Shown: one piece after another, positions 1 through 64,000 of the stretch
Layout: each line of letters begins with the position of its first letter
How positions within the stretch are numbered: the stretch's first letter is position 1
From: Myxococcota bacterium
GTDB taxonomy: Bacteria > Myxococcota > JACRCW01
Direction: 5' to 3'
Length of the DNA: 64,000 nucleotides
NCBI GenBank assembly: GCA_040752415.1
Contig: JBFMGU010000015.1
Span: 6,458 to 70,457 of the forward strand
Position numbers and translations under genes: made by a program
The notes under the pieces: model-generated
What the model was told of the DNA's origin: nothing
What the model saw: only the letters and a program-made list of their open reading frames with translations
The model's database searches: none

Positions 1-1
1 G

Positions 2-1012
2 AAGGACGCGCTGCGGAACGCGGTGGAAATGGTGGCGGGTGCCAACGTCACCAGCGTGACCACGGTGAAGGACTTCCAGCTGGTCAGCGACGCGGTGGCT
101 TCCAAGGCCGAGGGCTTTGTGAAGGAGTACAAGATCCTGGAGGAGAAGAACGAGGGCGGCGTGGTGACCATGCGGGTCTCCGCCACCGTCAGCAAGTCCG
201 CCGCGGCGGATGCCTTCTCCCTGGCGTTGATGGAGGCGGGTCACCCCAAGGTGGCCTTCATCATCGCGGAGCGCATGGCGGGCCAGACGGATTTCTCCTT
301 GGCCAACCAGGAGCGCGGCAAGAGCGAGAACATGATGGTGGACTACTTCCAGCAGCGCGGCCTGACGGTGGTGGACCTGGGCGGCCTGGCGGGAATCAAT
401 CTCAACGGCACCGCCTCCACCGGCCAGCTCAGCGCCCAGGACGCCGAGTACCTGAGGGAGAAGGCGGACGCGCAGTACGCGGTGGTGGGTACCGTCGTGG
501 GCGTGGATGCCGGGCCCATCATGCAGACCGGCCTGCGCAGCTACAACATGAGCCTCACGCTCAAGATGTTCAACACGAACACCAATGAGGTGGTGGCCAC
601 GGTGACGAAGAGCAACGCCATCCCGTGCACCGCGCCCAACCTGGCGCCGCCCTCGTGCAGCAGCCTGTACCGGGCCCGCGTGGTGGATGCGGCCGCCCAG
701 GAGCTGTTGGAGAAGACCTCCAAGTCCTTCGTCAAGAACATGACGGGCACCAAGCGCGTGCAGATGCACGTCACGGTGGCCAACTTTGGCGCGCTGCAGA
801 AGTTCATCAAGGCGCTGCCCGAGGATGTTCGCGGCGTGGCCAGCGTCCAGCAGCGCTCCTTCAAGGGTGGCAAGGCCGTCCTGGACGTGGAGCTGGAGGG
901 AGGCGACACCAACTACCTGGCCAGCGAGCTGAGCGCGAAGAAGATTGGCGGGGCCGCCGTGGAGGTCAACGGGGTCAATCCCAGCCAGCTGGAGATCGAA
1001 ATCAAGAAGTAG
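2..1012 (+). CDS. LPP20/FlgP-like domain periplasmic lipoprotein (5' end outside window)
   Basis: The open frame runs off the window start and M23 is internal. The pattern A..ALRNAVE..G..V.S.T.V....V.D.V.S...G.V..Y.IL.E resembles the LPP20 lipoprotein domain. GC3 coding bias is strong. Confidence 0.5.
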   Translation, partial: KDALRNAVEMVAGANVTSVTTVKDFQLVSDAVASKAEGFVKEYKILEEKNEGGVVTMRVSATVSKSAAADAFSLALMEAGHPKVAFIIAERMAGQTDFSLANQERGKSENMMVDYFQQRGLTVVDLGGLAGINLNGTASTGQLSAQDAEYLREKADAQYAVVGTVVGVDAGPIMQTGLRSYNMSLTLKMFNTNTNEVVATVTKSNAIPCTAPNLAPPSCSSLYRARVVDAAAQELLEKTSKSFVKNMTGTKRVQMHVTVANFGALQKFIKALPEDVRGVASVQQRSFKGGKAVLDVELEGGDTNYLASELSAKKIGGAAVEVNGVNPSQLEIEIKK

Positions 1013-1068
1013 CCGTTTGCGGGTGGTGCAACCGGTAGCTGGCGGAGGACGCCGTTCCCCCGCAGTCA

Positions 1069-1905
1069 GTGAGGCCTTCCATGAGAATGCGCGTGGTCAG
1101 TTCCCTGGGTGCGGCGGCCATCTTCTCCGCTGCTGCGCTGTGGCTGTTGCCGGCAACCGAGACGCAGGCCGCCAAGGCCGCCAGCGCCAAGGCCGCCGGT
1201 GTGGCGGGCAAGGTGACGTTCATCAAGGGCGGTGCCCAGCAAGGCCAGAGCGAGAAGGGCCCGTTCAAGCCGCTCCGCCGCAATGACGACGTCCGCGAGG
1301 GCGCGTGGCTGAAGACCGCGGGGGATGGTCGCCTGGAGGTCAAGCTGGCCGACGGCTCGCTGGTGCGCCTGGCTTCCGGCACCACCCTCAAGCTGGGTGA
1401 GGCCAAGGCCGACAAGGCCCAGGAGCCCGCGGCGGGCCAGAGCAAGCTGACGGCCGGGAAGATGTGGGCTTCCGTGACCAAGGCGGTGGGCAGCGAGAGC
1501 AAGTTCGCCGTGCGCACGGAGAACGCGGTGGCCGGCGTGCGTGGCACCACCTTCCGCGTCAACGCCGAGGAAGACGGCTCCACCCTGGTGAAAGTCTACG
1601 AAGGGGCGGTGGCGGTCTCCAACGCGCCCATCGTCGAGAAGCAGAAGGCGGCGGGCGGCGGCAAGAAGGGCCCCATCGACTTCAAGAACCGCACGCAGGT
1701 GGCGGCCCCGTTCCAGGAAGTGAGCAAGGAGGAGTGGGAGAAGATCGTGGGGCAGATGATGTCCATCCGCGTGGCCAAGGACGGCACGCAGGCGGAGCCC
1801 ACCGAGTTCACCGCCGAGAATGACGCCGCCAGCGAGGAAGAGAAGGAGTGGATCGCGTTCAACCAGGAGCGCGACAAGGAAGCCCAGGCGGCCACTCCGC
1901 AGTGA
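1069..1905 (+). CDS. FecR-domain secreted protein
   Basis: There is an N-terminal signal peptide (alternative start M1081). The FecR signature V.L.DGS.V.L...T.L......AVRGTTF is present, followed by an acidic C-terminus. This gene is convergent with the kinase gene. Confidence 0.65.
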   Translation: MRPSMRMRVVSSLGAAAIFSAAALWLLPATETQAAKAASAKAAGVAGKVTFIKGGAQQGQSEKGPFKPLRRNDDVREGAWLKTAGDGRLEVKLADGSLVRLASGTTLKLGEAKADKAQEPAAGQSKLTAGKMWASVTKAVGSESKFAVRTENAVAGVRGTTFRVNAEEDGSTLVKVYEGAVAVSNAPIVEKQKAAGGGKKGPIDFKNRTQVAAPFQEVSKEEWEKIVGQMMSIRVAKDGTQAEPTEFTAENDAASEEEKEWIAFNQERDKEAQAATPQ

Positions 1906-1990
1906 TGTCCTCTCGTCGATGCGCGCTCGCACCGGGTAGCGCGCGTCGGCGGACGCTTCGAATCCCCCCACAACCTGTCACCAAGAAGCG

Positions 1991-4900
1991 TCAGGCGGTC
2001 TGACCTTCCCGGGCCAGCTTGTCCTTGGCGAGCGCGCGCTTGAGGAAGCGCAGGGCGAGGCGGCTCTCGTCGGTCTGGGAGGCCAGGGAGGGTGTGCCGC
2101 CGGGGTGTGACTCGTCGGGGGCGCCGGGTGTCTCCGCAGCCACCACGCGCGCCTGGGCCTGCAGGCGGTACTGCTGCGCCGTCAGGCGGTCACCCGCCGA
2201 GTCTGCACGTCGCGCCAGCGCCAGGTCCAGGTGGCCCAGGTGCAAGTCGACGGCGCTGAGGAAGATGGGGTCGTCCACCGCTTTCAGCAGCGCGGCGGCC
2301 TGGCCCAGCAGCTGGCTGGCGTCCTCCACGTGCCCCAGCGCCGCCGTGACGCCGCCCAGGCTGGCCAGGAAGATGCCCTCGTAGCGCTGGTCGCAGACCT
2401 CCCGGACCACCTCCACGGCGGCCTGGTAGTTGGCCTGCGCCTCCTCCAAACGCTCCTGCTCGTGACGGAGGAAGCCCAGGTAGCCCTGGCTGATGCCCTC
2501 CAGGCGCCGGTCGCCGACCTCGCGGTTGATGGTGAGGCTCAGCTCATAGTGCTTGCGCGCCTCCGAGAGACGACCCAGCTCCTGCTCAAGGATGGCCAGG
2601 TAGAGCAGCACCAGGCCCTCGGCGCGGCGGTCGCCCACGCGACGGAAGATGTCGCGGGCCTTCTCGTAGTTGACGCGTGCCTCGTTGAGGTGGGCCTCAT
2701 TGTGCTGGAGCGAGCCGAGGCGCTGCAGCGCGCGGGCCTCACCCCAGTTGTCGGCGAGCTCACGATTGATCTCGAGCGTGCGCTCGTAGAGGGGGCGGGC
2801 CTCCTCGGTGTGGCCCTGGTCGTCGTGGACCTTGCCCAGCACGTCCAGCACCGCGGCTTCCACGCGTCGATCCTTGGCCTCGCGCGCGAGCCGCAGCGCC
2901 TGTTCTCCGTCGAGCAGCGCCTCCGCCATCCTCCCGCGCGCCACCCGGGCCCGCGCCCGCGCCTCCAGCACCCGCGCCCGCAGTGCCGGGAAAGCCACGC
3001 TGAACGTGGGGCTGTCGACGGCACCGTCGAGGAGCGCGAGGTGCGCGCCAAAGGGGCCGCGCGTGCTGAGCACCGGGTCCACCGCCAGCAGCGTCCCCAG
3101 CGCCAGCTGCGCAGTCTGCGGCGTGGGCGGCTCCGCGACGACGGCGCGCTGGTGCACCGCCATCAGGTTCTCCTGCTCCTGCGCCAGGCGCCGCATCTTC
3201 TCCACGCCGCCGTGACGACGGAGATTGCCCGCCCAGTCCGTGCCCACCTTCAGGAAGTACGCCCCGTGCTTGGCCAGCGCGGACTCCGCCAGGCCCATCT
3301 GCTGCAACTTCTCCGCCGCGTACTCGCGGATGGTCACGTACAGACCAAAGCGCAGCTCACCGGGGAAGTCCTTGGGCTCGTAGGTGCGGAGCAGGGACTT
3401 GTCGCGCAGGGCCTGCACCACGTCGAGAACCCAGGGCGCTTCCGCGTGCGCGGAGAGGTCCACCACCTCCTCCGCCGCCTCCAGCGTGAAGTCGCCGCGG
3501 AAGACGCTGCACTGTGCCAGCGCGCTCTGCTCCCACGGCTGCAGCAGGTTCCATGACCAGTCAATGGCGCCGCGCAGCGTGGATTGACGGGCGTTGCTGT
3601 CGCGCTTGGTGCCGGCGAGCAGGTCAAACCGACGCGGGAGGCGCTCCAGCAGCTTGGCGGCGGAGAGCACACCCATCCGCGCCGCGGCCAGCTCGATGGC
3701 GAGTGGGATGCCGTCGAGCTGACGGACGATTTCCGCCACCAGCGGCGCTTCCGCTTCCGTGAGCGCGTAGCCACGTCGGACGGTGCGCGCGCGCTCCACG
3801 AAGAGCTGCACGGCCTCGGAGGCGGCGACGTCGTCACCGGCCTGGGGCGTGGGCAGGGGCGCCAGGTTGTGCGGGACCTCGCCGGGGAGTCGCAGCAGCT
3901 CCCGGCTGGTCACCAGGAAGTGCGCGCGCGGCGCCATCTTCAGCCACACGCCCAACGTGGCGGGTCCGTGCTCCACCACCTGCTCGAAGTTGTCCAGCAG
4001 GATGAGCACCCGGCCGCGCGCCGCGAGGGACTGACCCAGCTGACTGACGACGTCACCACGCGTGGTCCCGCTCACCAGCGCCACGTCCAGCGCGCGACCC
4101 ACCGCGTTGCACACCCCGTCGATGTCACGGGCTTCCGTGAGGTCGCACAGCCAGGCGCCGCCGCCCGCGTTCTCGGTGAACTGCTCCAGGTTTGCGTACG
4201 CGAAGTGCGTGGCGAGTCGGCTCTTGCCCGTGCCGCCAGGGCCCAACAGGGTCACCAGCCGTTCACCGCGGGTGAAGAGATCCTTCAGCGCCGTGAGGTC
4301 CGCCGCGCGGCCCACAAAGCCGGTGAGCTCCGGTCCCAGGTTGGTGCGGCGGAGGTCGACGACGGTGGGCGCGGCCGCGTCGCTCAGCCCGCTGGTCACG
4401 CTGTTGCTGCCCGTGCCCGGCGAGGCGAAGGGACCCGTGCCCGCACCGCTGCCTTCCTTGGGGAGCTGCGCCGTGGCCGCGCTGTGGATGCGCATGGAGC
4501 CCGTCTTGGGACGCAGGCTCTCGGTGGCCTCCTCGATGTTCGAGATGGAGCCGCTGACGGGGTCCACCTCCAGCATCGGCTCGGCGAGCTGTTCGTGCTG
4601 CAGCGTGGCGGCAAACAGCGTGCGCATGTACTGGCCCACGCGCGCCGGCGAGTGCACCACACCCTGGTGCGCCAGGTACTCCTCGAGGGCAAGCACCAGC
4701 TCCTGGCAGTTGCCGAAGCGGTCGTGCGCCTTGCGTGAGAGGGCCTTCATCAGGATCCGCTCCAGCGCCGGCGGGTAGCCGCTCACCACGCTCGACGGCG
4801 GCGGGACCTCACACTCCATCACCGCGTGCAACGTCATGACGTCACTGTTGCGGTAGAAGAGGCGCTTCATCGTCGTCAGCTCGTACGCCACGATGCCGAG

Positions 4901-5530
4901 CGCGAACTGGTCGGTGCGGTGGTCCACGGGCTCGCCGGAAGCCTGCTCCGGGCTCATGTAGCTGTACTTGCCCTTGAGCACGCCGCTGGCCGTCTCGAAC
5001 GTCTGGCTGGCGGCCTTGGCGACGCCGAAGTCCAGGATCTTCGTCGAGCCGTCGTAGGTGACGAGGATGTTCTGCGGGCTGATGTCGCGGTGGACGATGT
5101 CGAGCGCGCGGCCGTTGAGGTCCGTCTTGGCGTGCGCGTAGTGCAGGCCGCTGGCCGCATCCATGACGATCTGCAGCGCGTGACCCAGCGGCACGGGCTC
5201 GCTGGCCTCGGAAGCGCGACGGAGGATGCGTCGCACGTCCTGCCCGTGCAGGAACTCCATGGAGATGAAGTACGTCCCCTTGTCCTCGTGGATTTCATAC
5301 ACGCTGACGACGTTGGGATGGCGCAGGTCCGCCGCGGTTCGGGCCTCATCCAGGAACATCTTCACGAACGCTTCATTCTGCGCCAGGTGCGGAAGGATGC
5401 GCTTGATGACGACGAGCTTCTCGAATCCCCGGAACCCGGTCTGGCGCGCCAGGAACACCTCCGCCATGCCGCCGGTGGCGATTTTCCGCAGCAGCTCGTA
5501 CTTGCCGCCGATGGTGACGGGCGCGCTCAT
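1991..5530 (-). CDS. STAND-type Ser/Thr protein kinase with kinase, P-loop NTPase (NB-ARC/AAA-like) and TPR regions
   Basis: The 1244-aa ORF contains a Hanks kinase domain, with GGMAEVFLAR, the catalytic HRDISPQN and DFG. A P-loop GPGGTGKS follows, and the C-terminus carries multiple TPR-like repeats. I chose the start MSAPVTIGGKYEL, where CAT lies at about 5528-5530. Confidence 0.85.
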   Translation of the reverse strand: MSAPVTIGGKYELLRKIATGGMAEVFLARQTGFRGFEKLVVIKRILPHLAQNEAFVKMFLDEARTAADLRHPNVVSVYEIHEDKGTYFISMEFLHGQDVRRILRRASEASEPVPLGHALQIVMDAASGLHYAHAKTDLNGRALDIVHRDISPQNILVTYDGSTKILDFGVAKAASQTFETASGVLKGKYSYMSPEQASGEPVDHRTDQFALGIVAYELTTMKRLFYRNSDVMTLHAVMECEVPPPSSVVSGYPPALERILMKALSRKAHDRFGNCQELVLALEEYLAHQGVVHSPARVGQYMRTLFAATLQHEQLAEPMLEVDPVSGSISNIEEATESLRPKTGSMRIHSAATAQLPKEGSGAGTGPFASPGTGSNSVTSGLSDAAAPTVVDLRRTNLGPELTGFVGRAADLTALKDLFTRGERLVTLLGPGGTGKSRLATHFAYANLEQFTENAGGGAWLCDLTEARDIDGVCNAVGRALDVALVSGTTRGDVVSQLGQSLAARGRVLILLDNFEQVVEHGPATLGVWLKMAPRAHFLVTSRELLRLPGEVPHNLAPLPTPQAGDDVAASEAVQLFVERARTVRRGYALTEAEAPLVAEIVRQLDGIPLAIELAAARMGVLSAAKLLERLPRRFDLLAGTKRDSNARQSTLRGAIDWSWNLLQPWEQSALAQCSVFRGDFTLEAAEEVVDLSAHAEAPWVLDVVQALRDKSLLRTYEPKDFPGELRFGLYVTIREYAAEKLQQMGLAESALAKHGAYFLKVGTDWAGNLRRHGGVEKMRRLAQEQENLMAVHQRAVVAEPPTPQTAQLALGTLLAVDPVLSTRGPFGAHLALLDGAVDSPTFSVAFPALRARVLEARARARVARGRMAEALLDGEQALRLAREAKDRRVEAAVLDVLGKVHDDQGHTEEARPLYERTLEINRELADNWGEARALQRLGSLQHNEAHLNEARVNYEKARDIFRRVGDRRAEGLVLLYLAILEQELGRLSEARKHYELSLTINREVGDRRLEGISQGYLGFLRHEQERLEEAQANYQAAVEVVREVCDQRYEGIFLASLGGVTAALGHVEDASQLLGQAAALLKAVDDPIFLSAVDLHLGHLDLALARRADSAGDRLTAQQYRLQAQARVVAAETPGAPDESHPGGTPSLASQTDESRLALRFLKRALAKDKLAREGQTA

Positions 5531-5736
5531 GGCCGGGGGCAGCCTACAACCAACCCGCGGTGCTGGGGAGCCGCGTGGGACCGCCGGCGTCATCTCGCGC
5601 CAACGCTCTCGCCCGAGGGGCGCTCCGACGCGGAAAGCGCGGTGAAAAGCGCTGCGGTGCGTGGTAGTTGCGACGTCGCGCCGGCGTGGCGGGCCTCCCT
5701 CTGTTGGGCGGCGCGCGGCCGGCAAGGAAGGGCCCC

Positions 5737-8700
5737 ATGCGTGCCATCCCCCTTGCGCTGTTGTTGCTCACCACCGCCACCGCCCAGGCCATGACCGTGG
5801 AGGAGATTGCCAATCCCCACGCGCACGCGCTGGACCGGCTGCAGAACCTGGGGCTTGTCCGTGGGCAGCGACACCGCGTGCACCCGCTGCAGGTCAACGC
5901 CGGCGCGGGCGAGAGCTGGACCCTGGAGACGGTGAACCTGCCGGGGGCGCGGGTGACGCCGTCGTCGGGGACGGGGAATCAGCTGGTGGAGCTGGCGCTG
6001 GATGGCAACGCGGCCGCGGACCTGCTGCAGGGCGCGGTGGTGCTGAAGCACGGCTCCGGCGCGGTGCAGCAGCAGCTGTCGGTGAACGCGACCATCTGGC
6101 CGCCGCAAGGCGCCAATCCCACGCGCGACGAGCTGCGCGTCCGCACCGGCTGGCCCCAGGACCCCGACTACGGCGAGCTGTGGGACCTCTGGGGCTTCCT
6201 CCCCGACGACGTGAGCCATCCCGGCGCCAACCTGCCGGAGATCGAGTCGTGGGAGCGCACGGCCTGTCCCGACGGACAAAGTGGCGCGAACTGCACCGCG
6301 GAAGGACAGGCGGGCCTGGCGGCGGGCATGAGCGCGGACCGCGCGTGGCGGCTGACGACGGGAGATCGTCGCGTGACGCTGGCGGTGCTGGACAGCGGGA
6401 TGAACTGGTCGCACCGGGACCTGCTGGAGCAGGTGCGCGTGAACGTCGACGAGCTGGTGGCGTGTCCGCCGCTGGGGGCCTCACCCGTCGACCTGGCGAG
6501 CTACGACGTCAACAAGGACGGCTGGGTCAACATCCGCGACTACGACCACACCGAGGTGGCGGACTGGAACGGGAACGGTCGCAAGGACGTGCAGGACCTC
6601 ATCCACGGCACCGTGGACGGGCGCGCGTGCAGCGACGGGATTGACGACGACGGCAACGGCTATGTGGACGACATTGCCGGCTGGGACTTCTTCTGGGACG
6701 ACAACGACGCGGGTGACGACGTCGACTTTGGCCACGGCGAATTCGAGGCGCGGTTGAGCGCGGGACAGGCGCACAACGGCACGGGCGGTCTGGGCGTGTG
6801 TCCCACGTGCAGCTTCATCCCGCTGCGGGTGGGCGACAGCTTCATTGTCGACGTCAACCGCTACGCCGAGGCGGTGGTCTACGCGGTGGACAATGGGTGC
6901 TCCGCGGTGCAACAGGCGCTGGGTGGGCTCTCCAACACTCCGACGATGAACAAGGCGGTGGACTACGCGTACAACAACGGTGTCCCGGTCGTCGCCGCCG
7001 CCAGCGACCTGCTCAGCTACCACCACAACTGGCCCGCCAACGCCGACCACGCGTTCATGGTGCACGCCATCGTCTACAACGGGCTCTCCAACCTGGGCGG
7101 CGCGGCAAGCTGGCGTGACGCCGAGACGTTCCTCAATTTCAACAACTGCACCAACTACGGCGCCAAGCTCATGCTCTCCTCTCCCGGCGAGGGCTGCTCC
7201 AGCGAGGCCACCGCGAAGACCAGTGGGCAGGTGGGGCTCATCAAGAGCCACTGGCTGCGCCTGCGCGAGCGTTTCCCCGACGACCCCTACTACGCACGCG
7301 ACCTCAGCGCCGAGGAGATCTACCAGGTGCTGACCCAGAGCGCTGACGACATCGACGTCCCCGGCGCGGAGACCGACGAGGGAGCGTTGGCCAAGGGCAA
7401 GTACGCGTCGAACGAGGGCTGGGATGAGCACTTTGGCTACGGGCGCAACAACGCGTACCGCGCGCTCAAGATGCTCGAGGACAAGCGCGTCCCGCCCGAG
7501 GTGGAGCTGACCGCGCCGGGTTGGTTCGAGATGGCGCGCGTGCGCGACGGCGCCACCGTGGAGGTGCGCGGGCGGGTGCAGAACCGTCGCTCGGATGCGC
7601 AGGCGTGCTTCACGGTGCGCTGGGCGCCGGGGGTGGCTCCTTCCGAAGGAGAATTGGGCCAGCACGTGCTCAGCCAGGGGTGCGTGAACGCGGGACCGCA
7701 GCCGGTGAAGTCGTTCTCGGACGCGCTCACCGCCTCGGACCTGTTCGCCGCGCTGCCGCAGGGTGACGTTCGGACGCGCGACGACCGCACCATCACCGTC
7801 GAGCTGCGCGTCACCGCCAACGCGCCGGGTGGTGAGGTCACTGGTGTGGCGCGTCGCAGCTTCTTTGTGGAGCAGGATGACAGTCTGCTGCCGTCCTTCC
7901 CTCGCTACCTGGCGGCGAGCGGGGAGAGCAGCCCGCGTTTTGTCGACGTGGATGACGACGGGAAGGACGAGCTGCTGGTGGCCACCTCCGACGGGAAGGT
8001 GCACCTGATGAACGCCAAGGGGAGCGAGCTTCCCGGTTTCCCGGTGACGCTCATGCGTACGCAGGCCACGTGCGGCGGTACCGTGGTCCGTCACGGTGCA
8101 GCGCCGGGCGTGCAGGCGGGCGGGATTCCGACGGAAGCGGGCTCCGCCATTGTGTCCTCGCCCGCGGTGGCCAAACTGGACGGACCCGACGCGCCGCCCA
8201 GCATCATCGTGGCCACCACGTTTGGCGCGCTGTTCGTCGTCGACGCGGCGGGTGAGCTGCGGACCGGATTCCCGGTGTGCCTGGATGAAGCCGCCATGGC
8301 GGAGGTGAAGTCCAACCACAAGTTCCCCGACCGGAAGCGGCGCGCGGAGATGGGATTCCTCTCCTCACCCACGGCCTTCGACCTCGAGGATGACGGCGTG
8401 GTGGACATTGCGATTGGCGGCGGCGACGGGCAGCTCCACGTGTGGCTCCCCGACGGAAAGGTGAAGCCGGGGTTCCCGGTGATGCTGAGCCACCCGGCCT
8501 TCGTCGACACCGACAAGTACGGGGACCGCGTGGTCTCCTCGCCTACGGTGGCGGACATCGACGGGGACGGGGTGTTCGAGCTGGTGATTGGCAGCAACGA
8601 GCGCTTCGAGAACGTGGCCCAGAGCGCCATCTACGCGGTGCACCACGACGGGAACAATCACGCCGGCGGCGCCTACCTGGACACGCGCGACGAACGCGGT

Positions 8701-9585
8701 GACCTGGTGTGGCCGCAGTCCGTCAACATGTTCACGCCGGAGGAGCTGCTGCCGACGATTGGTCGCGGGCATCCCACCAGCGTGGCCGCCGCGGACATGG
8801 ATGGCGACGGAAAAGACGAGATCTTCACGGCAGGGCTGGGCGGCTGGGTGCGCATCTACAACGAGAAAGGTCTCCACCCCGCCATCCCCGACGGCATGCT
8901 GTTCTCTGCGGGAGACTTTGGTCCGCAGAGCAACTCGCAGGAGTCCGCGGTGCTCACCATGATCAACAGCCCTTCCGTGGCGGACATCAACAACGACGGC
9001 AAGATCGATGTCATTGACGGCATGGTGGGCGTGGGCATTGCCGGGCTGGTGAGCCAGGGCGGTGAGCGCATCCAGTTTGATCACGTGGTGGGCGCGTGGG
9101 ATGCCGCCACCGGGACGTTCCATGATGGATTCCCGGCTGTCGTCGAGGATTTCCAGATCCTGATGAACTACCCGGTGGCCGACGTGGACGGGGACGGGCA
9201 GCCTGAAGTGGTCGTCGCCACGGCCGGGTACTTCATCCACGCCATCCGCGCCGACGGGACCAAACCCGAAGGCTGGCCCAAGCTCACCGGCGGGTTCACG
9301 CTGGCCACACCCACGCTCGGCGACATTGACGGCGACGGCACGCTGGAGATGGCGGCCATCACGCGCAATGGATACCTGTTCGTGTGGGCATTGGGCGGGC
9401 CCAAGGACAGCGTGCAGTGGGGTGGCTTCAAGCATGACCGCTGGAACACCGGCAACCTCCGCTTCAAGCCCGACACCGCCGAGGCGGCGCCGTTGGATTG
9501 CGGGTGTCGCTCCGTCGACGGCACGCCGCCGTTGATGGCGCTGGCGTTCATGGCGCTGCTGCTGCGTGTTCGTCGTCGTCGCTAG
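5737..9585 (+). CDS. Secreted S8 subtilisin-like peptidase with FG-GAP/VCBS repeats and a MYXO-CTERM sorting tail
   Basis: The signal peptide is MRAIPLALLLLTTATAQA. The D and H motifs are DSGMNWSHRD and IHGTVDG, and the Ser motif is the divergent AKTSGQ. There are at least five DxDGDG FG-GAP-type repeats. The C-terminus CGCRSVDGTPPLMALAFMALLLRVRRRR is a Cys plus TM plus Arg-rich MYXO-CTERM tail. Confidence 0.85.
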   Translation: MRAIPLALLLLTTATAQAMTVEEIANPHAHALDRLQNLGLVRGQRHRVHPLQVNAGAGESWTLETVNLPGARVTPSSGTGNQLVELALDGNAAADLLQGAVVLKHGSGAVQQQLSVNATIWPPQGANPTRDELRVRTGWPQDPDYGELWDLWGFLPDDVSHPGANLPEIESWERTACPDGQSGANCTAEGQAGLAAGMSADRAWRLTTGDRRVTLAVLDSGMNWSHRDLLEQVRVNVDELVACPPLGASPVDLASYDVNKDGWVNIRDYDHTEVADWNGNGRKDVQDLIHGTVDGRACSDGIDDDGNGYVDDIAGWDFFWDDNDAGDDVDFGHGEFEARLSAGQAHNGTGGLGVCPTCSFIPLRVGDSFIVDVNRYAEAVVYAVDNGCSAVQQALGGLSNTPTMNKAVDYAYNNGVPVVAAASDLLSYHHNWPANADHAFMVHAIVYNGLSNLGGAASWRDAETFLNFNNCTNYGAKLMLSSPGEGCSSEATAKTSGQVGLIKSHWLRLRERFPDDPYYARDLSAEEIYQVLTQSADDIDVPGAETDEGALAKGKYASNEGWDEHFGYGRNNAYRALKMLEDKRVPPEVELTAPGWFEMARVRDGATVEVRGRVQNRRSDAQACFTVRWAPGVAPSEGELGQHVLSQGCVNAGPQPVKSFSDALTASDLFAALPQGDVRTRDDRTITVELRVTANAPGGEVTGVARRSFFVEQDDSLLPSFPRYLAASGESSPRFVDVDDDGKDELLVATSDGKVHLMNAKGSELPGFPVTLMRTQATCGGTVVRHGAAPGVQAGGIPTEAGSAIVSSPAVAKLDGPDAPPSIIVATTFGALFVVDAAGELRTGFPVCLDEAAMAEVKSNHKFPDRKRRAEMGFLSSPTAFDLEDDGVVDIAIGGGDGQLHVWLPDGKVKPGFPVMLSHPAFVDTDKYGDRVVSSPTVADIDGDGVFELVIGSNERFENVAQSAIYAVHHDGNNHAGGAYLDTRDERGDLVWPQSVNMFTPEELLPTIGRGHPTSVAAADMDGDGKDEIFTAGLGGWVRIYNEKGLHPAIPDGMLFSAGDFGPQSNSQESAVLTMINSPSVADINNDGKIDVIDGMVGVGIAGLVSQGGERIQFDHVVGAWDAATGTFHDGFPAVVEDFQILMNYPVADVDGDGQPEVVVATAGYFIHAIRADGTKPEGWPKLTGGFTLATPTLGDIDGDGTLEMAAITRNGYLFVWALGGPKDSVQWGGFKHDRWNTGNLRFKPDTAEAAPLDCGCRSVDGTPPLMALAFMALLLRVRRRR

Positions 9586-9594
9586 GAACCAACC

Positions 9595-10782
9595 ATGTCA
9601 CAGAATTCCCGCGTGGCCCGCGCCGCGCACCATGCTCCCATCCGCGGCGAGCCCACCGCTCCGCCCATCCCGCAGACCAAGGCGTGGGCATTCCGTACCG
9701 TGCAGGAAGCGGAGGAACAGTTCAGCCACGGCGCCACCGAGCTCTACGCGCGCCTGGGAACGCCGCTGCACGCCGCCGTCGAGCAGAGCGTGGCGGAGCT
9801 GGAGGGCGCGGAAGCGGGCGTGTTGTGCAGCACCGGCATGGCGGCCATCAGCTGCGCGCTCGATTCGTTGTGTCCGCCGGGCAGCACACTGGTCGCCGGC
9901 AACGACCTGTACGGCACCACCGACCACTACCTGGGAACCATCATCCGCGAGCGCGGCGTGCGCGTGCTCCGCGTGGACCTCAATGACGACGTGGCGTTCG
10001 AGAATGCACTGCGCGAACAGCCCGCGCTGGTGCTCACCGAGACGCTGACCAATCCCACGCTCACCGTGGTTCCGCTGGACAGGGTGGCGGAGCGCGCGCA
10101 TCGCGCCGGGGCCAAGGTCCTCGTCGACGCCACGTTCACGCCGCCCACCATGCTGCAGAGCGCGAAGCTGGGCGCGGACTACGTGATGCACAGCGCATCC
10201 AAGATGCTGGCGGGCCATGGCGACGTGCTCGCTGGGGTCGTGGTGGGGCCGAAGGATGGGATTGCGCGGATGCGGTCGCGTCGGACGGTGATGGGATGTC
10301 ACCTGGGCGCCATGGAGGCGTGGCTGCTGGCGCGGGGCATGCGCACGTTGCACCTGCGCGCGCAGCGGGCCTCCGAGAACGCGCTGTTCGTGGCGCACCG
10401 GTTGGAGTCACGTCGACAGCGGGGGAAGCTGGCGCAGGTTGCGCGGGTCATCCATCCGTCGCTGCCGGGGCATCCGCGCGCGGAATGGCTCTCCCGCACC
10501 ACCCACGGCGACATGGGCAACCTGCTGTGCGTGGACCTGGCGGGTGGCGGCACCGCGGCGGAGCGTTTCGTGGCCGCGCTCAAGGAGATCCGCTTCGTGA
10601 CGTCGCTGGGAGAGCTGTGCACGACGGTGAACGTGCCCGCGCGCACCAGTCACAAGGTGGTTCCCGCAGACGAGCGCGCACGGCGCGGCATCACCGACGG
10701 GCTCATCCGCATCAGTGTGGGCGTCGAAGATGCCGCGGACCTTGCCGACGAGCTGGAGGGTGCGATCCGCGCGTGCGCGTGA
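9595..10782 (+). CDS. PLP-dependent Cys/Met-metabolism enzyme (cystathionine gamma-synthase/lyase family)
   Basis: This 395-aa ORF has the PLP-lysine motif SASKMLAGHGD and a typical fold-type I trans-sulfuration layout. It starts 10 nt after the subtilase stop. Confidence 0.8.
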   Translation: MSQNSRVARAAHHAPIRGEPTAPPIPQTKAWAFRTVQEAEEQFSHGATELYARLGTPLHAAVEQSVAELEGAEAGVLCSTGMAAISCALDSLCPPGSTLVAGNDLYGTTDHYLGTIIRERGVRVLRVDLNDDVAFENALREQPALVLTETLTNPTLTVVPLDRVAERAHRAGAKVLVDATFTPPTMLQSAKLGADYVMHSASKMLAGHGDVLAGVVVGPKDGIARMRSRRTVMGCHLGAMEAWLLARGMRTLHLRAQRASENALFVAHRLESRRQRGKLAQVARVIHPSLPGHPRAEWLSRTTHGDMGNLLCVDLAGGGTAAERFVAALKEIRFVTSLGELCTTVNVPARTSHKVVPADERARRGITDGLIRISVGVEDAADLADELEGAIRACA

Positions 10783-10802
10783 CGTCCCGCCCGGCAGATG
10801 CG

Positions 10803-12638
10803 TCATTGGGCATGTTCGTCCGGTTCCATGTGGGCCGCCAGCAGCAGTCCATCAATCTGCTCGACCAGGGCTGCCACGTGCGAAATGTTCTCCCGTAGGC
10901 TCTGCAGCGCCGCGACGAAGGCCTGATCCGCCTGTGCCACACCGACGGCAAGGGCATCCGCCATCCCCTCCAAGGCCCGGCTGATGCGTTGTTTGACGTC
11001 GTCAGAGTGTGCGCCGTCCGGGTGCAGGCGGAGGTATTCCGCCCACCCGAGGCTCAGCCTGTTCACCTCGCAATCCAGGCTCCCGTCGCACGGTCCGCGC
11101 GTCACGGCGAGCGCGGCATGGAACGCGATGTCATCCGCGCTGGGCATGCGTCGCCAATCCTCGTGAAGGCGCCACAGGACACCCGGCTCCACCGCGCACG
11201 CGCGTCGGGACATCACGTCGCCGTAGGCTCGTCTGAGCGTCTTCTCGTCGGCGCCGCGGTCGCACGCCAGCTGGAGCGCGAGCAGGCGCATCAGTTCCAG
11301 CCTGGCAACGTCGTCGGGCTCGCCGTCTTCGAAGAGGGCGTCGGACAGGAAATTGACGAGGTCGGCCGCGTCGACGGCGGAGATGTTGGCATCGGCGAGG
11401 CGTCGGGCCCCGAGGGTGAGCGCGAGGGGATGCATGCGGTCCTGGGTGACCCCCGACGTCGTCAGGTCCAGGGAAACCCACCCATCCACGCGCTGCAGGT
11501 TTCTTCGGACCCACACGTATTCCGTGTGACACCAGTCGCTCCGTTCCTGCGGCAGTCTGCAGACCACGCGGGTGCCCAAGGGCAGCTTCATCAGTTCTCC
11601 CGCCGAGGTGGACGGGGCAGCGCGGACCCTCCCGCCACTGACGACGGTGAGGCGGTGTTCGCGCGGGTCTCCCACCGGAACCGGCGGCGGTTGGGGCTGC
11701 AGCCCAAGGGATTCCAACAGCTCCGGCCGAAACCGACGGAGGTTGACCACGAGCTGCGAGCGCGGCGACCCTTCTGCGGCGGGTGCCCTCTCCGACGAGA
11801 GCGAGTCCAACATGCGGCGGTAGAGGTCGAGACACTGCACCTCCTCCATGCGACCAGCCGCCGGGGCAAAGCTCTGCCAGCCGTTGCACGCCTTCGTCCA
11901 CACGGCGACGCCCAGCTCGTGGGCCACCCAGAGTCGTTCCCCATCCCACGCGAGATCATGGATGACGAAGCCACACGGTGCATCCACGTGCTCGATCTCG
12001 TCGGTGTCCCAGCGATAGCGGAGCAGACCTTGCCGCGGCGTGGGGCCCATGCACTCGTAGTTCGCGTAGGTGCCCATCCACAGCCATTCCCCGTCGTGGG
12101 CAACGGGAGCCACGCTGGCATTGCGCACCACCTCGGGGAACCTCAGCTCGGGCACACGAGCGCCCCGCCGGTAGCGGCCGATTGCGCCGAGTCCGTCCGC
12201 CCCCTCGCCCTCGTAGAAACCAACGCCGAAGAAGATGGAGGCACCGACACGCGCGCAGCTCGCGGGACGGACGTCGAGGTCCTGGCCGTAGCGGAGGTGC
12301 GGACGCAAGCGCCTGGCCAGCGCGGCATCCAGCTCCAGTTCGGGCACCATTTCGTCACAGCGAGGAGCGGACCTGCGTGAGTCGCACACGTTGGCCCTTC
12401 CGTCGCTCGGCGCGCTCCATCCTTGCTCCCCGTTCCAGCGCCAGGCCGTCACGGGGTTGTCCAGCGGAAAACAGCCCTCGTTGGATGCGAACGAAAACAC
12501 CCGCACACCGGAGCGTTCTACGCGGACGACGTGCACGGCGGGATAGCCGGTCTCGTCGAGACACAACACCGCGGCCAAAGCGTTCGTGGTGAGCGCGGTT
12601 GCGAGGATGCCGCCGAGAAACGGCGGTAGCGCGCGCAT
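10803..12638 (-). CDS. Hypothetical secreted protein
   Basis: The 611-aa ORF has the signal peptide MRALPPFLGGILATALTTNALAAV, strong GC3 bias and Trp/Cys-rich regions. It starts 7 nt downstream of the upstream gene on the same strand. Confidence 0.6.
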   Translation of the reverse strand: MRALPPFLGGILATALTTNALAAVLCLDETGYPAVHVVRVERSGVRVFSFASNEGCFPLDNPVTAWRWNGEQGWSAPSDGRANVCDSRRSAPRCDEMVPELELDAALARRLRPHLRYGQDLDVRPASCARVGASIFFGVGFYEGEGADGLGAIGRYRRGARVPELRFPEVVRNASVAPVAHDGEWLWMGTYANYECMGPTPRQGLLRYRWDTDEIEHVDAPCGFVIHDLAWDGERLWVAHELGVAVWTKACNGWQSFAPAAGRMEEVQCLDLYRRMLDSLSSERAPAAEGSPRSQLVVNLRRFRPELLESLGLQPQPPPVPVGDPREHRLTVVSGGRVRAAPSTSAGELMKLPLGTRVVCRLPQERSDWCHTEYVWVRRNLQRVDGWVSLDLTTSGVTQDRMHPLALTLGARRLADANISAVDAADLVNFLSDALFEDGEPDDVARLELMRLLALQLACDRGADEKTLRRAYGDVMSRRACAVEPGVLWRLHEDWRRMPSADDIAFHAALAVTRGPCDGSLDCEVNRLSLGWAEYLRLHPDGAHSDDVKQRISRALEGMADALAVGVAQADQAFVAALQSLRENISHVAALVEQIDGLLLAAHMEPDEHAQ

Positions 12639-12644
12639 GGTGCG

Positions 12645-14381
12645 TCACTCCATCGCGTCCAGCGTTGCCGACAAGGGCGTGCGCGTGGGGACGGGGCGCG
12701 TTCCCTGACTGCAGTCCACCGGGTCGGAGTCCACCTGCACCGACGCAATCTCGCCGGGGAAGCCCCAGTTGGATGGGGTGCCGCCGGGGGGACCGCCCAC
12801 CGCAAAGTCCCGCGCCGCAGCCACCTGTCGCAGCTGCGTGGTGGCGCTGTCATTGGCCTCTCTGACGCCGTCAATGTAGAGGCAGATGGAGACGCCCGGG
12901 TTCCACGACGCCTCGAGGTATGCCCACTCGTTCAGGTTGGTGATGGGGCCGTTGACGCGGTTGAAGTTGTTGGGAATGTCGTTGTCGCCCTGGTCCCAGC
13001 GCTGGTCACGCACTTCCCACGACGTGCGGCTGAATCCAGGCTCCATGTACAGCTGCCAGCCGTTCTTGTCGGACTCCAGCACGTTCTCCGCGCGCGCCAC
13101 GACGAGCACGCTCCCTCCTCCCGTCCTGCGCACCCACGCACGAACGTGCACTGGAACGCTCTGGCCGCCACCAATGGCTTGCGGGGGCTGGTCGGTGAGG
13201 AAGTTGCCCTCCATGCGCCGGTTGTTCTGCGACACGTAGGCTCCGGGGCCCGCGCCGGTCGTGAAGAGGGGCATGGTGTTGTTGCCCTGCAGGGTCAGCG
13301 TGGTGCCACCGGGGACGCCCGACACCGCCACCGCGCCGTAACGCGACTGCGCGCCCGCCATGGACCAATAGGCGCGTGGCGACGTGGTGGGCACTCCCGT
13401 GGGGAATGCCTCGACGGGATCATCCAGCACCGTGGGCGGCGCGGCGCTTCCCACGAGGACGAACCACGACGACGAGGCGAGGTCCAGGACGTCGATCATG
13501 AACGCGATGGAGAGGTCCTCCTGGCCGCCGCTGTACCCATGCGCCACCAGGCGACGATGGACCTGCGTCCATACGCCACGCTCACAACGGGCCAGCTGGA
13601 CGTCGGAGTTGTCGCTCTGCAGGGAACGGGTGAGCACGTCCGACGTCAACGGCGCCACCACGGGCACACGCGCGTCCGTGAAGGTCCCGCTCCCGAAGGT
13701 GACGCGGAACCGCGTGCTGAACTGCGAGGGGTAGGGCTCCAGGTACCAGCAGTCGCACGGGTCCGCGGCCAGACAGAGGGGGCCCGCATCCACCTCAACG
13801 CGCGCGTCGGGAGGACCTGCGTCCGGGATGCCGCCCGAGGAGGACGTGCTGCTGGACGCGCTGCTGCCCGTTGCCGACGAGGCCGCGGCGCTGGACGAGG
13901 ATGACGACGTGGATCCGCCGCTGGACGTCGAGCCCGAAGACGACGCCGCGCTGGCGACGGACGAGCCGCTGCTGGAGGAGGACGCGCTGGATGCGGACGC
14001 GCTGTTCCCGGACGAGGACGACGATGTCGACACCGAGCTCACCGCAGCGCTGGCAGACGACGAGTTGGTGTTGCCCACCGACGAGCTCTCCCCGCCCGAC
14101 GATGAGGACGCCGTGGTCTCGACGACGAAGCCCGCATCCTGCGGCGCGCTGGCGGCCACGCACCACGTGCCGTTGCAGCGCTCACCGGGACTGCACTCCG
14201 CGTCGTCGGTGCAGGTGCGGCGACAGATGCCCTCGTCGGTGGCGCACACGTTCTGCGCGGCACAGTCGGCGTCCGTCTCACAGCGGTAGGTGGCGGCAAG
14301 ACAGGACGGCAGCGCCCACGCCACCACGACGCACGCCACGCCCTGCCACGGTGATGGCACCCCGCCTGTCCCCGCCCGCAT
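12645..14381 (-). CDS. Secreted protein with a Cys-rich N-terminal module, a Ser-rich linker and a LamG/concanavalin-like C-terminal region
   Basis: The ORF is 12645..14414. The probable start is MRAGTGG, followed by the signal VACVVVAWALPSCLA. About 90 aa of Ser/Ala/Gly low complexity precede a beta-rich C-terminal domain. Confidence 0.6.
   Translation of the reverse strand: MRAGTGGVPSPWQGVACVVVAWALPSCLAATYRCETDADCAAQNVCATDEGICRRTCTDDAECSPGERCNGTWCVAASAPQDAGFVVETTASSSSGGESSSVGNTNSSSASAAVSSVSTSSSSSGNSASASSASSSSSGSSVASAASSSGSTSSGGSTSSSSSSAAASSATGSSASSSTSSSGGIPDAGPPDARVEVDAGPLCLAADPCDCWYLEPYPSQFSTRFRVTFGSGTFTDARVPVVAPLTSDVLTRSLQSDNSDVQLARCERGVWTQVHRRLVAHGYSGGQEDLSIAFMIDVLDLASSSWFVLVGSAAPPTVLDDPVEAFPTGVPTTSPRAYWSMAGAQSRYGAVAVSGVPGGTTLTLQGNNTMPLFTTGAGPGAYVSQNNRRMEGNFLTDQPPQAIGGGQSVPVHVRAWVRRTGGGSVLVVARAENVLESDKNGWQLYMEPGFSRTSWEVRDQRWDQGDNDIPNNFNRVNGPITNLNEWAYLEASWNPGVSICLYIDGVREANDSATTQLRQVAAARDFAVGGPPGGTPSNWGFPGEIASVQVDSDPVDCSQGTRPVPTRTPLSATLDAME
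13833..14111 (-). repeat. Low-complexity Ser-rich (S/A/G/T) coding repeat
   Basis: Amino acids about 102-194 of the 12645..14414 protein are over 60% Ser, encoded by degenerate GCT/GGA/CGA-type triplet repeats. Confidence 0.7.
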
Positions 14382-14420
14382 GTCGCCAGCATACGGGGCG
14401 CCACGACGGGGCAACAGCGC

Positions 14421-15047
14421 TCACGCAGTGGGCGCAGGTGGGGGAAGCGACTCCACGAAACGGACTTCCTGGAAACCCAGGCTGATGAGCAGCGCGGTCA
14501 ACGCGCGTTGCGCCGACTGTTGCGCCCGACGACGCAGCGCCACGTCATTGGCCACGTCATTCTCGATGGCCTGGCGCGCCTGCTCCAGCATCTGCGCGGT
14601 GTGGGCGCTGTCCAGGTTGGAGTGGATGATCTCCGTCTCACCGGGGCGCAGCTCCACCCGCGTGCGGATGGGCGGGAGCACCAGGTCAATGCGTCGGCCC
14701 TGCACGCGCATGGTGGACGGGTCCAGACGGCTCAGGTCCAGGCCGAGCTGCGCGTTGGCAAAGACGATGGCGCGCCCACGCTCAGGCGCCACGGTGGCGC
14801 TGGCCCAGTTGGCGATGTTGCGCAGCGTGGAGGTGGATGGCGGCGGCGTCTCCGGCTCGAAGCTGACCTTGCGGTACAGGCTCACCTCCAGCGTCTCCAG
14901 GCGCGCCACCTCGCGCATGCGCTCCACCAGCGCCGGCGGGTCCGGGGCCAGCCAGGATGGCGACGGAGGCGCGCGCAGAGCCACCCACGTCCCGGCCGCA
15001 CAGGACACGCCCAGCACGAACCCCACCACCGCTCCCTTGACCCCCAT
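14421..15047 (-). CDS. DUF4230-family protein
   Basis: The ORF is 14421..15065. The start MGVKGAVVGFVLGVSCAAG has an N-terminal TM segment, and the body is a typical DUF4230-like secreted domain. Confidence 0.6.
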   Translation of the reverse strand: MGVKGAVVGFVLGVSCAAGTWVALRAPPSPSWLAPDPPALVERMREVARLETLEVSLYRKVSFEPETPPPSTSTLRNIANWASATVAPERGRAIVFANAQLGLDLSRLDPSTMRVQGRRIDLVLPPIRTRVELRPGETEIIHSNLDSAHTAQMLEQARQAIENDVANDVALRRRAQQSAQRALTALLISLGFQEVRFVESLPPPAPTA

Positions 15048-15296
15048 GATCCGGCCTCCTCTCACGTGGTCCTACCTGTGAGCAGGAAGCGTGCCCGGGG
15101 CCTGCGCAAAGGGCTTCCGAGGGTTGTCCGGTGGGATGTCCTGGGGCGCGTGTCATCGTGGACGCACGGTGTGGACGCCGGGCTTCACCGGGATGCACCC
15201 ACGGCGGATTGCACGGGGCACACATCTGCCGCTACGACCAGGGTCCGGTCCCGCGGCGAGAACCTCCGTCGGGACGCATTGCGACAGGAGCTTGTC

Positions 15297-15572
15297 ATGG
15301 CCGTGAACGTCAGGATTCCCACCCCGCTGCGCAAGTACACCGCCGACAAGGAGACGGTGTCGGTCAGCGCCAGCAACGTGGGGGAGCTGCTCCAGAACCT
15401 GGAGAAGGCGGCCCCCGGCATCAAGGAGCGGCTGGTGGATGAGTCCGGCAACGTGCGCCGCTTCGTCAACATCTACGTGCGCGACGAGGACATCCGTTTC
15501 CTGGACGGCGTCAAGACCGCGCTGAAGGATGGCGACGAGGTCAGCATCGTCCCCGCCATTGCCGGCGGCTGA
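15297..15572 (+). CDS. cysO: MoaD/ThiS-family sulfur-carrier protein CysO
   Basis: This 91-aa protein ends in GlyGly. The motif RFVNIYVRDEDIRF...GDEVSIVPAIAGG closely matches mycobacterial CysO. It lies 13 nt upstream of cysM. Confidence 0.85.
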   Translation: MAVNVRIPTPLRKYTADKETVSVSASNVGELLQNLEKAAPGIKERLVDESGNVRRFVNIYVRDEDIRFLDGVKTALKDGDEVSIVPAIAGG

Positions 15573-15584
15573 GCTCCCCGCAGC

Positions 15585-16505
15585 ATGCAGTACGCCCCCC
15601 TCAAGCCGCGGCGGCCGCTGGCGAGCATCCTGGATGCCGTTGGCAACACGCCGCTCATCCGGTTGCGCAGCATTGAGCGGAGCGCGCCGCACAGCCGCAT
15701 CTACGCCAAGGCGGAGTTCCTCAACCCCGGCGGAAGCGTGAAGGACCGGCCCGCGTTGCAGATGGTGCAGGAGGCGGTGGCCGACGGGCGGCTGACCCGC
15801 GACCGGATCCTCATCGACTCCACCAGCGGCAACACCGGCGTGGCCTACAGCCTGGTGTGCGCGGCCATGGGCTACCGTTGCACGCTGGTGATGCCCGCCA
15901 ACGTGAGCCAGCCGCGCAAGGACATCACGCGCGCGTTTGGGACGGAGCTGGTGTTCTCCAGTGAGCTGGAGGGCAGCGACGGCGCCATCATGCTGGTGCG
16001 CAAGATGGTGGCGGAGGAGCCGGACCGGTACTTCTTCTGCGACCAGTACGGGAATCCGGGAAACCCGCGCGCCCATGAGCTGGGCACGGGCCCGGAGATC
16101 CTGCGCGACTGCCCGGACGTCACGCACTTTGTGGCCGGCGTGGGGACCACCGGCACGGTGATGGGAACCAGTCGCGCGCTCAAGAAGTATGACCGCAGGA
16201 TCCGCTGCGTGGCGCTGCATCCGGATGACGCCATGCACGGGCTGGAAGGGCTCAAGCACCTGGCCAGCTCCATTGTGCCGCGCATCTGGGACGCCGCCAC
16301 GCTGGATGAGCACCTCACCATCACCACCGATGAGGGCTGGGACATGGCGGACCGCCTGGCGCGCGAGGAGGGCCTGATGGTGGGCCACTCCGCGGGAGCC
16401 AACGTGGCGGGCGCGGTGCGGGTGGCGCGCGCGAACCCGGGCGCCGTGGTGGTCACCGTGCTCTGCGACGGAGCAAGCCGGTACCTGCCGGTGCTGCGCT
16501 GGTGA
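15585..16505 (+). CDS. cysM: Cysteine synthase CysM (CysO-thiocarboxylate dependent type)
   Basis: The PLP motif NPGGSVKDRPA is present, with the GNTG and GTGGT loops. It is adjacent to cysO, as in the actinobacterial mec-cysO-cysM locus. Confidence 0.85.
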   Translation: MQYAPLKPRRPLASILDAVGNTPLIRLRSIERSAPHSRIYAKAEFLNPGGSVKDRPALQMVQEAVADGRLTRDRILIDSTSGNTGVAYSLVCAAMGYRCTLVMPANVSQPRKDITRAFGTELVFSSELEGSDGAIMLVRKMVAEEPDRYFFCDQYGNPGNPRAHELGTGPEILRDCPDVTHFVAGVGTTGTVMGTSRALKKYDRRIRCVALHPDDAMHGLEGLKHLASSIVPRIWDAATLDEHLTITTDEGWDMADRLAREEGLMVGHSAGANVAGAVRVARANPGAVVVTVLCDGASRYLPVLRW

Positions 16506-16546
16506 GGGGTGGCGGGGGGGTTCACGAGTTCCCACAAAAGGGAGTC

Positions 16547-16589
16547 AGAAGACAGAAGTCAGAAGTCAGAAGTCAGAAGTCAGAAGGTG
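16547..16589. repeat. Tandem heptamer (AGAAGTC)n with nested hairpin
   Basis: Four perfect AGAAGTC copies are flanked by degenerate copies. The last copy forms a 9-bp stem, GTCAGAAGG with CCTTCTGAC at about 16615-16623. The loop contains an inner hairpin, GCGTC-gcggg-GACGC. Coordinates are plus or minus 1. Confidence 0.75.
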
Positions 16590-16867
16590 CTGACCGCTGA
16601 GCGTCGCGGGGACGCCTTCTGACTGCTGACTTCCTCTTCGGAACTCCCGCCAATCCAGGAGAAATCCGTTGCATTGCGGGTGGCGTTCTTGCCCGCGCTG
16701 ACGTGCGTCGTTATCAGTCATCACTGCAACAGGGCAGAACAGACCGGGTGCCACCGAGCAGGAACCTTCCGGTCGACCTTGTCCCCTCTCACACTTTGCA
16801 TGAGTGGCGTCCCGGGCACGCGCAGCGCGCGCCCCGGAGAGGTGTTGTTCCTGCAGACGGAGAGCAC

Positions 16868-17167
16868 ATGGCCCGCACGAGCACCAAGGGCGGCAAGAAG
16901 AGGTCCAGCGGAAGAAAGACCGCGTCCCGGAAGACCAGCACGCGCACCGCGCGCACCACCAGGAAGGCCACCGGCCGCAAGTACGGCGCCAAGGCCAAGA
17001 GCAAGGTGGGTCAGACCATGAAGGAGTACAAGCGTGGCGAGCTCACCAGCGGCCGGGGCGCCAAGGTCAAGGGCCGCAAGCAGGCCGTGGCCATTGGGCT
17101 GAGCAAGGCGCGCAAGGCCGGCGCCAAGGTCCCCGCGCGGGGCGGCCGGGGCAAAAAAAAAACGTGA
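16868..17167 (+). CDS. Small Lys/Arg-rich basic protein (histone-like/DUF-type)
   Basis: The start MARTSTKGGKKRSSGRK is internal to ORF 16703..17167. The motif KEYKRGELTSG...KQAVAIGLSKARKAG is conserved. The gene ends GKKKT-stop across an A10 run. Confidence 0.65.
   Translation: MARTSTKGGKKRSSGRKTASRKTSTRTARTTRKATGRKYGAKAKSKVGQTMKEYKRGELTSGRGAKVKGRKQAVAIGLSKARKAGAKVPARGGRGKKKT
17153..17162 (+). repeat. A10 homopolymer / A_AAA_AAA slippery site
   Basis: Ten consecutive A in a roughly 69% GC genome encode KKK plus the first A of Thr, immediately before the stop. The run overlaps the candidate GTG start of the downstream ORF. Confidence 0.9.
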
Positions 17168-17490
17168 CTGAGGCGGGGGTCTTCGCGCCCGGCACGCCGC
17201 TGACCAAGGAGCAACCGGAGCGCGAGGCCCAGGCGGCCGCCGCCATTCCCACGCCGCCGGCGCGTGAGGTGGTGGAGGTGCCGGAGCGGGAGGTTGGCGG
17301 CGAGGAGAAGGGGCGCCCCGCGCCCATGCGGGCGGCGCGCAACCTGGTGGATGACGTGGGGCACGCCGTCATGGACACGCCCACGCGGGTGATGGGCTAC
17401 GCCATGCAGATGGCGGACTGGATTGGCGGGAGGATTGCGCGCGCGGGGCGGAACCTGCCACGCCTGCCCAGGCTCCCGCTGCGCCGGTGA
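17164..17490 (+). CDS. Hypothetical protein (possible C-terminal extension of the basic protein via -1 frameshift)
   Basis: The frame-1 ORF is open from the A-run to 17490 with very strong GC3 bias. A GTG codon overlaps the upstream stop as GTGA. There is no independent ATG near the 5' end. Confidence 0.4.
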   Translation: MTEAGVFAPGTPLTKEQPEREAQAAAAIPTPPAREVVEVPEREVGGEEKGRPAPMRAARNLVDDVGHAVMDTPTRVMGYAMQMADWIGGRIARAGRNLPRLPRLPLRR

Positions 17491-17506
17491 CGACGGAAGC
17501 ACGCCC

Positions 17507-18646
17507 TCACAACGCCACCAGGCCGCGCTCCACGAATGCGTGCACGATGCGCATGACGTCGGCCTCCGGGATGGGGCTGGTCTGGATGAGCTGCGCCACG
17601 TTGCGCTGGCCATCAATGCGCTCCAGCACGTAACGCTCCTTGCTGGTGAACATCACGCGCGCCAGGTCACGACGTGACGCCAGCAGCCTGGGCACCGCCT
17701 CCCGCGCAATGGTCACCCGCGACTCCACCCGCCATTCATCCGCGCCGTAGGTGCTCATCACCGCCAACGCCTCGGTGTGGTTGGGGTCCGCCTCCAGGAT
17801 GCGTCGCGCCTTCGCCACCGCTTCGTGCACGCGTCGCGCGGCCAGAAGCTCCCGCAGTTGCGTGGAGGCATCCTTCACCGGGGCCAGGCGCTGGGAGGGC
17901 TCGGTGACGTCGTTCCAGCCCTCCTCCTCGCTCAGCACCTCCTCCGTGGGCGGGAGCACCCGCAGCGCGCCGCGCTTCACCAGCTCGAAGATGCGGACGA
18001 AGAGATAGAAGTCCAGCATCCGCGTCTCCAGCGCCAGCTCCGCCAACGTGCGCATGCCCGTGGACAGCTCCACCAGGCGCAGGTCCGTGGTGTTGAGATT
18101 CACCGGGATGGCGCCGTTGACCTCCACGCGGTGCCGCGCGGTGGGCAGCACCCGACGCATCTCACTCCACATGTTCGCCCGGCTCTGCGCCTCGCTGTGC
18201 ACGTCCTGCAACGAGATGGACGTGGGCGCGTCGAGTTCGGTGTTGCGCGTGACGCTGGTGTCCAGCTCCAACGTGCCGGTGCGCCACTCCAGCGCGTCCA
18301 GCACGCACTCGCGCGTCTTGAAGTTGAGCACGCGGTTCAGCCGCTCCGTGTCCAGCAGTCGGCTGCGGACCAGCAGCATGCCCAGCGGCGTGGTGGTTCC
18401 GGCCTGCGCCTGCAGTGCCAGCCGGAGGTGATCCTCCTTCACGTAGCCGTAGTTGAGCAGCAGCTGGCCCAGCTTCTCCCGGCCGTCCGTGCTGGTGGCC
18501 TGCCTGATGATGCCGTCCTGCAGCTGGATCTCCTTGCGCACGTCGCCACGCTCAAGCCGGAGGCGGCCCGTGGTGCGGCAGCGCGAGAGCGTGAGCAGCA
18601 GCTCCGACAGCGGCAGCACGTCCAGGTCACCCTTGAGGTTTCCCAT
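17507..18646 (-). CDS. DUF4388 (PATAN-domain) protein
   Basis: The N-terminus MGNLKGDLDVLPLSELLLTLSRCRTTGRLRL is characteristic of DUF4388. This gene is divergent from the HAD gene. Confidence 0.7.
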   Translation of the reverse strand: MGNLKGDLDVLPLSELLLTLSRCRTTGRLRLERGDVRKEIQLQDGIIRQATSTDGREKLGQLLLNYGYVKEDHLRLALQAQAGTTTPLGMLLVRSRLLDTERLNRVLNFKTRECVLDALEWRTGTLELDTSVTRNTELDAPTSISLQDVHSEAQSRANMWSEMRRVLPTARHRVEVNGAIPVNLNTTDLRLVELSTGMRTLAELALETRMLDFYLFVRIFELVKRGALRVLPPTEEVLSEEEGWNDVTEPSQRLAPVKDASTQLRELLAARRVHEAVAKARRILEADPNHTEALAVMSTYGADEWRVESRVTIAREAVPRLLASRRDLARVMFTSKERYVLERIDGQRNVAQLIQTSPIPEADVMRIVHAFVERGLVAL

Positions 18647-18763
18647 GGCTCTTTCCCGGGGCCGCGACGACGTGCCCGGCACGAGGGTGGTTCCGGGACG
18701 AACTCTGGGTCAAGTGCCCGGTTGGCGCCGTTGTTACACCCGCGGGGAAGACGGAGGTGGTCC

Positions 18764-19471
18764 ATGTCCGAGTCAGCGCGTCCGCGTGGGGTGCTCCTGG
18801 ACCTCGACGGCACGTTGGTGGACAGCAACGACGCGCACGCGCACGCCTGGGCGGAGGCGCTGACCCGCGCGGGATGGCACGTCAGCTTCGAGGATGTTCG
18901 CCCCCGCATCGGCATGGGCGCGGACAAGCTGATCCCGCTCTTCACCGGCATGCCGGCCGAGAGCGAGAACGCGCAGGAGCTGGCACGTCGTCGCACGCGG
19001 CTGTTCCTGGAGAGCCATCTCCCCCACGTGCGTCCCTTCCCACGCACGCGTGAGCTGCTCCTGCGCATGCGCCAGGAACGTCTGCGGCTCATCCTGGCCA
19101 CCAGCGCCCGCGACGAGGAGCTGGCGGGTCTGCTCACCATGGCCGGCGTGGCGGACCTGCTGGACGCGCACACCAGCGCGGATGACGCCGGCGCCTCCAA
19201 GCCCGACCCCGACGTCATCCTGGCCGCGGTGAAGCTCAGCGGACTGCGCCCGGCCCAGCTGGTCCTGCTCGGGGACACGCCCTACGACGTGACCGCGGGG
19301 CGAAGCGCGGGGGTGCCGGTGATTGCGCTGCGTTGTGGCGGATACTGGACGGACCGTGACCTGGCCGGCGCGGTGGCCATCTACGACAGCCCCGCGGCGC
19401 TGCTGGCCGGTTTCGAGTCCTCGCTGCTGGGGCGGGGGCGCGGTGGGGAGCTTACAGCCGGCGCTCCATGA
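18764..19471 (+). CDS. HAD-superfamily hydrolase (phosphatase)
   Basis: Motif I is LLDLDGTLVDS, motif II is ILATSA, and the third is LGDTPYDV. This is the last 236 aa of the ORF-track entry 17777..19471. Confidence 0.8.
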   Translation: MSESARPRGVLLDLDGTLVDSNDAHAHAWAEALTRAGWHVSFEDVRPRIGMGADKLIPLFTGMPAESENAQELARRRTRLFLESHLPHVRPFPRTRELLLRMRQERLRLILATSARDEELAGLLTMAGVADLLDAHTSADDAGASKPDPDVILAAVKLSGLRPAQLVLLGDTPYDVTAGRSAGVPVIALRCGGYWTDRDLAGAVAIYDSPAALLAGFESSLLGRGRGGELTAGAP

Positions 19472-19940
19472 GCAGCACGCCCTCGTCGAGGGAGGTGCGT
19501 CTCACGAATCCGTGATGGCTCATGAAGCTCTGCTCGCGCACCTCACTGGCGGGCACGGCGGCGCAGACGGAGTGGCATCCCAGCTGTCGGAACGCGTGAA
19601 GCTGCGCGTGCACCAGGTGGCCGCCCACGCCCAGGCCCCGCATGTCCGGGTGCACCACCAGGCGCAAGCACCAGCCCACGCGCGGGTTCTGCTCATCCAC
19701 GCGGCCCAGGATGACGCCCACCAGCTCTTCACGTCGTCGACTGGCGCCGAGCTGGACCCAGGGACACAGCGAGAGGGCCCGGAGCTGGGAGCGCAGGCCG
19801 GCCTCGGTGTACGGACCGGGGGAGAGCAGCAGCAGGGCCAGCGCCGCGTCCTGGTCGGCGGGCGTCAACGGAAAGACCCCCACGCGCTGTGGCTCCTGTG
19901 CCGTCGACGAACGACCATCCATGGCAACCATGCGCGCCAA
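19452..19940 (-). CDS. GNAT-family N-acetyltransferase
   Basis: The 162-aa protein has a RGLGVGGHLV acetyl-CoA binding loop. Confidence 0.65.
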   Translation of the reverse strand: MARMVAMDGRSSTAQEPQRVGVFPLTPADQDAALALLLLSPGPYTEAGLRSQLRALSLCPWVQLGASRRREELVGVILGRVDEQNPRVGWCLRLVVHPDMRGLGVGGHLVHAQLHAFRQLGCHSVCAAVPASEVREQSFMSHHGFVRRTSLDEGVLLMERRL

Positions 19941-20042
19941 CCTCCTGTGCTCCGTGAAGGGGATGCCGCTCCCGCCACGTGGGATGTGCGGGACGCTGGC
20001 CAGACATGCGCGGAGGTGAGTGGCCCCAGGCCAAGAGGCGTC

Positions 20043-20720
20043 CTAACGAAGCGGTGCGTGCACTTCAGCCGCGCGGGGCCGACCCCGACGCAGCGCACGG
20101 GCCATGACGGTGAGATCCTCCACGAAGCGACGGGTCTCCAGCGCGCGGGTCTCGTCGTCGGGAGCGCGCAGGATGGCGGATGGGTGCACCGTGGCCAGCA
20201 CCAGCTCCGCCAGCGGAGAGGTGACCAGCTCCCCGCGTTGTCGAGACACGCGGAAGTCCTTCCCCAGCAGCGCCTGCGCCGCGGTGGCGCCCAGGCACAC
20301 CAGGCCCCGAGGTCGAACCTGCTCGATCTCGGCGTGGAGCCAGGGCAGGCACGCCGCCATCTGCGCTTCGCTGGGTTTCTTGTGGATTCGTCGCTTGCCG
20401 CGTGGCTCCCAACGGAAATGCTTCACCACGTTGGTGATGTAGATGCGGTCCGGATCCAGTCCGGCTTCCGCGGCGGCCTTGCGCAACAGCCTCCCGGAAG
20501 GCCCCACAAAGGGCTTGCCCTGCAGATCCTCGTCGTTCCCGGGCTGCTCTCCCACGAACATCAGCTCGGCGTGCGGGTCGCCATCGCCAAACACCGTCTG
20601 GGTGGCGTTGCGGTACAGGTCACATCCCTGGCACTCCGCCGCGGCCTGGCGCAGCGTGCGCAGCGAGCGTTTCTCCGGCAGGAACGGGAGGGCGGTGGGG
20701 AACGGGTTGCGTCGGGTCAT
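20043..20720 (-). CDS. udgX: Family-4-like uracil-DNA glycosylase of the UdgX type
   Basis: The start MTRRNPF is internal to ORF 20043..20921. Motif A is GEQPGNDED, the R-loop is GKRRIHKK and motif B is VHPSAIL. Four Cys (CQGC, AACLPW, VCLGA) could bind a [4Fe-4S] cluster. The gene overlaps fdxA by 4 nt. Confidence 0.75.
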
Positions 20721-21055
20721 GCGCCTCCCGGCTTGAGTGAGCGGTACTGCTTCTTGTCCGCCACGTCCTTCCACTTGTCCGCGTCGGGGAGCGCGGGTTT
20801 CTGCTTGGGGATGTTGGGCCATTGCTTGGAGAGCGTGGCGTTGAGCTCCTCGTACTCCTTCCACTTCTCCGGCAGGGAGCTGTCCGGGAAGATGGCGTTG
20901 GTGGGGCACGCGGGCTCGCACGCACCGCAGTCAATGCACTCATCCGGGTGGATGACCAGCCAGTTCTCGCCTTCGTAGAAACAGCTCACCGGACAGACTT
21001 CCACGCAGTCGGTGTACTTGCACTTGATGCAGGGCTCGGCCACCACGTACGGCAT
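20717..21055 (-). CDS. fdxA: 7Fe ferredoxin
   Basis: The 112-aa protein has [18 protein letters not shown] and [12 protein letters not shown] cluster motifs. It is the first 112 aa of the long antisense ORF 20717..23050. Confidence 0.85.
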
Positions 21056-21217
21056 GCAACCTCCCCGGCCCGTCGTCGGGCGCAGCGGCCCATGTTTGTA
21101 ACGGAGGCCGCGGACGCGGGCAGCGCGCGGAGGTGACCTCGGGGTGACGTCGGGCTCGTGCCGGCGGGGAACCTCGCGCGGTTGGGCGGTGTCCGTGATG
21201 GACGGAAAGGGAACACC

Positions 21218-23509
21218 ATGCGAGCCCATCCGTCCCGCGCGCGGCCGGTGCTGCCGGCGCTGCTGTTCACGTTGGCGTCCACCTCCACGCTGGCCAGCCC
21301 CGCTCCCGACGACGTGGAGGCGCCGTACTTCCAGGTCACCACGCCCGGCGCCGTGGACGCGTTTCCGCTGAAGGACACCCGCGCGGAGGTGCGCATCTCC
21401 GGCGTGGTGGCGCACGTGCATGTCACGCAGACCTACCGCAACGACGGCAAGGCGACGCTGGAGGCCGAGTACGTGTTTCCCGCGTCGACGCGCGCGGCGG
21501 TGCACGGAATGAAGATGACCGTGGGCGCACGCACCATCACCGCGGCCATCCGCAAGCGCGACGACGCCAGACGCGAGTACGCGCGCGCCCGCGACGAGGG
21601 CCGTGCCGCATCCCTGCTGGACCAGGAGCGACCCAACGTGTTGCAGATGCACGTGGCCAACATCCGCCCGGGAGACCAGGTCACGGTGGGGCTGGACTAC
21701 GTGGAGCACCTGGTTCCCGAGGAGGGCGTCTACGAATTCGCGTATCCCGCCGTCGTGGGGCCGCGGTACGCGGGAGGTGTCGCGTCGGAGGAGCGCTGGG
21801 TGGCCAATCCGCACGTGGCCGCCGAGACGCCGCCGTTCAGCTGGGACCTCGCCGTGAACCTCACCGCGGGTGTGCCAATCCGGGAGCTGATGAGCCCTTC
21901 GCACACCATCGGGACGAACTTCGTGGGACCGGCGGAGGCGGACGTGGTGCTGGACGCCACCGAGCACAACCCGGGCAACCGCGACTTCATCCTCCGCTAC
22001 CGGCTCCAGGGTGACGACGTCACCACGGGGATGCTCCTGCACCCGGGAGACACGGAGGGCTTCTTCCTGCTCATGGCGCAGCCTCCGCAACGGGTTGAGC
22101 CCAGCATGATGCCGCCGCGCGAGTACGTGTTCATCGTCGACGTTTCCGGCTCCATGTCCGGCTTCCCGCTGAGCGTGGCCAAGGACCTCATGCGCAACCT
22201 GCTGGGCGGCATGCGCGGCGTGGACCTGTTCAACGTGCTCCTCTTCTCCGGCGGGTCCTCGGTGTTGGCGGAGGAGAGCGTGCCCGCCTCCGACGAGAAC
22301 GTGGCCCGGGCCATGGACCTCGTCGACAACCAGCACGGCGGCGGAGGCACGGAGCTGCTTCCCGCGCTGCAACGCGCCCTCAAGCTTCCACGGGACCATT
22401 CGCGCTCCCGCATGGTGGTGCTCATCACCGACGGATACGTGGGCGTGGAGGCGCGTGCGTTCGAGCTCATTCGCGAGCACCTGGACCGCACCAACGTGTT
22501 CGCGTTTGGCATCGGCAGCAGCGTGAACCGGCATCTCATCGAGGGGCTCGCGCGCGCGGGTGCCGGCGAGCCCACGGTGGTCACCAGCGGTGACGATGTG
22601 AAACGCGCCGCGGAGCGGTTCCAGCGGATGGTGTCGCAGCCGGTGCTCACGGACGTGGAGGTGCGCTTCGAGGGGATGGAGGTGCATGACCTGGAGCCCG
22701 CGCGCATCCCGGACCTGCTGGCCGAGCGGCCGGTGGTGATCATGGGCAAGTACCGCGGCGCCGCGCAGGGAAGGGTGATCCTCCGCGGGCGCAATGGTGG
22801 AAGCGTGGTGGAGCGTGTGCTGGATGTACCCACGCCCCCGACGGACGGACGACACTCCGCGCTGCGCACGTTGTGGGCGAGGCAACGCGTGGCGCACCTG
22901 GTGGACCTCTACGAGGTGGACGCCTCCGACGCGCGCGCCAAGACGGTCACCGCGCTGGGGCTGCAATACGGGTTGCTCACGCCGTTCACCAGCTTCGTGG
23001 CGACGGACAGCGAGCGCCGCAACGCGGGCGGTTCCGTCACCATCCGCCAACCCTTGCCGGCCGCCGAGGGCGTCACCGGGGGTGTTGCCGGCTTGATGGG
23101 AAAGAGCAGTGGCAGCGCCTACGGATATGGTGGCCTGGGGACGGGCTCCGGTGGCGGAGGTGCTGCGCGCGGCGGCGTCATGGCGGTGTACGGCACCCTC
23201 GGCAGGGCCAACGTCAGCGGCGCGTTGGACAAGGGCTCCGTGGCGCGCGTGATCAGGGCCGCGGACTTCCGCAAGTGTTACGATGTGGCGCTGCGAAAGG
23301 AGCCGAAGCTCGCTGGTCGCGTGACGTTGCGGCTGGTGATCAGCGCGGAGGGAAAGGTGACGGGCGCCACCACCGAGAGCACGGACATCACCGACGAGAA
23401 CATGCTGGCCTGCATCCGCAAGCGGGCCGCCCGGATGACCTTTCCCACGGGATCCGGCGAGCTGAAGGTCAGTTATCCGCTGGTGTTCCGCCCGGCGAAC
23501 GGAGGCTAA
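21218..23509 (+). CDS. VIT + von Willebrand factor A domain protein with a TonB_C-like (AgmX/PglI-type) C-terminal domain
   Basis: A signal peptide is followed by a VIT-like region, then a vWA MIDAS motif DVSGSMSG. A Gly-rich linker leads into a C-terminal domain of about 100 aa with a TonB-C pattern. Confidence 0.7.
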
Positions 23510-23886
23510 CGCGCGGCGAAGCCCACCACGTTCCCGCCCGGCTCCCGCACCCAGATCTCCGTGGCGCCGTAGAAGGTCTGCCGCTTGGGCTGCACCACGT
23601 CCACGCCCTTCAGCGCCGCTTCCAGCTCCGCGAAGCCGGTGACGTCGAGGTAGAGCAGGGTGGAGGTCACGTGGCTGGACAGCGCGGGGATGTCCTTCGT
23701 GATGCTCGCGCGGCTCTGGTACATGATTTCCACGCCGTCCTTGGCCAGGATGACAAAGCCCAGGTGGCCACCCTCCGGTACCTCCACGGTCTTCTTGAAG
23801 CCCAGCCGGTCCGTCCAGAAGGACAGGCAGGGTTCAATGGCATCCACCACCAGGATGGGCGCGAGCTTGTTGAGCTTGATGGCCAT
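23506..23886 (-). CDS. VOC-family (glyoxalase/bleomycin-resistance fold) protein
   Basis: The 126-aa protein shows the typical betaalphabetabetabeta pattern. I chose the start MAIKLNKL. Confidence 0.6.
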
Positions 23887-23932
23887 GGTCTCCTCCTCGG
23901 AACGGAAGACCACGTCCTAGCACGACGAGCGC

Positions 23933-24403
23933 TCAGCGGAAGAAGGTCGCGTGACAGGCCACGCACGTTTCCGTCAGTTGCCCGAAGGCCCGGGCGATAT
24001 CCGCGTCATTCCCCTTGGCCGCCGTCCGGGCCAAAACCCCGGCGCGCTCCTGCAGCAGGTCCTGGATGATGAAGAACCGCTCGGGAATCTCCGCGTTGAC
24101 TTCGTTGCCGGTCATGCCCAGCGGCCGCGCCACCTTGGGCTCGCTGGCAATGCTGTCCGCCAAATGCTCCGTCTGATCATGCTCCAACAGCAGCACCGAC
24201 CAGATCAGCTCCTCCATGTCGTCGCCGTGGCGCATCATGCGCGGCCACACCACCACACGGGAAACCTCGTTGAGGTCCTCGCCGCCCGCCCGCGGCGGCG
24301 GAATGTCCGTGGCCACGTCCTGGTTGGCCCAGGCCTGCACCCCCATCGACGCAGCCACTCCCAACGCCAACCCGAAGAACAACCACCACGCGCGCGACTT
24401 CAT
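23933..24403 (-). CDS. Class II cytochrome c (cytochrome c'-like)
   Basis: A signal peptide is present. The single CxxCH motif, CVACH, sits within 10 aa of the C-terminus, and the protein is about 150 aa with helical predictions. Confidence 0.65.
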   Translation of the reverse strand: MKSRAWWLFFGLALGVAASMGVQAWANQDVATDIPPPRAGGEDLNEVSRVVVWPRMMRHGDDMEELIWSVLLLEHDQTEHLADSIASEPKVARPLGMTGNEVNAEIPERFFIIQDLLQERAGVLARTAAKGNDADIARAFGQLTETCVACHATFFR

Positions 24404-24480
24404 GGCGAACGCTCCAGTCCGGGACGGGGTCGACGTCACCTCGTCGCCGCGGAGGGGTGTGCATGCGCGGTGCCAGGGAA

Positions 24481-24819
24481 TCAGCGTTGCATCCGCTCCG
24501 CCAAGAACACATGCCGCCCCGCCTTCATGGCGCGCAGGCCCTGGACGGTGATCCGTTGACCGGTCACGACGTCCTGCCCGGCGACCAGGTGCACCTCCAA
24601 CACGTCATCCTGCGTGCGGAGCATGAGCTGCACGCCCTCCGGCACGCGCTTGAGGGCAACCACCTCTCCCTGCACCGTCTCCTCGCGGGTGACATCCCGT
24701 GCGTTGCTGGCAGCGGGCTTCTTCCATCCGTCCAGCGCCGCCGCCGTGGCGGGACCCAGCGGAACCGCAAGCGTGACGAGGACGAACAGCCCGTACACAG
24801 CCATGTTTTCACGCGACAT
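24481..24819 (-). CDS. Hypothetical small periplasmic protein
   Basis: The start MSRENMAVYGLFVLVTLAVPLG has a signal or TM segment followed by a beta-rich domain. Confidence 0.45.
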   Translation of the reverse strand: MSRENMAVYGLFVLVTLAVPLGPATAAALDGWKKPAASNARDVTREETVQGEVVALKRVPEGVQLMLRTQDDVLEVHLVAGQDVVTGQRITVQGLRAMKAGRHVFLAERMQR

Positions 24820-24925
24820 GATCAACGACCTCGCTGAATTGCGTCGTCGTTTCGCAAGAAACCTGCCATCATTCCCGAGCTGGGGTGATGGCGTGATGCG
24901 CAACGTGTGCGGGTGGAGGAAAACA

Positions 24926-25399
24926 ATGCGCTGGTTGGTGATGGCGACGTTGACGCTGGTGCTCGCCTGTGAGCGCTACGACGAGCCCAACCGTCCCCTG
25001 CCGCCGCTGCAGCTGGAGCATGTGGATGGGCGAGCGCTGGACTTGTCGTCGCTGCGCGGGCGCCCGGTGGTGATCAATCTCTGGTTGCCAGGTTGAGCGT
25101 CCTGTCTCCGGGAGTTGCCCGGAGTGGAAGCGGTCCGACGGGAATTCCAGCCCCGTGGCGTGGAGTTCATGGCGCTCTCGTTGCACCCGGTGGCGGATGA
25201 GGTGGTGCGCGCCGCCAGCAAGCATGGTGTGGGCTCGACGGTGGCGTTGGCGCGCGGTGAGGTGCTGGGACCCCTGGGGTTGCGCGTGGTGCCGGCCACG
25301 GTGTTCGTGGATGCCAAAGGCGTGATGGTGGCGTCCGCCGAAGGAGAACGGAGCGAGGCGTTCTTCCGACGACGGGTGAAGGCACTACTTGCGGAGTGA
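24926..25399 (+). CDS. TlpA/ResA-like lipoprotein thiol:disulfide oxidoreductase with an in-frame TGA (candidate selenocysteine, U-A-S-C motif)
   Basis: The lipobox is MRWLVMATLTLVLAC. The protein reads ...RPVVINLWLPG-TGA-ASCLRELPGVEAV...VPATVFVDAKG, which aligns residue-for-residue with TlpA (NLWATWCVPCRKEMP ... LVDPQG). The TGA sits at the first Cys of CxxC. ORF-track entries 24614..25096 and 25115..25399 share one frame. A SECIS-like hairpin follows. Confidence 0.6.
25106..25124 (+). other. Candidate bacterial SECIS hairpin
   Basis: A 7-bp stem CTCCGGG / CCCGGAG has the loop AGUUG. It starts 10 nt after the UGA at 25094-25096. Confidence 0.45.
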
Positions 25400-25678
25400 G
25401 GCGCGCGCGGATTCCAGCCAGCGGTCCTGCTGTTCCGGCGTTCCCTCCTCGAACTCACGCAGGTGCACCGGGCACATGAAGCCGATGACGACGCCGCGGT
25501 GCGTGGCGCGGAACGTGGGATTCAACGGGTCTCCCGCAACAGGCTCGCCGGAAACGGGACACACGCGGTTGCCCAGCACCGGCGCGTCGACGAGGGTGGG
25601 CCGCACCTCCGTGGATGGGGGCTCGGTGCACGCCGCGGCAGTGGACATCAGGAAGGTCACCAACAGGAACGTACGCAT
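25385..25678 (-). CDS. Small Cys-containing lipoprotein (YHS-like metal-binding motif)
   Basis: The start MRTFLLVTFLMSTAAAC gives a lipobox. The motifs CPVSGEPV ... GVVIGFMCPVHLREFEE resemble YHS/TRASH-type metal-binding proteins. This is the C-terminal 97 aa of ORF 25385..26437. Confidence 0.55.
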   Translation of the reverse strand: MRTFLLVTFLMSTAAACTEPPSTEVRPTLVDAPVLGNRVCPVSGEPVAGDPLNPTFRATHRGVVIGFMCPVHLREFEEGTPEQQDRWLESARASLRK

Positions 25679-25683
25679 CGTCG

Positions 25684-26433
25684 TCACCAGAACATGATCA
25701 CATAGCCACGGCCGCCCCACTCCCAACCCAACGAAACATGCGGCACCACGCCCAACGCCGCGCCTGCCACGAGCAGCATCCACACTCCCGAGATGGGGAG
25801 CAGCAGCGAGGGAATACGTTGCAGGAGGGAGACGCGGTCCAGGCGCAGCATCCGCGCCAGCATCATGACGCTGCCCAAAGGGACAGTGGTCATCAGCACC
25901 AGCAACAACATCACCAGCGCGCCGTGCAGCGGACTGCGCGTGCTCGCGGCCACCACCAACGCCCACGCCACGATCATGCACGGCAAGCCCGCCATGATGG
26001 TACCGAGCACCCACGAGCGACCGATGCTGCGTCCGTCGGCGAGCGCCACCAGGCGGGTCATCACGCGCGGCAGCAAAGGCCGTTGCCCCAACGTCACCAC
26101 GTCTGACCGGCGCTGGAGGTGACCACGCAGCGGCCAGAGGATCATGCCCAGCCCCAGCACGACGGAGAAGTAGGGCGCGGCGTGTTGCAGCACGTCGGAG
26201 ATGGAGCGGCCGAGCAGACCCGCCAGCGCACCCAGCAGCGCGTACACCGTGGCGCGACCGAGCTGGTACGCGGCGAGATGCGCCCCCACGCGACCCACGT
26301 TCGCGCCACGCGTGCAGCCGCCCAGGTCGAGCCCGAGCACCAACGGCCCGCACATGCCCGCACAGTGGAACGTGATCCACAGCAGGCCCAGGCTGATGAG
26401 CTGCGCATAGGCAGCGCTGACGACGGCGTCCAT
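25684..26433 (-). CDS. DsbD_2/UreH-like family membrane protein (conserved HCxxMCG and PC motifs)
   Basis: The start is MDAVVSAAYAQ. About six TM segments are predicted. HCAGMCGP lies in TM1 and a second LPCM lies in a later TM, like CcdA-type thiol transfer proteins. The gene is divergent from ccoI. Confidence 0.65.
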   Translation of the reverse strand: MDAVVSAAYAQLISLGLLWITFHCAGMCGPLVLGLDLGGCTRGANVGRVGAHLAAYQLGRATVYALLGALAGLLGRSISDVLQHAAPYFSVVLGLGMILWPLRGHLQRRSDVVTLGQRPLLPRVMTRLVALADGRSIGRSWVLGTIMAGLPCMIVAWALVVAASTRSPLHGALVMLLLVLMTTVPLGSVMMLARMLRLDRVSLLQRIPSLLLPISGVWMLLVAGAALGVVPHVSLGWEWGGRGYVIMFW

Positions 26434-26629
26434 GCAAGTTTCCCGGACGCTCCAGAGCAATCCTTGCGCCAGCTTTCCGCGCGTTGGGCCCTCACGCTCC
26501 AGCGCAACATCGCGCGCAACGGTTGCAGTCGTTCTTGCGTGCAACGCAGGGGTTTCGGACGCGCCCCCCGACCTTCCCCCCGGGAATCCACATGTTGGTT
26601 CGGCACGGCGCGTGCTCAGTGCCGCGGCA

Positions 26630-29029
26630 ATGTCGTCCACCTGCCTGCATTGCCAAGGTCCCATCTCCGACGCGGACGCTCCGGGCGGTTACTGCTGCGT
26701 CGGTTGCGCCACGGTGGCGGAGTTGCTTCGCAGCCGCGGACTGGAGCGTTACTACGCGTTTCAATCCGTCGCTGGTCAGCCGGTGACGTTGTCCGCTCGC
26801 GCCCGAGACCAGGCGTGGCTGGAAGCGCCGCTGAAGGACGCGGAGGCGCGGGCGCACGGCGGGCTGGCGCACATGGACGTGGACGTGCAGGGGTTGCGCT
26901 GCAGCGCGTGCGTGTGGCTGCTGCGTGAGCTCTTCCTGCAACAGCCGGGCGGCGCGGAAGCCATCATCAATCCCGCGGTGGGGCGCGCCACGCTGACCTG
27001 GCAGCCGGGCCGGACGGATGTGGCAGCGTGGTGCCGTGACGTCGAGCGCTTTGGCTACAGCGTGGGTCCCGCGCGGAAGATGGAGGCCTCGCGCTCCGAC
27101 CGCGTGCTCACCCGCCTGGGCATCAGCACTGCGCTCACCATGAACTCCATGATGTTCACCATTGCGCACTACGTGGGCATGACCCCGTCCGACGGCGAGG
27201 TCTTCCACCTGATGCGCTGGTTGAACCTGGCGCTCAGCGTGGGCGTGCTGCTCATTGGTGGCTGGGAGTTCTTCTCGCGCAGCTACCTGAGCCTGCGCCA
27301 GCGCATCATTCCCTTCGACCTTCCCATCGCATTAGGGCTTTCGTTGGCCTTCGCCGGCTCGCTCCACGTCTTCGTGACGCGGCCGGACACGTTCTCCTAC
27401 TTTGACACGCTCAACACCTTCACCACGCTGATGCTCGTGGGGCGGTGGCTGCAGGAGCGGGTGTTGGAGCAGAACCGTCGGAGGCTGCTGGCCAATGACG
27501 GCGTGGAAGGGCTGCTGGCGCGTCGGGTGCGCGAGGGGCGCGTGGAGACGGTGGCCGCGGAGAAGCTCACGCGCGGCGACACCGTGGTGGTTCCGCCGGG
27601 TGGGCTCCTGGTGGCGGACGGCATCCTCGTTGACGAGGGCGCCAGCTTCTCCCTGGACTGGATCAACGGTGAGTCCATCCCGCGCAGCTTCAACCCCGGA
27701 CAGACCGTCCCCGCGGGCTCCTTCAACGCGCACGACCGCGCCGCGTTGGTGGTGCTGGACGTGGACTTCCGCGACTCCTCCCTGCTTCCGTTGCTGTCCC
27801 GTCCGCCGCAGGAGCAGGAGAGCGCGGATGACCCCATGCTGCTGCAGCGCCTGACGCGCATCTACGTGCCCGCGGTGCTCACGCTGGGGATGCTGGGCTT
27901 CCTGCTGTGGTTGCCCTCCGGCGTGGAGCGCGCGGTCGAGGTGACGACGAGCCTGCTGGTGGTGACCTGTCCGTGCGCGCTGGGGCTGGCCATTCCGCTG
28001 GCATGGCAGCGCATGGCCGCGGCGTTGCGCCAGCGTGGGCTCTTTGTCTGCAACCCGTCGTTCATGGACCGCGCGGTGCGCGTGCGTCGCGTGGCCTTTG
28101 ACAAGACCGGCACGTTGACGCTGGGCGCGCTGCGACTCGCCAATCCGCAGGAGCTCACGTCGTTGAGCCCGGCGTTGCAGACCCTGCTGTACAACATGAC
28201 CGCGCGCAGCTCGCACCCCCGCAGCCGTGCGGTGCACCAGGCCATCCCCGCCGCGCACGCACGCTTCGACGCCTCCGTTTCCGTCGTGGAGCGGCCCGGC
28301 CTTGGGCTGGAGGCGCGGGACGCGCAGGGACGCCTGGTGCGCCTGGGCCTTCCGTCCTGGACCGGTGGGGTGCAGAGCTCCGACGAGGGCGTGTGGCTCT
28401 CCGTGGACCTGGCGGTGGTGGCGCGCTTCCGCCTGCAGGAGACGCTGCGCTGGGACGCGCGCGTGGAGCTGGATGCGTTGCGCCGCGGCGGTCACGACGT
28501 GGTGGTGCTGAGCGGTGACGCCCCCGAGCGCGTGGACGACGTGGCGCGCGCGCTCAACCTTCCCGCCCGCGCCGCCGTGGGTGGACTGTCTCCGCAGGGC
28601 AAGGCGGAGTGGCTCCAGGCCCATTCCTCCGCGTCGGACACGCTCTTCATTGGCGACGGCGTCAATGACCGGCCCGGTTTCCGGGAAGCGCTCTGCAGCG
28701 GCACGCCCGCCGTGGACCACCCCGCGCTGAGCTGCGTCACCGACTTCTACTACCTGACGCCTGGCATCGGTTGCGTGCGCACCGTGCTGGACGCTGCGCG
28801 GCAACTGCAACGGGTCACGCGGAACATCCGCAACGTGGCGCTGAGCTACAACGTCCTCGCCGTCAGCCTGTGCCTGGCGGGCGTGGTGACGCCGTTGATT
28901 GCCGCGGTGGCCATGCCCGCCAGCTCCATCTTCATCCTTGTCTACGCCGTGCGTGGCACCACGCTGGCGTCCTCCCGCTCCGGGAAGGACGCGGAGCTGG
29001 CCACCGCCGCGGCACCGGTGACTGCATGA
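26630..29029 (+). CDS. ccoI: Heavy-metal (copper) P1B-type ATPase CcoI/FixI-like
   Basis: The N-terminus has CLHCQGPI...CCVGC. The TM motif is CPC, followed by DKTGTLT and GDGVNDRP. It leads the cbb3 cluster. Confidence 0.85.
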   Translation: MSSTCLHCQGPISDADAPGGYCCVGCATVAELLRSRGLERYYAFQSVAGQPVTLSARARDQAWLEAPLKDAEARAHGGLAHMDVDVQGLRCSACVWLLRELFLQQPGGAEAIINPAVGRATLTWQPGRTDVAAWCRDVERFGYSVGPARKMEASRSDRVLTRLGISTALTMNSMMFTIAHYVGMTPSDGEVFHLMRWLNLALSVGVLLIGGWEFFSRSYLSLRQRIIPFDLPIALGLSLAFAGSLHVFVTRPDTFSYFDTLNTFTTLMLVGRWLQERVLEQNRRRLLANDGVEGLLARRVREGRVETVAAEKLTRGDTVVVPPGGLLVADGILVDEGASFSLDWINGESIPRSFNPGQTVPAGSFNAHDRAALVVLDVDFRDSSLLPLLSRPPQEQESADDPMLLQRLTRIYVPAVLTLGMLGFLLWLPSGVERAVEVTTSLLVVTCPCALGLAIPLAWQRMAAALRQRGLFVCNPSFMDRAVRVRRVAFDKTGTLTLGALRLANPQELTSLSPALQTLLYNMTARSSHPRSRAVHQAIPAAHARFDASVSVVERPGLGLEARDAQGRLVRLGLPSWTGGVQSSDEGVWLSVDLAVVARFRLQETLRWDARVELDALRRGGHDVVVLSGDAPERVDDVARALNLPARAAVGGLSPQGKAEWLQAHSSASDTLFIGDGVNDRPGFREALCSGTPAVDHPALSCVTDFYYLTPGIGCVRTVLDAARQLQRVTRNIRNVALSYNVLAVSLCLAGVVTPLIAAVAMPASSIFILVYAVRGTTLASSRSGKDAELATAAAPVTA

Positions 29030-29204
29030 ACATCGTCCCGCTCATGGTGTTTGTGAGCCTGATGCTGGTGGCGGCATCGCTCTTGCTCTTCGGTCACAGC
29101 ATGGCACGCAAGGATCACCAGCACGCGGACCGCCTGGCCCTGCTGCCCATGACGGATTCGGAATCCCCCCGCGCGGAAGCGCAGGAAATTACGTCGGAGA
29201 AGAC

Positions 29205-29208
<4 letters not shown>
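29026..29208 (+). CDS. ccoS: cbb3 oxidase maturation protein CcoS-like
   Basis: The 60-aa protein has a single TM, MNIVPLMVFVSLMLVAASLLLFGH. It has an ATGA overlap with ccoI, the position where ccoS lies in ccoGHIS-type clusters. Confidence 0.55.
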
Positions 29209-31519
<2,311 letters not shown>

Positions 31520-31523
<4 letters not shown>

Positions 31524-31726
31524 TGTACGCCTGGTTCTACCAGCAGAGCTCCGTGCTGCATCTCCCGATTGCGGCGCTGATCATCTTCATGTGCGTGTTC
31601 CTGGGTGTCGTGGTGCGTGTGCTCCGGACCCCGGGCAAGAACGAGCAACAAACGCGGATGGCGTCCCTACCGCTCCAGGACGAGCCCCTTGCCACCCGCG
31701 GCATCATCGGAGGAAGCCATGACTGA
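31520..31726 (+). CDS. ccoQ: CcoQ/FixQ-like small membrane subunit
   Basis: The 68-aa protein has a single TM. The C-terminal motif LPLQDEP resembles FixQ NLPF.DEP. It overlaps ccoNO as ATGA and ccoP by 8 nt. Confidence 0.55.
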
Positions 31727-32288
31727 GAACCGCGTCCACCAGGAAGTCGACGGAATCGTGGAGGAGGACAACCAGCTCCCCAACTGGTGGCTCGCCACCT
31801 TTTTCGGGGCGATCATCTTCGCCTACGGGTACTGGCAGTACTTCCACGTCTGGCAGATTGGTCAGAGCCCCGCGCAGGAATTCGCGGCGTACCAGGAGAC
31901 CGTGAAGCAGAAGCAGCCCGCGGGCGGCGGTGACAACGTCAAGCCCGACGTGCTCCTGGCCGCGGCCTCCGGACCGGAAGCGCAGCAGGGCGCGCAGATC
32001 TTCGCCGCCAACTGCGCGGCGTGTCATGGCAACGCCGGTGAGGGGAAGATTGGACCCAACCTCACCGACAGCTTCTGGCTGCACAACGGTGACCCGGTGA
32101 GCATCCACACCAGCATTGCCAACGGCTACCCGCTCAAGGGAATGCCGGCGTGGAAGGCGGTGCTGGGCACGGAGAAGGTCACGCAGGTCACCGCGTACGT
32201 GTTGAGCCTGAAAGACAAGAACATTCCCGGCAAGCCGCCAGAGGGGGAGGCTCAGCCGGCCGCGCCGGGGAAGACCACGTCCCTCTGA
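31719..32288 (+). CDS. ccoP: cbb3 oxidase subunit III CcoP (short, monohaem form)
   Basis: The N-terminal TM NWWLATFFGAIIF is followed by a single CAACH and a MPAW Met ligand region. At 189 aa it is half the size of dihaem CcoP. Confidence 0.75.
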   Translation: MTENRVHQEVDGIVEEDNQLPNWWLATFFGAIIFAYGYWQYFHVWQIGQSPAQEFAAYQETVKQKQPAGGGDNVKPDVLLAAASGPEAQQGAQIFAANCAACHGNAGEGKIGPNLTDSFWLHNGDPVSIHTSIANGYPLKGMPAWKAVLGTEKVTQVTAYVLSLKDKNIPGKPPEGEAQPAAPGKTTSL

Positions 32289-32296
32289 GTTGAAAG

Positions 32297-33661
32297 ATGG
32301 ATGCCACCGTTCCGCCCACCACCGCACCCAGCAGTCGCGCCCTCCGTCCCGACGGGACCCGAGCCCGAATCCATCCCAAGGAGACGAACGGGCGCTATAC
32401 GCGGCTACAACAGTGGCTCTATCCGGCGCTGATCCTGTTCTATGCCGCACTGCCCTGGGTCCCGGTGGGCGGGCACCCGGCAGTGTGGATAGACATCCCG
32501 CAGCGTCGTTTCTACCTGTTTGGTCTCACGTTCAATTCCACGGACTTCTACCTGGTGTTCTTCATCATCAGCGGGTTTGCCTTCTCGCTGGTGGTGTTGA
32601 GCGCGCTGGTGGGGCGGGTGTGGTGCGGCTACGCGTGCCCGCAGACCGTCTACATTGACGGCGTGTACCGGAAGCTGGAGCGGCTGGTGGAGGGAACCGC
32701 GCGGGAGCGCCAGGCGCGGGAGCAGGGACCTTGGACGGCGGAGCGCGTGGCCCGCAAGGCGCTCAAGCACGTGCTTTTCGTGCTGGTGTCCCTGCTGATT
32801 GCGCACGTGTTCCTGGCGTACTTCGCCACCGCGGAGGACGTGCTGGAAATGATGCAGCGCTCTCCCCTGGAGAATCCCACGCCGTTTGCCTGGGTCATGG
32901 CCATCACGGGGTTGCTCTATTTCAACTTCGGCTGGTTTCGGGAGCAGTTCTGCCTGGTGCTATGTCCCTATGGTCGCATGCAGTCGGTGCTGGTGGACCG
33001 GGACACGGTCACCGTGGGTTACGACGCGCTCCGTGGCGAGCCGCGCGGCAAGCTGAAGGGCGAGGCCCACGGGGATTGTGTGGACTGCCGCATGTGCGTG
33101 CAGGCCTGTCCGACGGGAATTGATATCCGCAACGGTATGCAGATGGAGTGCATTGCGTGCGCGCACTGTGTGGATGCCTGCAACGAGGTGATGGTCAAGA
33201 TTGGCAAGCCCACGGGACTCATCCGGTATGACTCCTTGGCCGGACTGGAGCATGCCAAGCGGCAATTCTGGCGCCCGCGTGTGTACGGCTACATCGTGGC
33301 GGGTCTGGCGGGGCTGACGGCGTTGACGCTGGCGGTGAACCACCGCAAGGCGTTCGAGGCGAATCTCCTGTGGGCCCAGGCCGCGCCGAGGACGGTGCAG
33401 GGTGAGCAGGTGGTGCACCGGATGGTGGTGCATCTCAACAGCAAGACGGCGGAGGCCCGGACCTACCAGCTCTCCCTGGACGCTCCCGAGGGTGCGCAGG
33501 TCATCCTTCCCACGCCCGCTCCCACGCTGGAGCCGTTTGGCAGCGTGCACCTCCCGGTGATGGTGGTGACGAGCAAGACGTCCGGGGGCGAGCGGAAGGT
33601 GACGCTGCACGCGAAGGATTCCGTGACGGGGGAGGTGCGGTCGGCGGTGCTGAAGCTATGA
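32297..33661 (+). CDS. ccoG: CcoG/FixG 4Fe-4S ferredoxin-type membrane protein
   Basis: Five TMs are predicted. Two ferredoxin motifs, CVDCRMCVQACP and CIACAHCVDAC, are followed by a C-terminal Ig-like region. Confidence 0.85.
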   Translation: MDATVPPTTAPSSRALRPDGTRARIHPKETNGRYTRLQQWLYPALILFYAALPWVPVGGHPAVWIDIPQRRFYLFGLTFNSTDFYLVFFIISGFAFSLVVLSALVGRVWCGYACPQTVYIDGVYRKLERLVEGTARERQAREQGPWTAERVARKALKHVLFVLVSLLIAHVFLAYFATAEDVLEMMQRSPLENPTPFAWVMAITGLLYFNFGWFREQFCLVLCPYGRMQSVLVDRDTVTVGYDALRGEPRGKLKGEAHGDCVDCRMCVQACPTGIDIRNGMQMECIACAHCVDACNEVMVKIGKPTGLIRYDSLAGLEHAKRQFWRPRVYGYIVAGLAGLTALTLAVNHRKAFEANLLWAQAAPRTVQGEQVVHRMVVHLNSKTAEARTYQLSLDAPEGAQVILPTPAPTLEPFGSVHLPVMVVTSKTSGGERKVTLHAKDSVTGEVRSAVLKL

Positions 33662-33881
33662 GCCGGTCGCGCTCGACGTCGCTGACGCCCACATCCCGCT
33701 GCCCCGGTCGTTCCTTCCCCTGCCCGTGCCCGTGCCCCTGCCCGGCTTGACCGTCCGTCGGCGGAACGCGTGCCTCGGCGGAGCTCCTTCGCGGAGTTCC
33801 AAGGCAACCCGAGCGGACGCTCCACGCCGCGTCCACGTCGCCGTCAACGTTCGTTGTCGATTCGTGTGATTTCGTCGCGGT

Positions 33882-34331
33882 CTACGCCGCTTCGAGCGTT
33901 GCGCGCAGCATCGCCTGCTTCGTGACGGCGCCAAGCAGCTTTCCGTCCTCCACCACCGGCAGCACCGTGAGGTGTTTGTCCACCATCAACGTCGCCACCT
34001 CCTGCAGCGACGCGCCCGGCGTCACCGTGATGGCGGGCTGGGTCATGACGTCCGCCACCCTTCCGCCCAGCGTCTTCCGCAGCTGTTCGCGCACGTGGGA
34101 CTCGCCCAGCGGGATGGCCGCGTCCATGAATACCAGGAAGGTGGGCAGGTGGAGCTTCCGCTCCTTGAACATGATGTCCATGGCCGTGGCCACGCCCACC
34201 AGGCGCCCATCCTCGACGACGCACGCGCCATCCAGGTTTCGCTCCAGCAGCAGTCGTCCCAGCTGCTCCACCGTGGATTCGGGACCCACGGTGGCGGGGT
34301 TGCGGTCCATGACATCCCGCGCCTGCTTCAT
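33882..34331 (-). CDS. CBS-domain pair protein
   Basis: The start is MKQARDVMDRNPATV and two CBS motifs follow. This is the C-terminal 149 aa of ORF 33882..34835. Confidence 0.65.
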   Translation of the reverse strand: MKQARDVMDRNPATVGPESTVEQLGRLLLERNLDGACVVEDGRLVGVATAMDIMFKERKLHLPTFLVFMDAAIPLGESHVREQLRKTLGGRVADVMTQPAITVTPGASLQEVATLMVDKHLTVLPVVEDGKLLGAVTKQAMLRATLEAA

Positions 34332-34387
34332 GGTGCTCCTCCCACGTCGGAGGGTTGTACGGGTCCCATCCCCCGCCGGCAGCGTGT

Positions 34388-34810
34388 TCATTCGCGCACC
34401 ACCAGCACCGGCTTGGAGCTCATTTCCACCACGCGGCGGCTCACGGACCCCACCAGCATGGCGCGGAAGCGTCCAAGCCCGCGGCTGCCCACCACCACCA
34501 GGTCCGCTCCGCGCTCCACCGCGAGTCGACACAGCACCTCCGCGGGGTCCCCGGTCTCCAGCACCGTGGTCACCGGGACGTCCCGCATCTCCTCCGCCAG
34601 GGAGAGCAGCATGTCGTGGATGCGCTCCAACTCCTGTTGCCGCACCCGCTCCGCCGTCAGCCCGTAGTCCTGGATGGGGAAGGTGGGCATCTCGTACGTG
34701 CTCACCAACGTCAGCGCGCCGTCCATCTTTCGCGCCATGTCCCGCGCCAGGTCCAGTGCCCGCCTGGAGTGCTCGCTCCCGTCGACACCCACCACCAGAT
34801 GCATGCCCAT
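34388..34810 (-). CDS. Universal stress protein (UspA family)
   Basis: The motifs VVGVDGSEHS and VVVGSRGLGRF...GSVS are present. Confidence 0.8.
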   Translation of the reverse strand: MGMHLVVGVDGSEHSRRALDLARDMARKMDGALTLVSTYEMPTFPIQDYGLTAERVRQQELERIHDMLLSLAEEMRDVPVTTVLETGDPAEVLCRLAVERGADLVVVGSRGLGRFRAMLVGSVSRRVVEMSSKPVLVVRE

Positions 34811-34895
34811 GGCAGCCTCCTTGCCTGCCGGTCATGCGTCACGCGTGCCAACGGGTCCCCGGTGTGATGACGTCGAGCACCCGCATCCCTTGCGT

Positions 34896-35672
34896 TCATT
34901 TCCCGTCGGACGCAGTGGATTCGTTGCGCCACGCCAGGTCCCATGCCGTGTTGGCCATGACGCGAACCAGCGCGAAGGCCGCGGGCCGCAACCCCAACGC
35001 CAGCGCCGCGTGGATGGCCAGCGCCAGGATGCAGAGCCCGGAGCCGGAGAACAACGCCAGGGCGGGGAGGGGAGTGGGCACATCCTGCAGTCCCCTCGTC
35101 GTGGAGAAGTAGAGCAGCAGGGGCAGGGGCGCTCCGGCCAACATCACCGCCACGGTCCCCGCCACCGCCACGGGAAGCGCCGCCACCAGGGCCTGCACCG
35201 GCGTCATGAGCAGCTCCCACCACACGCGCGGCTGCGGCCCCATCATGCTCGCGGTGGCGTGCATCAACGTCAGCCAGGTGCGCAGCCCCGTCGACAAACC
35301 GGTTCCCAGGATGAATCCCACGGCATCCCAGAGCGGGACCTGGACAGCCAGCATGGGCGCCATGGCGGTGGCAGAGGCAGCCAGCACCAGCGCCACCACC
35401 ACCGCGCCCCAGCCCGTGGGGTCCTGCGCCAGCGGCGCCACCAGCGCCAGCACCAGGGAGAGCAACGCGGCGGCCTCCACCAACGTCACCGCGCTGCCCA
35501 GCGCCATGCCCACCGTGGTCCCCGCCACCACGTCGGGACCCACGCGCAGCAGGTCCGCACTGCGCTCCGACCACGCCAGGTCCTCCGCATCCTGGCCCAA
35601 CCTCATCCCCTGCGCCTGCGCCCCACCGGCCAGGCCCACCACCAGCACCAGGACCAACACTCCGCGCATCAC
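34896..35672 (-). CDS. Hypothetical integral membrane protein
   Basis: A signal and multiple hydrophobic helices are predicted. The overlapping plus-strand ORF is Arg/His-rich junk. Confidence 0.45.
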   Translation of the reverse strand: MMRGVLVLVLVVGLAGGAQAQGMRLGQDAEDLAWSERSADLLRVGPDVVAGTTVGMALGSAVTLVEAAALLSLVLALVAPLAQDPTGWGAVVVALVLAASATAMAPMLAVQVPLWDAVGFILGTGLSTGLRTWLTLMHATASMMGPQPRVWWELLMTPVQALVAALPVAVAGTVAVMLAGAPLPLLLYFSTTRGLQDVPTPLPALALFSGSGLCILALAIHAALALGLRPAAFALVRVMANTAWDLAWRNESTASDGK

Positions 35673-35760
35673 GGATGCCCCGTTGATGCCGTGTTGTAAC
35701 GTCGCGTTGACGTGGGTGGCAGGTGGTGCGGATGTCCGCGTCGTCGTCAGCGGTGGGGCA

Positions 35761-36393
35761 TCACGGCACCTCGAAGTCCACGCGCTGCCAGGCGCCCAGC
35801 GGTGTTCCGTCGCCAGCGGAGAGCGCCACCACCAGCACGTGCTTCCCGGGGGCCACGCCCTCGAGCTCCAGCGTCGGGTCGGCGGTGATGATCGGCGCGC
35901 GGTCGTCCAGCTGGTAGACGAGGTGGCCCTTGCCGATCATGTACTCGTGGTTGGTCCGCTCGGGCTCCACCAGCTCCACGTTGGTGTACTTCACACGCAC
36001 CTTCACCGTGTTGTCCTGCGCGCCCCCCGCCACGTCGTCGACGTAGACGCTGATCACGCCGGTCCCCGCGGCGCCTTGTCGCAGCTTGTTGGTCTCCTGC
36101 ACGGTGGTGAACCCGTAGCGTCCGGCCTTCCCCCGCTTTGGCGCGCGTGCGCCCATGCGGTCCTCCCAGAACTGCGCGTCCTGGTCGGCAAAGCCCAGGT
36201 GGACCTGCTCGGTGCGCGCGTTGGAGGCGGGCGTGCCGGAGCCGGGGTAGGGCTGCAGCGGGTATCGGTTCTGCACCACCTCCTCCTCCCACTTGCGCTG
36301 GTCAAGGGGGAGCTGTTGGTCGGCGAGCGCGTCCAGGGACATGAGCAACGCCGCGCCCAGGACGGTGAGCTGGCGGAGGCCGTGCTTCTGCAT
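35761..36393 (-). CDS. Hypothetical secreted protein
   Basis: I chose the start MQKHGLRQLTVLGAALLMSLDALA (signal). The domain is beta-rich. Confidence 0.5.
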   Translation of the reverse strand: MQKHGLRQLTVLGAALLMSLDALADQQLPLDQRKWEEEVVQNRYPLQPYPGSGTPASNARTEQVHLGFADQDAQFWEDRMGARAPKRGKAGRYGFTTVQETNKLRQGAAGTGVISVYVDDVAGGAQDNTVKVRVKYTNVELVEPERTNHEYMIGKGHLVYQLDDRAPIITADPTLELEGVAPGKHVLVVALSAGDGTPLGAWQRVDFEVP

Positions 36394-36518
36394 GAGGGAT
36401 GCTCCTTGCCGGCGCGCCATCCTCGTCGCGGAGGGCCGCCACACGGGTCACATCGTGCAAGTTAGAGAACCATCGTGCTGGCTTCAGGAGCGCTTAGGCA
36501 CGGGCTTGGACGTGATGC

Positions 36519-36938
36519 TCACCCCGGCCGACGCGTGGCCCACAGCACCAACGCCCGAGCCCCCGCCGCAAAGCCCAGCAGGCTCAGCGCGCCCAGCATT
36601 GCCATGAGCCCCGTCAGCAGCGTGTCCATCACCCGTGAGCCGCCGACGACGTCAGGCAGCTGCACCCGGGGCTCGTTGGGCAGGTAGGTCACGTGCGTGG
36701 GCGGGGCGTCCCGCGGGGTGAAGCAGCCGTGGCGGCCTTCCAGCGTTTCTCCCTGCGTCGTGGTGTACGCGTACACCGCGTAACGACAGGCGCCGCGTGC
36801 CCCCTCACCTTCCTCCCAGCGGAGGAACCGCGCGGGCACCGTGTCTCCCTGCTCGACAAGTCGACTGCGCAGCTCACCGTGCCGGTACGCCAGGCCCATG
36901 GCGGCCACGACGAAGACGAGCGCGGTGAGCGCCCACAT
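36519..36938 (-). CDS. DUF3592-like small membrane protein
   Basis: The start is MWALTALVFVVAAMGLAY. It has two TMs with a soluble middle region. The N-terminal 100 aa of ORF 36519..37244 are antisense to tdh. Confidence 0.5.
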   Translation of the reverse strand: MWALTALVFVVAAMGLAYRHGELRSRLVEQGDTVPARFLRWEEGEGARGACRYAVYAYTTTQGETLEGRHGCFTPRDAPPTHVTYLPNEPRVQLPDVVGGSRVMDTLLTGLMAMLGALSLLGFAAGARALVLWATRRPG

Positions 36939-36981
36939 CCGGAACAGCTCACGCAGGGAAGGGATGCTCACGGAGCGGCGC

Positions 36982-38006
36982 TCAGGCGCGCCAGTCCAGC
37001 ACCACCTTGCCGCTCTTGCCGCTGCGCATGACCTCGAAGGCCTCCTGGAAGTCAGCGACGGGGAACTGGTGCGTGAGCACGGGGCGGATGTCCAGGCCGG
37101 TCTGCAGCATGGCCACCATCTTGTACCAGGTCTCGAACATCTCGCGGCCGTAGATGCCCTTGAGGATGAGGCCCTTGAAGATGACCTGGTTCCAGTCAAT
37201 GGCCGCTTCCGTCGGCGGAATGCCCAGCAACGCCACGCGACCACCGTGGTTCATCGCCTTCAGCATCCCCTTGAACGCCTCGGTGTTGCCGCTCATCTCC
37301 AGGCCCACGTCAAAGCCTTCCGTCATGTGCAGGTCGCGCATGACCTCGTCCAGCGTGGTCTGCTTGATGTTCACCGCGCGCGTGGCGCCCATCTTCCGCG
37401 CCAACTCCAGGCGGTAGTCGTTGACGTCGGTGATGACCACGTGCCGCGCGCCCACGTGCTTGCAGATGGCCACCGCCATGATGCCAATGGGGCCGGCGCC
37501 GGTGATGAGCACGTCCTCGCCCACCAGCTCGAACGAGAGCGCGGTGTGCACGGCGTTGCCCAGCGGGTCCAGGAAGCTGGCAATCTCGTCGGGAACGTCG
37601 TCGGGGAGCTTGAACGCGTTGGACGCGGGGATGGCCAGGTACTCCGCAAAGCAGCCCGGGCGGTTCACTCCCACGCCCACCGTGTTGCGACACAGGTGAC
37701 GCTTGCCCGCGCGGCAGTTGCGACAATGCCCACAGGTGAGATGCCCCTCGCCGGAGACGCGGTCACCCTTCTGGAAGCCCTGCACGTGGCTGCCCACCTC
37801 GGCAATCTCCCCCACGAACTCATGGCCCACGTGCATGGGCACGGGGATGGTGCGCTGGCTCCACTCATCCCAGTTGTAGATGTGGATGTCCGTGCCGCAG
37901 ATGGAGGTCTTGCGGACCTTGATGAGGACGTCATTGGGGCCGATCTCCGGACGCGGGACGTCCTCCATCCAGATGCCGGGCTCACGCTTGGCCTTGACGA
38001 GCGCTT

Positions 38007-38010
<4 letters not shown>
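36982..38010 (-). CDS. tdh: L-threonine 3-dehydrogenase
   Basis: This is a Zn-ADH family protein. The catalytic Zn ligands GHEF and ICGTDIH are present, with the structural Zn motif CGHCRNC and the NAD loop GAGPIG. It has a 4-nt overlap with kbl. Confidence 0.9.
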
Positions 38011-39197
<1,187 letters not shown>

Positions 39198-39479
39198 GGT
39201 CTCCTCGCCGTTCCCGCCCGGGGCGCGCATGAGTCAGGCAGGGGCGCTCCGGTGTCAAGCCTGGGCTTGGGCGGGCTTCGGCGCGGTGCGGCAGACGCGC
39301 TCCACGTTGCCGACGGGCCGGTGCGCGAACCGCGTGCGCCCCGGGGAACCCGAGCGAAACCGCGGGCTTGACGTCCTGCGTCACCCGCCTTGACAGCGGA
39401 TGCGCCCCGCACCTACCAACCCGCTTCCCACGGCGCCAGGCCCCTTTCCGGCGGCCCACGACGGCGCGGAGCGAGTGCC

Positions 39480-40046
39480 ATGAACAGGATCAAGCTGGGT
39501 CTCGGAGTTTCCCTCCTCTCGTTGCTCACCACGGGCTGCTGGATCTTCACCACGTTCCCGCTGGACGGGACCAACGGCATGCAGGGTGAGTACGGCGGCT
39601 TGATCAAGCGCGTGCTGAAGGGTCGTGAGACCACCTTCCTGGGCGGCGGCACGGCGAGCCAGCAGCACGACACCGAGGAGGAGCGCGACCTGGTCATCAT
39701 CATCGAGGACAACGACGAGGGTGGCGCGGTGGTGTTCGGCCTGGAGTGCGACCTGCCGGTGAGCGTGCAGGGACCGCAGGAGCTCAAGCTGGGCGGGGAC
39801 GTGACCTGTACGCGTCGCACGCGGGATGAGGTGACGCAGACGGGCGGCACCATTGTGCAGACGGAGCTGGTGCAGACCTACACCTTCAGCGACCTGACCG
39901 TGACCAAGACCGGCCAGCCGCGCGAGATCACGCTGGAGGCCAGCGGCAATTACCTGGAGGTCACCTTCAGCAACGGCAGCAAGGTGCGCGAGTACAACGC
40001 GGACTTCGAGTACAGCTACGAGGGCACGCGCATCTCGGCGGAGTGA
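39480..40046 (+). CDS. Hypothetical lipoprotein
   Basis: The signal plus lipobox is MNRIKLGLGVSLLSLLTTGC. Confidence 0.55.
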   Translation: MNRIKLGLGVSLLSLLTTGCWIFTTFPLDGTNGMQGEYGGLIKRVLKGRETTFLGGGTASQQHDTEEERDLVIIIEDNDEGGAVVFGLECDLPVSVQGPQELKLGGDVTCTRRTRDEVTQTGGTIVQTELVQTYTFSDLTVTKTGQPREITLEASGNYLEVTFSNGSKVREYNADFEYSYEGTRISAE

Positions 40047-40222
40047 TCCTCGCCACATTGCGGATGCCACCTCCGGCCCCACGTCCCGACCAGCTCTGTC
40101 GGCGTGGGGCCGCGGTGTTTCTGCGCAGACCCGACGCCGCGGAACGCTGTTGACCCCGCTGGCGGTCGCCCCCACACTTCGCTAGTCGGAGTCGGACCCG
40201 GGCGGGGGAGTGGCAGGAAGCC

Positions 40223-41956
40223 TTGCGCAACGTCCAGGAAATCTTTGGCCGTTATCTCCTGCTCGAGCAGCTGGACGCCGAGGGTGCGGAGTCCTGGCTG
40301 GGCGTGGGGCTGGACCTGAGGGACTCCGACGCGCACGTGGTGGTGCGCCGGGTGCCGCTGTGGGTGACCCGCCGGCGCGCGCGGCTGCGGGAGATGGAAC
40401 GTGAGGTGGGCTGGCGCTCGCTGGGGGCGGATGCGTCGCTGCCGCGCGTGGTGGACAGCGGGATGGTGGGGGAGGTGCCGTACCTGGCGTACGCGTACGT
40501 GCCCGGCCTGACGGTGCAGCAGCTGCTGGATGCCGTGACGGCGGGACAGGCACCGCCGCCGCCGGGCGTGGTGATGATGCTGGCCATCTGCATGGTGAAC
40601 GCCATGCACGCGCTGGACAGCGCCGGGGCGGAGGACCTGGTGCGGGTGCATTTCTCACCGTCACGCGTGGTGTTGCCGTGGGAGGGATTCCCGGTGCTGG
40701 TGGGCCCGGGACGCGCGGCCGCGGCGGGACCCTCGCGGGAAGGGCTGTACGGGCTGGCCAACATGTTGTTCCGCTGTCTGACCGGACAGGGTGCGCTGCA
40801 GTGCGGTCAGCGGGTGCCGGATATCCGCGCGCTCAATCCCGCGGTGCCGCGTGCGTTCGCGGAGCAGGTGACCGCGTGCCTCGACGGTCGACTCACCGAG
40901 CAGGACCTGGGCCGCTTTGGCAACGCGGTGGAGTCGGTGCTGGCGGCGGAGGAGCACCGCACCGCGGAGGATCTGCAGGCGTACCTGGAGGCAACGTTCC
41001 CGCGTCAGCGACAGGGCTGGGAGGCGCGTCGGCTGGTGCATGAGCGGTTGCGGCGCAAGCTGCGCAGGGAGCGGACCGCGCGACCTTCCGTCGACGCCAT
41101 GGCCACGGTGGTGGAGGTGAAATTCCGGAGGGCGGAGCGCGGTTCCGCCAGCGTGGGGATGGAGGAGGTGCTGCCCAGCGTCCGTGCGGACCCGCAGGCG
41201 TTCCTCAAGGAGGACACGCAGGACACCACGGTGGTGAACCTGGTGCAGCCGGTGCCGCTCACCGCCGCGCGTCCCGCACCCAACCTGGAAATCCCGCGGG
41301 GCCACGTCATCCTCACGCGCGACGGGCGGGAGATGGTGCGCATCCCGGCGGGGCCGTTTCTCTTTGGCTCACCGTCGAGCTCGGTGGTGTTGCCGGAGTT
41401 CTTCATCGACCGCTTCCCGGTGACCAACACGGACTACGAACGCTTCCTGTTCGAGACGGAGCACCCCGCGCCACCGCACTGGAGCGGGCGGTCCGCACCG
41501 CGCGGGTTGGAGGAACACCCGGTGGTGGGCGTCTCCCACGCGGATGCGCAGGCGTATGCCACGTGGGCGGGGAAGTCGCTGCCTGTCGAGGAGGAATGGG
41601 AGAAGGCGGCGCGTGGGACGCAGGGATGGTTGTGGCCCCATGGGCCCGCGTTCCACCAGGAGCACGTGAGCCCGGAGTGGCGGAAGCGTCACGTCGAGAG
41701 GAAGACCATCCCGGTGGGGCGCTACTCGCCGCGCGGGGAGAGCCCGTTCGGCATTGCCGACGTGGGACATCTCTGGGAGTGGACGGCCACGCGGTACACC
41801 AACCCGGGCGCGTACGTGGTGCGGGGCGGGGTGTGGCGCAACCGCCAGGAGCCGGCGCAGGTCATCAACCGCAGCTACGAGGATGGGCGCGCGCCGGATG
41901 TGGGATTCCGCTGCATGGTTTCACCCGAGGGCGTGGCGGTGATCCGCCTGGATTGA
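40223..41956 (+). CDS. Pseudokinase-like N-terminal domain fused to a formylglycine-generating-enzyme (FGE-sulfatase/SUMF1, DUF323) domain
   Basis: The N-terminal 300 aa have a kinase-like fold but lack GxGxxG, the VAIK Lys, HRD and DFG. The C-terminus carries the FGE signature RGG(S/V)W...and GFRC. Confidence 0.7.
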   Translation: MRNVQEIFGRYLLLEQLDAEGAESWLGVGLDLRDSDAHVVVRRVPLWVTRRRARLREMEREVGWRSLGADASLPRVVDSGMVGEVPYLAYAYVPGLTVQQLLDAVTAGQAPPPPGVVMMLAICMVNAMHALDSAGAEDLVRVHFSPSRVVLPWEGFPVLVGPGRAAAAGPSREGLYGLANMLFRCLTGQGALQCGQRVPDIRALNPAVPRAFAEQVTACLDGRLTEQDLGRFGNAVESVLAAEEHRTAEDLQAYLEATFPRQRQGWEARRLVHERLRRKLRRERTARPSVDAMATVVEVKFRRAERGSASVGMEEVLPSVRADPQAFLKEDTQDTTVVNLVQPVPLTAARPAPNLEIPRGHVILTRDGREMVRIPAGPFLFGSPSSSVVLPEFFIDRFPVTNTDYERFLFETEHPAPPHWSGRSAPRGLEEHPVVGVSHADAQAYATWAGKSLPVEEEWEKAARGTQGWLWPHGPAFHQEHVSPEWRKRHVERKTIPVGRYSPRGESPFGIADVGHLWEWTATRYTNPGAYVVRGGVWRNRQEPAQVINRSYEDGRAPDVGFRCMVSPEGVAVIRLD

Positions 41957-41991
41957 CGCGAGAGCTGGTCGTCCCAGGCCTTCGCGTCGAC

Positions 41992-43008
41992 TTAGAGTGA
42001 GCGCGGGTCCTCCAACGCCTCTGCCGTGCACGCGCGTCCCATGCCTCCGCTGGTCACCGGGTTGCACCTTGAGGGCGTGCCGCCCGGAATCTCCACCCAG
42101 TAATCCCAGCCTCCATCCGGCGCGGGGTAGTCCGTCGTCACGATGTGCGCTCCCGACTCCAGCGCCGCCTGCAGCCGTGACCGGTCTCCCTGGCTGGGCT
42201 CCACGCTGTCCGCATCCGCCCGCGTCCGCACCAGCAGCCCCGCCGACAACGCCGCCACGATCTTCGCCTGGTCCGCGATGGGATCATTAAGCACCGCGAA
42301 GGCCGCGAAGGACTGCCCCGCCTCCGAGTTCACGAACATGAGCCGTCCGTCGAGGTCCTGCCCGCCGTGCGTGTAGAAGTCACGGAACCCACCGGCGTCA
42401 TCCCAGGCCAGCAGCACCTTCCCGCGCGTCTGGCGCAGCGTGGGCCACCCTCGTCGCACGCCCTCCGCCAGCGTGGGCGCGTCACCCTGCACCATGGCTG
42501 GCGTGATGAGCTTCTCGCCCCACACCTCGCGCGCAATGGCCTCGGCGGCTTGCGTGAAGGCCTCGTACACGTCGGGCGTGACGTTTCCCTTGGCCTCCAT
42601 CTGGATGACCATGGGGTGATGCATGGGATGGGCATCCGACCACGCGCGCAGCACGGAGAAGCACGCGCGCAGGTCCAGGCAGGTGCTCACCTGGTCTGCG
42701 TAGGGGATGTGGAACACGCGCACGCCGCCCGCGTCCGGCATCCAGTGCAGGTCCAGCTCAAAGGCGCGCACGCCCTGGCGCTCGGCCTGCTCGTCGAGCG
42801 GCGCGTGCGTGTAGTTCCACGCGAGCAGGTCCGCGTCGCCGCGGTAGTGGTAGCTGTTGTGCGTGCCCTTGGCCTGGATTTGGAACATCGTCCAGACATC
42901 ATCCTCGGCGTAGACAAACGGCGCCGGCCCGCCGTCCACGTTGGATGACGACGTGAGCGGGCAACCCATCAGCGCCAGGGAAGCGACCAGCGCGGTGCGT
43001 GCGTTCAT
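41992..43008 (-). CDS. PLC-like phosphodiesterase (PI-PLC X-domain-like) lipoprotein
   Basis: A signal plus lipobox LALMGC is present. The motifs GTHNSYH and the HW(M)P region resemble Ca-dependent PI-PLC-like phosphodiesterases. Confidence 0.55.
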   Translation of the reverse strand: MNARTALVASLALMGCPLTSSSNVDGGPAPFVYAEDDVWTMFQIQAKGTHNSYHYRGDADLLAWNYTHAPLDEQAERQGVRAFELDLHWMPDAGGVRVFHIPYADQVSTCLDLRACFSVLRAWSDAHPMHHPMVIQMEAKGNVTPDVYEAFTQAAEAIAREVWGEKLITPAMVQGDAPTLAEGVRRGWPTLRQTRGKVLLAWDDAGGFRDFYTHGGQDLDGRLMFVNSEAGQSFAAFAVLNDPIADQAKIVAALSAGLLVRTRADADSVEPSQGDRSRLQAALESGAHIVTTDYPAPDGGWDYWVEIPGGTPSRCNPVTSGGMGRACTAEALEDPRSL

Positions 43009-43032
43009 GGGCCGCCAGCATAGCGCAACCGC

Positions 43033-43545
43033 TCAGCCCGCCCGTGTGAACCACGCATCAAACGTGACCAGCACGCGGTCCTTCACCTTGATGGCGCCCA
43101 GCGGACCTTTCACCTCGGCAATGCCCAGCGCGGCCAGGGAGAGCTCCACCTCCCCGGTGACATGCCCTTCTCCGTCGTGACGCGCGCGACCCGTGAACGA
43201 TGCCCGACGGGAACCTGCCTCCAGCGTGAACGTGGGCGCACCGCCCGCGGGCATCCGCGCCGTCACCCGCACCTCGCGCGCGCCGGCAAACACCTCGTCC
43301 CGGATGCGCTCCTCGATCTTCGCCCGGTCCGACGCACTCAGCACCCCGCGGTCCACCGCGCCCTTCTTCAGCACCCCATCCACCCGCAGTCCGCGGACGG
43401 GGAAGATGACTGTCGCTGTGTCCCCGTCGGAGACCGAGCCTGACTGGGGCTCCGCGGTGATGACCAGGTCGTGCGCCAGGGCGGACAGCACGCCGGTGGC
43501 CCACGTCTGCACGGTGACGCGCGTGCGCGCGGTGTCCAGCTTCAT
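43033..43545 (-). CDS. Hypothetical protein
   Basis: The start MKLDTARTRV is about 170 aa from the C-terminus. The start coordinate is uncertain by plus or minus 9 nt. It overlaps the upstream epimerase gene by 4 nt. Confidence 0.45.
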   Translation of the reverse strand: MKLDTARTRVTVQTWATGVLSALAHDLVITAEPQSGSVSDGDTATVIFPVRGLRVDGVLKKGAVDRGVLSASDRAKIEERIRDEVFAGAREVRVTARMPAGGAPTFTLEAGSRRASFTGRARHDGEGHVTGEVELSLAALGIAEVKGPLGAIKVKDRVLVTFDAWFTRAG

Positions 43546-44510
43546 GGCTGCTCCATCTGCCGCAGTCCCTCCTCGCGCGTCATGCGACCCACGTAGCCAA
43601 TTTCCCGTCGAGCCTTGGCATCGCTGACGGTGACCTCCTCGCCCACCAGCAGCACCGCGGTGCGGGTGACGGGCGGCGCGCCGGCCAGGTGGAACGTGCG
43701 CCACACCGCTTCCGCCGTCGACGCGGCCGCGTAGGCCAGCCAGCGGGGAATGCTCCCGTTGCCCGGGTCCACGCCCTGCGTCTTCAGCATGGCCGTCATG
43801 AAACCGCGGAACTCCACCGGCTCCCCGTCGGTGAGGAAGTAGATCTCCCCCGGGCGACCCCGTTCCGCGGCGGCCATGAGCCCCTCGCACACGTTGGCCA
43901 CGTGGCACGTGGAGGTCAGGTAGTGCCCGCCGTCAAACCAGCGGAACTGCCCGCGCTTCACCGCCTCCACGAACTTGGGCAGCAGCGACGTGTCCCCCTT
44001 GCCCCAGATGAAGCGCGGCCGACACACCACCGTCTCCAGCCCGTTGCCATTGGCCGCCAGCACGCGCTCCTCGGCCAGTCCCTTGGTCAGCGGGTAGAGC
44101 CCCAGCGGATGACGCGGTCGCGGGCGCGTCTCATCCACCCGCACCAGCGGCGTCCCGTCGACGAGCACCGCCTCCGTCCCCACGTGCACCACGCGTTTCA
44201 CGCCGGCAGCACGCGCCGCGGCCAGGACCCGCTCGGTCCCGCCCACGTTCACGCGCATGAAGTCCTCCAGCCGGCCCCAATCCTCCACGTGCGCGGCGGC
44301 GTGGAAGACCACGTCACATCCCGCCATTCCGCGCGCCATGGCGTCCTGCTGGTCCAGGTCACCCTCGACGGGAACCGCGCCCAGCACACGCACCGCTTCG
44401 GCGGACTTGGGCGACCGCGTCAGGGCCGCCACGTCGTGACCCTGGTCCTTCAGCTGGCGGATGAGATTGCGCCCCACAAATCCCGACCCGCCCGTCACGA
44501 ATGCTCGCAT
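43542..44510 (-). CDS. NAD-dependent epimerase/dehydratase (extended SDR)
   Basis: The start is MRAFVTGGSGFVG. The Rossmann GxxGxxG and YxxxK-type active-site regions are present. Confidence 0.8.
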   Translation of the reverse strand: MRAFVTGGSGFVGRNLIRQLKDQGHDVAALTRSPKSAEAVRVLGAVPVEGDLDQQDAMARGMAGCDVVFHAAAHVEDWGRLEDFMRVNVGGTERVLAAARAAGVKRVVHVGTEAVLVDGTPLVRVDETRPRPRHPLGLYPLTKGLAEERVLAANGNGLETVVCRPRFIWGKGDTSLLPKFVEAVKRGQFRWFDGGHYLTSTCHVANVCEGLMAAAERGRPGEIYFLTDGEPVEFRGFMTAMLKTQGVDPGNGSIPRWLAYAAASTAEAVWRTFHLAGAPPVTRTAVLLVGEEVTVSDAKARREIGYVGRMTREEGLRQMEQP

Positions 44511-44629
44511 CCCGCCGTGATGCAACGGTTGCAGCCCGCGCGCAACGGGCGCATCATGCGCGGTGCTGCCCGCCCGTTCAGTCACGTCTGCCCGCTCCCG
44601 CACCGTCGGGGTCCGGGGCCAGGAGCGCA

Positions 44630-46006
44630 ATGGACGAGACCGAGACCATTGAGCTCCCAGCCGGCTCGCCACCGCAGGCCCTGGGTCGGTATCTCCTGCT
44701 CCAGCTCATTGGTGAGGGCGGCATGGCCCAGGTGTGGCGCGGCGTGAGCGTGGGCACCGCCGGCTTCACCAAGCCCGTGGCCGTCAAGCGCATCCTCCCG
44801 CACCTCGCCGGGGAGCGCGCCTTCGTCAACATGTTCATCGACGAGGCCAAGATCGCCTCCACCATTTCGCACCCCAACGTGGTGCAGGTGCTGGACCTCG
44901 GCGAGGAGGAGGGCGCGCACTACATCGTCATGGAGTACGTGGCGGGACGCTCCCTGGCCTCCGTGCAGGAGACGTTTCGCGCGCGCGGCAAGAGCCTGCC
45001 GGTGGGCTTCTGCCTGGAGGTGGTCCACCAGACGCTGATGGGACTGAAGGCCGCGCACCAGAAGAAGGACAGCGCGGGTAGACCCATGAACATCATCCAC
45101 CGCGACGTCAGCCCGTCGAACATCCTCGTCGGGTACAACGGCGTGGTGAAGCTGGGAGACTTTGGCATTGCGCGCGCCAACAGCCGCCTCTCCCGCACGG
45201 AGGTGGGGACGCTGCGCGGCAAGCCCGCGTACATGGCGCCGGAGATGGTGAAGGAGGCGGGCGTCGACCATCGCGCGGACATCTACGCCGTGGGCGTGGT
45301 GCTCCATGAGCTGATTGCCATGAAGCCCATGCGTGAAGGCCACACCGCGCAGCTCCTCTTTGACGTCACCGCCGGCACCTATCCGCGCCTGGCGGACCTG
45401 GGCGTCAACGCGCCGCCGTCCATCCAGAAGCTCGTGGACAAGGCGCTGGCGCCGGACCTGGAGAAACGCTTCCGCGACGCGCACGCCTTTGCCGCCGCGG
45501 TGCGTGAGGTGGCCGCCGAGCTCAAGGAGGAATGGACCCCGGAGCGGGTCAGCGCGCTCATGCTGGAGACCTTCCCCGACGAGGCCGCCAAGGAAGGCGA
45601 GGCGGAGCGCGTGCAGACCCAGACGCTCTCCAACTGGCGCGACGGCACCCCCGCGGCCACGCCTCGTCCCGCCGGGGTTCCCTCCACTTCGGGGGAGAAA
45701 CGTCCGGTCCCGGTTCCCTTCCACCGCAACCTCGTGGTGGCGCAGCCCGCGCGACGAGGTGTGCCGCGTTGGTGGTGGGTGGCGGGCGTGGTGGCGGTGC
45801 TGCTGGTGGGCGGCGGTGCGGCCTACCTGGTGACGGAGAAGCCGTGGGCCGCGGGAGAGAAGACCGTGCAGACCGAGGAGCCCGGAAGCCGTCCTCCCAG
45901 CACGCGCAAACGTCCCGTCCGTCGGGCGCGGCCGCGCAGCAGCACTCCGGCCGAGGGCGCACCCCGCGGCGAGAACGCGGACAGGGCCAATCACCACCGG
46001 CGTTAG
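44630..46006 (+). CDS. Ser/Thr protein kinase with a single TM and a basic C-terminal tail
   Basis: The start is MDETETIELP. The kinase motifs are GEGGMAQVW, VAVK, HRDVSPSN and DFG. The TM is WWWVAGVVAVLLVGG. Confidence 0.85.
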   Translation: MDETETIELPAGSPPQALGRYLLLQLIGEGGMAQVWRGVSVGTAGFTKPVAVKRILPHLAGERAFVNMFIDEAKIASTISHPNVVQVLDLGEEEGAHYIVMEYVAGRSLASVQETFRARGKSLPVGFCLEVVHQTLMGLKAAHQKKDSAGRPMNIIHRDVSPSNILVGYNGVVKLGDFGIARANSRLSRTEVGTLRGKPAYMAPEMVKEAGVDHRADIYAVGVVLHELIAMKPMREGHTAQLLFDVTAGTYPRLADLGVNAPPSIQKLVDKALAPDLEKRFRDAHAFAAAVREVAAELKEEWTPERVSALMLETFPDEAAKEGEAERVQTQTLSNWRDGTPAATPRPAGVPSTSGEKRPVPVPFHRNLVVAQPARRGVPRWWWVAGVVAVLLVGGGAAYLVTEKPWAAGEKTVQTEEPGSRPPSTRKRPVRRARPRSSTPAEGAPRGENADRANHHRR

Positions 46007-46164
46007 GCCTGCTTAGCGTACGCACTGGCCCACGCTGCGCGGCCCCGTTACGTCGACGGAAAGCATGATGTGACGGTGAGGCAGCCGCGCCATGCGTGTG
46101 GTCTGCCGTGGGCTTCCGCGGGTCCCACTCCCCGTGCCGCCCGCCCCCACGACGGAGCATCTCC

Positions 46165-47373
46165 ATGATCGGTGGCTTCCGACTGCTGCGCATCTGCGGG
46201 ATCGACATCCACCTGGACTGGAGCCTGGTGTTCATCTTCGCCATGGTGGCGTTCAACCTCGGCCTCGGCGTGATTCCGCTGTGGCACCCGGACTGGGGAG
46301 AGACCACCACGTGGCTCGTGTCCAGCTTCGCCGCGGTGCTGTTCGTCTCGTCGGTGCTGGTCCATGAGCTCAGCCATGCGCTGGTGGCCAAGGCTCATGG
46401 CATCCCGGTTCCACGCATCACGCTGTTCATCTTCGGCGGCATGGCCAACATCGAGCGGGAGCCCGCCACCGCGCGCGCGGAGCTGCTCATCGCCAGCGCC
46501 GGCCCCGTGGTCAGCTTGCTGCTGGGACTGGGTTGCATGGGCACCGCGCTGGGGCTCAACGCGCAACCCATGATGCTCACCGAGGAGACGCTGCTGCTGG
46601 TGCGCCAGATGGGTCCGGTCTCGACGCTGCTGGCCTGGTTGGGGCCGGTCAACGTCATCCTCGCCATCTTCAACATGGTGCCCGCATTCCCGCTGGACGG
46701 CGGACGCGTGCTGCGCGCCGGACTCTGGGCCGTCAGCGGCAATCACCATCTCGCCACGCGGTGCGCCGCGCGGACCGGGCAGGCTTTTGGCGCCGTCCTG
46801 TTGAGCAGTGGCGTCGTCATGGCGTTGGGACGGGAGATTCCGCTGTTGGGCAGCGGGCTGGTGCAGGGAATGTGGACCGCGTTCATCGGCTGGTTCCTGG
46901 TGAACGCCGCGTCGTCGGCGTTGCGCCAGAACCGGCTGCAGGAGCTGTTGGAGCAGGTGCTGGTGGAGGAGCTCATGCGCACCAACCTGGCCACCGTCTC
47001 GCCGGACACGGACGTGCAGACCCTGGTGCGGGAGCACCTCATGCCCGCGCGGGACCCCGTGATGCCGGTGGTGGACGGGGAAACCTGGTTGGGCATGGTG
47101 GGGCTGTCCGACGTGGACAAGGTCAACCGCGCCCACTGGGACATGGTGACGGTGGCGGAGATCATGACGCCGGCCTCCGAGATCCTGGTGGCGCAGCGGG
47201 GACAGGATGCGTTGCAGGCGCTCAAGGACCTGGGAGAGCAGGACAGCGCGCACATGCCGGTGGTCGACGGAGGAAGGCTGCTGGGGCTGCTCTGGCAGCA
47301 GGACATCATCCAGTGGCTGGAGATGGCCACGCATTCCCCCCGGGACCTGGGAAACACGGCGGAAGCGCATTGA
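46165..47373 (+). CDS. Site-2 protease family (M50) metallopeptidase with tandem CBS domains
   Basis: The HExxH motif HELSHA lies in a TM segment and FPLDGG is the second zinc ligand region. The C-terminus carries a CBS pair. Confidence 0.8.
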   Translation: MIGGFRLLRICGIDIHLDWSLVFIFAMVAFNLGLGVIPLWHPDWGETTTWLVSSFAAVLFVSSVLVHELSHALVAKAHGIPVPRITLFIFGGMANIEREPATARAELLIASAGPVVSLLLGLGCMGTALGLNAQPMMLTEETLLLVRQMGPVSTLLAWLGPVNVILAIFNMVPAFPLDGGRVLRAGLWAVSGNHHLATRCAARTGQAFGAVLLSSGVVMALGREIPLLGSGLVQGMWTAFIGWFLVNAASSALRQNRLQELLEQVLVEELMRTNLATVSPDTDVQTLVREHLMPARDPVMPVVDGETWLGMVGLSDVDKVNRAHWDMVTVAEIMTPASEILVAQRGQDALQALKDLGEQDSAHMPVVDGGRLLGLLWQQDIIQWLEMATHSPRDLGNTAEAH

Positions 47374-47504
47374 CGCGCGCACCACGGAGCCGGTTGCCCG
47401 ACGGAACTGCGACGTTATCCTACGAAGGAGCCCCTCACATGTTCGCGCTCCGCGGGCCACGCGCACGGCGTGGTGACGCCGGATTGCCACCCAAGGACCC
47501 ACGG

Positions 47505-48182
47505 ATGCACATCACGCGGCGGACTCCCATCCTGGTTCTCCTTGGCGCGCTGGGCATCCCGTCACCGTCCCTGGCGGACGTGCAGGACGTGCCGGTGCCT
47601 TCCGTCGAGAAGGAACCGGTGCAAGCCCCCGCGCAGAAGGGCAGCAGCTCCCTCAAGAAGGACGAAGAGCCCGTCATCCCACCCGCCACGCCCGAGAACG
47701 GCGCGCTCACCGGCAAGCCCCGCCCCCGTCCGGGTGAGCCGGCACGCGCGGAGGAGCAGAAGCGTCGCAAGCATGACACCACGGCGCCAGCTCCCGCGGA
47801 GTCCAATGGCACGCGTCTCCGTCGTCGGCTGGGGGAGGGCGGCGCGCCGTTCACGGGTCCGGAGCGACACCCCCAGACGACGGGCAGGCTGGACGCGCGC
47901 CTGGTGGAGCCGGAGCGGAACGCGGAGCGCAAGAGCGCCACCGTCGAGGTTTCCTTGCGCGGCGTGCAGCTCGTGGACCCTGCCAGCGTGCAGGAGAATC
48001 CGCGCGCGGGGCAGGCCCACCTGCAATACCGGCTCGACGACGGCCCCGTGATTGCCACCACCAGCACGCGTCTGAGCTTCCAGGATCTCACGTCGGGTGA
48101 GCACGAGGTGGTGGTGATGCTTGCCGGCAATGACAGTCAGCCGCTGGGACCCAGGGAGACACTCAACTTCACGATTCCATGA
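47505..48182 (+). CDS. Hypothetical secreted protein
   Basis: The signal is MHITRRTPILVLLGALGIPSPSLA. A Pro/Glu-rich linker precedes a C-terminal beta domain. Confidence 0.5.
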   Translation: MHITRRTPILVLLGALGIPSPSLADVQDVPVPSVEKEPVQAPAQKGSSSLKKDEEPVIPPATPENGALTGKPRPRPGEPARAEEQKRRKHDTTAPAPAESNGTRLRRRLGEGGAPFTGPERHPQTTGRLDARLVEPERNAERKSATVEVSLRGVQLVDPASVQENPRAGQAHLQYRLDDGPVIATTSTRLSFQDLTSGEHEVVVMLAGNDSQPLGPRETLNFTIP

Positions 48183-48398
48183 TGTGGCGCTCGCGGCATG
48201 ACGGGTTGGGTCATCCGCGGGTGAAACAGGGAGCGGCCTGAGGCCGAGGGTGGGCCGCGGTCCTGCCGGACAAGGCGCCTGGTGTTCCAACACCGGGAAT
48301 CCTGCCCGGTGGCACCGCGGCCATTTTCTTTCCCCTCGCTCGACGTGACGGTCACCCCGGAGGCACGCTTTCCGGGAAGCTCAACGACGAGGAACGTC

Positions 48399-49793
48399 AT
48401 GGCCACCCGTCTTGAAACCGACAGCATGGGCAGCATCCCCGTGGAGGAGGACCGCTACTGGGGCGCGCAGACGCAACGCAGCCTGCAGAACTTCCGCATT
48501 GGCCAGGAGCGTTTCCCGCGTGTCTTCCTCCGCGCCTACGGGCTCTTCAAGCAGGCCGCCGCCGAGGTCAACGCGGAGCTGGCTGAGCTCCCCCGTGACA
48601 TCGCCGAGCTCATCATCCGCGCCGCTGACGACGTCATCTCCGGCCGCCTCGACGATCACTTCCCGCTGGTGGTGTGGCAGACGGGCAGCGGCACGCAGAC
48701 CAACATGAACGTCAATGAGGTCATCTCCAACCGCGCCATCGAGCTGGCCGGCGGAGTGCTGGGAAGCAAGACGCCGGTGCATCCCAATGACCACGTCAAC
48801 CGCGGGCAGAGCAGCAATGACAGCTTCCCCACCGTCATGCACCTGGCCGCCGCGCTGGCCGTGCAGGAGGAACTGCTCCCCGCCGTGGACGCGTTGTGCG
48901 GCACGCTGGAGGACAAGGCGCGCCAGTTTGATGACGTCATCAAGATCGGCCGCACGCACCTGCAGGACGCCACACCGCTGACGCTGGGCCAGGAGATGAG
49001 CGGATGGGTGGCGCAGCTGAGGACGGGCCAGGCCGCCATCACGACGACGTTGCCGATGGTCTACCAGCTGGCCGTGGGCGGCACCGCGGTGGGTACCGGG
49101 CTGAACAGTCACGTCGAGTTCGCGCGGAGGATGGCGGACCGGCTCGCGCGCAAGACGGGCCTGCCGCTGGTGACCGCGCCCAACAAGTTCGCGGCGCTGG
49201 CGGGTCATGAGGCGCTGGTGATGCTCTCCGGAGCGCTCAACACGCTGGCGTGCGCGTACATGAAGGTGGCCAATGACGTGCGCTGGTTGGCTTCCGGGCC
49301 GCGCTCCGGGCTGGGCGAGATTTCCATCCCGGAGAATGAGCCCGGGTCCTCCATCATGCCGGGAAAGGTGAACCCCACGCAGAGCGAGGCCGCGACGATG
49401 GTGTGCTGCCAGGTGATGGGCAACCACACCGCGGTGACGGTGGCGGGGAGCCAGGGGAACTTCGAGCTCAACGTCTACAAGCCGGTGATCATCCACAACG
49501 TGCTGCAATCCACGCGGCTGCTCGCCGACAGCATGCGCATGTTCAACGAGCATTGCGCGGTGGGCATCACGCCCAACCGGGCGCGCATCCAGGAGTTGAT
49601 GAACCAGAGCCTCATGCTGGTCACCGCGCTCAATCCGCACATTGGCTACGACAACGCCGCGCGCGTGGCCAAGAAGGCGCACCAGGAGGGAATCACGCTG
49701 CGGGAAGCCGCCAAGGCGTTGGGCCTCCTCACCGACGAGCAGTTTGACCAATGGGTCCGGCCCGAGCGGATGGTGCGACCGGGATCCCATTGA
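48399..49793 (+). CDS. fumC: Fumarate hydratase class II
   Basis: The signature [16 protein letters not shown] is present, with a full-length alignment pattern to FumC. Confidence 0.9.
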
Positions 49794-49992
49794 GGGCTTC
49801 CGTGTTGCGGTGGTGATCGGCGGTCGTTATCAATGTGGGCATCAACCCTCCTGGTTGTCGTTGTCGGTTGAGACGGGTCCGGGGTCCACCTTCATGCGCG
49901 GGTGGACCCCATTTTCTTTTCTGCGCACCGCGTCACCTTGCGCGCTCGCAACCCGTTTGTTGCGCCGCCAATCCGCGCTACGACCACCTCGC

Positions 49993-50889
49993 ATGACGCC
50001 CCGCGCCGCTCCCTGGCTCACGTTCGCCATTCGCATCTGGCGCCGGGCGGAGGCGCATGACGTCTTCGGTCGGGCGGCGCAGCTCAGCTACTACCTGCTG
50101 CTGGCGGTGTTCCCCGCGCTGCTCTTCATCACCGCGCTGTTCGGGCTGATGGCGGAGACCGGCACCGCGCTCCGGGACGCGCTCTTCACCCGCCTGCAAC
50201 AGGTGATGCCGCCCTCCGCGCTGGACCTCGTCGACGGGACACTGCGCGAGATTTCCGCCGGCGCCGGCGGTGGGAAGCTCTCCCTGGGCGTGCTGGGGAC
50301 GGTGTGGGCCGCGGCGCGCGGCATGCGGGCCATCCAGTCCGCGCTGAACGTGGCCTACGGCGTGCGGGAGACGCGCGGATGGTGGCGCGCGCGCGTGACG
50401 TCGGTGCTGCTCACCGTGGCCATTCCCGTCTTCATGATCACCGGCATGGTCCTGGCGCTCTACGGGAGCCGGATTGCGCGCGCGCTGGCCACGCACCTGG
50501 GCTTCTCCTCGCTGTTCACCTTCGCGTGGGAGCTCCTGCAGTGGCCGCTGGCCGCGTTCTTCGTCGTGGCGGCGTTCAACCTGGTGGACCACTTTGCCCC
50601 CGCGCGGAAGCGACGCTGGCGCTGGGTCACCTCCGGTGCCACCGCCGGCGCGGCGTTGTGGCTCGTGGCCTCCGTGGGACTGCGCATCTACCTCTCGTAC
50701 TTTGACACCTACAGCGCCACGTACGGTTCCCTGGGTGCGGTCATCGTCCTGATGGTGTGGCTCTACCTGACCGGTATTGCCATCCTGGTGGTGGGGGAGG
50801 TCAACGCGGAGCTGGAGTCCACGTCGTCACAAGCCGCGCTCATTCCTCACGGTGACCGCCCAGGCGCAGCAGCATCAGGAACAGGTTGA
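49993..50889 (+). CDS. YihY/BrkB-family membrane protein
   Basis: The start is MTPRAAPW and about six TMs are predicted. The motif AAQLSYYLLLAVFPALL is conserved. Confidence 0.7.
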   Translation: MTPRAAPWLTFAIRIWRRAEAHDVFGRAAQLSYYLLLAVFPALLFITALFGLMAETGTALRDALFTRLQQVMPPSALDLVDGTLREISAGAGGGKLSLGVLGTVWAAARGMRAIQSALNVAYGVRETRGWWRARVTSVLLTVAIPVFMITGMVLALYGSRIARALATHLGFSSLFTFAWELLQWPLAAFFVVAAFNLVDHFAPARKRRWRWVTSGATAGAALWLVASVGLRIYLSYFDTYSATYGSLGAVIVLMVWLYLTGIAILVVGEVNAELESTSSQAALIPHGDRPGAAASGTG

Positions 50890-51556
50890 TGAAGTCCAGG
50901 TAGAGCGTGAGGGCGCCGGAAAGCGCGCTGCGCTCCACGTTGCCACGGCTCCCGATCAGTGACGCCTCGTGCGCGCGCAGGATGCGTTGCGTGTCATACG
51001 CGGTGAGCGCCACGAAGGCGATGACGCCCACGACGGAGATGATGAACGCCATCGCGTTGTTCTGCAGGAAGATGTTCACCAGGCTGGCCAGGATGATGCC
51101 AATGACTCCCATCATCCCAAAGCTTCCCCACGACGTGAGGTCGCGCCGCGCCACCATGCCCCACGCGCTCATGGCGCCAAACATGCCCGCCGTCACCACC
51201 AGCGTCCCGACAATCGACGTGGCGGTGTACGCCAGGAACACGCCGGAGAGCATCATGCCGTTGAGCACCGCGTAGCTGAGCAGCATGAGCGCCGCGGTCC
51301 CGGTGGCGACGCGGTGGGCCAACGCGGAGTACGCGAACACCATCACCAACGTGGCCACCATCAACGCACCCACGCCAAAGGGCGTGAAGACCAGCGCGCG
51401 CAGGGCGGGAACGGTGATGGTGGCAAAGGCGCTGGCCGCGCTGATGAAGAGGCCCAGCGTCATGTAGCCGTAGACGCGTGCCATGTAGCGCTGCGTGACG
51501 CTCAGCCCCGCGCGCTCGCGTGGAATGCTCCAGGTGTCCTGACCGTAGGTGGCCAT
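50840..51556 (-). CDS. Bax-inhibitor-1/YccA-family membrane protein
   Basis: The start is MATYGQDTW. Seven TMs are predicted with the BI-1 signature layout. Confidence 0.75.
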   Translation of the reverse strand: MATYGQDTWSIPRERAGLSVTQRYMARVYGYMTLGLFISAASAFATITVPALRALVFTPFGVGALMVATLVMVFAYSALAHRVATGTAALMLLSYAVLNGMMLSGVFLAYTATSIVGTLVVTAGMFGAMSAWGMVARRDLTSWGSFGMMGVIGIILASLVNIFLQNNAMAFIISVVGVIAFVALTAYDTQRILRAHEASLIGSRGNVERSALSGALTLYLDFINLFLMLLRLGGHREE

Positions 51557-51644
51557 GGTGGTTCTCCTCGAGGCCGCAAGGAAGGCACTCACCGGTGCCC
51601 CGGCAACCTTCCGGAGCCCCGGTGAGTTTCTGGGGGAGTTGGGC

Positions 51645-52082
51645 TCACTGGATGTTCTTGCGTCCCGCACGGAAGCCGTACTTGACCGCGTCCTTGATCT
51701 CCTCCCAGGTACGCCCGGTCTTGAGATCGTTCCACTCGGTCTTCAGCTTGGCCGCCAGCGTGTCATCCCAGTCCTTGTAGTCGGTGTACTGCGACGACGC
51801 GCCGTAGCCGTAACGGATCGCATCCTCGTCCCGGTCAAAATCAAAGAAACCCTGACCGGACGTCGTGGACGGCTTGCCTGCGGCCTGCTTCAACGTCTCG
51901 CCCACGTCCTGCTTGATGTCCGCGCCCTTCCTGCCCGCGGTCAGGTCGTGCTTGGTCTGCTCCCAGTCACGACGGATGGCCGCCTTGGCGCGCTCCCAGC
52001 CGGAGGTGTAATCGTCACGCCACCACTTGGGCCGCGTCACCGACGGAGCTCCAACTTCCTTCCCTGGCTCGCGCTGCATCAT
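51645..52082 (-). CDS. Hypothetical protein (Trp/Asp/Lys-rich)
   Basis: The 145-aa ORF shows good GC3 bias and WxxxK repeats. Confidence 0.45.
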   Translation of the reverse strand: MMQREPGKEVGAPSVTRPKWWRDDYTSGWERAKAAIRRDWEQTKHDLTAGRKGADIKQDVGETLKQAAGKPSTTSGQGFFDFDRDEDAIRYGYGASSQYTDYKDWDDTLAAKLKTEWNDLKTGRTWEEIKDAVKYGFRAGRKNIQ

Positions 52083-52158
52083 GACACCTCCCTCCTTTCA
52101 TCCGGGGATGTAACCAGGCGTGACGACGGGGTCACTGCGGGAAGGAAGGCGTGCGCGC

Positions 52159-52710
52159 TCAGTCCAGGTACGCGCCCAGCCTGCGGAACACCACCGCGTG
52201 CAGCGTGAGCGTGAGCCCGTAGACCACGTGCGCCACCCAGCTCCAGAACGTGGGGATGTTCTCCGCCCAGATGTTGTGCCCGTGCAGCGCCTGGAACGCG
52301 GGCGGGAGGACCATGTTCACGTCCACCACCTGCGCCAGCACGCCCACCATGAGGCCCAGCGGCAGCAGCGACGGGAAACGCCGCACGTTGAGCGCAAACA
52401 CCAGCGCGCCCGCCACCAGTCCCCACAACAGCGAGGGGCCCATGAGGTGCAGCACCACCGCCGCCACCAGGCTGGGGAGGTGCGCGGCCTCGGTGGCGGT
52501 GTCGCCAAACACGAACGCGCCAATCACCTGCAGCGGCACCAGCGGGCTGCGGCCCATGGCCAGGGGAAAGGCCACCACCAGCACCGTCATCATCACCACG
52601 CCGGCAAGCTCCCCGGTGATGGCGCCCGCGGCCAGGTCACGCGCCAGCAGCGCGCGGGAGTGCTCCGCCTGGCCCAATCCCTGCGTTCGTCCCAGCTGCA
52701 CGTACGGCAT
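52159..52710 (-). CDS. Hypothetical membrane protein
   Basis: Four TMs are predicted. Confidence 0.45.
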   Translation of the reverse strand: MPYVQLGRTQGLGQAEHSRALLARDLAAGAITGELAGVVMMTVLVVAFPLAMGRSPLVPLQVIGAFVFGDTATEAAHLPSLVAAVVLHLMGPSLLWGLVAGALVFALNVRRFPSLLPLGLMVGVLAQVVDVNMVLPPAFQALHGHNIWAENIPTFWSWVAHVVYGLTLTLHAVVFRRLGAYLD

Positions 52711-52734
52711 GGTCTGTTCCTCGTCGGGTGGGCA

Positions 52735-53208
52735 CTACGGGTGGTGCTCGCTGCCGCGCGCGGGAGGGACGGGCGGGCGCGGCGTGGTGAGCCTGCGCAG
52801 CTCCATCTCCTCGCCCATCTCGTCGAGACGGCCGGTGCCCAGGTCATCCCGCGCCACCGGGAACAACGCGCTCTCCTCCAGGGCCACGTGCGCTTCCACC
52901 ACCTGGATGAGCTGGCGCATGGTGCGGTCAAAGGCCTCGTCGTCGGGCTTCAGCAGGGACAGCTCGTCCAGGAGTTCGCGCACCTCGCGGTGATCCCGCT
53001 GCGCGGCCTGCACGCGTTCCAGTCCGCGCTCCACCTCCGCCAGCGCGGGATAGAACAGCTCCTCCTCCAGCTGGCTGTGCAGCTCCAGGCGTGTGCGGAT
53101 CTCCCGCAGCAGCTGCAGCTCGTGGCCGCGCGTGGAGAGGTACTCGCTGAACAGGTCGCGCAGGGCGCGGTGGTCGCGCTTGAGCTGCTCGGTGGCGCGG
53201 ATGGTCAT
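52735..53208 (-). CDS. Hemerythrin HHE cation-binding domain protein
   Basis: H/E ligand spacing is present, with HxxxE-type repeats. Confidence 0.65.
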   Translation of the reverse strand: MTIRATEQLKRDHRALRDLFSEYLSTRGHELQLLREIRTRLELHSQLEEELFYPALAEVERGLERVQAAQRDHREVRELLDELSLLKPDDEAFDRTMRQLIQVVEAHVALEESALFPVARDDLGTGRLDEMGEEMELRRLTTPRPPVPPARGSEHHP

Positions 53209-53580
53209 GCGGTCCTCCGTGGCGGTGATCCCGCGTCAACCACCTTGCGTGAGGCCACAGCGGCGTGGGGCGCGGACGCGGACGGTCTCGCCGCAACGCA
53301 GGAATCCCGGCGTTTATAACCAGCCGTCACGACGAGGGCAGGGAGGTGCCGCGCCCGGGCCATCACTGCGGCGCGGCCAGCTCAAGACGGAGCCCGCAGC
53401 GGTTGGGCCACTCGCTGGCAGCGCTTCCTCAACACGCGTTCCATGCTGCGCATTTCCGCGTGGCGTCGGATGTCGCGCGTGTTCCCACGTTGTGGCACCA
53501 CGCTCCCGCACACCGCGCAGGATGTTCTGCGGTCGGGGTTTCTCGCCGGTATGACAGGCCGGCAAACGCGCTTCACGTTC

Positions 53581-53594
53581 CGCGTTCAAACGCG
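53581..53594 (+). promoter_or_regulatory. Inverted repeat CGCGTT-ca-AACGCG abutting the aceB Shine-Dalgarno
   Basis: The 6-bp arms lie 10 nt upstream of the ATG. The repeat CAAACGCG is also present 24 nt further upstream. Confidence 0.3.
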
Positions 53595-53604
53595 TGAGGA
53601 CCAC

Positions 53605-55215
<1,611 letters not shown>

Positions 55216-55299
55216 GCTTCTGAGGCAGTCCCAAGCACGCGCGGCCATGAACCCGGCGTCGCGAGTGCTTCCGTGCGCCAGCCGGGTGGAAGACACGTC

Positions 55300-56604
55300 A
55301 TGAAAGAGACCAGCGCATCATCTGGGCGTGCACCCATCAATCCGCAGAACCGCTCGCCGGTGGACTTCCCCGACACCCGTCGCTGGGAGGGCATCACCCG
55401 GCCGTACACGGTGGAGGACGTGCACAGGCTGCGCGGCTCGGTCCGCATCCAGCACACGCTGGCGGAGATGGGAGCGCGGCGACTGTGGCAGCTGCTCACC
55501 ACGGAGGACTTCGTGGCGGCGCTGGGCGCGGTGAGTGGCAACCAGGCCATGCAGATGGCGCGCGCGGGATTGAAGTCCATCTACGTGAGCGGTTGGCAGG
55601 TGGCGGCGGATGCCAATGTTGCGGGGCATACCTACCCGGACCAGAGCCTCTACCCGGCCAACAGCGTGCCCACGCTGGTGCGACGCATCAACCAGGCGCT
55701 GCAGCGCGCGGACCAGGTGGATCACGCGGAAGGACGCAAGGAACGGGACTGGTTCCTGCCGCTCATGGCCGACGCGGAGGCGGGCTTTGGCGGACCGCTG
55801 AATGCCTTCGAGCTGATGAAGTCGTTGATCGAGGCGGGCGCGGCGGGCGTGCACTACGAGGACCAGCTGTCCAGCGAGAAGAAATGCGGTCACCTGGGCG
55901 GGAAGGTGCTGGTGCCCACCAGCCAATTCATCCGCACGCTGATTGCCGCGCGGCTGGCCGCCGACGTCATGGGAGTGCCCACGCTGCTGGTGGGGCGGAC
56001 GGATGCGCACAGCGCGCGGCTCATCACGTCCGACGTGGACCCGCTCGATCATCCGTTCATCGTGAAGAACAAGCGGACCGCGGAAGGGTTCTTTGTGCTG
56101 GAGGGCGGCCTCAAGTGCGCCATTGCGCGCGGGCTGGCCTATGCGCCGTACGCGGACATCATCTGGTGTGAGACGTCCACGCCGGACCTGAAGGAGGCGC
56201 GGGAGTTCGCGGAAGGGATCCACGCCAAGTTCCCGGGGAAGCTGCTGGCGTACAACTGCTCGCCGTCATTCCACTGGAAGAAGCATCTTGACGACGCCAC
56301 GGTGGCGCGCTTCCAGCGTGAGCTTGGCGCCATGGGATACAAGTACCAGTTCGTGACGCTGGCGGGGTTCCACGCGTTGAATCACAGCATGTTCGAGCTG
56401 GCGCGCGGGTACCGCGACGAGGGCATGACCGCGTACACCCGGCTGCAGCAGGCGGAGTTCGCCGCGGAGAAGGACGGCTACACCGCCACGCGGCACCAGC
56501 GGGAGGTGGGGACGGGCTACTTTGACCAGGTTGCGGAGGTGATTTCCTGCGGGACGGCCAGCACGCTGGCGCTCGCGGAGTCCACGGAGACGCAGCAGTT
56601 CTGA
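55300..56604 (+). CDS. aceA: Isocitrate lyase
   Basis: The catalytic loop KKCGH is present, with a full-length ICL pattern. It follows aceB, giving the glyoxylate shunt operon. Confidence 0.9.
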
Positions 56605-56688
56605 AGTGGCTGGAGGTGCGGGCGGCCGTCGGTTTCTCGTCGAGAGACCGGCGGCCGTTGCCGTTCGGGTCAACGTCATCGTCCGCCC

Positions 56689-57945
56689 TCACTTCGCCGT
56701 CACCGCATCCATCGCCGCCAGCTCCGCCTCCGCATCCGCCAGGTCCCGCCGCGCGTCCAGCATGTCCAGCCTCGCCTTCAGGGCGCGGTCCCTGGCCATC
56801 AACTCGTCGACGAGGGAGAACTGCCCCGCCGCTCTTGCCTCCTGCGCGGACTGCCGTGCCTGCTCCGCCAGCTCCAGCGCCTTCTTCAGCTCCAGGATCC
56901 TCGCCGCGGCCGCGTCCGCCTGCGCCTCCATCTGGATCCGTTCCATCTCCACGCGCTGCCGGGCCTGCGCGGCCTCCTCCTGTCGCTGCCGCGACAACGC
57001 ACGCGCCTCCGCCGCCTCGGCTCCGTTGATGTTGAACACCGGGATGGGGAACGCCACGGAGGCCACGAGCTGGTGCTCATAGGTCCCTCCCAACAGCGCG
57101 TCGCGAGGCACGGGCGCGGGGTAGACCGCGGGGAACCCGTTCCGGTTGAGCTGGTAGCTCACAAAGGTCCTCACCTTCGGTATCGCCTCCGCGCGGATCT
57201 CCGACGCCGTGGCCTGCGCCACCGCCGCGTCCCGCGCCAGCACCATCACCTCGGGATGATTGGCCGCGGTGAACGTTCCCCGACGAGGTCTCTCGGTTGG
57301 CAGCGGGTCCAGCGGCTCCTGCACCGCCGAGGTGCGTCCCATGGCCCGCGCCAACGCCGCGCGCGCGCCCAGCCGGAGCACCTCCGCTTCCCGCACCTCC
57401 GCGGCTTGCAGCGCCTGGTCTGCTTCCGCGGTCTGCAGGTCCATGGGCGCGGCGTGTCCCAGTCCCACCTGCTGCCGGATGACGTCGGCGCGCTGCTGCG
57501 CGTCCTGGAGCGCCATCTGCCTGGCCTCCAGGAGATCGTCGGCCCACGCCGCCACCGCGTATGCCACGCGCACGCTCCTCTCCACCTCCAGCCTGCCCAG
57601 CGACTGCTCCGCCTGCGCCCGGTCCCGTTCCCGGGTGGCGCGGGTCATGCGCGCGCTGCGCAGCCACGGCCCCTCGAACTCCTGGCCCAGTCGCACGGAG
57701 ACCTGCCCATCCAGCACGTTGGGAACCTCCGGCCCGCCGCGCAGGTCCAGGGTGGGGTTGTCCTGCAGGATGCGCGACGCCGCGGCCTGGCGTTGTTGCG
57801 CCACCTCCACCCCGTGTTGGCCGGCGCGCAGCATGGGAGAAGCGCCCACCGCCTCCTGCACGGCGGAATCCAGGGAGAGGCGTGGCACCGCGCTGGAGGG
57901 CTCGGCGGAAATGACGACGGAAAGGAGGAGCACGGAGGCAATCAT
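56689..57945 (-). CDS. TolC-family outer-membrane efflux protein
   Basis: The start is MIASVLLLSVVISA. The duplicated coiled-coil and beta-barrel architecture is present. There are no adjacent RND or ABC partners. Confidence 0.7.
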   Translation of the reverse strand: MIASVLLLSVVISAEPSSAVPRLSLDSAVQEAVGASPMLRAGQHGVEVAQQRQAAASRILQDNPTLDLRGGPEVPNVLDGQVSVRLGQEFEGPWLRSARMTRATRERDRAQAEQSLGRLEVERSVRVAYAVAAWADDLLEARQMALQDAQQRADVIRQQVGLGHAAPMDLQTAEADQALQAAEVREAEVLRLGARAALARAMGRTSAVQEPLDPLPTERPRRGTFTAANHPEVMVLARDAAVAQATASEIRAEAIPKVRTFVSYQLNRNGFPAVYPAPVPRDALLGGTYEHQLVASVAFPIPVFNINGAEAAEARALSRQRQEEAAQARQRVEMERIQMEAQADAAAARILELKKALELAEQARQSAQEARAAGQFSLVDELMARDRALKARLDMLDARRDLADAEAELAAMDAVTAK

Positions 57946-58239
57946 GTCGTCGGGCGCAGCAATCCACGTGCCCGGGAGGACGAGGTTCCTTCCGTCGTCA
58001 CGAGAGGCGTGAACTCCGCGGATGGACAGCGGATTCCTCGTCGTGGCGACGGCGTGCTCCGGGTTTCCGACGGAAGTCGTGGTTCTCGGACCACGCCGGG
58101 ATGACGGACGGACACAGGGGCAGGATGCCGCGCCCAGCACGTTTTCCGACGTCACCGGGCCACCGGGCGGTTTCCGTCACGCCGCCGACGGCGCGGTGCG
58201 CGCATCCCTGGTATGACCGCGTTTCCCTCGGAGGTGGTC

Positions 58240-60879
58240 ATGCGCGCTTTCCTCGTCGCTGCGGCGTTGCTCCTGGTGCCTCTCCCCGTCCTGGCGGCGG
58301 AGGAGCGGCTGTCCACCACGGTCCGTCCGCAGCGCTACGCCTTGAGCCTGGAGGTGGACCCCGCGCGCGAAGATTACCAGGGCACGCAGGTCATCCCGCT
58401 GACGTTGAGCAACGCCACGTCGGAGATCCGCCTGCACAGCGTGGGCCTCACCGTCCTGGACGTGGCCGTGAAGTCGGGGAAGCGCGCGGCGGGGAGGGCC
58501 CGCTTCCAGCAGCAGCGGGAGATTCTCTCGGTCCGTCCCGCCAAGGAGCTGCCCGCGGGGGAAGCGGAGCTCACCATCCGCTTCAAGGGCAAGCTGGACC
58601 CCCGTCTGCGCGGCATCTACCGCGTGAAGCAGGGAGAGGATTTCTACGTCGCCACGCAGTTCGAGGCGGTGGACGCCCGGAGGATGGCGCCGTGCTTTGA
58701 CGAGCCGGCGTTCAAGGTCCCTTTCCAGCTCACCGTCACCGTCCCGGAGCGACACATGGCCATCTCCAATGGTGCCGTCGTGGGAGAGAAGCCGGTGGGC
58801 AAGGGACTGAAGCGCGTGGAGTTCCGGGAGACGCTGCCCCTGCCCACGTATCTCTGGGCGTTGCTCATTGGTCCGTTCGAGGCGGTCGACGCCGGCAAGG
58901 TGGGGAGCACGCCCATCCGCATCGTGGTGCCGCGCGGTCGCACGGCGCTGGCGGGGTATGCCGCGGAGTCCACCGTCGGGGCGCTGAGGATTCTCGAGGA
59001 GTACTTCGGCATTCCCTACGCGTACGGCAAGCTGGACATGATTGCGCTGCCGGAGTTCGCGTCGGGGGCCATGGAGAACGCGGGTGCGGTCACGTTCCGC
59101 GAGGAGGCGCTGCTCATCGACAAGGCCACCGCACCCACCGCCGCGCGTCGACGGGTGGCGGGCATCGTGGCGCATGAGCTCGCGCACCAGTGGTTCGGCG
59201 ATCTCGTCACCATGGCGTGGTGGGATGACCTCTGGCTCAATGAGGCGTTCGCCACCTGGATGGCGCGCAAGGTTGTCGACGTGTTCGACCCGCGCCTGGA
59301 AGCCTCACAGGAGGCGCTGGGCGGACGTGCGCGCGCGTTCTGGATGGATGCGCTGCCCAGCACGCACGCCATCCAGACGCCGGTGGAGAGCGCGGAGCGC
59401 GCCGAGGAGATCTTCGACACCATCACGTACAACAAGGGCGCCAGCGTGCTGGGAATGTTGGAGGCGTGGCTGGGACGCGACGCGTTCCGCAGCGGGCTGC
59501 GCCACTACCTCACCACCCACGCGCACCAGAACGCCACCGCCAATGACCTCTACACCTCGCTCTCGCAGGCCAGCGGACGGGAGGTGCACCCGGTGGCGCA
59601 CGCGTGGTTCCCGCAGGCGGGCCACCCCGTCCTGGACGTCCAGCTCGACTGCAAGACCACCCCCACGCTGACCCTGACGCAGAAGCGCTTCATGCTGCTG
59701 GGCAGCGCGCCGTCGACAACGTGGCAGGTCCCGGTGTGCGCGCGTTACCCCACGGAGAGCGGCGCGTTGCGGACCACCTGCGGCCTGGCGCGCGACGGCA
59801 CGGCCACGCTCCCGCTGGAGACCCGGCAATGTCCTGCCTGGGTGCTGCCCAACGCCGGTGAGGTGGGCTTCTACCGCTACACCCTTCCCGCCAACCTCTG
59901 GGGCGCGCTGGTGGCCGCGGCGCCGGCGCAGCTCAGCGTGGAGGAGCGCGTGGGTCTCGTCGACAACGGCTGGGCGCTGGTGCGCCACGGCAGCCTGGGG
60001 GTGGACGCGTACCTCAAGCTGTTCGAGACGCTGCGCGGGGAACGCAACCGTCACGTGCTGAGCGCCATGGCCAGTCGCTACGACGTCATGCGCGAGGCAC
60101 TGGTGGACGAGGCGGACCTTTCCGCGTTCCGCGCGCTGGTGGCCGCGCAGTTCGGTCCCATGGCCTCGGAGCTGGGCTGGGACGTGCGCCCGGGCGACGA
60201 CGAGGGCACGCGGGAGCTGCGCGTCACGTTGCTCTCCGCCATGGCGCGGCTGGCGGAGGACCCCGCGCACGTGGCGGCGGCGCAGCAGCGGGCCCGCGCC
60301 TGGCTCAAGGACGTCAACGCGGTGCCGGCCGACGTTGCGCGCGTGGCCATGACCGTGCAGGCCAGCCGGCTCACGCGGGAGGAGCTGCACGCCATGATGA
60401 AGGAGGCGTCCGTGGCCACGCTGCCGGAGCGTCGGGTGCTGCTGCTCTCGTCGATGTCGCCGGCGCGCGACCCGCAGGTCATGGAGGAGGCGCTCGCCGT
60501 CGCGCTCGACGAGCGGGTGCGGGTGCAGGACATGGGCTACGTGATGTGGCCCGCGTTCGAGGAGGTGGAGACCCGGGACCGCGCGTGGGAGTGGCTGAGG
60601 CGCAACCACGGTCCGCTCTCCCGCCGGATGAGCGCGGCGCACGCGGCGTACCTGCCCATGGCGGGCGCGGGTTTCTGCAGCGCGGCCCGTCGGGATGAGC
60701 TGCGCGCGTTCTTCTCCGACCCGGCGCACCGCGTGGAGTCCATGGGCCCGCGCCTGGCGGAGGCGTTGGATTCCGTGGAGGCGTGCACGCAGCTCCGCGC
60801 GCAACAGCAGCAGCGGATGAAGACCTACCTGGCAACGCTGCCGCCGGGCACCCGCCCCACCGCTCCCGCCCGACGCTGA
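58240..60879 (+). CDS. pepN: M1-family aminopeptidase N
   Basis: A signal peptide, the GAMEN motif and HELAHQWFG-18-E are present. Confidence 0.85.
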   Translation: MRAFLVAAALLLVPLPVLAAEERLSTTVRPQRYALSLEVDPAREDYQGTQVIPLTLSNATSEIRLHSVGLTVLDVAVKSGKRAAGRARFQQQREILSVRPAKELPAGEAELTIRFKGKLDPRLRGIYRVKQGEDFYVATQFEAVDARRMAPCFDEPAFKVPFQLTVTVPERHMAISNGAVVGEKPVGKGLKRVEFRETLPLPTYLWALLIGPFEAVDAGKVGSTPIRIVVPRGRTALAGYAAESTVGALRILEEYFGIPYAYGKLDMIALPEFASGAMENAGAVTFREEALLIDKATAPTAARRRVAGIVAHELAHQWFGDLVTMAWWDDLWLNEAFATWMARKVVDVFDPRLEASQEALGGRARAFWMDALPSTHAIQTPVESAERAEEIFDTITYNKGASVLGMLEAWLGRDAFRSGLRHYLTTHAHQNATANDLYTSLSQASGREVHPVAHAWFPQAGHPVLDVQLDCKTTPTLTLTQKRFMLLGSAPSTTWQVPVCARYPTESGALRTTCGLARDGTATLPLETRQCPAWVLPNAGEVGFYRYTLPANLWGALVAAAPAQLSVEERVGLVDNGWALVRHGSLGVDAYLKLFETLRGERNRHVLSAMASRYDVMREALVDEADLSAFRALVAAQFGPMASELGWDVRPGDDEGTRELRVTLLSAMARLAEDPAHVAAAQQRARAWLKDVNAVPADVARVAMTVQASRLTREELHAMMKEASVATLPERRVLLLSSMSPARDPQVMEEALAVALDERVRVQDMGYVMWPAFEEVETRDRAWEWLRRNHGPLSRRMSAAHAAYLPMAGAGFCSAARRDELRAFFSDPAHRVESMGPRLAEALDSVEACTQLRAQQQQRMKTYLATLPPGTRPTAPARR

Positions 60880-61082
60880 GCCCCTGCCGGGACGACGACA
60901 CCATTGCGCGCGCGTGGTGGGGACACGTCCCACTCCATTTCTCCCTGGAAATCGTGGCGGTGGCGGGTACCATTCCGCACGTGGCTGCCGTCGTCTTCAC
61001 TCCTGCTGCCATCAGCGTTCCCCGGCCGGAGCTGCCGGAGCCCACCACCCAGCTTCCCGCGTTGCCGGCCCGCTCCTGGCGG

Positions 61083-61589
61083 ATGGAAGGCGCCATGGTG
61101 GCGGGGGTGGCGCTGGTGTGCAGCGCGCATCCCGCGCTCTCCATGCTGCTGATGGGGACGTGGATCATCGCCGCGGTGTGGCACAGCACGCTGGTGTGTC
61201 GGGCGGAGCGGGAGTTCATCCGTCAGCTGGGCGTGCTGGCGGACCGGGCGGAGATGGCGCTGCCCGCGGGGCATCCGTGTGCGCGCGTGCTCCGTCGCTA
61301 CCAGGGGATGCTGCGGCGGCTCCTCCTGGAGATCCCGGAAGGGCACAGCCCGCTGCAGCAGGCGCGTCGTCACGCGCTGGTGGAGCGGCTGGTCCGTCGG
61401 TGTCGCCACCTGGAGTCGTTGCTGCCCGCGCTGGCCGCGCAGCCGGTGGCGGAGCTGCCCGCCCGTCGGGCGGATGCGTTCACGCTGATGCCCGCGCCCC
61501 GTCCCGCGCAGACCGCGCCCATGGCCGCCCGCGCCCGGGCCCGCCGGCTCACCAGCCGCAGGCTGCGGGGCTGCATGCGCGGCTGCTGA
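61083..61589 (+). CDS. Hypothetical protein
   Basis: The start is MEGAMVAG. GC3 bias and codon usage are strong. A 300-aa minus-strand ORF overlaps it and looks like an antisense artefact. Confidence 0.35.
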   Translation: MEGAMVAGVALVCSAHPALSMLLMGTWIIAAVWHSTLVCRAEREFIRQLGVLADRAEMALPAGHPCARVLRRYQGMLRRLLLEIPEGHSPLQQARRHALVERLVRRCRHLESLLPALAAQPVAELPARRADAFTLMPAPRPAQTAPMAARARARRLTSRRLRGCMRGC

Positions 61590-61733
61590 CGTCGTGATCC
61601 CGGCCTGCGGTGGGTCCCATTCCCTGCACGCGTGGGATGCCGTGGCCCCGCCTGCGTTCCCGGCAACTTGTCCGTCGGGTGCGGATGACATAAGTCCGGC
61701 CCCTTTCCCGTCACCAACACCGGACAACAGGCC

Positions 61734-63302
61734 ATGCTGGAAACCGTTTCCAAGGGGTTCAAGAACGCCCGCCTCAAGCTGCAGGGGAAGGCGGAGCTGG
61801 ATGAAGCCACCATTGATGACGCCCTGCGCGACATCCGCGTGAGCCTCCTGGAGGCCGACGTGGAGCTCGGCGTGGTCAAGAGCTTCATGGACCGCGTCAA
61901 GGAGAAGGCGCTGGGCCAGGTGGTGGGGCTGGAGGTCAAGGACTCCACCGGCAAGAGGGTGAAGCTGACGCCCCAGGACCGCTTCAACGCCATCTGCTTC
62001 GAGGAGCTGGAGGCGCTGATGGGGCCGGTGGACACGTCCATCACCATCAGCAAGCCCGTGGCCAAGATCATGATGGTGGGTCTGCAGGGCTCCGGAAAGA
62101 CCACCACCACCGGAAAGCTGGCGCGCTACCTGGAGAGCAAGAAGTTCCGCCCCATGCTGGTGGCCGCGGACATCTACCGGCCCGCCGCCGTGGACCAGCT
62201 GCAGACGCTGGGTCAGAAGCTGGGCATCCCCGTCTACAGTGAGCCTGGGGTGAGCCCGCCGGAGCTGTGCGAGCGCGCGGTGCAGAAGGCGCGGGAGAGC
62301 GGGCGCAACGTCGTCATCTTCGACACCGCCGGGCGACTGGCCATTGACGAAGAGCTGATGACCGAGCTGGAGCAGATCAAGGGCCGCACCAAGCCGGACA
62401 ACATCTTCCTGGTCTGCGACGCCATGATTGGCCAGGACGCCGTCAAGACCGCCGCGGAGTTCAACCGCCGCCTCTCGCTGGATGGCTTCATCATGACCAA
62501 GCTGGACGGCGACGCGCGTGGTGGCGCGGCCCTGTCCATCAAGGAGGTCACCGGCAAGCCCATCAAGTTCCTGGGCATGGGGGAGACGCTGGACAAGCTG
62601 GAGGAGTTCCGGCCCCAGGGTCTTGCCTCCCGCATCCTGGGCATGGGCGACATCGTCGGGCTCATCAAGAGCTTCGAGGACGTGGTCGACGAGGAGAAGG
62701 CCGAGAAGGACGCCATGCGCATGATGCGCGGTCAGTTCAACCTGATCGACTTCATGGAGCAGGTGAAGCTGGTCAAGAAGATGGGCTCGCTCAAGGATCT
62801 CGTCGACAAGATCCCGTTCATGAGTGAGGCCGTGCCGGAAGGCCAGCAGGTGGATGCCTCGGAGCTCACGCGCTTTGAGTCCATTGTGCAGTCCATGACC
62901 GTGGAGGAGCGCAAGCGGCCGGAGCTCATTGACAGCAGCCGCAAGCGTCGCATTGCGCGTGGCTGTGGACGGGCGCCCAAGGACGTGGATGACCTGCTCA
63001 TGCGCTTCAAGGCCATGAAGCAGATGATGAGCGCGCTGGGGCAGAACGCGGGCTTCCTGCAGCGCATCCCCGGCTTCAAGCAGATGTCGCAGATGCGCAA
63101 CATGCCGGGCATGGACATCAAGCAGCTCTTTGGCGGCGTGGACCCGTTTGCCGGCGCCGGCGCGGCGCGTCCGTTGGCGCCACCGCCGGGCTACTACGCC
63201 ACCACCAGCGTGGGCGCCAAAGGCGGCAAGACCAGCGACAAGGCCAAGAAGGCCAAGCGCAAGGCGGAGAAGGCCGCGCGCAAGAAGAGCCGCAAGAAGT
63301 AG
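61734..63302 (+). CDS. ffh: Signal recognition particle protein Ffh
   Basis: The NG domain has GLQGSGKTTT, DTAGR and TKLDGD. The C-terminal M domain is Met-rich. Confidence 0.9.
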   Translation: MLETVSKGFKNARLKLQGKAELDEATIDDALRDIRVSLLEADVELGVVKSFMDRVKEKALGQVVGLEVKDSTGKRVKLTPQDRFNAICFEELEALMGPVDTSITISKPVAKIMMVGLQGSGKTTTTGKLARYLESKKFRPMLVAADIYRPAAVDQLQTLGQKLGIPVYSEPGVSPPELCERAVQKARESGRNVVIFDTAGRLAIDEELMTELEQIKGRTKPDNIFLVCDAMIGQDAVKTAAEFNRRLSLDGFIMTKLDGDARGGAALSIKEVTGKPIKFLGMGETLDKLEEFRPQGLASRILGMGDIVGLIKSFEDVVDEEKAEKDAMRMMRGQFNLIDFMEQVKLVKKMGSLKDLVDKIPFMSEAVPEGQQVDASELTRFESIVQSMTVEERKRPELIDSSRKRRIARGCGRAPKDVDDLLMRFKAMKQMMSALGQNAGFLQRIPGFKQMSQMRNMPGMDIKQLFGGVDPFAGAGAARPLAPPPGYYATTSVGAKGGKTSDKAKKAKRKAEKAARKKSRKK

Positions 63303-63317
63303 GGCGCCAGGTCACGT

Positions 63318-63999
63318 ATGGGGCGCGCGCGTCCGTGGGCGGGGCTCATCCTCCTGTGCGGGTTGTTCCCGTCGGGCGGCACCCGCCTGCTCGCGCAGGA
63401 CGGCGTGGGGCGGTTGGCGCGCGTGGAGGTGGCGCGGGGCTGGTCGTTGAGCCTGCCTGAGGGCGCCGCCGACGAGGCCGACGGTCCCATCCGCGCGCGT
63501 GGTCCGCTGCCCGGCGTGGCGGGGGCGTATTTCACCGTGGTGGTGGTGGAGTCGCCCTACGCGGAGGAGCCCAGGCCCGGCCAGGAAGGTGGCCCCAGGC
63601 CCCTGCCGCCGGAGACGGGCTACAGCGCCATGGGGGAGCCCCAGCCGGAGGCGGCGTGGTCGCGGGAGGGGATGGCGCGGGAGGATGTGTGGACGGACGC
63701 GGATGCGCGGCGGCTGTCCGGCATCACCTGGAAGGGGCTGCGCGGCACCGCCAAGCTCACCGACGAGAAACCGCGACGCCGGGGCCCGCCCGGACCCTGC
63801 GACCTCTGCCTCAACGCCAACATGTGCTGCCTGGCGCCGTGCGTGCAGCTCACGGGGTGCAACCTGTGTGCGTGTGGGGTCACGGCGGCGTTGTTTCCCT
63901 GCATCGTGGCCACGGCGGCGGAACGCACGTGCCTGGGGATGATCTTCGGGGAGGAGAAACCCGCCACGCTGGCGCGCGTGGTGGGGACGCTGCGGCTCT
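63318..63999 (+). CDS. Hypothetical secreted Cys-rich protein (3' end outside window)
   Basis: An ATG lies 13 nt after the ffh stop and the frame is open to the window end. The signal is MGRARPWAGLILLCGLF. The C-terminus is Cys-rich: CDLCLNANMCCLAPCVQLTGCNLCACG. Confidence 0.45.
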   Translation, partial: MGRARPWAGLILLCGLFPSGGTRLLAQDGVGRLARVEVARGWSLSLPEGAADEADGPIRARGPLPGVAGAYFTVVVVESPYAEEPRPGQEGGPRPLPPETGYSAMGEPQPEAAWSREGMAREDVWTDADARRLSGITWKGLRGTAKLTDEKPRRRGPPGPCDLCLNANMCCLAPCVQLTGCNLCACGVTAALFPCIVATAAERTCLGMIFGEEKPATLARVVGTLRL

Positions 64000-64000
64000 A

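What the first reader, a model, noticed from the sequence alone, without database searches (positions are those of the whole stretch)
17140..17490. A10 slippery run (A_AAA_AAA) at the 3' end of a Lys-rich basic protein gene would fuse it by -1 frameshift to a downstream ORF
The 100-aa basic protein gene (16868..17167) ends GGC AAA AAA AAA ACG TGA. Ten consecutive A residues are extremely unusual at about 69% GC, and they form a perfect X_XXY_YYZ heptamer identical in kind to the dnaX site. A -1 shift, whether ribosomal or transcriptional, reads ...KKK-N-VTEAGVFAPGTPLTKEQ... through a 108-codon frame-1 ORF (to 17490). That ORF has a strong GC3 coding signature but no good start of its own; only a GTG overlaps the upstream stop. 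The arrangement predicts two isoforms, a short basic protein and a basic N-terminus plus acidic/Pro-rich C-terminal extension. Alternatively it predicts length-variable A-tract phase variation.
Basis: seen in the sequence. Interest (0 to 1): 0.6.

Follow-up and report, generated by a model that had tools for sequence, protein, structure and literature searches.

The report
A10 run at overlapping gene junction
A run of ten A's, very unusual in this GC-rich genome, sits at the four-base overlap between a small basic protein gene and a lineage-specific orphan gene, so polymerase or ribosome slippage would fuse the two, but the orphan also has an ordinary start codon and nothing shows the fusion is selected.

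Summary
A10 lies at 17153-17162 and is the only A/T run longer than 5 in the 64 kb window. It is made by the last three Lys codons of a 99-aa DUF6496 gene (16868..17167); the other 18 Lys codons in that gene are AAG. A -1 shift, or an A8/A11/A14 transcript, gives a 207-aa, 22 kDa fusion with the ORF 17164..17490.

That ORF is truly coding. Its codon-usage margin is typical of real genes, and the coding signal changes frame exactly at the junction.

- The ORF has a start: GTG 17164 overlaps the TGA stop as GTGA. This layout occurs at three other gene pairs in the window and at three other DUF6496 loci. NCBI annotates the two genes separately.
- No dnaX-type stimulator is present.
- The DUF6496 proteins examined (120 listed hits, 80 genomic loci) are short, with K/R tails and no such extension. 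None has an A-run of 9 or more.
- The downstream ORF has no homologue anywhere searched, and no syntenic locus was found, so conservation cannot be tested.

Most likely these are two coupled genes. The A10 would, by known RNA polymerase behaviour, give a minority fusion product through transcriptional slippage. Whether that product is programmed is open. Interest is moderate to low.

The parts
16868..17167 (+). DUF6496 gene. It encodes a 99-aa, pI 12 protein with a histone-H1-like K/R/S/T-rich N-terminus, the DUF6496 domain and a K-rich tail ending GRGKKKT*. NCBI accession MEW5848097.1.
   Evidence: Pfam PF20106, E = 1.4e-15 and 57.8 bits against a cut-off of 24. The exact 99-aa protein is annotated at NCBI. 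An SD-like GGAGAG lies 5 nt before the ATG. The alignment shows family members ending shortly after GAKVP with K/R tails.
17153..17162 (+). A10 homopolymer, made of three AAA Lys codons plus the first base of ACG. It contains the 0-frame heptamer A_AAA_AAA at 17155-17161.
   Evidence: It is unique in the window and shuffles expect 0.03. Window AAA usage is about 5%. All 18 other Lys codons of the gene are AAG.
17164..17167 (+). GTGA stop/start overlap. The GTG start of the orphan (17164-17166) overlaps the TGA stop of DUF6496 (17165-17167).
   Evidence: Read directly from the sequence. NCBI uses this start. Three other 4-nt overlaps occur in the window, and three in DUF6496 loci elsewhere.
17164..17490 (+). 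Orphan gene in the -1 frame, 108 aa. It has an acidic, Pro-rich and probably disordered N-half (pI 4.6) and a basic helical C-half (pI 11.8). NCBI accession MEW5848098.1, hypothetical protein AB2A00_04760.
   Evidence: Codon-usage margin is 0.31 per codon, 0.33 for the N-half and 0.23 for the C-half. The coding signal switches frame at about 17132-17156. No homologue was found in the 5.8 billion-protein search, the 1.84 billion-representative HMMER search, the metagenome scan, Pfam, NCBIfam, PHROGs or PDB. AF2 on the single sequence gives pLDDT 70 with helices at 16-26, 53-71 and 73-96.
17177..17230 (+). Imperfect GC-rich hairpin downstream of the A-run. It is probably not a frameshift stimulator.
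   Evidence: The stem starts 15 nt after the heptamer. MFE is -32.1 kcal/mol against -28.8 +/- 3.2 for shuffles (z = -1.0).

Best explanation
Two separate, co-transcribed genes overlap by the four bases GTGA: a 99-aa DUF6496 basic protein and a lineage-specific 108-aa orphan. Each is translated on its own. The orphan is made by termination-reinitiation, or by direct initiation at GTG 17164 in an unusually unstructured, A-rich region. The A10 tract formed by the last three Lys codons is real. By the known behaviour of bacterial RNA polymerases on runs of 9 or more A's, it should yield a minority of transcripts with A11 (also A8 or A14). Those encode a 207-aa DUF6496-orphan fusion of 22 kDa. A9 or A12 transcripts change only the last few residues of DUF6496. 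Ribosomal -1 slippage on A_AAA_AAA may add a little. The fusion is therefore a physically expected side product, and it is tolerated because the tract lies 5 nt from the stop codon. There is no evidence that it is a selected, programmed isoform.

Shown: the anatomy, the coding status of both ORFs, the rarity of the tract, and the absence of stimulators and of homologous fusions.

Inferred: the slippage itself, its rate, and translational coupling.
For: - The GTGA overlap is annotated as two genes by NCBI.
- 4-nt overlaps recur in the window and after DUF6496 genes elsewhere, at L017, L052 and L064, without A-runs.
- The start region has a mean unpaired probability of 0.62. That ranks 4th of 50 starts, and internal coding controls give 0.33 +/- 0.12 with a maximum of 0.61.
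- Only about 35% of crudely called starts in the window have an SD core, so SD-less initiation is common here.
- The 120 listed of 448 DUF6496 hits are 55-117 aa, and family members end in K/R tails such as KKK, KKKS and RKKK. GRGKKKT* is therefore a normal family C-terminus.
- No homologue of the orphan lies next to any of the 80 DUF6496 loci.
- There is no PRF stimulator and no Rfam element.
- For slippage: T. thermophilus dnaX has an A9 and about 50% altered product (PMC1088944). C. rodentium tssM1 has an A11 just before a stop and shows 20-25% transcriptional frameshifting with A10-A15 mRNAs (PMC4256274). Iterated AAA codons let ribosomes slide (PMC4363877).
- Products by tract length were computed.
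Against: - Codon choice is strikingly non-random. AAA is used three times exactly at the junction, while the 18 other Lys codons of the gene are AAG and genomic AAA usage is about 5%. The chance is roughly 1e-4 per KKK triplet.
- Accessibility of the start does not explain this. An AAG-AAG-AAG version is predicted to be just as open, 0.59 against 0.62.
- Runs of 9 or more A's are normally selected against in coding DNA (PMC1088944, PMC4066793), so its retention at the one place where a shift enters a real coding frame hints at use.
- No SD core precedes the GTG.
- Everything rests on a single MAG sequence.
Confidence: 0.55

Rival explanations
1. Programmed transcriptional slippage. The A10 is maintained by selection so that a set fraction of transcripts (A11, A8) encodes a functional DUF6496-orphan fusion alongside the two separate proteins, as in C. 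rodentium tssM1 or Shigella mxiE.
For: - The A10 is extremely rare in a 68.6% GC genome and the AAA codons are confined to the junction.
- The tract lies immediately before the stop, and the -1 frame is truly coding from the junction onward.
- AAA is not needed for start-site accessibility.
- Precedents exist with A9-A11 runs (PMC1088944, PMC4256274).
Against: - No single-frame fusion exists among the DUF6496 proteins examined, and the orphan has no homologue at all.
- In tssM1 and mxiE the fused product matches an intact protein elsewhere, unlike here.
- No conservation can be shown.
- The orphan has its own canonical start, so a fusion is not needed to express it.
- Any ATGA/GTGA-overlapping pair is automatically in a -1 relationship, so the frame match is not extra evidence.
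Confidence: 0.25
2. dnaX-type -1 programmed ribosomal frameshifting on A_AAA_AAA is the main route to the fusion.
For: - A perfect 0-frame heptamer allows full re-pairing of two tRNA-Lys(UUU).
- AAA is a rare codon here and may be decoded slowly (inference).
- The 0-frame stop lies one codon downstream.
- An IS cluster with A_AAA_AAA is a proven frameshifter in E. coli (PMC4066793).
Against: - There is no SD-like stimulator upstream.
- The hairpin spacer is 15 nt rather than about 5-9, with z = -1.0.
- The proven A_AAA_AAA case relies on a stem-loop (PMC4066793).
- On a 10-A run, transcriptional slippage cannot be separated from PRF and is expected to dominate (PMC1088944, PMC4256274).
Confidence: 0.07
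3. The tract length is miscounted in the MAG consensus, or it varies within the population. The true gene could be a single 207-aa ORF (A11 or A8), or the tract could be A9 or A12.
For: - It is the longest homopolymer in the window and so the base call most prone to indel error.
- There is a single MAG, with no second copy in any collection.
- At least one DUF6496 homologue from another MAG looks frameshifted (L011).
Against: - The rest of the window shows intact long ORFs (up to 1305 aa) and no broken genes at C6, G6 or G7 runs.
- With A10, DUF6496 ends like its relatives and the GTGA overlap is canonical.
- An A11 reading would create an architecture not seen in any DUF6496 protein examined.
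Confidence: 0.08
4. DNA-level phase variation. Replication slippage toggles the tract between separate-gene and fused-gene states.
For: Long mononucleotide tracts are hypermutable (PMC1088944 discussion). Tract lengths A8, A11 and A14 give the fusion and the others do not.
Against: - Contingency tracts typically sit near the 5' end or in the promoter so that they switch a gene on or off (my own knowledge). This one sits at the last codons and switches nothing off.
- No population data exist.
- The neighbours are housekeeping-like (cysO/cysM, HAD, DUF4388), not surface or restriction genes.
Confidence: 0.05

Closest known systems
Citrobacter rodentium tssM1 (A11) and Yersinia pseudotuberculosis tssM3 (A9) transcriptional frameshifting (PMC4256274)
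   Same: A poly-A tract built from AAA Lys codons lies just upstream of a stop codon. Extra A's in the mRNA carry translation into the downstream frame and give a longer second product. No RNA structure or SD stimulator is needed.
   Different: In tssM1 the two halves together match an intact, conserved TssM, so the long form is clearly the functional protein and it was shown experimentally. Here the downstream ORF is an orphan with its own start codon, no DUF6496 protein examined is fused to anything like it, and nothing has been measured.
Thermus thermophilus dnaX (A9 transcriptional slippage) and E. coli dnaX (A_AAA_AAG -1 PRF) (PMC1088944)
   Same: A homopolymeric A or Lys-codon slippery site within a coding sequence gives two products from one gene.
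   Different: The dnaX shifts give a truncated product (gamma), and the E. coli site has an upstream SD-like element and a downstream stem-loop. Here the shift gives an extension and neither stimulator is present.
Ordinary translationally coupled gene pairs with ATGA/GTGA 4-nt overlaps
   Same: The genes are on the same strand, the start codon overlaps the upstream stop, and the downstream gene is in the -1 frame. Three other pairs in this window and three other DUF6496 loci show this layout.
   Different: Those pairs have no homopolymer. Here the last three codons of the upstream gene form A10, against strong codon bias.
IS-element orfA/orfB recoding on A-runs (IS3 and IS1 families; PMC1088944, PMC4066793)
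   Same: Two overlapping ORFs in a 0/-1 relationship have an A-rich slippery motif in the overlap, giving OrfA and an OrfAB fusion.
   Different: The context is not a mobile element and neither protein resembles a transposase. In IS3- and IS1-type elements orfB usually lacks efficient initiation of its own (my own knowledge).

Membership tests
-1 programmed ribosomal frameshift site (dnaX / IS3 type) | X_XXY_YYZ slippery heptamer in the 0 frame | tested here: met
   A_AAA_AAA at 17155-17161, in phase with the DUF6496 frame.
-1 programmed ribosomal frameshift site (dnaX / IS3 type) | Stimulatory RNA structure about 5-9 nt downstream of the heptamer | tested here: not met
   The only hairpin (17177-17230) starts 15 nt downstream. 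Its z-score is -1.0, and 30 of 200 shuffles fold as well.
-1 programmed ribosomal frameshift site (dnaX / IS3 type) | SD-like element about 10-14 nt upstream of the heptamer | tested here: not met
   The upstream sequence is CGCGGGGCGGCCGGGGC, with no GGAG, GAGG or AGGA core.
-1 programmed ribosomal frameshift site (dnaX / IS3 type) | Motif and overlap conserved among orthologues | not testable with these tools
   No orthologous locus was found in the genome or metagenome collections.
Programmed transcriptional slippage site (Tth dnaX, mxiE, tssM1) | Run of 9 or more A or T in the coding sequence | tested here: met
   A10 at 17153-17162. The threshold is taken from PMC1088944.
Programmed transcriptional slippage site (Tth dnaX, mxiE, tssM1) | A +/-1 change in run length joins two ORFs that are both coding | tested here: met
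   A8, A11 and A14 give 206-208 aa fusions. Both frames have gene-like codon usage up to and from the junction.
Programmed transcriptional slippage site (Tth dnaX, mxiE, tssM1) | The joined product corresponds to a protein encoded in one frame in other organisms, or the tract is conserved | tested here: not met
   The 120 listed of 448 DUF6496 hits are 55-117 aa. ORFs at the 80 genomic loci end in K/R/S tails only and have no A-run of 9 or more. The orphan has no homologue.
Programmed transcriptional slippage site (Tth dnaX, mxiE, tssM1) | Heterogeneous run length in mRNA and a detectable second product | not testable with these tools
   This needs RNA-seq or RT-PCR and MS or Western blot from the organism or a reporter.
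Translationally coupled overlapping gene pair (ATGA/GTGA) | Same strand, with the start codon of the downstream gene overlapping the upstream stop by 4 nt | tested here: met
   GTG 17164-17166 and TGA 17165-17167. NCBI annotates this start.
Translationally coupled overlapping gene pair (ATGA/GTGA) | The downstream ORF is truly coding from that start | tested here: met
   Sliding-window codon margins of 0.24-0.41 from 17156 onward. The -1 frame upstream of the junction scores -0.60.
Translationally coupled overlapping gene pair (ATGA/GTGA) | Ribosome-binding determinant: an SD, or an unstructured A-rich region | tested here: inconclusive
   There is no SD core. The -20..-1 region is highly accessible, 0.62 and rank 4 of 50. 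Whether that suffices is untested.
Phase-variable contingency locus | Tract-length polymorphism among strains or reads | not testable with these tools
   Only one copy of this sequence exists in the collections.
Phase-variable contingency locus | Tract placed so that length changes switch the gene on or off (5' coding region or promoter) | tested here: not met
   The tract lies in the last four codons. The non-fusing tract lengths (A7, A9, A10, A12, A13) all leave a 98-101 aa DUF6496 protein.
DUF6496 (PF20106), upstream gene | Pfam match above the gathering score, with the conserved KYG...RKQAVAIGLSKARKAGAKVP core | tested here: met
   57.8 bits against a cut-off of 24. 23 invariant columns are shared with 16 homologues.

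The most novel reading that the evidence does not exclude
A deep-branching Myxococcota lineage maintains an A10 tract at a GTGA gene junction as a programmed transcriptional-slippage site. One small operon would then yield three products in a fixed ratio: a nucleic-acid-binding-like DUF6496 protein, an orphan helical protein, and their fusion. This would be a case in which a slippage site joins two independently translatable genes instead of rescuing a split one.
Probability: 0.25. Interest if true: 0.5.

Novelty: new member of a known kind. Interest (0 to 1): 0.35.

Why it matters
If the fusion is real and selected, it would add a cellular, non-mobile example of slippage-based recoding in a very GC-rich and poorly sampled phylum. 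It would also give a first functional handle on DUF6496, a widespread family with no known function, by pointing to a physical partner. If it is only a tolerated accident, as I think more likely, it shows that slippery homopolymers can persist at the extreme 3' end of genes, where frame errors cost little. It also warns that any ATGA/GTGA-overlapping pair looks 'fusable by -1'. Either way the knowledge gain is modest, because poly-A tracts before stop codons are an established recoding device.

Tried and rejected
   - The orphan found only itself in the 5.8 billion-protein search, in the exhaustive HMMER search of 1.84 billion representatives and in a metagenome tblastn scan.
   - The adjacent DUF4388 gene found nothing in the 185,579-species genome set. 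Its best protein homologues are only 33-38% identical and are not syntenic.
   - CysM-anchored metagenome loci (up to 64% identity) keep the cysO-cysM pair but lack DUF6496, the orphan and DUF4388.
   - An exact look-up of the orphan's contig returned nothing.

2. The idea that the DUF6496 family favours AAA codons in its K-tail was rejected. AAA makes up 35% of tail Lys codons against 30% in the body in high-GC loci, p = 0.16.

3. The idea that AAA codons were chosen to keep the orphan's start site unstructured was rejected as an explanation for the codon choice. An AAG version is equally open. The region is nevertheless unusually accessible.

4. A terminator or promoter role for the A/T run is not supported. 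No terminator-like or sigma-70-like site lies in 16400-17700 on either strand.

5. No known RNA family was found.

6. An antisense ORF, 17011..17364 (-), briefly out-competed the two genes in my crude GC3 gene finder. The codon model rejects it, with margins of -0.03 overall and -0.37 over the orphan.

7. Function prediction for the orphan gave nothing from Pfam, NCBIfam, PHROGs or PDB. The AF2 single-sequence model is only moderately confident (pLDDT 70), so I ran no fold search.

8. No conserved downstream partner of DUF6496 exists. The neighbours in 80 loci are unrelated to each other.

Full report
**What is there**

The window is 68.6% GC. At 16868..17167 (+) lies a 99-aa gene whose product matches Pfam DUF6496, E = 1.4e-15 and 57.8 bits against a cut-off of 24. 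The identical protein is annotated at NCBI as 'MAG: DUF6496 domain-containing protein [Myxococcota bacterium]', MEW5848097.1.

The gene ends GGC AAA AAA AAA ACG TGA. This gives ten consecutive A's at 17153-17162.
- This is the only A run of 6 or more in the window.
- It is one of only three A/T runs of 5 or more.
- An A8 pattern is expected 0.03 times in dinucleotide-preserving shuffles.
- In 25 confident genes of the window, AAA makes up about 5% of Lys codons.
- Within the DUF6496 gene, the 18 other Lys codons are all AAG.

**The downstream ORF is a real gene that begins at the junction**

The ORF 17164..17490 is in the -1 frame relative to DUF6496.
- Its GC by codon position is 0.78/0.56/0.92, the pattern of true genes here.
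- A codon model trained on 25 long genes of the window gives it a margin of 0.31 nats per codon over the best of the five alternative frames. Its N-half scores 0.33 and its C-half 0.23. Real-gene 54-codon chunks score 0.33 +/- 0.11 and none is below 0.
- Sliding windows show the coding signal leaving the DUF6496 frame and entering the -1 frame at about 17132-17156. The -1 frame upstream of the A-run scores -0.60.
- The antisense ORFs over this stretch are rejected by the same model.

So the first 35 codons, which lie upstream of any internal start, are translated. Translation must therefore enter this frame at or just before 17164.

**Two ways into that frame**

(a) GTG at 17164-17166 overlaps the TGA stop (17165-17167) as GTGA.
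- This is the commonest stop/start overlap of coupled bacterial genes (my own knowledge).
- NCBI annotates exactly this 108-aa protein, MEW5848098.1, AB2A00_04760.
- Three other same-strand pairs in the window overlap by 4 nt.
- Among 80 DUF6496 loci from other genomes, three (L017, L052, L064) have ATGA or GTGA overlaps with unrelated downstream genes and no A-run.
- There is no SD core before the GTG. However, only about 35% of my crudely called starts in the window have one.
- The 20 nt before the GTG have a mean unpaired probability of 0.62. That ranks 4th of 50 start regions and is above all 69 internal coding controls (0.33 +/- 0.12).

(b) A -1 event in the A-run.
- The 0-frame heptamer A_AAA_AAA (17155-17161) allows perfect re-pairing.
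- Alternatively, an mRNA with A11, A8 or A14 reads ...GRGKKK-N-VTEAGVF... and gives a 207-aa, 22.2 kDa, pI 11.6 fusion.
- A9 and A12 transcripts change only the last few residues of DUF6496.

**Is it a dnaX-like PRF site?**

Only the heptamer matches.
- No SD-like element lies upstream.
- The one downstream hairpin (17177-17230) starts 15 nt after the heptamer and is no more stable than shuffled sequence, z = -1.0.
- Rfam finds nothing relevant.
- In the E. coli survey, the proven A_AAA_AAA case needs a stem-loop. AAAAAAA is depleted in all frames, and the authors suggest transcriptional slippage or a high indel mutation rate as possible reasons (PMC4066793).

Transcriptional slippage needs none of these signals.
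- In many bacteria, selection against A/T runs becomes evident at nine nucleotides (PMC1088944).
- T. thermophilus dnaX has an A9 and gives about 50% altered product (PMC1088944).
- C. rodentium tssM1 has an A11 just before a stop codon. It gives 20-25% frameshifted product, with mRNAs carrying 10-15 A's (PMC4256274).
- Iterated AAA codons also let ribosomes slide (PMC4363877).

If the sequence is right, some fusion product is the physically expected outcome. RNA polymerase is the more likely culprit.

**Is the fusion selected?**

- The orphan finds only itself in the 5.8 billion-protein search, in an exhaustive HMMER search of 1.84 billion representatives and in a metagenome scan.
- It has no match near any of the 80 DUF6496 loci and no paralogue in the window.
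- The adjacent DUF4388 gene has only 33-38% identical, non-syntenic homologues.
- CysM-anchored relatives (up to 64% identity) keep the cysO-cysM pair but lack the DUF6496-orphan pair.

At family level the evidence goes against a conserved recoding device.
- The 120 listed of 448 DUF6496 hits are 55-117 aa.
- Family members end a few residues after GAKVP in K/R-rich tails (KKK, KKKS, RKKK). GRGKKKT* is therefore a normal C-terminus.
- None carries an orphan-like extension.
- The longest A-run in the tails of 43 high-GC homologues is 7, and AAA is not enriched in the tails (35% against 30%, p = 0.16).
- Downstream neighbours are unrelated to each other.

Against a purely accidental tract, three AAA codons stand exactly at the junction where every other Lys codon is AAG. 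Start-site accessibility does not explain this, because an AAG-AAG-AAG version is predicted to be equally open, 0.59 against 0.62. This residual oddity is what keeps the programmed reading alive. The -1 relationship of the two frames is not extra evidence, because every ATGA/GTGA-overlapping pair has it.

**Sequence error**

A10 is the longest homopolymer in the window and the sequence is a single MAG, so a miscount cannot be excluded. Three points argue that A10 is correct.
- The rest of the window shows intact ORFs up to 1305 aa, with no breaks at C6, G6 or G7 runs.
- With A10, the DUF6496 protein ends like its relatives.
- An A11 reading would create an architecture not seen in any DUF6496 protein examined.

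**Verdict**

Most likely (0.55) this is an ordinary pair of translationally coupled genes, a DUF6496 protein and an orphan. Their junction happens to carry a truly slippery A10. A minority 22-kDa fusion is then expected through transcriptional slippage, and it is tolerated because the tract lies 5 nt from the stop.

| Rival | Probability |
|---|---|
| Programmed slippage of the tssM1/mxiE kind | 0.25 |
| Tract-length error or polymorphism | 0.08 |
| dnaX-type ribosomal PRF as the main route | 0.07 |
| Phase variation | 0.05 |

If real, it would be a new member of a known kind. Interest is moderate to low (0.35), because nothing beyond the tract itself indicates function and the mechanism has close precedents.

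The orphan itself remains uncharacterised.
- Its N-half is acidic and Pro-rich (pI 4.6) and its C-half is basic (pI 11.8).
- The C-half is predicted to form a helical hairpin, with helices at 53-71 and 73-96 (AF2 single sequence, pLDDT 70).
- It has no hit in Pfam, NCBIfam, PHROGs or PDB.

Noticed in passing
window 16540-16648 (repeat at 16543-16586): A 7-nt tandem repeat (AGTCAGA x 6.3) forms the 5' arm of a long, very stable hairpin. MFE is -61 kcal/mol, z = -5.65, and 0 of 200 shuffles fold as well. It lies between the cysM stop (16505) and the DUF6496 gene. Rfam gives only weak sub-threshold hits of the miRNA-precursor type. Its function is unknown; it could be a terminator, an attenuator or a REP-like element.
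   Followed up: partly
window 15279..15572 and 15585..16505 (+): A ThiS/MoaD-like (CysO-type) small protein ending in GG is followed 12 nt later by a CysM-like PLP enzyme (PALP, E = 2e-63). The pair is conserved in metagenomic relatives (CysM up to 64% identity), but their downstream genes differ from this window.
   Followed up: partly
window 17507..18682 (-): A DUF4388/PatA_N protein carries an MshEN-like c-di-GMP-binding motif (NCBIfam NF053729, 38.8 bits against a cut-off of 38). It is convergent with the orphan, and the two stop codons lie 16 nt apart. Its best homologues are only 33-38% identical and sit in a different gene context, which shows how isolated this Myxococcota lineage is.
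   Followed up: partly
L017, L052, L064 (DUF6496 stop near locus position 1700-1745): Three other DUF6496 genes overlap a co-oriented downstream gene by 4 nt (ATGA or GTGA). The partners are unrelated; L064, for example, is a 313-aa multi-pass membrane protein. None of these junctions carries a long A-run.
   Followed up: yes
L011 (Candidatus Eremiobacteraeota MAG MFD03399.bin.1.137), about 1501-1940: This DUF6496 homologue loses the conserved GGKVP ending and runs on for about 60 unrelated residues. It looks like a frameshift, possibly a homopolymer error in that assembly.
   Followed up: no
L036 (Polyangia MAG), 1744-2358: Downstream of this DUF6496 gene lies a 204-aa protein with AKPK repeats (basic N-half) and a strongly acidic C-half. 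Its charge layout loosely recalls the hypothetical fusion here, but there is no sequence similarity to the orphan.
   Followed up: no
window 16514-16520: A G7 run, the longest G/C homopolymer in the window, lies just after the cysM stop and ahead of the heptamer-repeat hairpin.
   Followed up: no

What the first reader, a model, noticed from the sequence alone, without database searches (positions are those of the whole stretch)
24926..25399. TlpA-like periplasmic thiol:disulfide oxidoreductase with an in-frame UGA at the first Cys of CxxC plus a SECIS-like hairpin: candidate selenoprotein
The ORF-track entries 24614..25096 and 25115..25399 are in the same frame and 18 nt apart.

- Reading through the TGA at 25094-25096 gives MRWLVMATLTLVLAC...RPVVINLWLPG-U-ASCLRELPGVEAVRREF...VPATVFVDAKGVMV...
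- This aligns position-for-position with TlpA/ResA redoxins, whose consensus is ..VNLWATWC-VP-C-RKEMP.. and cis-Pro ..LVDPQG..
- The stop codon sits exactly where the nucleophilic Cys of CxxC belongs, giving a U-A-S-C redox motif.
- Nine nt after the UGA there is a 7-bp GC stem, CTCCGGG/CCCGGAG (25106-25124). Its 5-nt loop AGUUG contains G-U. The distance and geometry are those expected of a bacterial SECIS element.
- Gene callers would report two fragments or a pseudogene here.

The gene sits among cytochrome and copper maturation genes (see the next finding), where a high-reactivity Sec redoxin makes biological sense. The alternative is a single C-to-A nonsense mutation (TGC to TGA) in an ordinary tlpA.
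Basis: partly seen in the sequence, partly recalled or inferred. Interest (0 to 1): 0.85.

Follow-up and report, generated by a model that had tools for sequence, protein, structure and literature searches.

The report
Selenocysteine TlpA-like periplasmic redoxin gene
A small gene for an exported thiol-reducing lipoprotein has a UGA "stop" at its catalytic cysteine position followed by a conserved RNA hairpin, and seven other related bacterial sequences share this layout, so it is very probably a real selenocysteine protein that annotation splits into two "hypothetical" fragments; it is a new member of a well-known class, not a new kind of system.

Summary
One reading frame runs from ATG 24926 to TGA 25397-99 and is interrupted only by TGA 25094-96. 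That TGA falls on the first Cys of the CxxC motif of a ResA/TlpA-like redoxin. A perfect 7-bp hairpin (25106-25124, loop AGUUG) starts 9 nt downstream.

The selenoprotein interpretation is strongly supported by comparative data.
- The protein belongs to a Myxococcota redoxin lipoprotein subfamily with the motif W-x-P-G-[U/C]-x-x-C.
- About two thirds of its 50%-identity cluster representatives are annotated as fragments that start just after the motif.
- All seven other in-frame orthologue sequences I fetched for such fragments (34-57% identity to the window) carry TGA at exactly this codon. All have an open, conserved frame downstream and the hairpin at the same position. An eighth (L027) also has the TGA but is frameshifted.
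- Three of the 7 stem pairs show compensatory double changes.
- Five orthologues carry TGC (Cys). Four of them lack the hairpin.
- The element meets all four constraints of the published bacterial SECIS consensus.

Not shown: the Sec machinery (selA/B/C/D) of this MAG, which is outside the window and unreachable, and actual selenium incorporation.

UxxC redoxin selenoproteins are already catalogued, so this is a new member of a known kind. The cbb3/copper neighbourhood is specific to this genome.

The parts
24916..24920 (+). Shine-Dalgarno-like GGAGG, 5 nt upstream of the start codon
   Evidence: Read directly from the sequence.
24926..25399 (+). Complete selenoprotein coding sequence: 157 residues (Sec at residue 57) plus the terminal TGA. 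NCBI annotates it as two hypothetical proteins.
   Evidence: Translation. Pfam Redoxin/AhpC-TSA. ResA structures at E=1e-12. Fragment annotations P0169 and P0001.
24926..24970 (+). Signal peptide with a lipobox-like L-V-L-A-C15, so the predicted product is a lipoprotein facing the periplasm (inferred)
   Evidence: Sequence. Almost all aligned orthologues (11 of 12; L016 is the exception) have an equivalent hydrophobic stretch ending in [GA]-C followed by D/E/N (alignment).
25094..25096 (+). In-frame UGA, proposed Sec57, at the position of the N-terminal (nucleophilic) Cys of the CxxC motif (U-A-S-C)
   Evidence: It aligns with the first Cys of ResA. The same column is TGA in 8 sequences and TGC in 5.
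25103..25105 (+). Cys60 codon (TGT), the resolving Cys of the UxxC motif
   Evidence: It is a Cys in all 13 aligned Sec and Cys forms.
25106..25124 (+). SECIS-like upper stem-loop: 7-bp stem CUCCGGG/CCCGGAG with apical loop AGUUG, 16 nt between UGA and loop
   Evidence: Fold (-13.1 kcal/mol for the 25-nt piece). Present at the same position in all 8 TGA forms. 98% of cells are paired and 3 of 7 pairs have compensatory changes. It meets the published bSECIS constraints (PMC13188914).
25292..25294 (+). Pro123 codon, the invariant proline of the thioredoxin-fold cis-Pro loop (VPAT)
   Evidence: Invariant column P123 in the 35-sequence family alignment. It aligns with the ResA cis-Pro region.
25397..25399 (+). 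True stop codon (TGA) of the gene. TGA is therefore an ordinary stop in this genome.
   Evidence: Most high-GC3 frames in the window end in TGA.
25684..26433 (-). Neighbouring DsbD_2-family membrane protein (HCAGMCGP motif). It is a candidate electron donor for the redoxin. This is context only and is inferred. The upper coordinate is approximate.
   Evidence: Pfam DsbD_2 at E=1.7e-29. It is not conserved next to orthologues.

Best explanation
Window 24926-25399 encodes one 157-residue exported lipoprotein of the ResA/TlpA-like thioredoxin-fold redoxin class. Its nucleophilic active-site residue is selenocysteine (U57-A-S-C60).

Proposed mechanism:
- During translation the UGA at 25094-96 is not read as stop. 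The mRNA hairpin at 25106-25124 (7-bp stem, loop AGUUG, 16 nt from UGA to loop) acts as a bacterial SECIS element. It recruits SelB with Sec-tRNA(Sec) to the ribosome. This step is inferred from geometry, conservation and covariation.
- After export and lipidation the selenolate attacks disulfides in periplasmic client proteins. Cys60 resolves the resulting selenenylsulfide, and a membrane thiol-disulfide transporter re-reduces the redoxin. These steps are inferred from the well-established chemistry of CxxC redoxins such as ResA, TlpA and CcmG.
- In this genome the likely clients are components of the adjacent cbb3 oxidase, copper ATPase and cytochrome c cluster. That assignment is weak because orthologues sit in other neighbourhoods.

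Shown here: the split frame, homology on both sides of the UGA, the Sec/Cys pairs, and the conserved, covarying hairpin.
Inferred: Sec insertion itself, export, and the substrate.
For: 1. Placement of the TGA. The frame and homology put it on the first Cys of CxxC.

2. A defined subfamily. It has the motif W-x-P-G-C-x-x-C and is found in Myxococcota. Among 50%-identity cluster representatives, 23 carry the CxxC motif. Another 41 are fragments of about 45-125 aa that lack it; most start within about 40 residues after its position.

3. DNA of the fragment-type relatives I fetched. L001, L011, L012, L013, L016, L024 and L026 (with near-identical copies L014/15, L017/18, L025) all have TGA at the identical codon. 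They are 34-57% identical to the window protein. Neither TAA nor TAG occurs there. Downstream, about 100 codons stay open and are conserved. L027 has the same TGA but also a frameshift.

4. Cys counterparts. L002, L019, L021, L022 and L023 carry TGC at that codon. L019 is syntenic with the Sec loci L011 and L012.

5. The hairpin. It is present in 8 of 8 TGA forms (-10 to -17 kcal/mol). No equivalent hairpin exists in 4 of 5 TGC forms (-6 to -9). In the TGA forms 98.2% of stem cells are paired. Three of the 7 pairs have double (compensatory) changes. One example is a synonymous GCC>GCU that pairs with a Gly>Glu GGG>GAG change in L012. None of 500 shuffles reaches the observed covariation score. 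Register-slid controls are 9-64% paired.

6. The published bSECIS consensus is met on all four points. These are loop 3-9 nt, stem 4-16 bp, a G within the first two loop positions, 16-37 nt from UGA to loop, and MFE of -7.5 kcal/mol or lower (PMC13188914; values).

7. Selection downstream. The part after the TGA is more conserved than the part before it (46-73% against 34-58% amino-acid identity). dN/dS is mostly 0.25-0.5.

8. TGA is otherwise a normal stop in this genome. 25094 is the only internal TGA in 64 kb with coding signal on both sides.

9. The Sec trait exists in Myxococcota. Anaeromyxobacter dehalogenans has 11 selenoproteins, including Sec thioredoxins and a DsbA-like protein (PMC1794560).
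Against: - No selA, selB, selD or tRNA-Sec lies in the 64-kb window or in the orthologue loci. The rest of this MAG could not be searched, so competence for Sec decoding is assumed, not shown.
- The four innermost stem pairs overlap conserved codons (Arg-Glu-x-Pro), so part of the hairpin would be kept by protein constraint alone. One Cys form (L019) also has the hairpin.
- Only 8 sequences support the covariation test, and they are related.
- A lower stem is not conserved.
- No Rfam SECIS model matches.
- There are no protein-level data.
Confidence: 0.88

Rival explanations
1. Pseudogene or assembly error. An ordinary tlpA-like gene in this MAG acquired a TGC/TGT-to-TGA nonsense change, or a consensus error, and makes no full-length product.
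For: NCBI annotates two fragments. The sequence comes from a MAG. One relative (L027) combines the TGA with a frameshift. The Sec machinery is unverified.
Against: The same TGA at the same codon occurs in seven other diverged in-frame sequences from different samples and assemblers, plus frameshifted L027. Neither TAA nor TAG occurs there. The downstream frame is open, conserved and under purifying selection. The hairpin shows compensatory changes, one of them (C-G for G-C at the outermost pair) unique to the window lineage.
Confidence: 0.04
2. The UGA is recoded, but not as selenocysteine. Either the hairpin promotes near-cognate readthrough (Trp, Cys or Arg), or this particular genome has lost the Sec machinery and the gene is a recently stranded selenoprotein gene.
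For: Sec insertion is not demonstrated and the machinery was not found in the window. Downstream hairpins can stimulate stop-codon readthrough in general (established knowledge).
Against: The recoded position is the redox-active Cys, and TGC alternates with TGA there. That is the classic Sec/Cys signature. The hairpin meets all bSECIS-specific constraints, including the loop G and the spacing. Trp or Arg at the nucleophile position would inactivate a CxxC redoxin.
Confidence: 0.06
3. There are two separate small proteins: a 56-aa lipopeptide and a 91-aa C-terminal protein started from an internal GTG/TTG.
For: This is how gene callers report it.
Against: The split falls inside the active-site motif of a single thioredoxin fold. 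The downstream start codons chosen by gene callers differ among orthologues (family positions 7, 13-14, 23-24 and others), with no conserved start or ribosome-binding site. The Cys forms are single proteins.
Confidence: 0.02

Closest known systems
[quoted passage not shown]
   Same: They share the fold class and Pfam families and the UxxC motif with Sec replacing the N-terminal Cys. They have Cys homologues and a SECIS inside the coding region just downstream of the UGA. They are found largely in former Deltaproteobacteria.
   Different: I could not retrieve the reference sequences (HEU0032618.1, WP_010940744.1, WP_011366075.1), so identity with one of these families is untested. The present subfamily has its own W-x-P-G-U-x-x-C signature and a lipoprotein signal. 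The named hits are all Myxococcota or 'Deltaproteobacteria' MAGs. The host has a cbb3 oxidase and a glyoxylate shunt, so it respires oxygen.
[quoted passage not shown]
   Same: It is a Sec-containing member of the ResA/TlpA superfamily, and it is the only selenoprotein-specific NCBIfam model that the window protein touches.
   Different: The score is 50 bits against a cut-off of 300. That model is 354 positions long against 157 residues here. The motif is WAxxUGC, not WxPGUxxC. The window protein is not a member.
ResA (Bacillus) and TlpA (Bradyrhizobium) Cys-type extracytoplasmic thiol-disulfide oxidoreductases
   Same: They are the best solved-structure relatives (4nmu E=1.4e-12; 1jfu E=3e-8). 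They share the CxxC-x-x-E-x-P active-site context, the cis-Pro, the membrane-anchored periplasmic location, and a genomic association with cytochrome and Cu-oxidase maturation in this window.
   Different: Sec replaces Cys. The anchor is a lipoprotein signal rather than a transmembrane helix. Scores are far below the NCBIfam ResA and TlpA cut-offs (56.8 against 170; 44 against 230), so it is a separate subfamily and not an equivalog.
Bacterial SECIS consensus (bSECISearch model; E. coli fdhF/fdnG type)
   Same: It is a stem-loop in the coding region immediately 3' of the UGA. The loop has G then U at positions 2-3, there are 16 nt from UGA to loop, the upper stem is 7 bp, and the MFE is below -7.5 kcal/mol.
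   Different: No conserved lower stem or bulged U is detectable. The spacing sits at the lower limit of the consensus range. Binding to SelB is untested.

Membership tests
Bacterial selenoprotein gene (UGA/bSECIS recoding) | In-frame UGA with conserved coding sequence on both sides | tested here: met
   Eight sequences keep the frame open. Amino-acid identity downstream of the UGA is 46-73%.
Bacterial selenoprotein gene (UGA/bSECIS recoding) | Homologues with Cys (TGC/TGT) aligned to the UGA | tested here: met
   TGC in L002, L019, L021, L022 and L023 at the same alignment column. 23 representative clusters carry CxxC.
Bacterial selenoprotein gene (UGA/bSECIS recoding) | bSECIS geometry: apical loop 3-9 nt, upper stem 4-16 bp, G in the first two loop positions, 16-37 nt from UGA to loop, MFE of -7.5 kcal/mol or lower (PMC13188914) | tested here: met
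   Loop AGUUG (5 nt, G at position 2), 7 bp, 16 nt, -13.1 kcal/mol.
Bacterial selenoprotein gene (UGA/bSECIS recoding) | SECIS conserved in Sec-containing orthologues, with covariation | tested here: met
   Present in 8 of 8 TGA forms. 98.2% of cells paired, 3 of 7 pairs compensatory, 0 of 500 shuffles reach the score. Absent from 4 of 5 Cys forms.
Bacterial selenoprotein gene (UGA/bSECIS recoding) | Genome encodes selA, selB, selC (tRNA-Sec) and selD | not testable with these tools
   None are in the window.
Bacterial selenoprotein gene (UGA/bSECIS recoding) | Selenium actually incorporated at the UGA | not testable with these tools
   This needs 75Se labelling or mass spectrometry.
ResA/TlpA-like thioredoxin-fold redoxin superfamily | Redoxin/AhpC-TSA domain above the curated threshold, with a CxxC-position motif and a cis-Pro | tested here: met
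   PF00578 at 44.1 bits (cut-off 26) and PF08534 at 43.4 bits (cut-off 26.6). The alignment to ResA 4nmu covers residues 25-145, with the active site and Pro aligned. P123 is invariant.
ResA (NF002854) / rhizobial TlpA (NF047696) named families | Score above NCBIfam's curated cut-off | tested here: not met
   56.8 bits against 170, and 44.2 bits against 230. It is a related subfamily, not an equivalog.
NF041054 WAxxUGC ResA-like selenoprotein | Score above the cut-off and the WAxxUGC motif | tested here: not met
   50 bits against 300. The motif here is WLPGUASC.
NF041383 VPGUxxT thioredoxin-like selenoprotein | Match to the model and the VPGUxxT motif | tested here: not met
   No hit at E of 1 or lower in the NCBIfam scan. 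The orthologues do have VPGU, but it is followed by xxC.
Catalogued 'Redoxin family protein' UxxC selenoprotein (PF08534; HEU0032618.1) | Sequence similarity to the reference protein | not tested
   The reference sequence could not be retrieved with these tools. The Pfam family and the motif class are the same.

The most novel reading that the evidence does not exclude
This may be a selenoprotein family that no catalogue yet holds: Myxococcota lipoprotein redoxins with the motif W-x-P-G-U-x-x-C. Roughly two thirds of lineages would use Sec, in bacteria that respire oxygen (cbb3 oxidase, glyoxylate shunt). Sec and Cys would have been exchanged recently at an orthologous locus, leaving an intact relic SECIS in a Cys form (L019). 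If so, it would be a counter-example to two statements in the 2026 review: that aerobes rarely keep selenoproteins, and that Sec-to-Cys reversion in bacteria is essentially limited to FdhA and SelD.
Probability: 0.4. Interest if true: 0.5.

Novelty: new member of a known kind. Interest (0 to 1): 0.42.

Why it matters
- It corrects an annotation. Two "hypothetical proteins" (AB2A00_04810 and AB2A00_04815), and dozens of similar fragment pairs in public databases, are really single selenoproteins.
- It adds a clade-specific, predominantly Sec-using subfamily to the ResA/TlpA redoxins. No current NCBIfam selenoprotein model recognises it.
- It gives a compact natural SECIS (7-bp stem, 16-nt spacing) with built-in comparative data.
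- It offers a Sec/Cys orthologue pair at a syntenic locus (L011/L012 against L019) for studying how bacteria switch between selenium and sulfur in an extracytoplasmic redox enzyme.
- It does not reveal a new mechanism.

Tried and rejected
- Synteny search with the neighbouring P-type ATPase in the genome collection found nothing. This showed that the MAG and its close relatives are absent there.
- Family alignments A1 and A2 were too diverse for pattern scans. A3 worked but gave only two family loci in genomes, and only the L002 duplicates in metagenomes.
The post-TGA piece was used instead.
- Looking up P0001 by exact sequence found no contig.
- Rfam gave no SECIS or tRNA-Sec match in the window or the loci. 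An ARAGORN 'tRNA-???' in L011 is inside a gene and Rfam does not support it.
- A conserved lower SECIS stem was tested and rejected.
- Three same-frame TGA-separated ORFs at 10803-15071 (-) looked like possible readthrough. They are ordinary adjacent genes, each with its own start 6 nt after the previous stop.
- Candidate sel genes by size (53320-56604 and others) turned out to be malate synthase, isocitrate lyase and other unrelated genes.
- A conserved functional neighbourhood was sought and not found. L001 follows glutamate synthase genes. L011, L012, L019 and L027 follow Big_5-domain protein genes, with multihaem cytochrome genes further upstream in the first three. The window gene sits beside cbb3 genes.
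- Searching for sel genes of this MAG with the protein database was judged unworkable, because hits cannot be filtered by genome.

Full report
**Observation.**
- A GGAGG at 24916-20 precedes ATG 24926.
- The frame runs to TGA 25397-99 and is broken only by TGA 25094-96: ...RPVVINLWLPG-TGA-ASCLRELPGVEAVRR...
- The two mechanical ORFs 24614..25096 and 25115..25399 are in the same frame and 18 nt apart.
- The hairpin CTCCGGG (25106-12), AGTTG, CCCGGAG (25118-24) folds as predicted.
- Its energy in a 61-nt context is not exceptional for this 68.6% GC sequence (z = -1.2). Perfect hairpins of at least 7 bp are rare, though. There are only 10 in 64 kb, and the chance of one in SECIS position after a given TGA is about 0.4%.
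- Of all TGA triplets in the window, only three have stop-free, coding-like frames (high GC3) for 50 codons on both sides. Two are ordinary gene boundaries. 25094 is the third.

**What the protein is.**
- With Cys substituted at the TGA, the 157-residue product passes the Pfam thresholds for AhpC-TSA and Redoxin.
- Its best matches among solved structures are ResA (4nmu, E=1.4e-12) and TlpA (1jfu). The TGA position aligns with the N-terminal Cys of CxxC, and VPAT aligns with the cis-Pro loop.
- The N-terminus (MRWLVMATLTLVLAC) looks like a lipoprotein signal. Almost all aligned orthologues (11 of 12; L016 is the exception) have an equivalent [GA]-C.
- It scores far below the NCBIfam cut-offs for ResA, rhizobial TlpA and the WAxxUGC selenoprotein family. 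It does not touch the VPGUxxT model.
- It is therefore a separate subfamily of the ResA/TlpA superfamily.

**Comparative evidence.**
- The word-indexed protein search found only the window's own fragments, annotated by NCBI as hypothetical proteins AB2A00_04810 and AB2A00_04815 of a Myxococcota MAG, plus distant WCxxC redoxins.
- An exhaustive HMMER search with the 100 residues after the TGA found a distinct family.
- Full-length members of about 155-170 aa carry W-x-P-G-C-x-x-C.
- A larger number of entries of about 45-125 aa lack the CxxC. Most begin at or shortly after query positions 7, 13-14 or 23-24, that is, just after the motif.
- Among the listed representatives, 23 have the motif and 41 are such fragments.
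- I recovered DNA for eight distinct fragment clusters besides the window: L001 from a genome scan, and L011, L012, L013, L016, L024, L026 and L027 by exact-protein look-up.
- Every one has TGA at exactly the first-Cys codon. Neither TAA nor TAG occurs there. Each also has a small upstream ORF that supplies the missing N-terminal half in frame.
- L027 additionally has a frameshift.
- Five relatives (L002, L019, L021, L022, L023) carry TGC at that codon.
- L019 (Cys) shares gene order with the Sec loci L011 and L012: DUF5818, Rce1-like, an unknown gene, multihaem cytochrome, an intervening gene (Big_5-domain in L012 and L019), redoxin, then PlsB and ArgS. Sec and Cys therefore alternate at an orthologous locus.

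**The RNA element.** In all eight in-frame TGA forms a hairpin lies at the same place. The six distinct versions are:
- window: CUCCGGG-AGUUG-CCCGGAG
- L001, L024, L026: GCCCGGG-AGUUU-CCCGGGC
- L011: GUCCGGG-AGUUU-CCCGGAC
- L012: GCUCGGG-AGUUG-CCCGAGC
- L013: GCCCGGG-AGUUU-CCCGAGC (one mismatch)
- L016: GCCCGGG-AGGCU-CCCGGGC

Statistics on the alignment A4:
- 98.2% of the 7-pair stem cells are standard pairs.
- The three outer pairs each show changes on both sides.
- None of 500 column shuffles reaches the observed covariation score.
- Sliding the 3' arm by 1-3 nt drops pairing to 9-64%.
- One compensation couples a synonymous change (Ala GCC>GCU) with a non-synonymous one (Gly GGG>Glu GAG). 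This points to selection on the RNA rather than the protein.

Further points on the element:
- A lower stem is not conserved.
- Hairpin energies are -10 to -17 kcal/mol in the TGA forms. In four Cys forms they are -6 to -9 kcal/mol, with no equivalent structure.
- The fifth Cys form, L019, keeps the exact L011 hairpin.
- The window element satisfies every constraint of the published bacterial SECIS consensus. These are loop 3-9 nt, stem 4-16 bp, G in the first two loop positions followed by G or U, 16-37 nt from UGA to loop, and MFE of -7.5 kcal/mol or lower (PMC13188914). The spacing of 16 nt is at the lower limit.

**Selection.** The region after the TGA is better conserved than the region before it (46-73% against 34-58% amino-acid identity). 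Rough Nei-Gojobori dN/dS is mostly 0.25-0.5, with synonymous sites near saturation. The downstream half is therefore translated in this frame. TGA remains the ordinary stop in this genome: the gene itself and most neighbours end in TGA. This is local recoding and not a variant genetic code.

**Context and function.**
- In the window the gene lies beside several respiratory genes:
  - a cytochrome c'-like gene (23933-24439, -)
  - an unknown small lipoprotein (25385-25678, -), which overlaps the redoxin's 3' end by 15 nt
  - a DsbD_2-family membrane protein (25684-~26433, -)
  - a CcoI-like P-type ATPase (to 29029)
  - a fused ccoNO (29022-31523)
  - ccoP and ccoG
- That fits a TlpA/ResA-type role in maturing cytochromes or copper centres.
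- The neighbourhood is not conserved. L001 follows glutamate synthase genes. L011, L012, L019 and L027 follow Big_5-domain protein genes, with multihaem cytochrome genes further upstream in the first three. L022 has a DsbD nearby, and others differ.
- The chemistry is inferred from family knowledge: selenolate attack, resolution by Cys60, and re-reduction by a membrane transporter. The client proteins remain unknown.

**What is not shown.** The window has no tRNA, no Rfam hit, and no SelA, SelB or SelD domain. The orthologue loci have none either. Sec-decoding competence is supported only indirectly: by the family-wide conservation of UGA plus SECIS, and by the literature record that Anaeromyxobacter (Myxococcota) has 11 selenoproteins (PMC1794560).

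**Comparison with what is known, and novelty.**
- UxxC thioredoxin-fold selenoproteins are among the commonest predicted bacterial selenoproteins. The 2026 catalogue lists 'Redoxin family protein' (PF08534), 'Prx-like thiol:disulfide oxidoreductase' (PF00578), 'Thiol:disulfide interchange protein' (PF13098) and a 'UGC-containing TlpA' family.
- The present gene works like these and belongs to the same kind.
- It is not a member of the two Sec families for which NCBIfam models could be tested. Whether it coincides with the catalogued 'Redoxin family protein' could not be tested.
- I therefore rate it a new member of a known kind. It is well supported and useful for annotation. It has modest extra interest from its oxygen-respiring host and the Sec/Cys switch with a retained hairpin.

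Noticed in passing
L019 6184-6230 (and the identical L020), compared with L011 9962-10010: A Cys (TGC) orthologue in a Myxococcaceae MAG keeps the exact SECIS-like hairpin GUCCGGGAGUUUCCCGGAC of the Sec form L011. It sits in the same gene order as the Sec loci L011 and L012. This looks like a recent Sec-to-Cys conversion with a relic SECIS, or a pre-adapted Cys form. The 2026 review calls such reversions rare outside FdhA and SelD.
   Followed up: partly
L027 707-1197: This Logan contig has the same in-frame TGA and hairpin, but also a frameshift shortly after ...GLESVRRR. It is either an assembly error or a decaying copy.
   Followed up: no
L012 ~5590-5640: The Sec orthologue in L012 has an in-frame tandem duplication of about 8 residues (GTIVAAAR/GTIVAAAS) in the C-terminal beta-strand region.
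   Followed up: no
window 25385-25678 (-): A 97-aa predicted lipoprotein (MRTFLLVTFLMSTAAAC...) with CPVSGEP and FMCPVH motifs and no Pfam hit. It is convergent with the redoxin gene, overlaps its 3' end by 15 nt, and starts 5 nt downstream of the stop of the DsbD_2 gene. It could be a metal-binding accessory protein of the cbb3/copper cluster.
   Followed up: partly
window 29022-31523 (+): The catalytic subunit CcoN (COX1 domain) and the mono-haem subunit CcoO (FixO domain) of the cbb3 oxidase are encoded as a single 833-codon open frame, so they are apparently fused.
   Followed up: no
window 25684-26664 (-): A DsbD_2-family membrane protein with an HCAGMCGP motif lies divergent from the CcoI-like ATPase. 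The long mechanical ORFs of the two genes overlap, so the true starts are probably near 26433 (-) and 26630 (+).
   Followed up: no
window ~15300-16505 (+): A small ORF ending ...VSIVPAIAGG-stop (a ThiS/MoaD-like C-terminal Gly-Gly) lies directly upstream of a PALP-family enzyme in the same frame. This resembles a sulfur-carrier-dependent cysteine synthase pair (CysO/CysM type).
   Followed up: no
L011 6953-7047 (+): ARAGORN reports a 95-nt 'tRNA-???' with a two-base anticodon inside a called 494-aa gene. Rfam finds no tRNA or tRNA-Sec there, so it is probably a false positive.
   Followed up: partly
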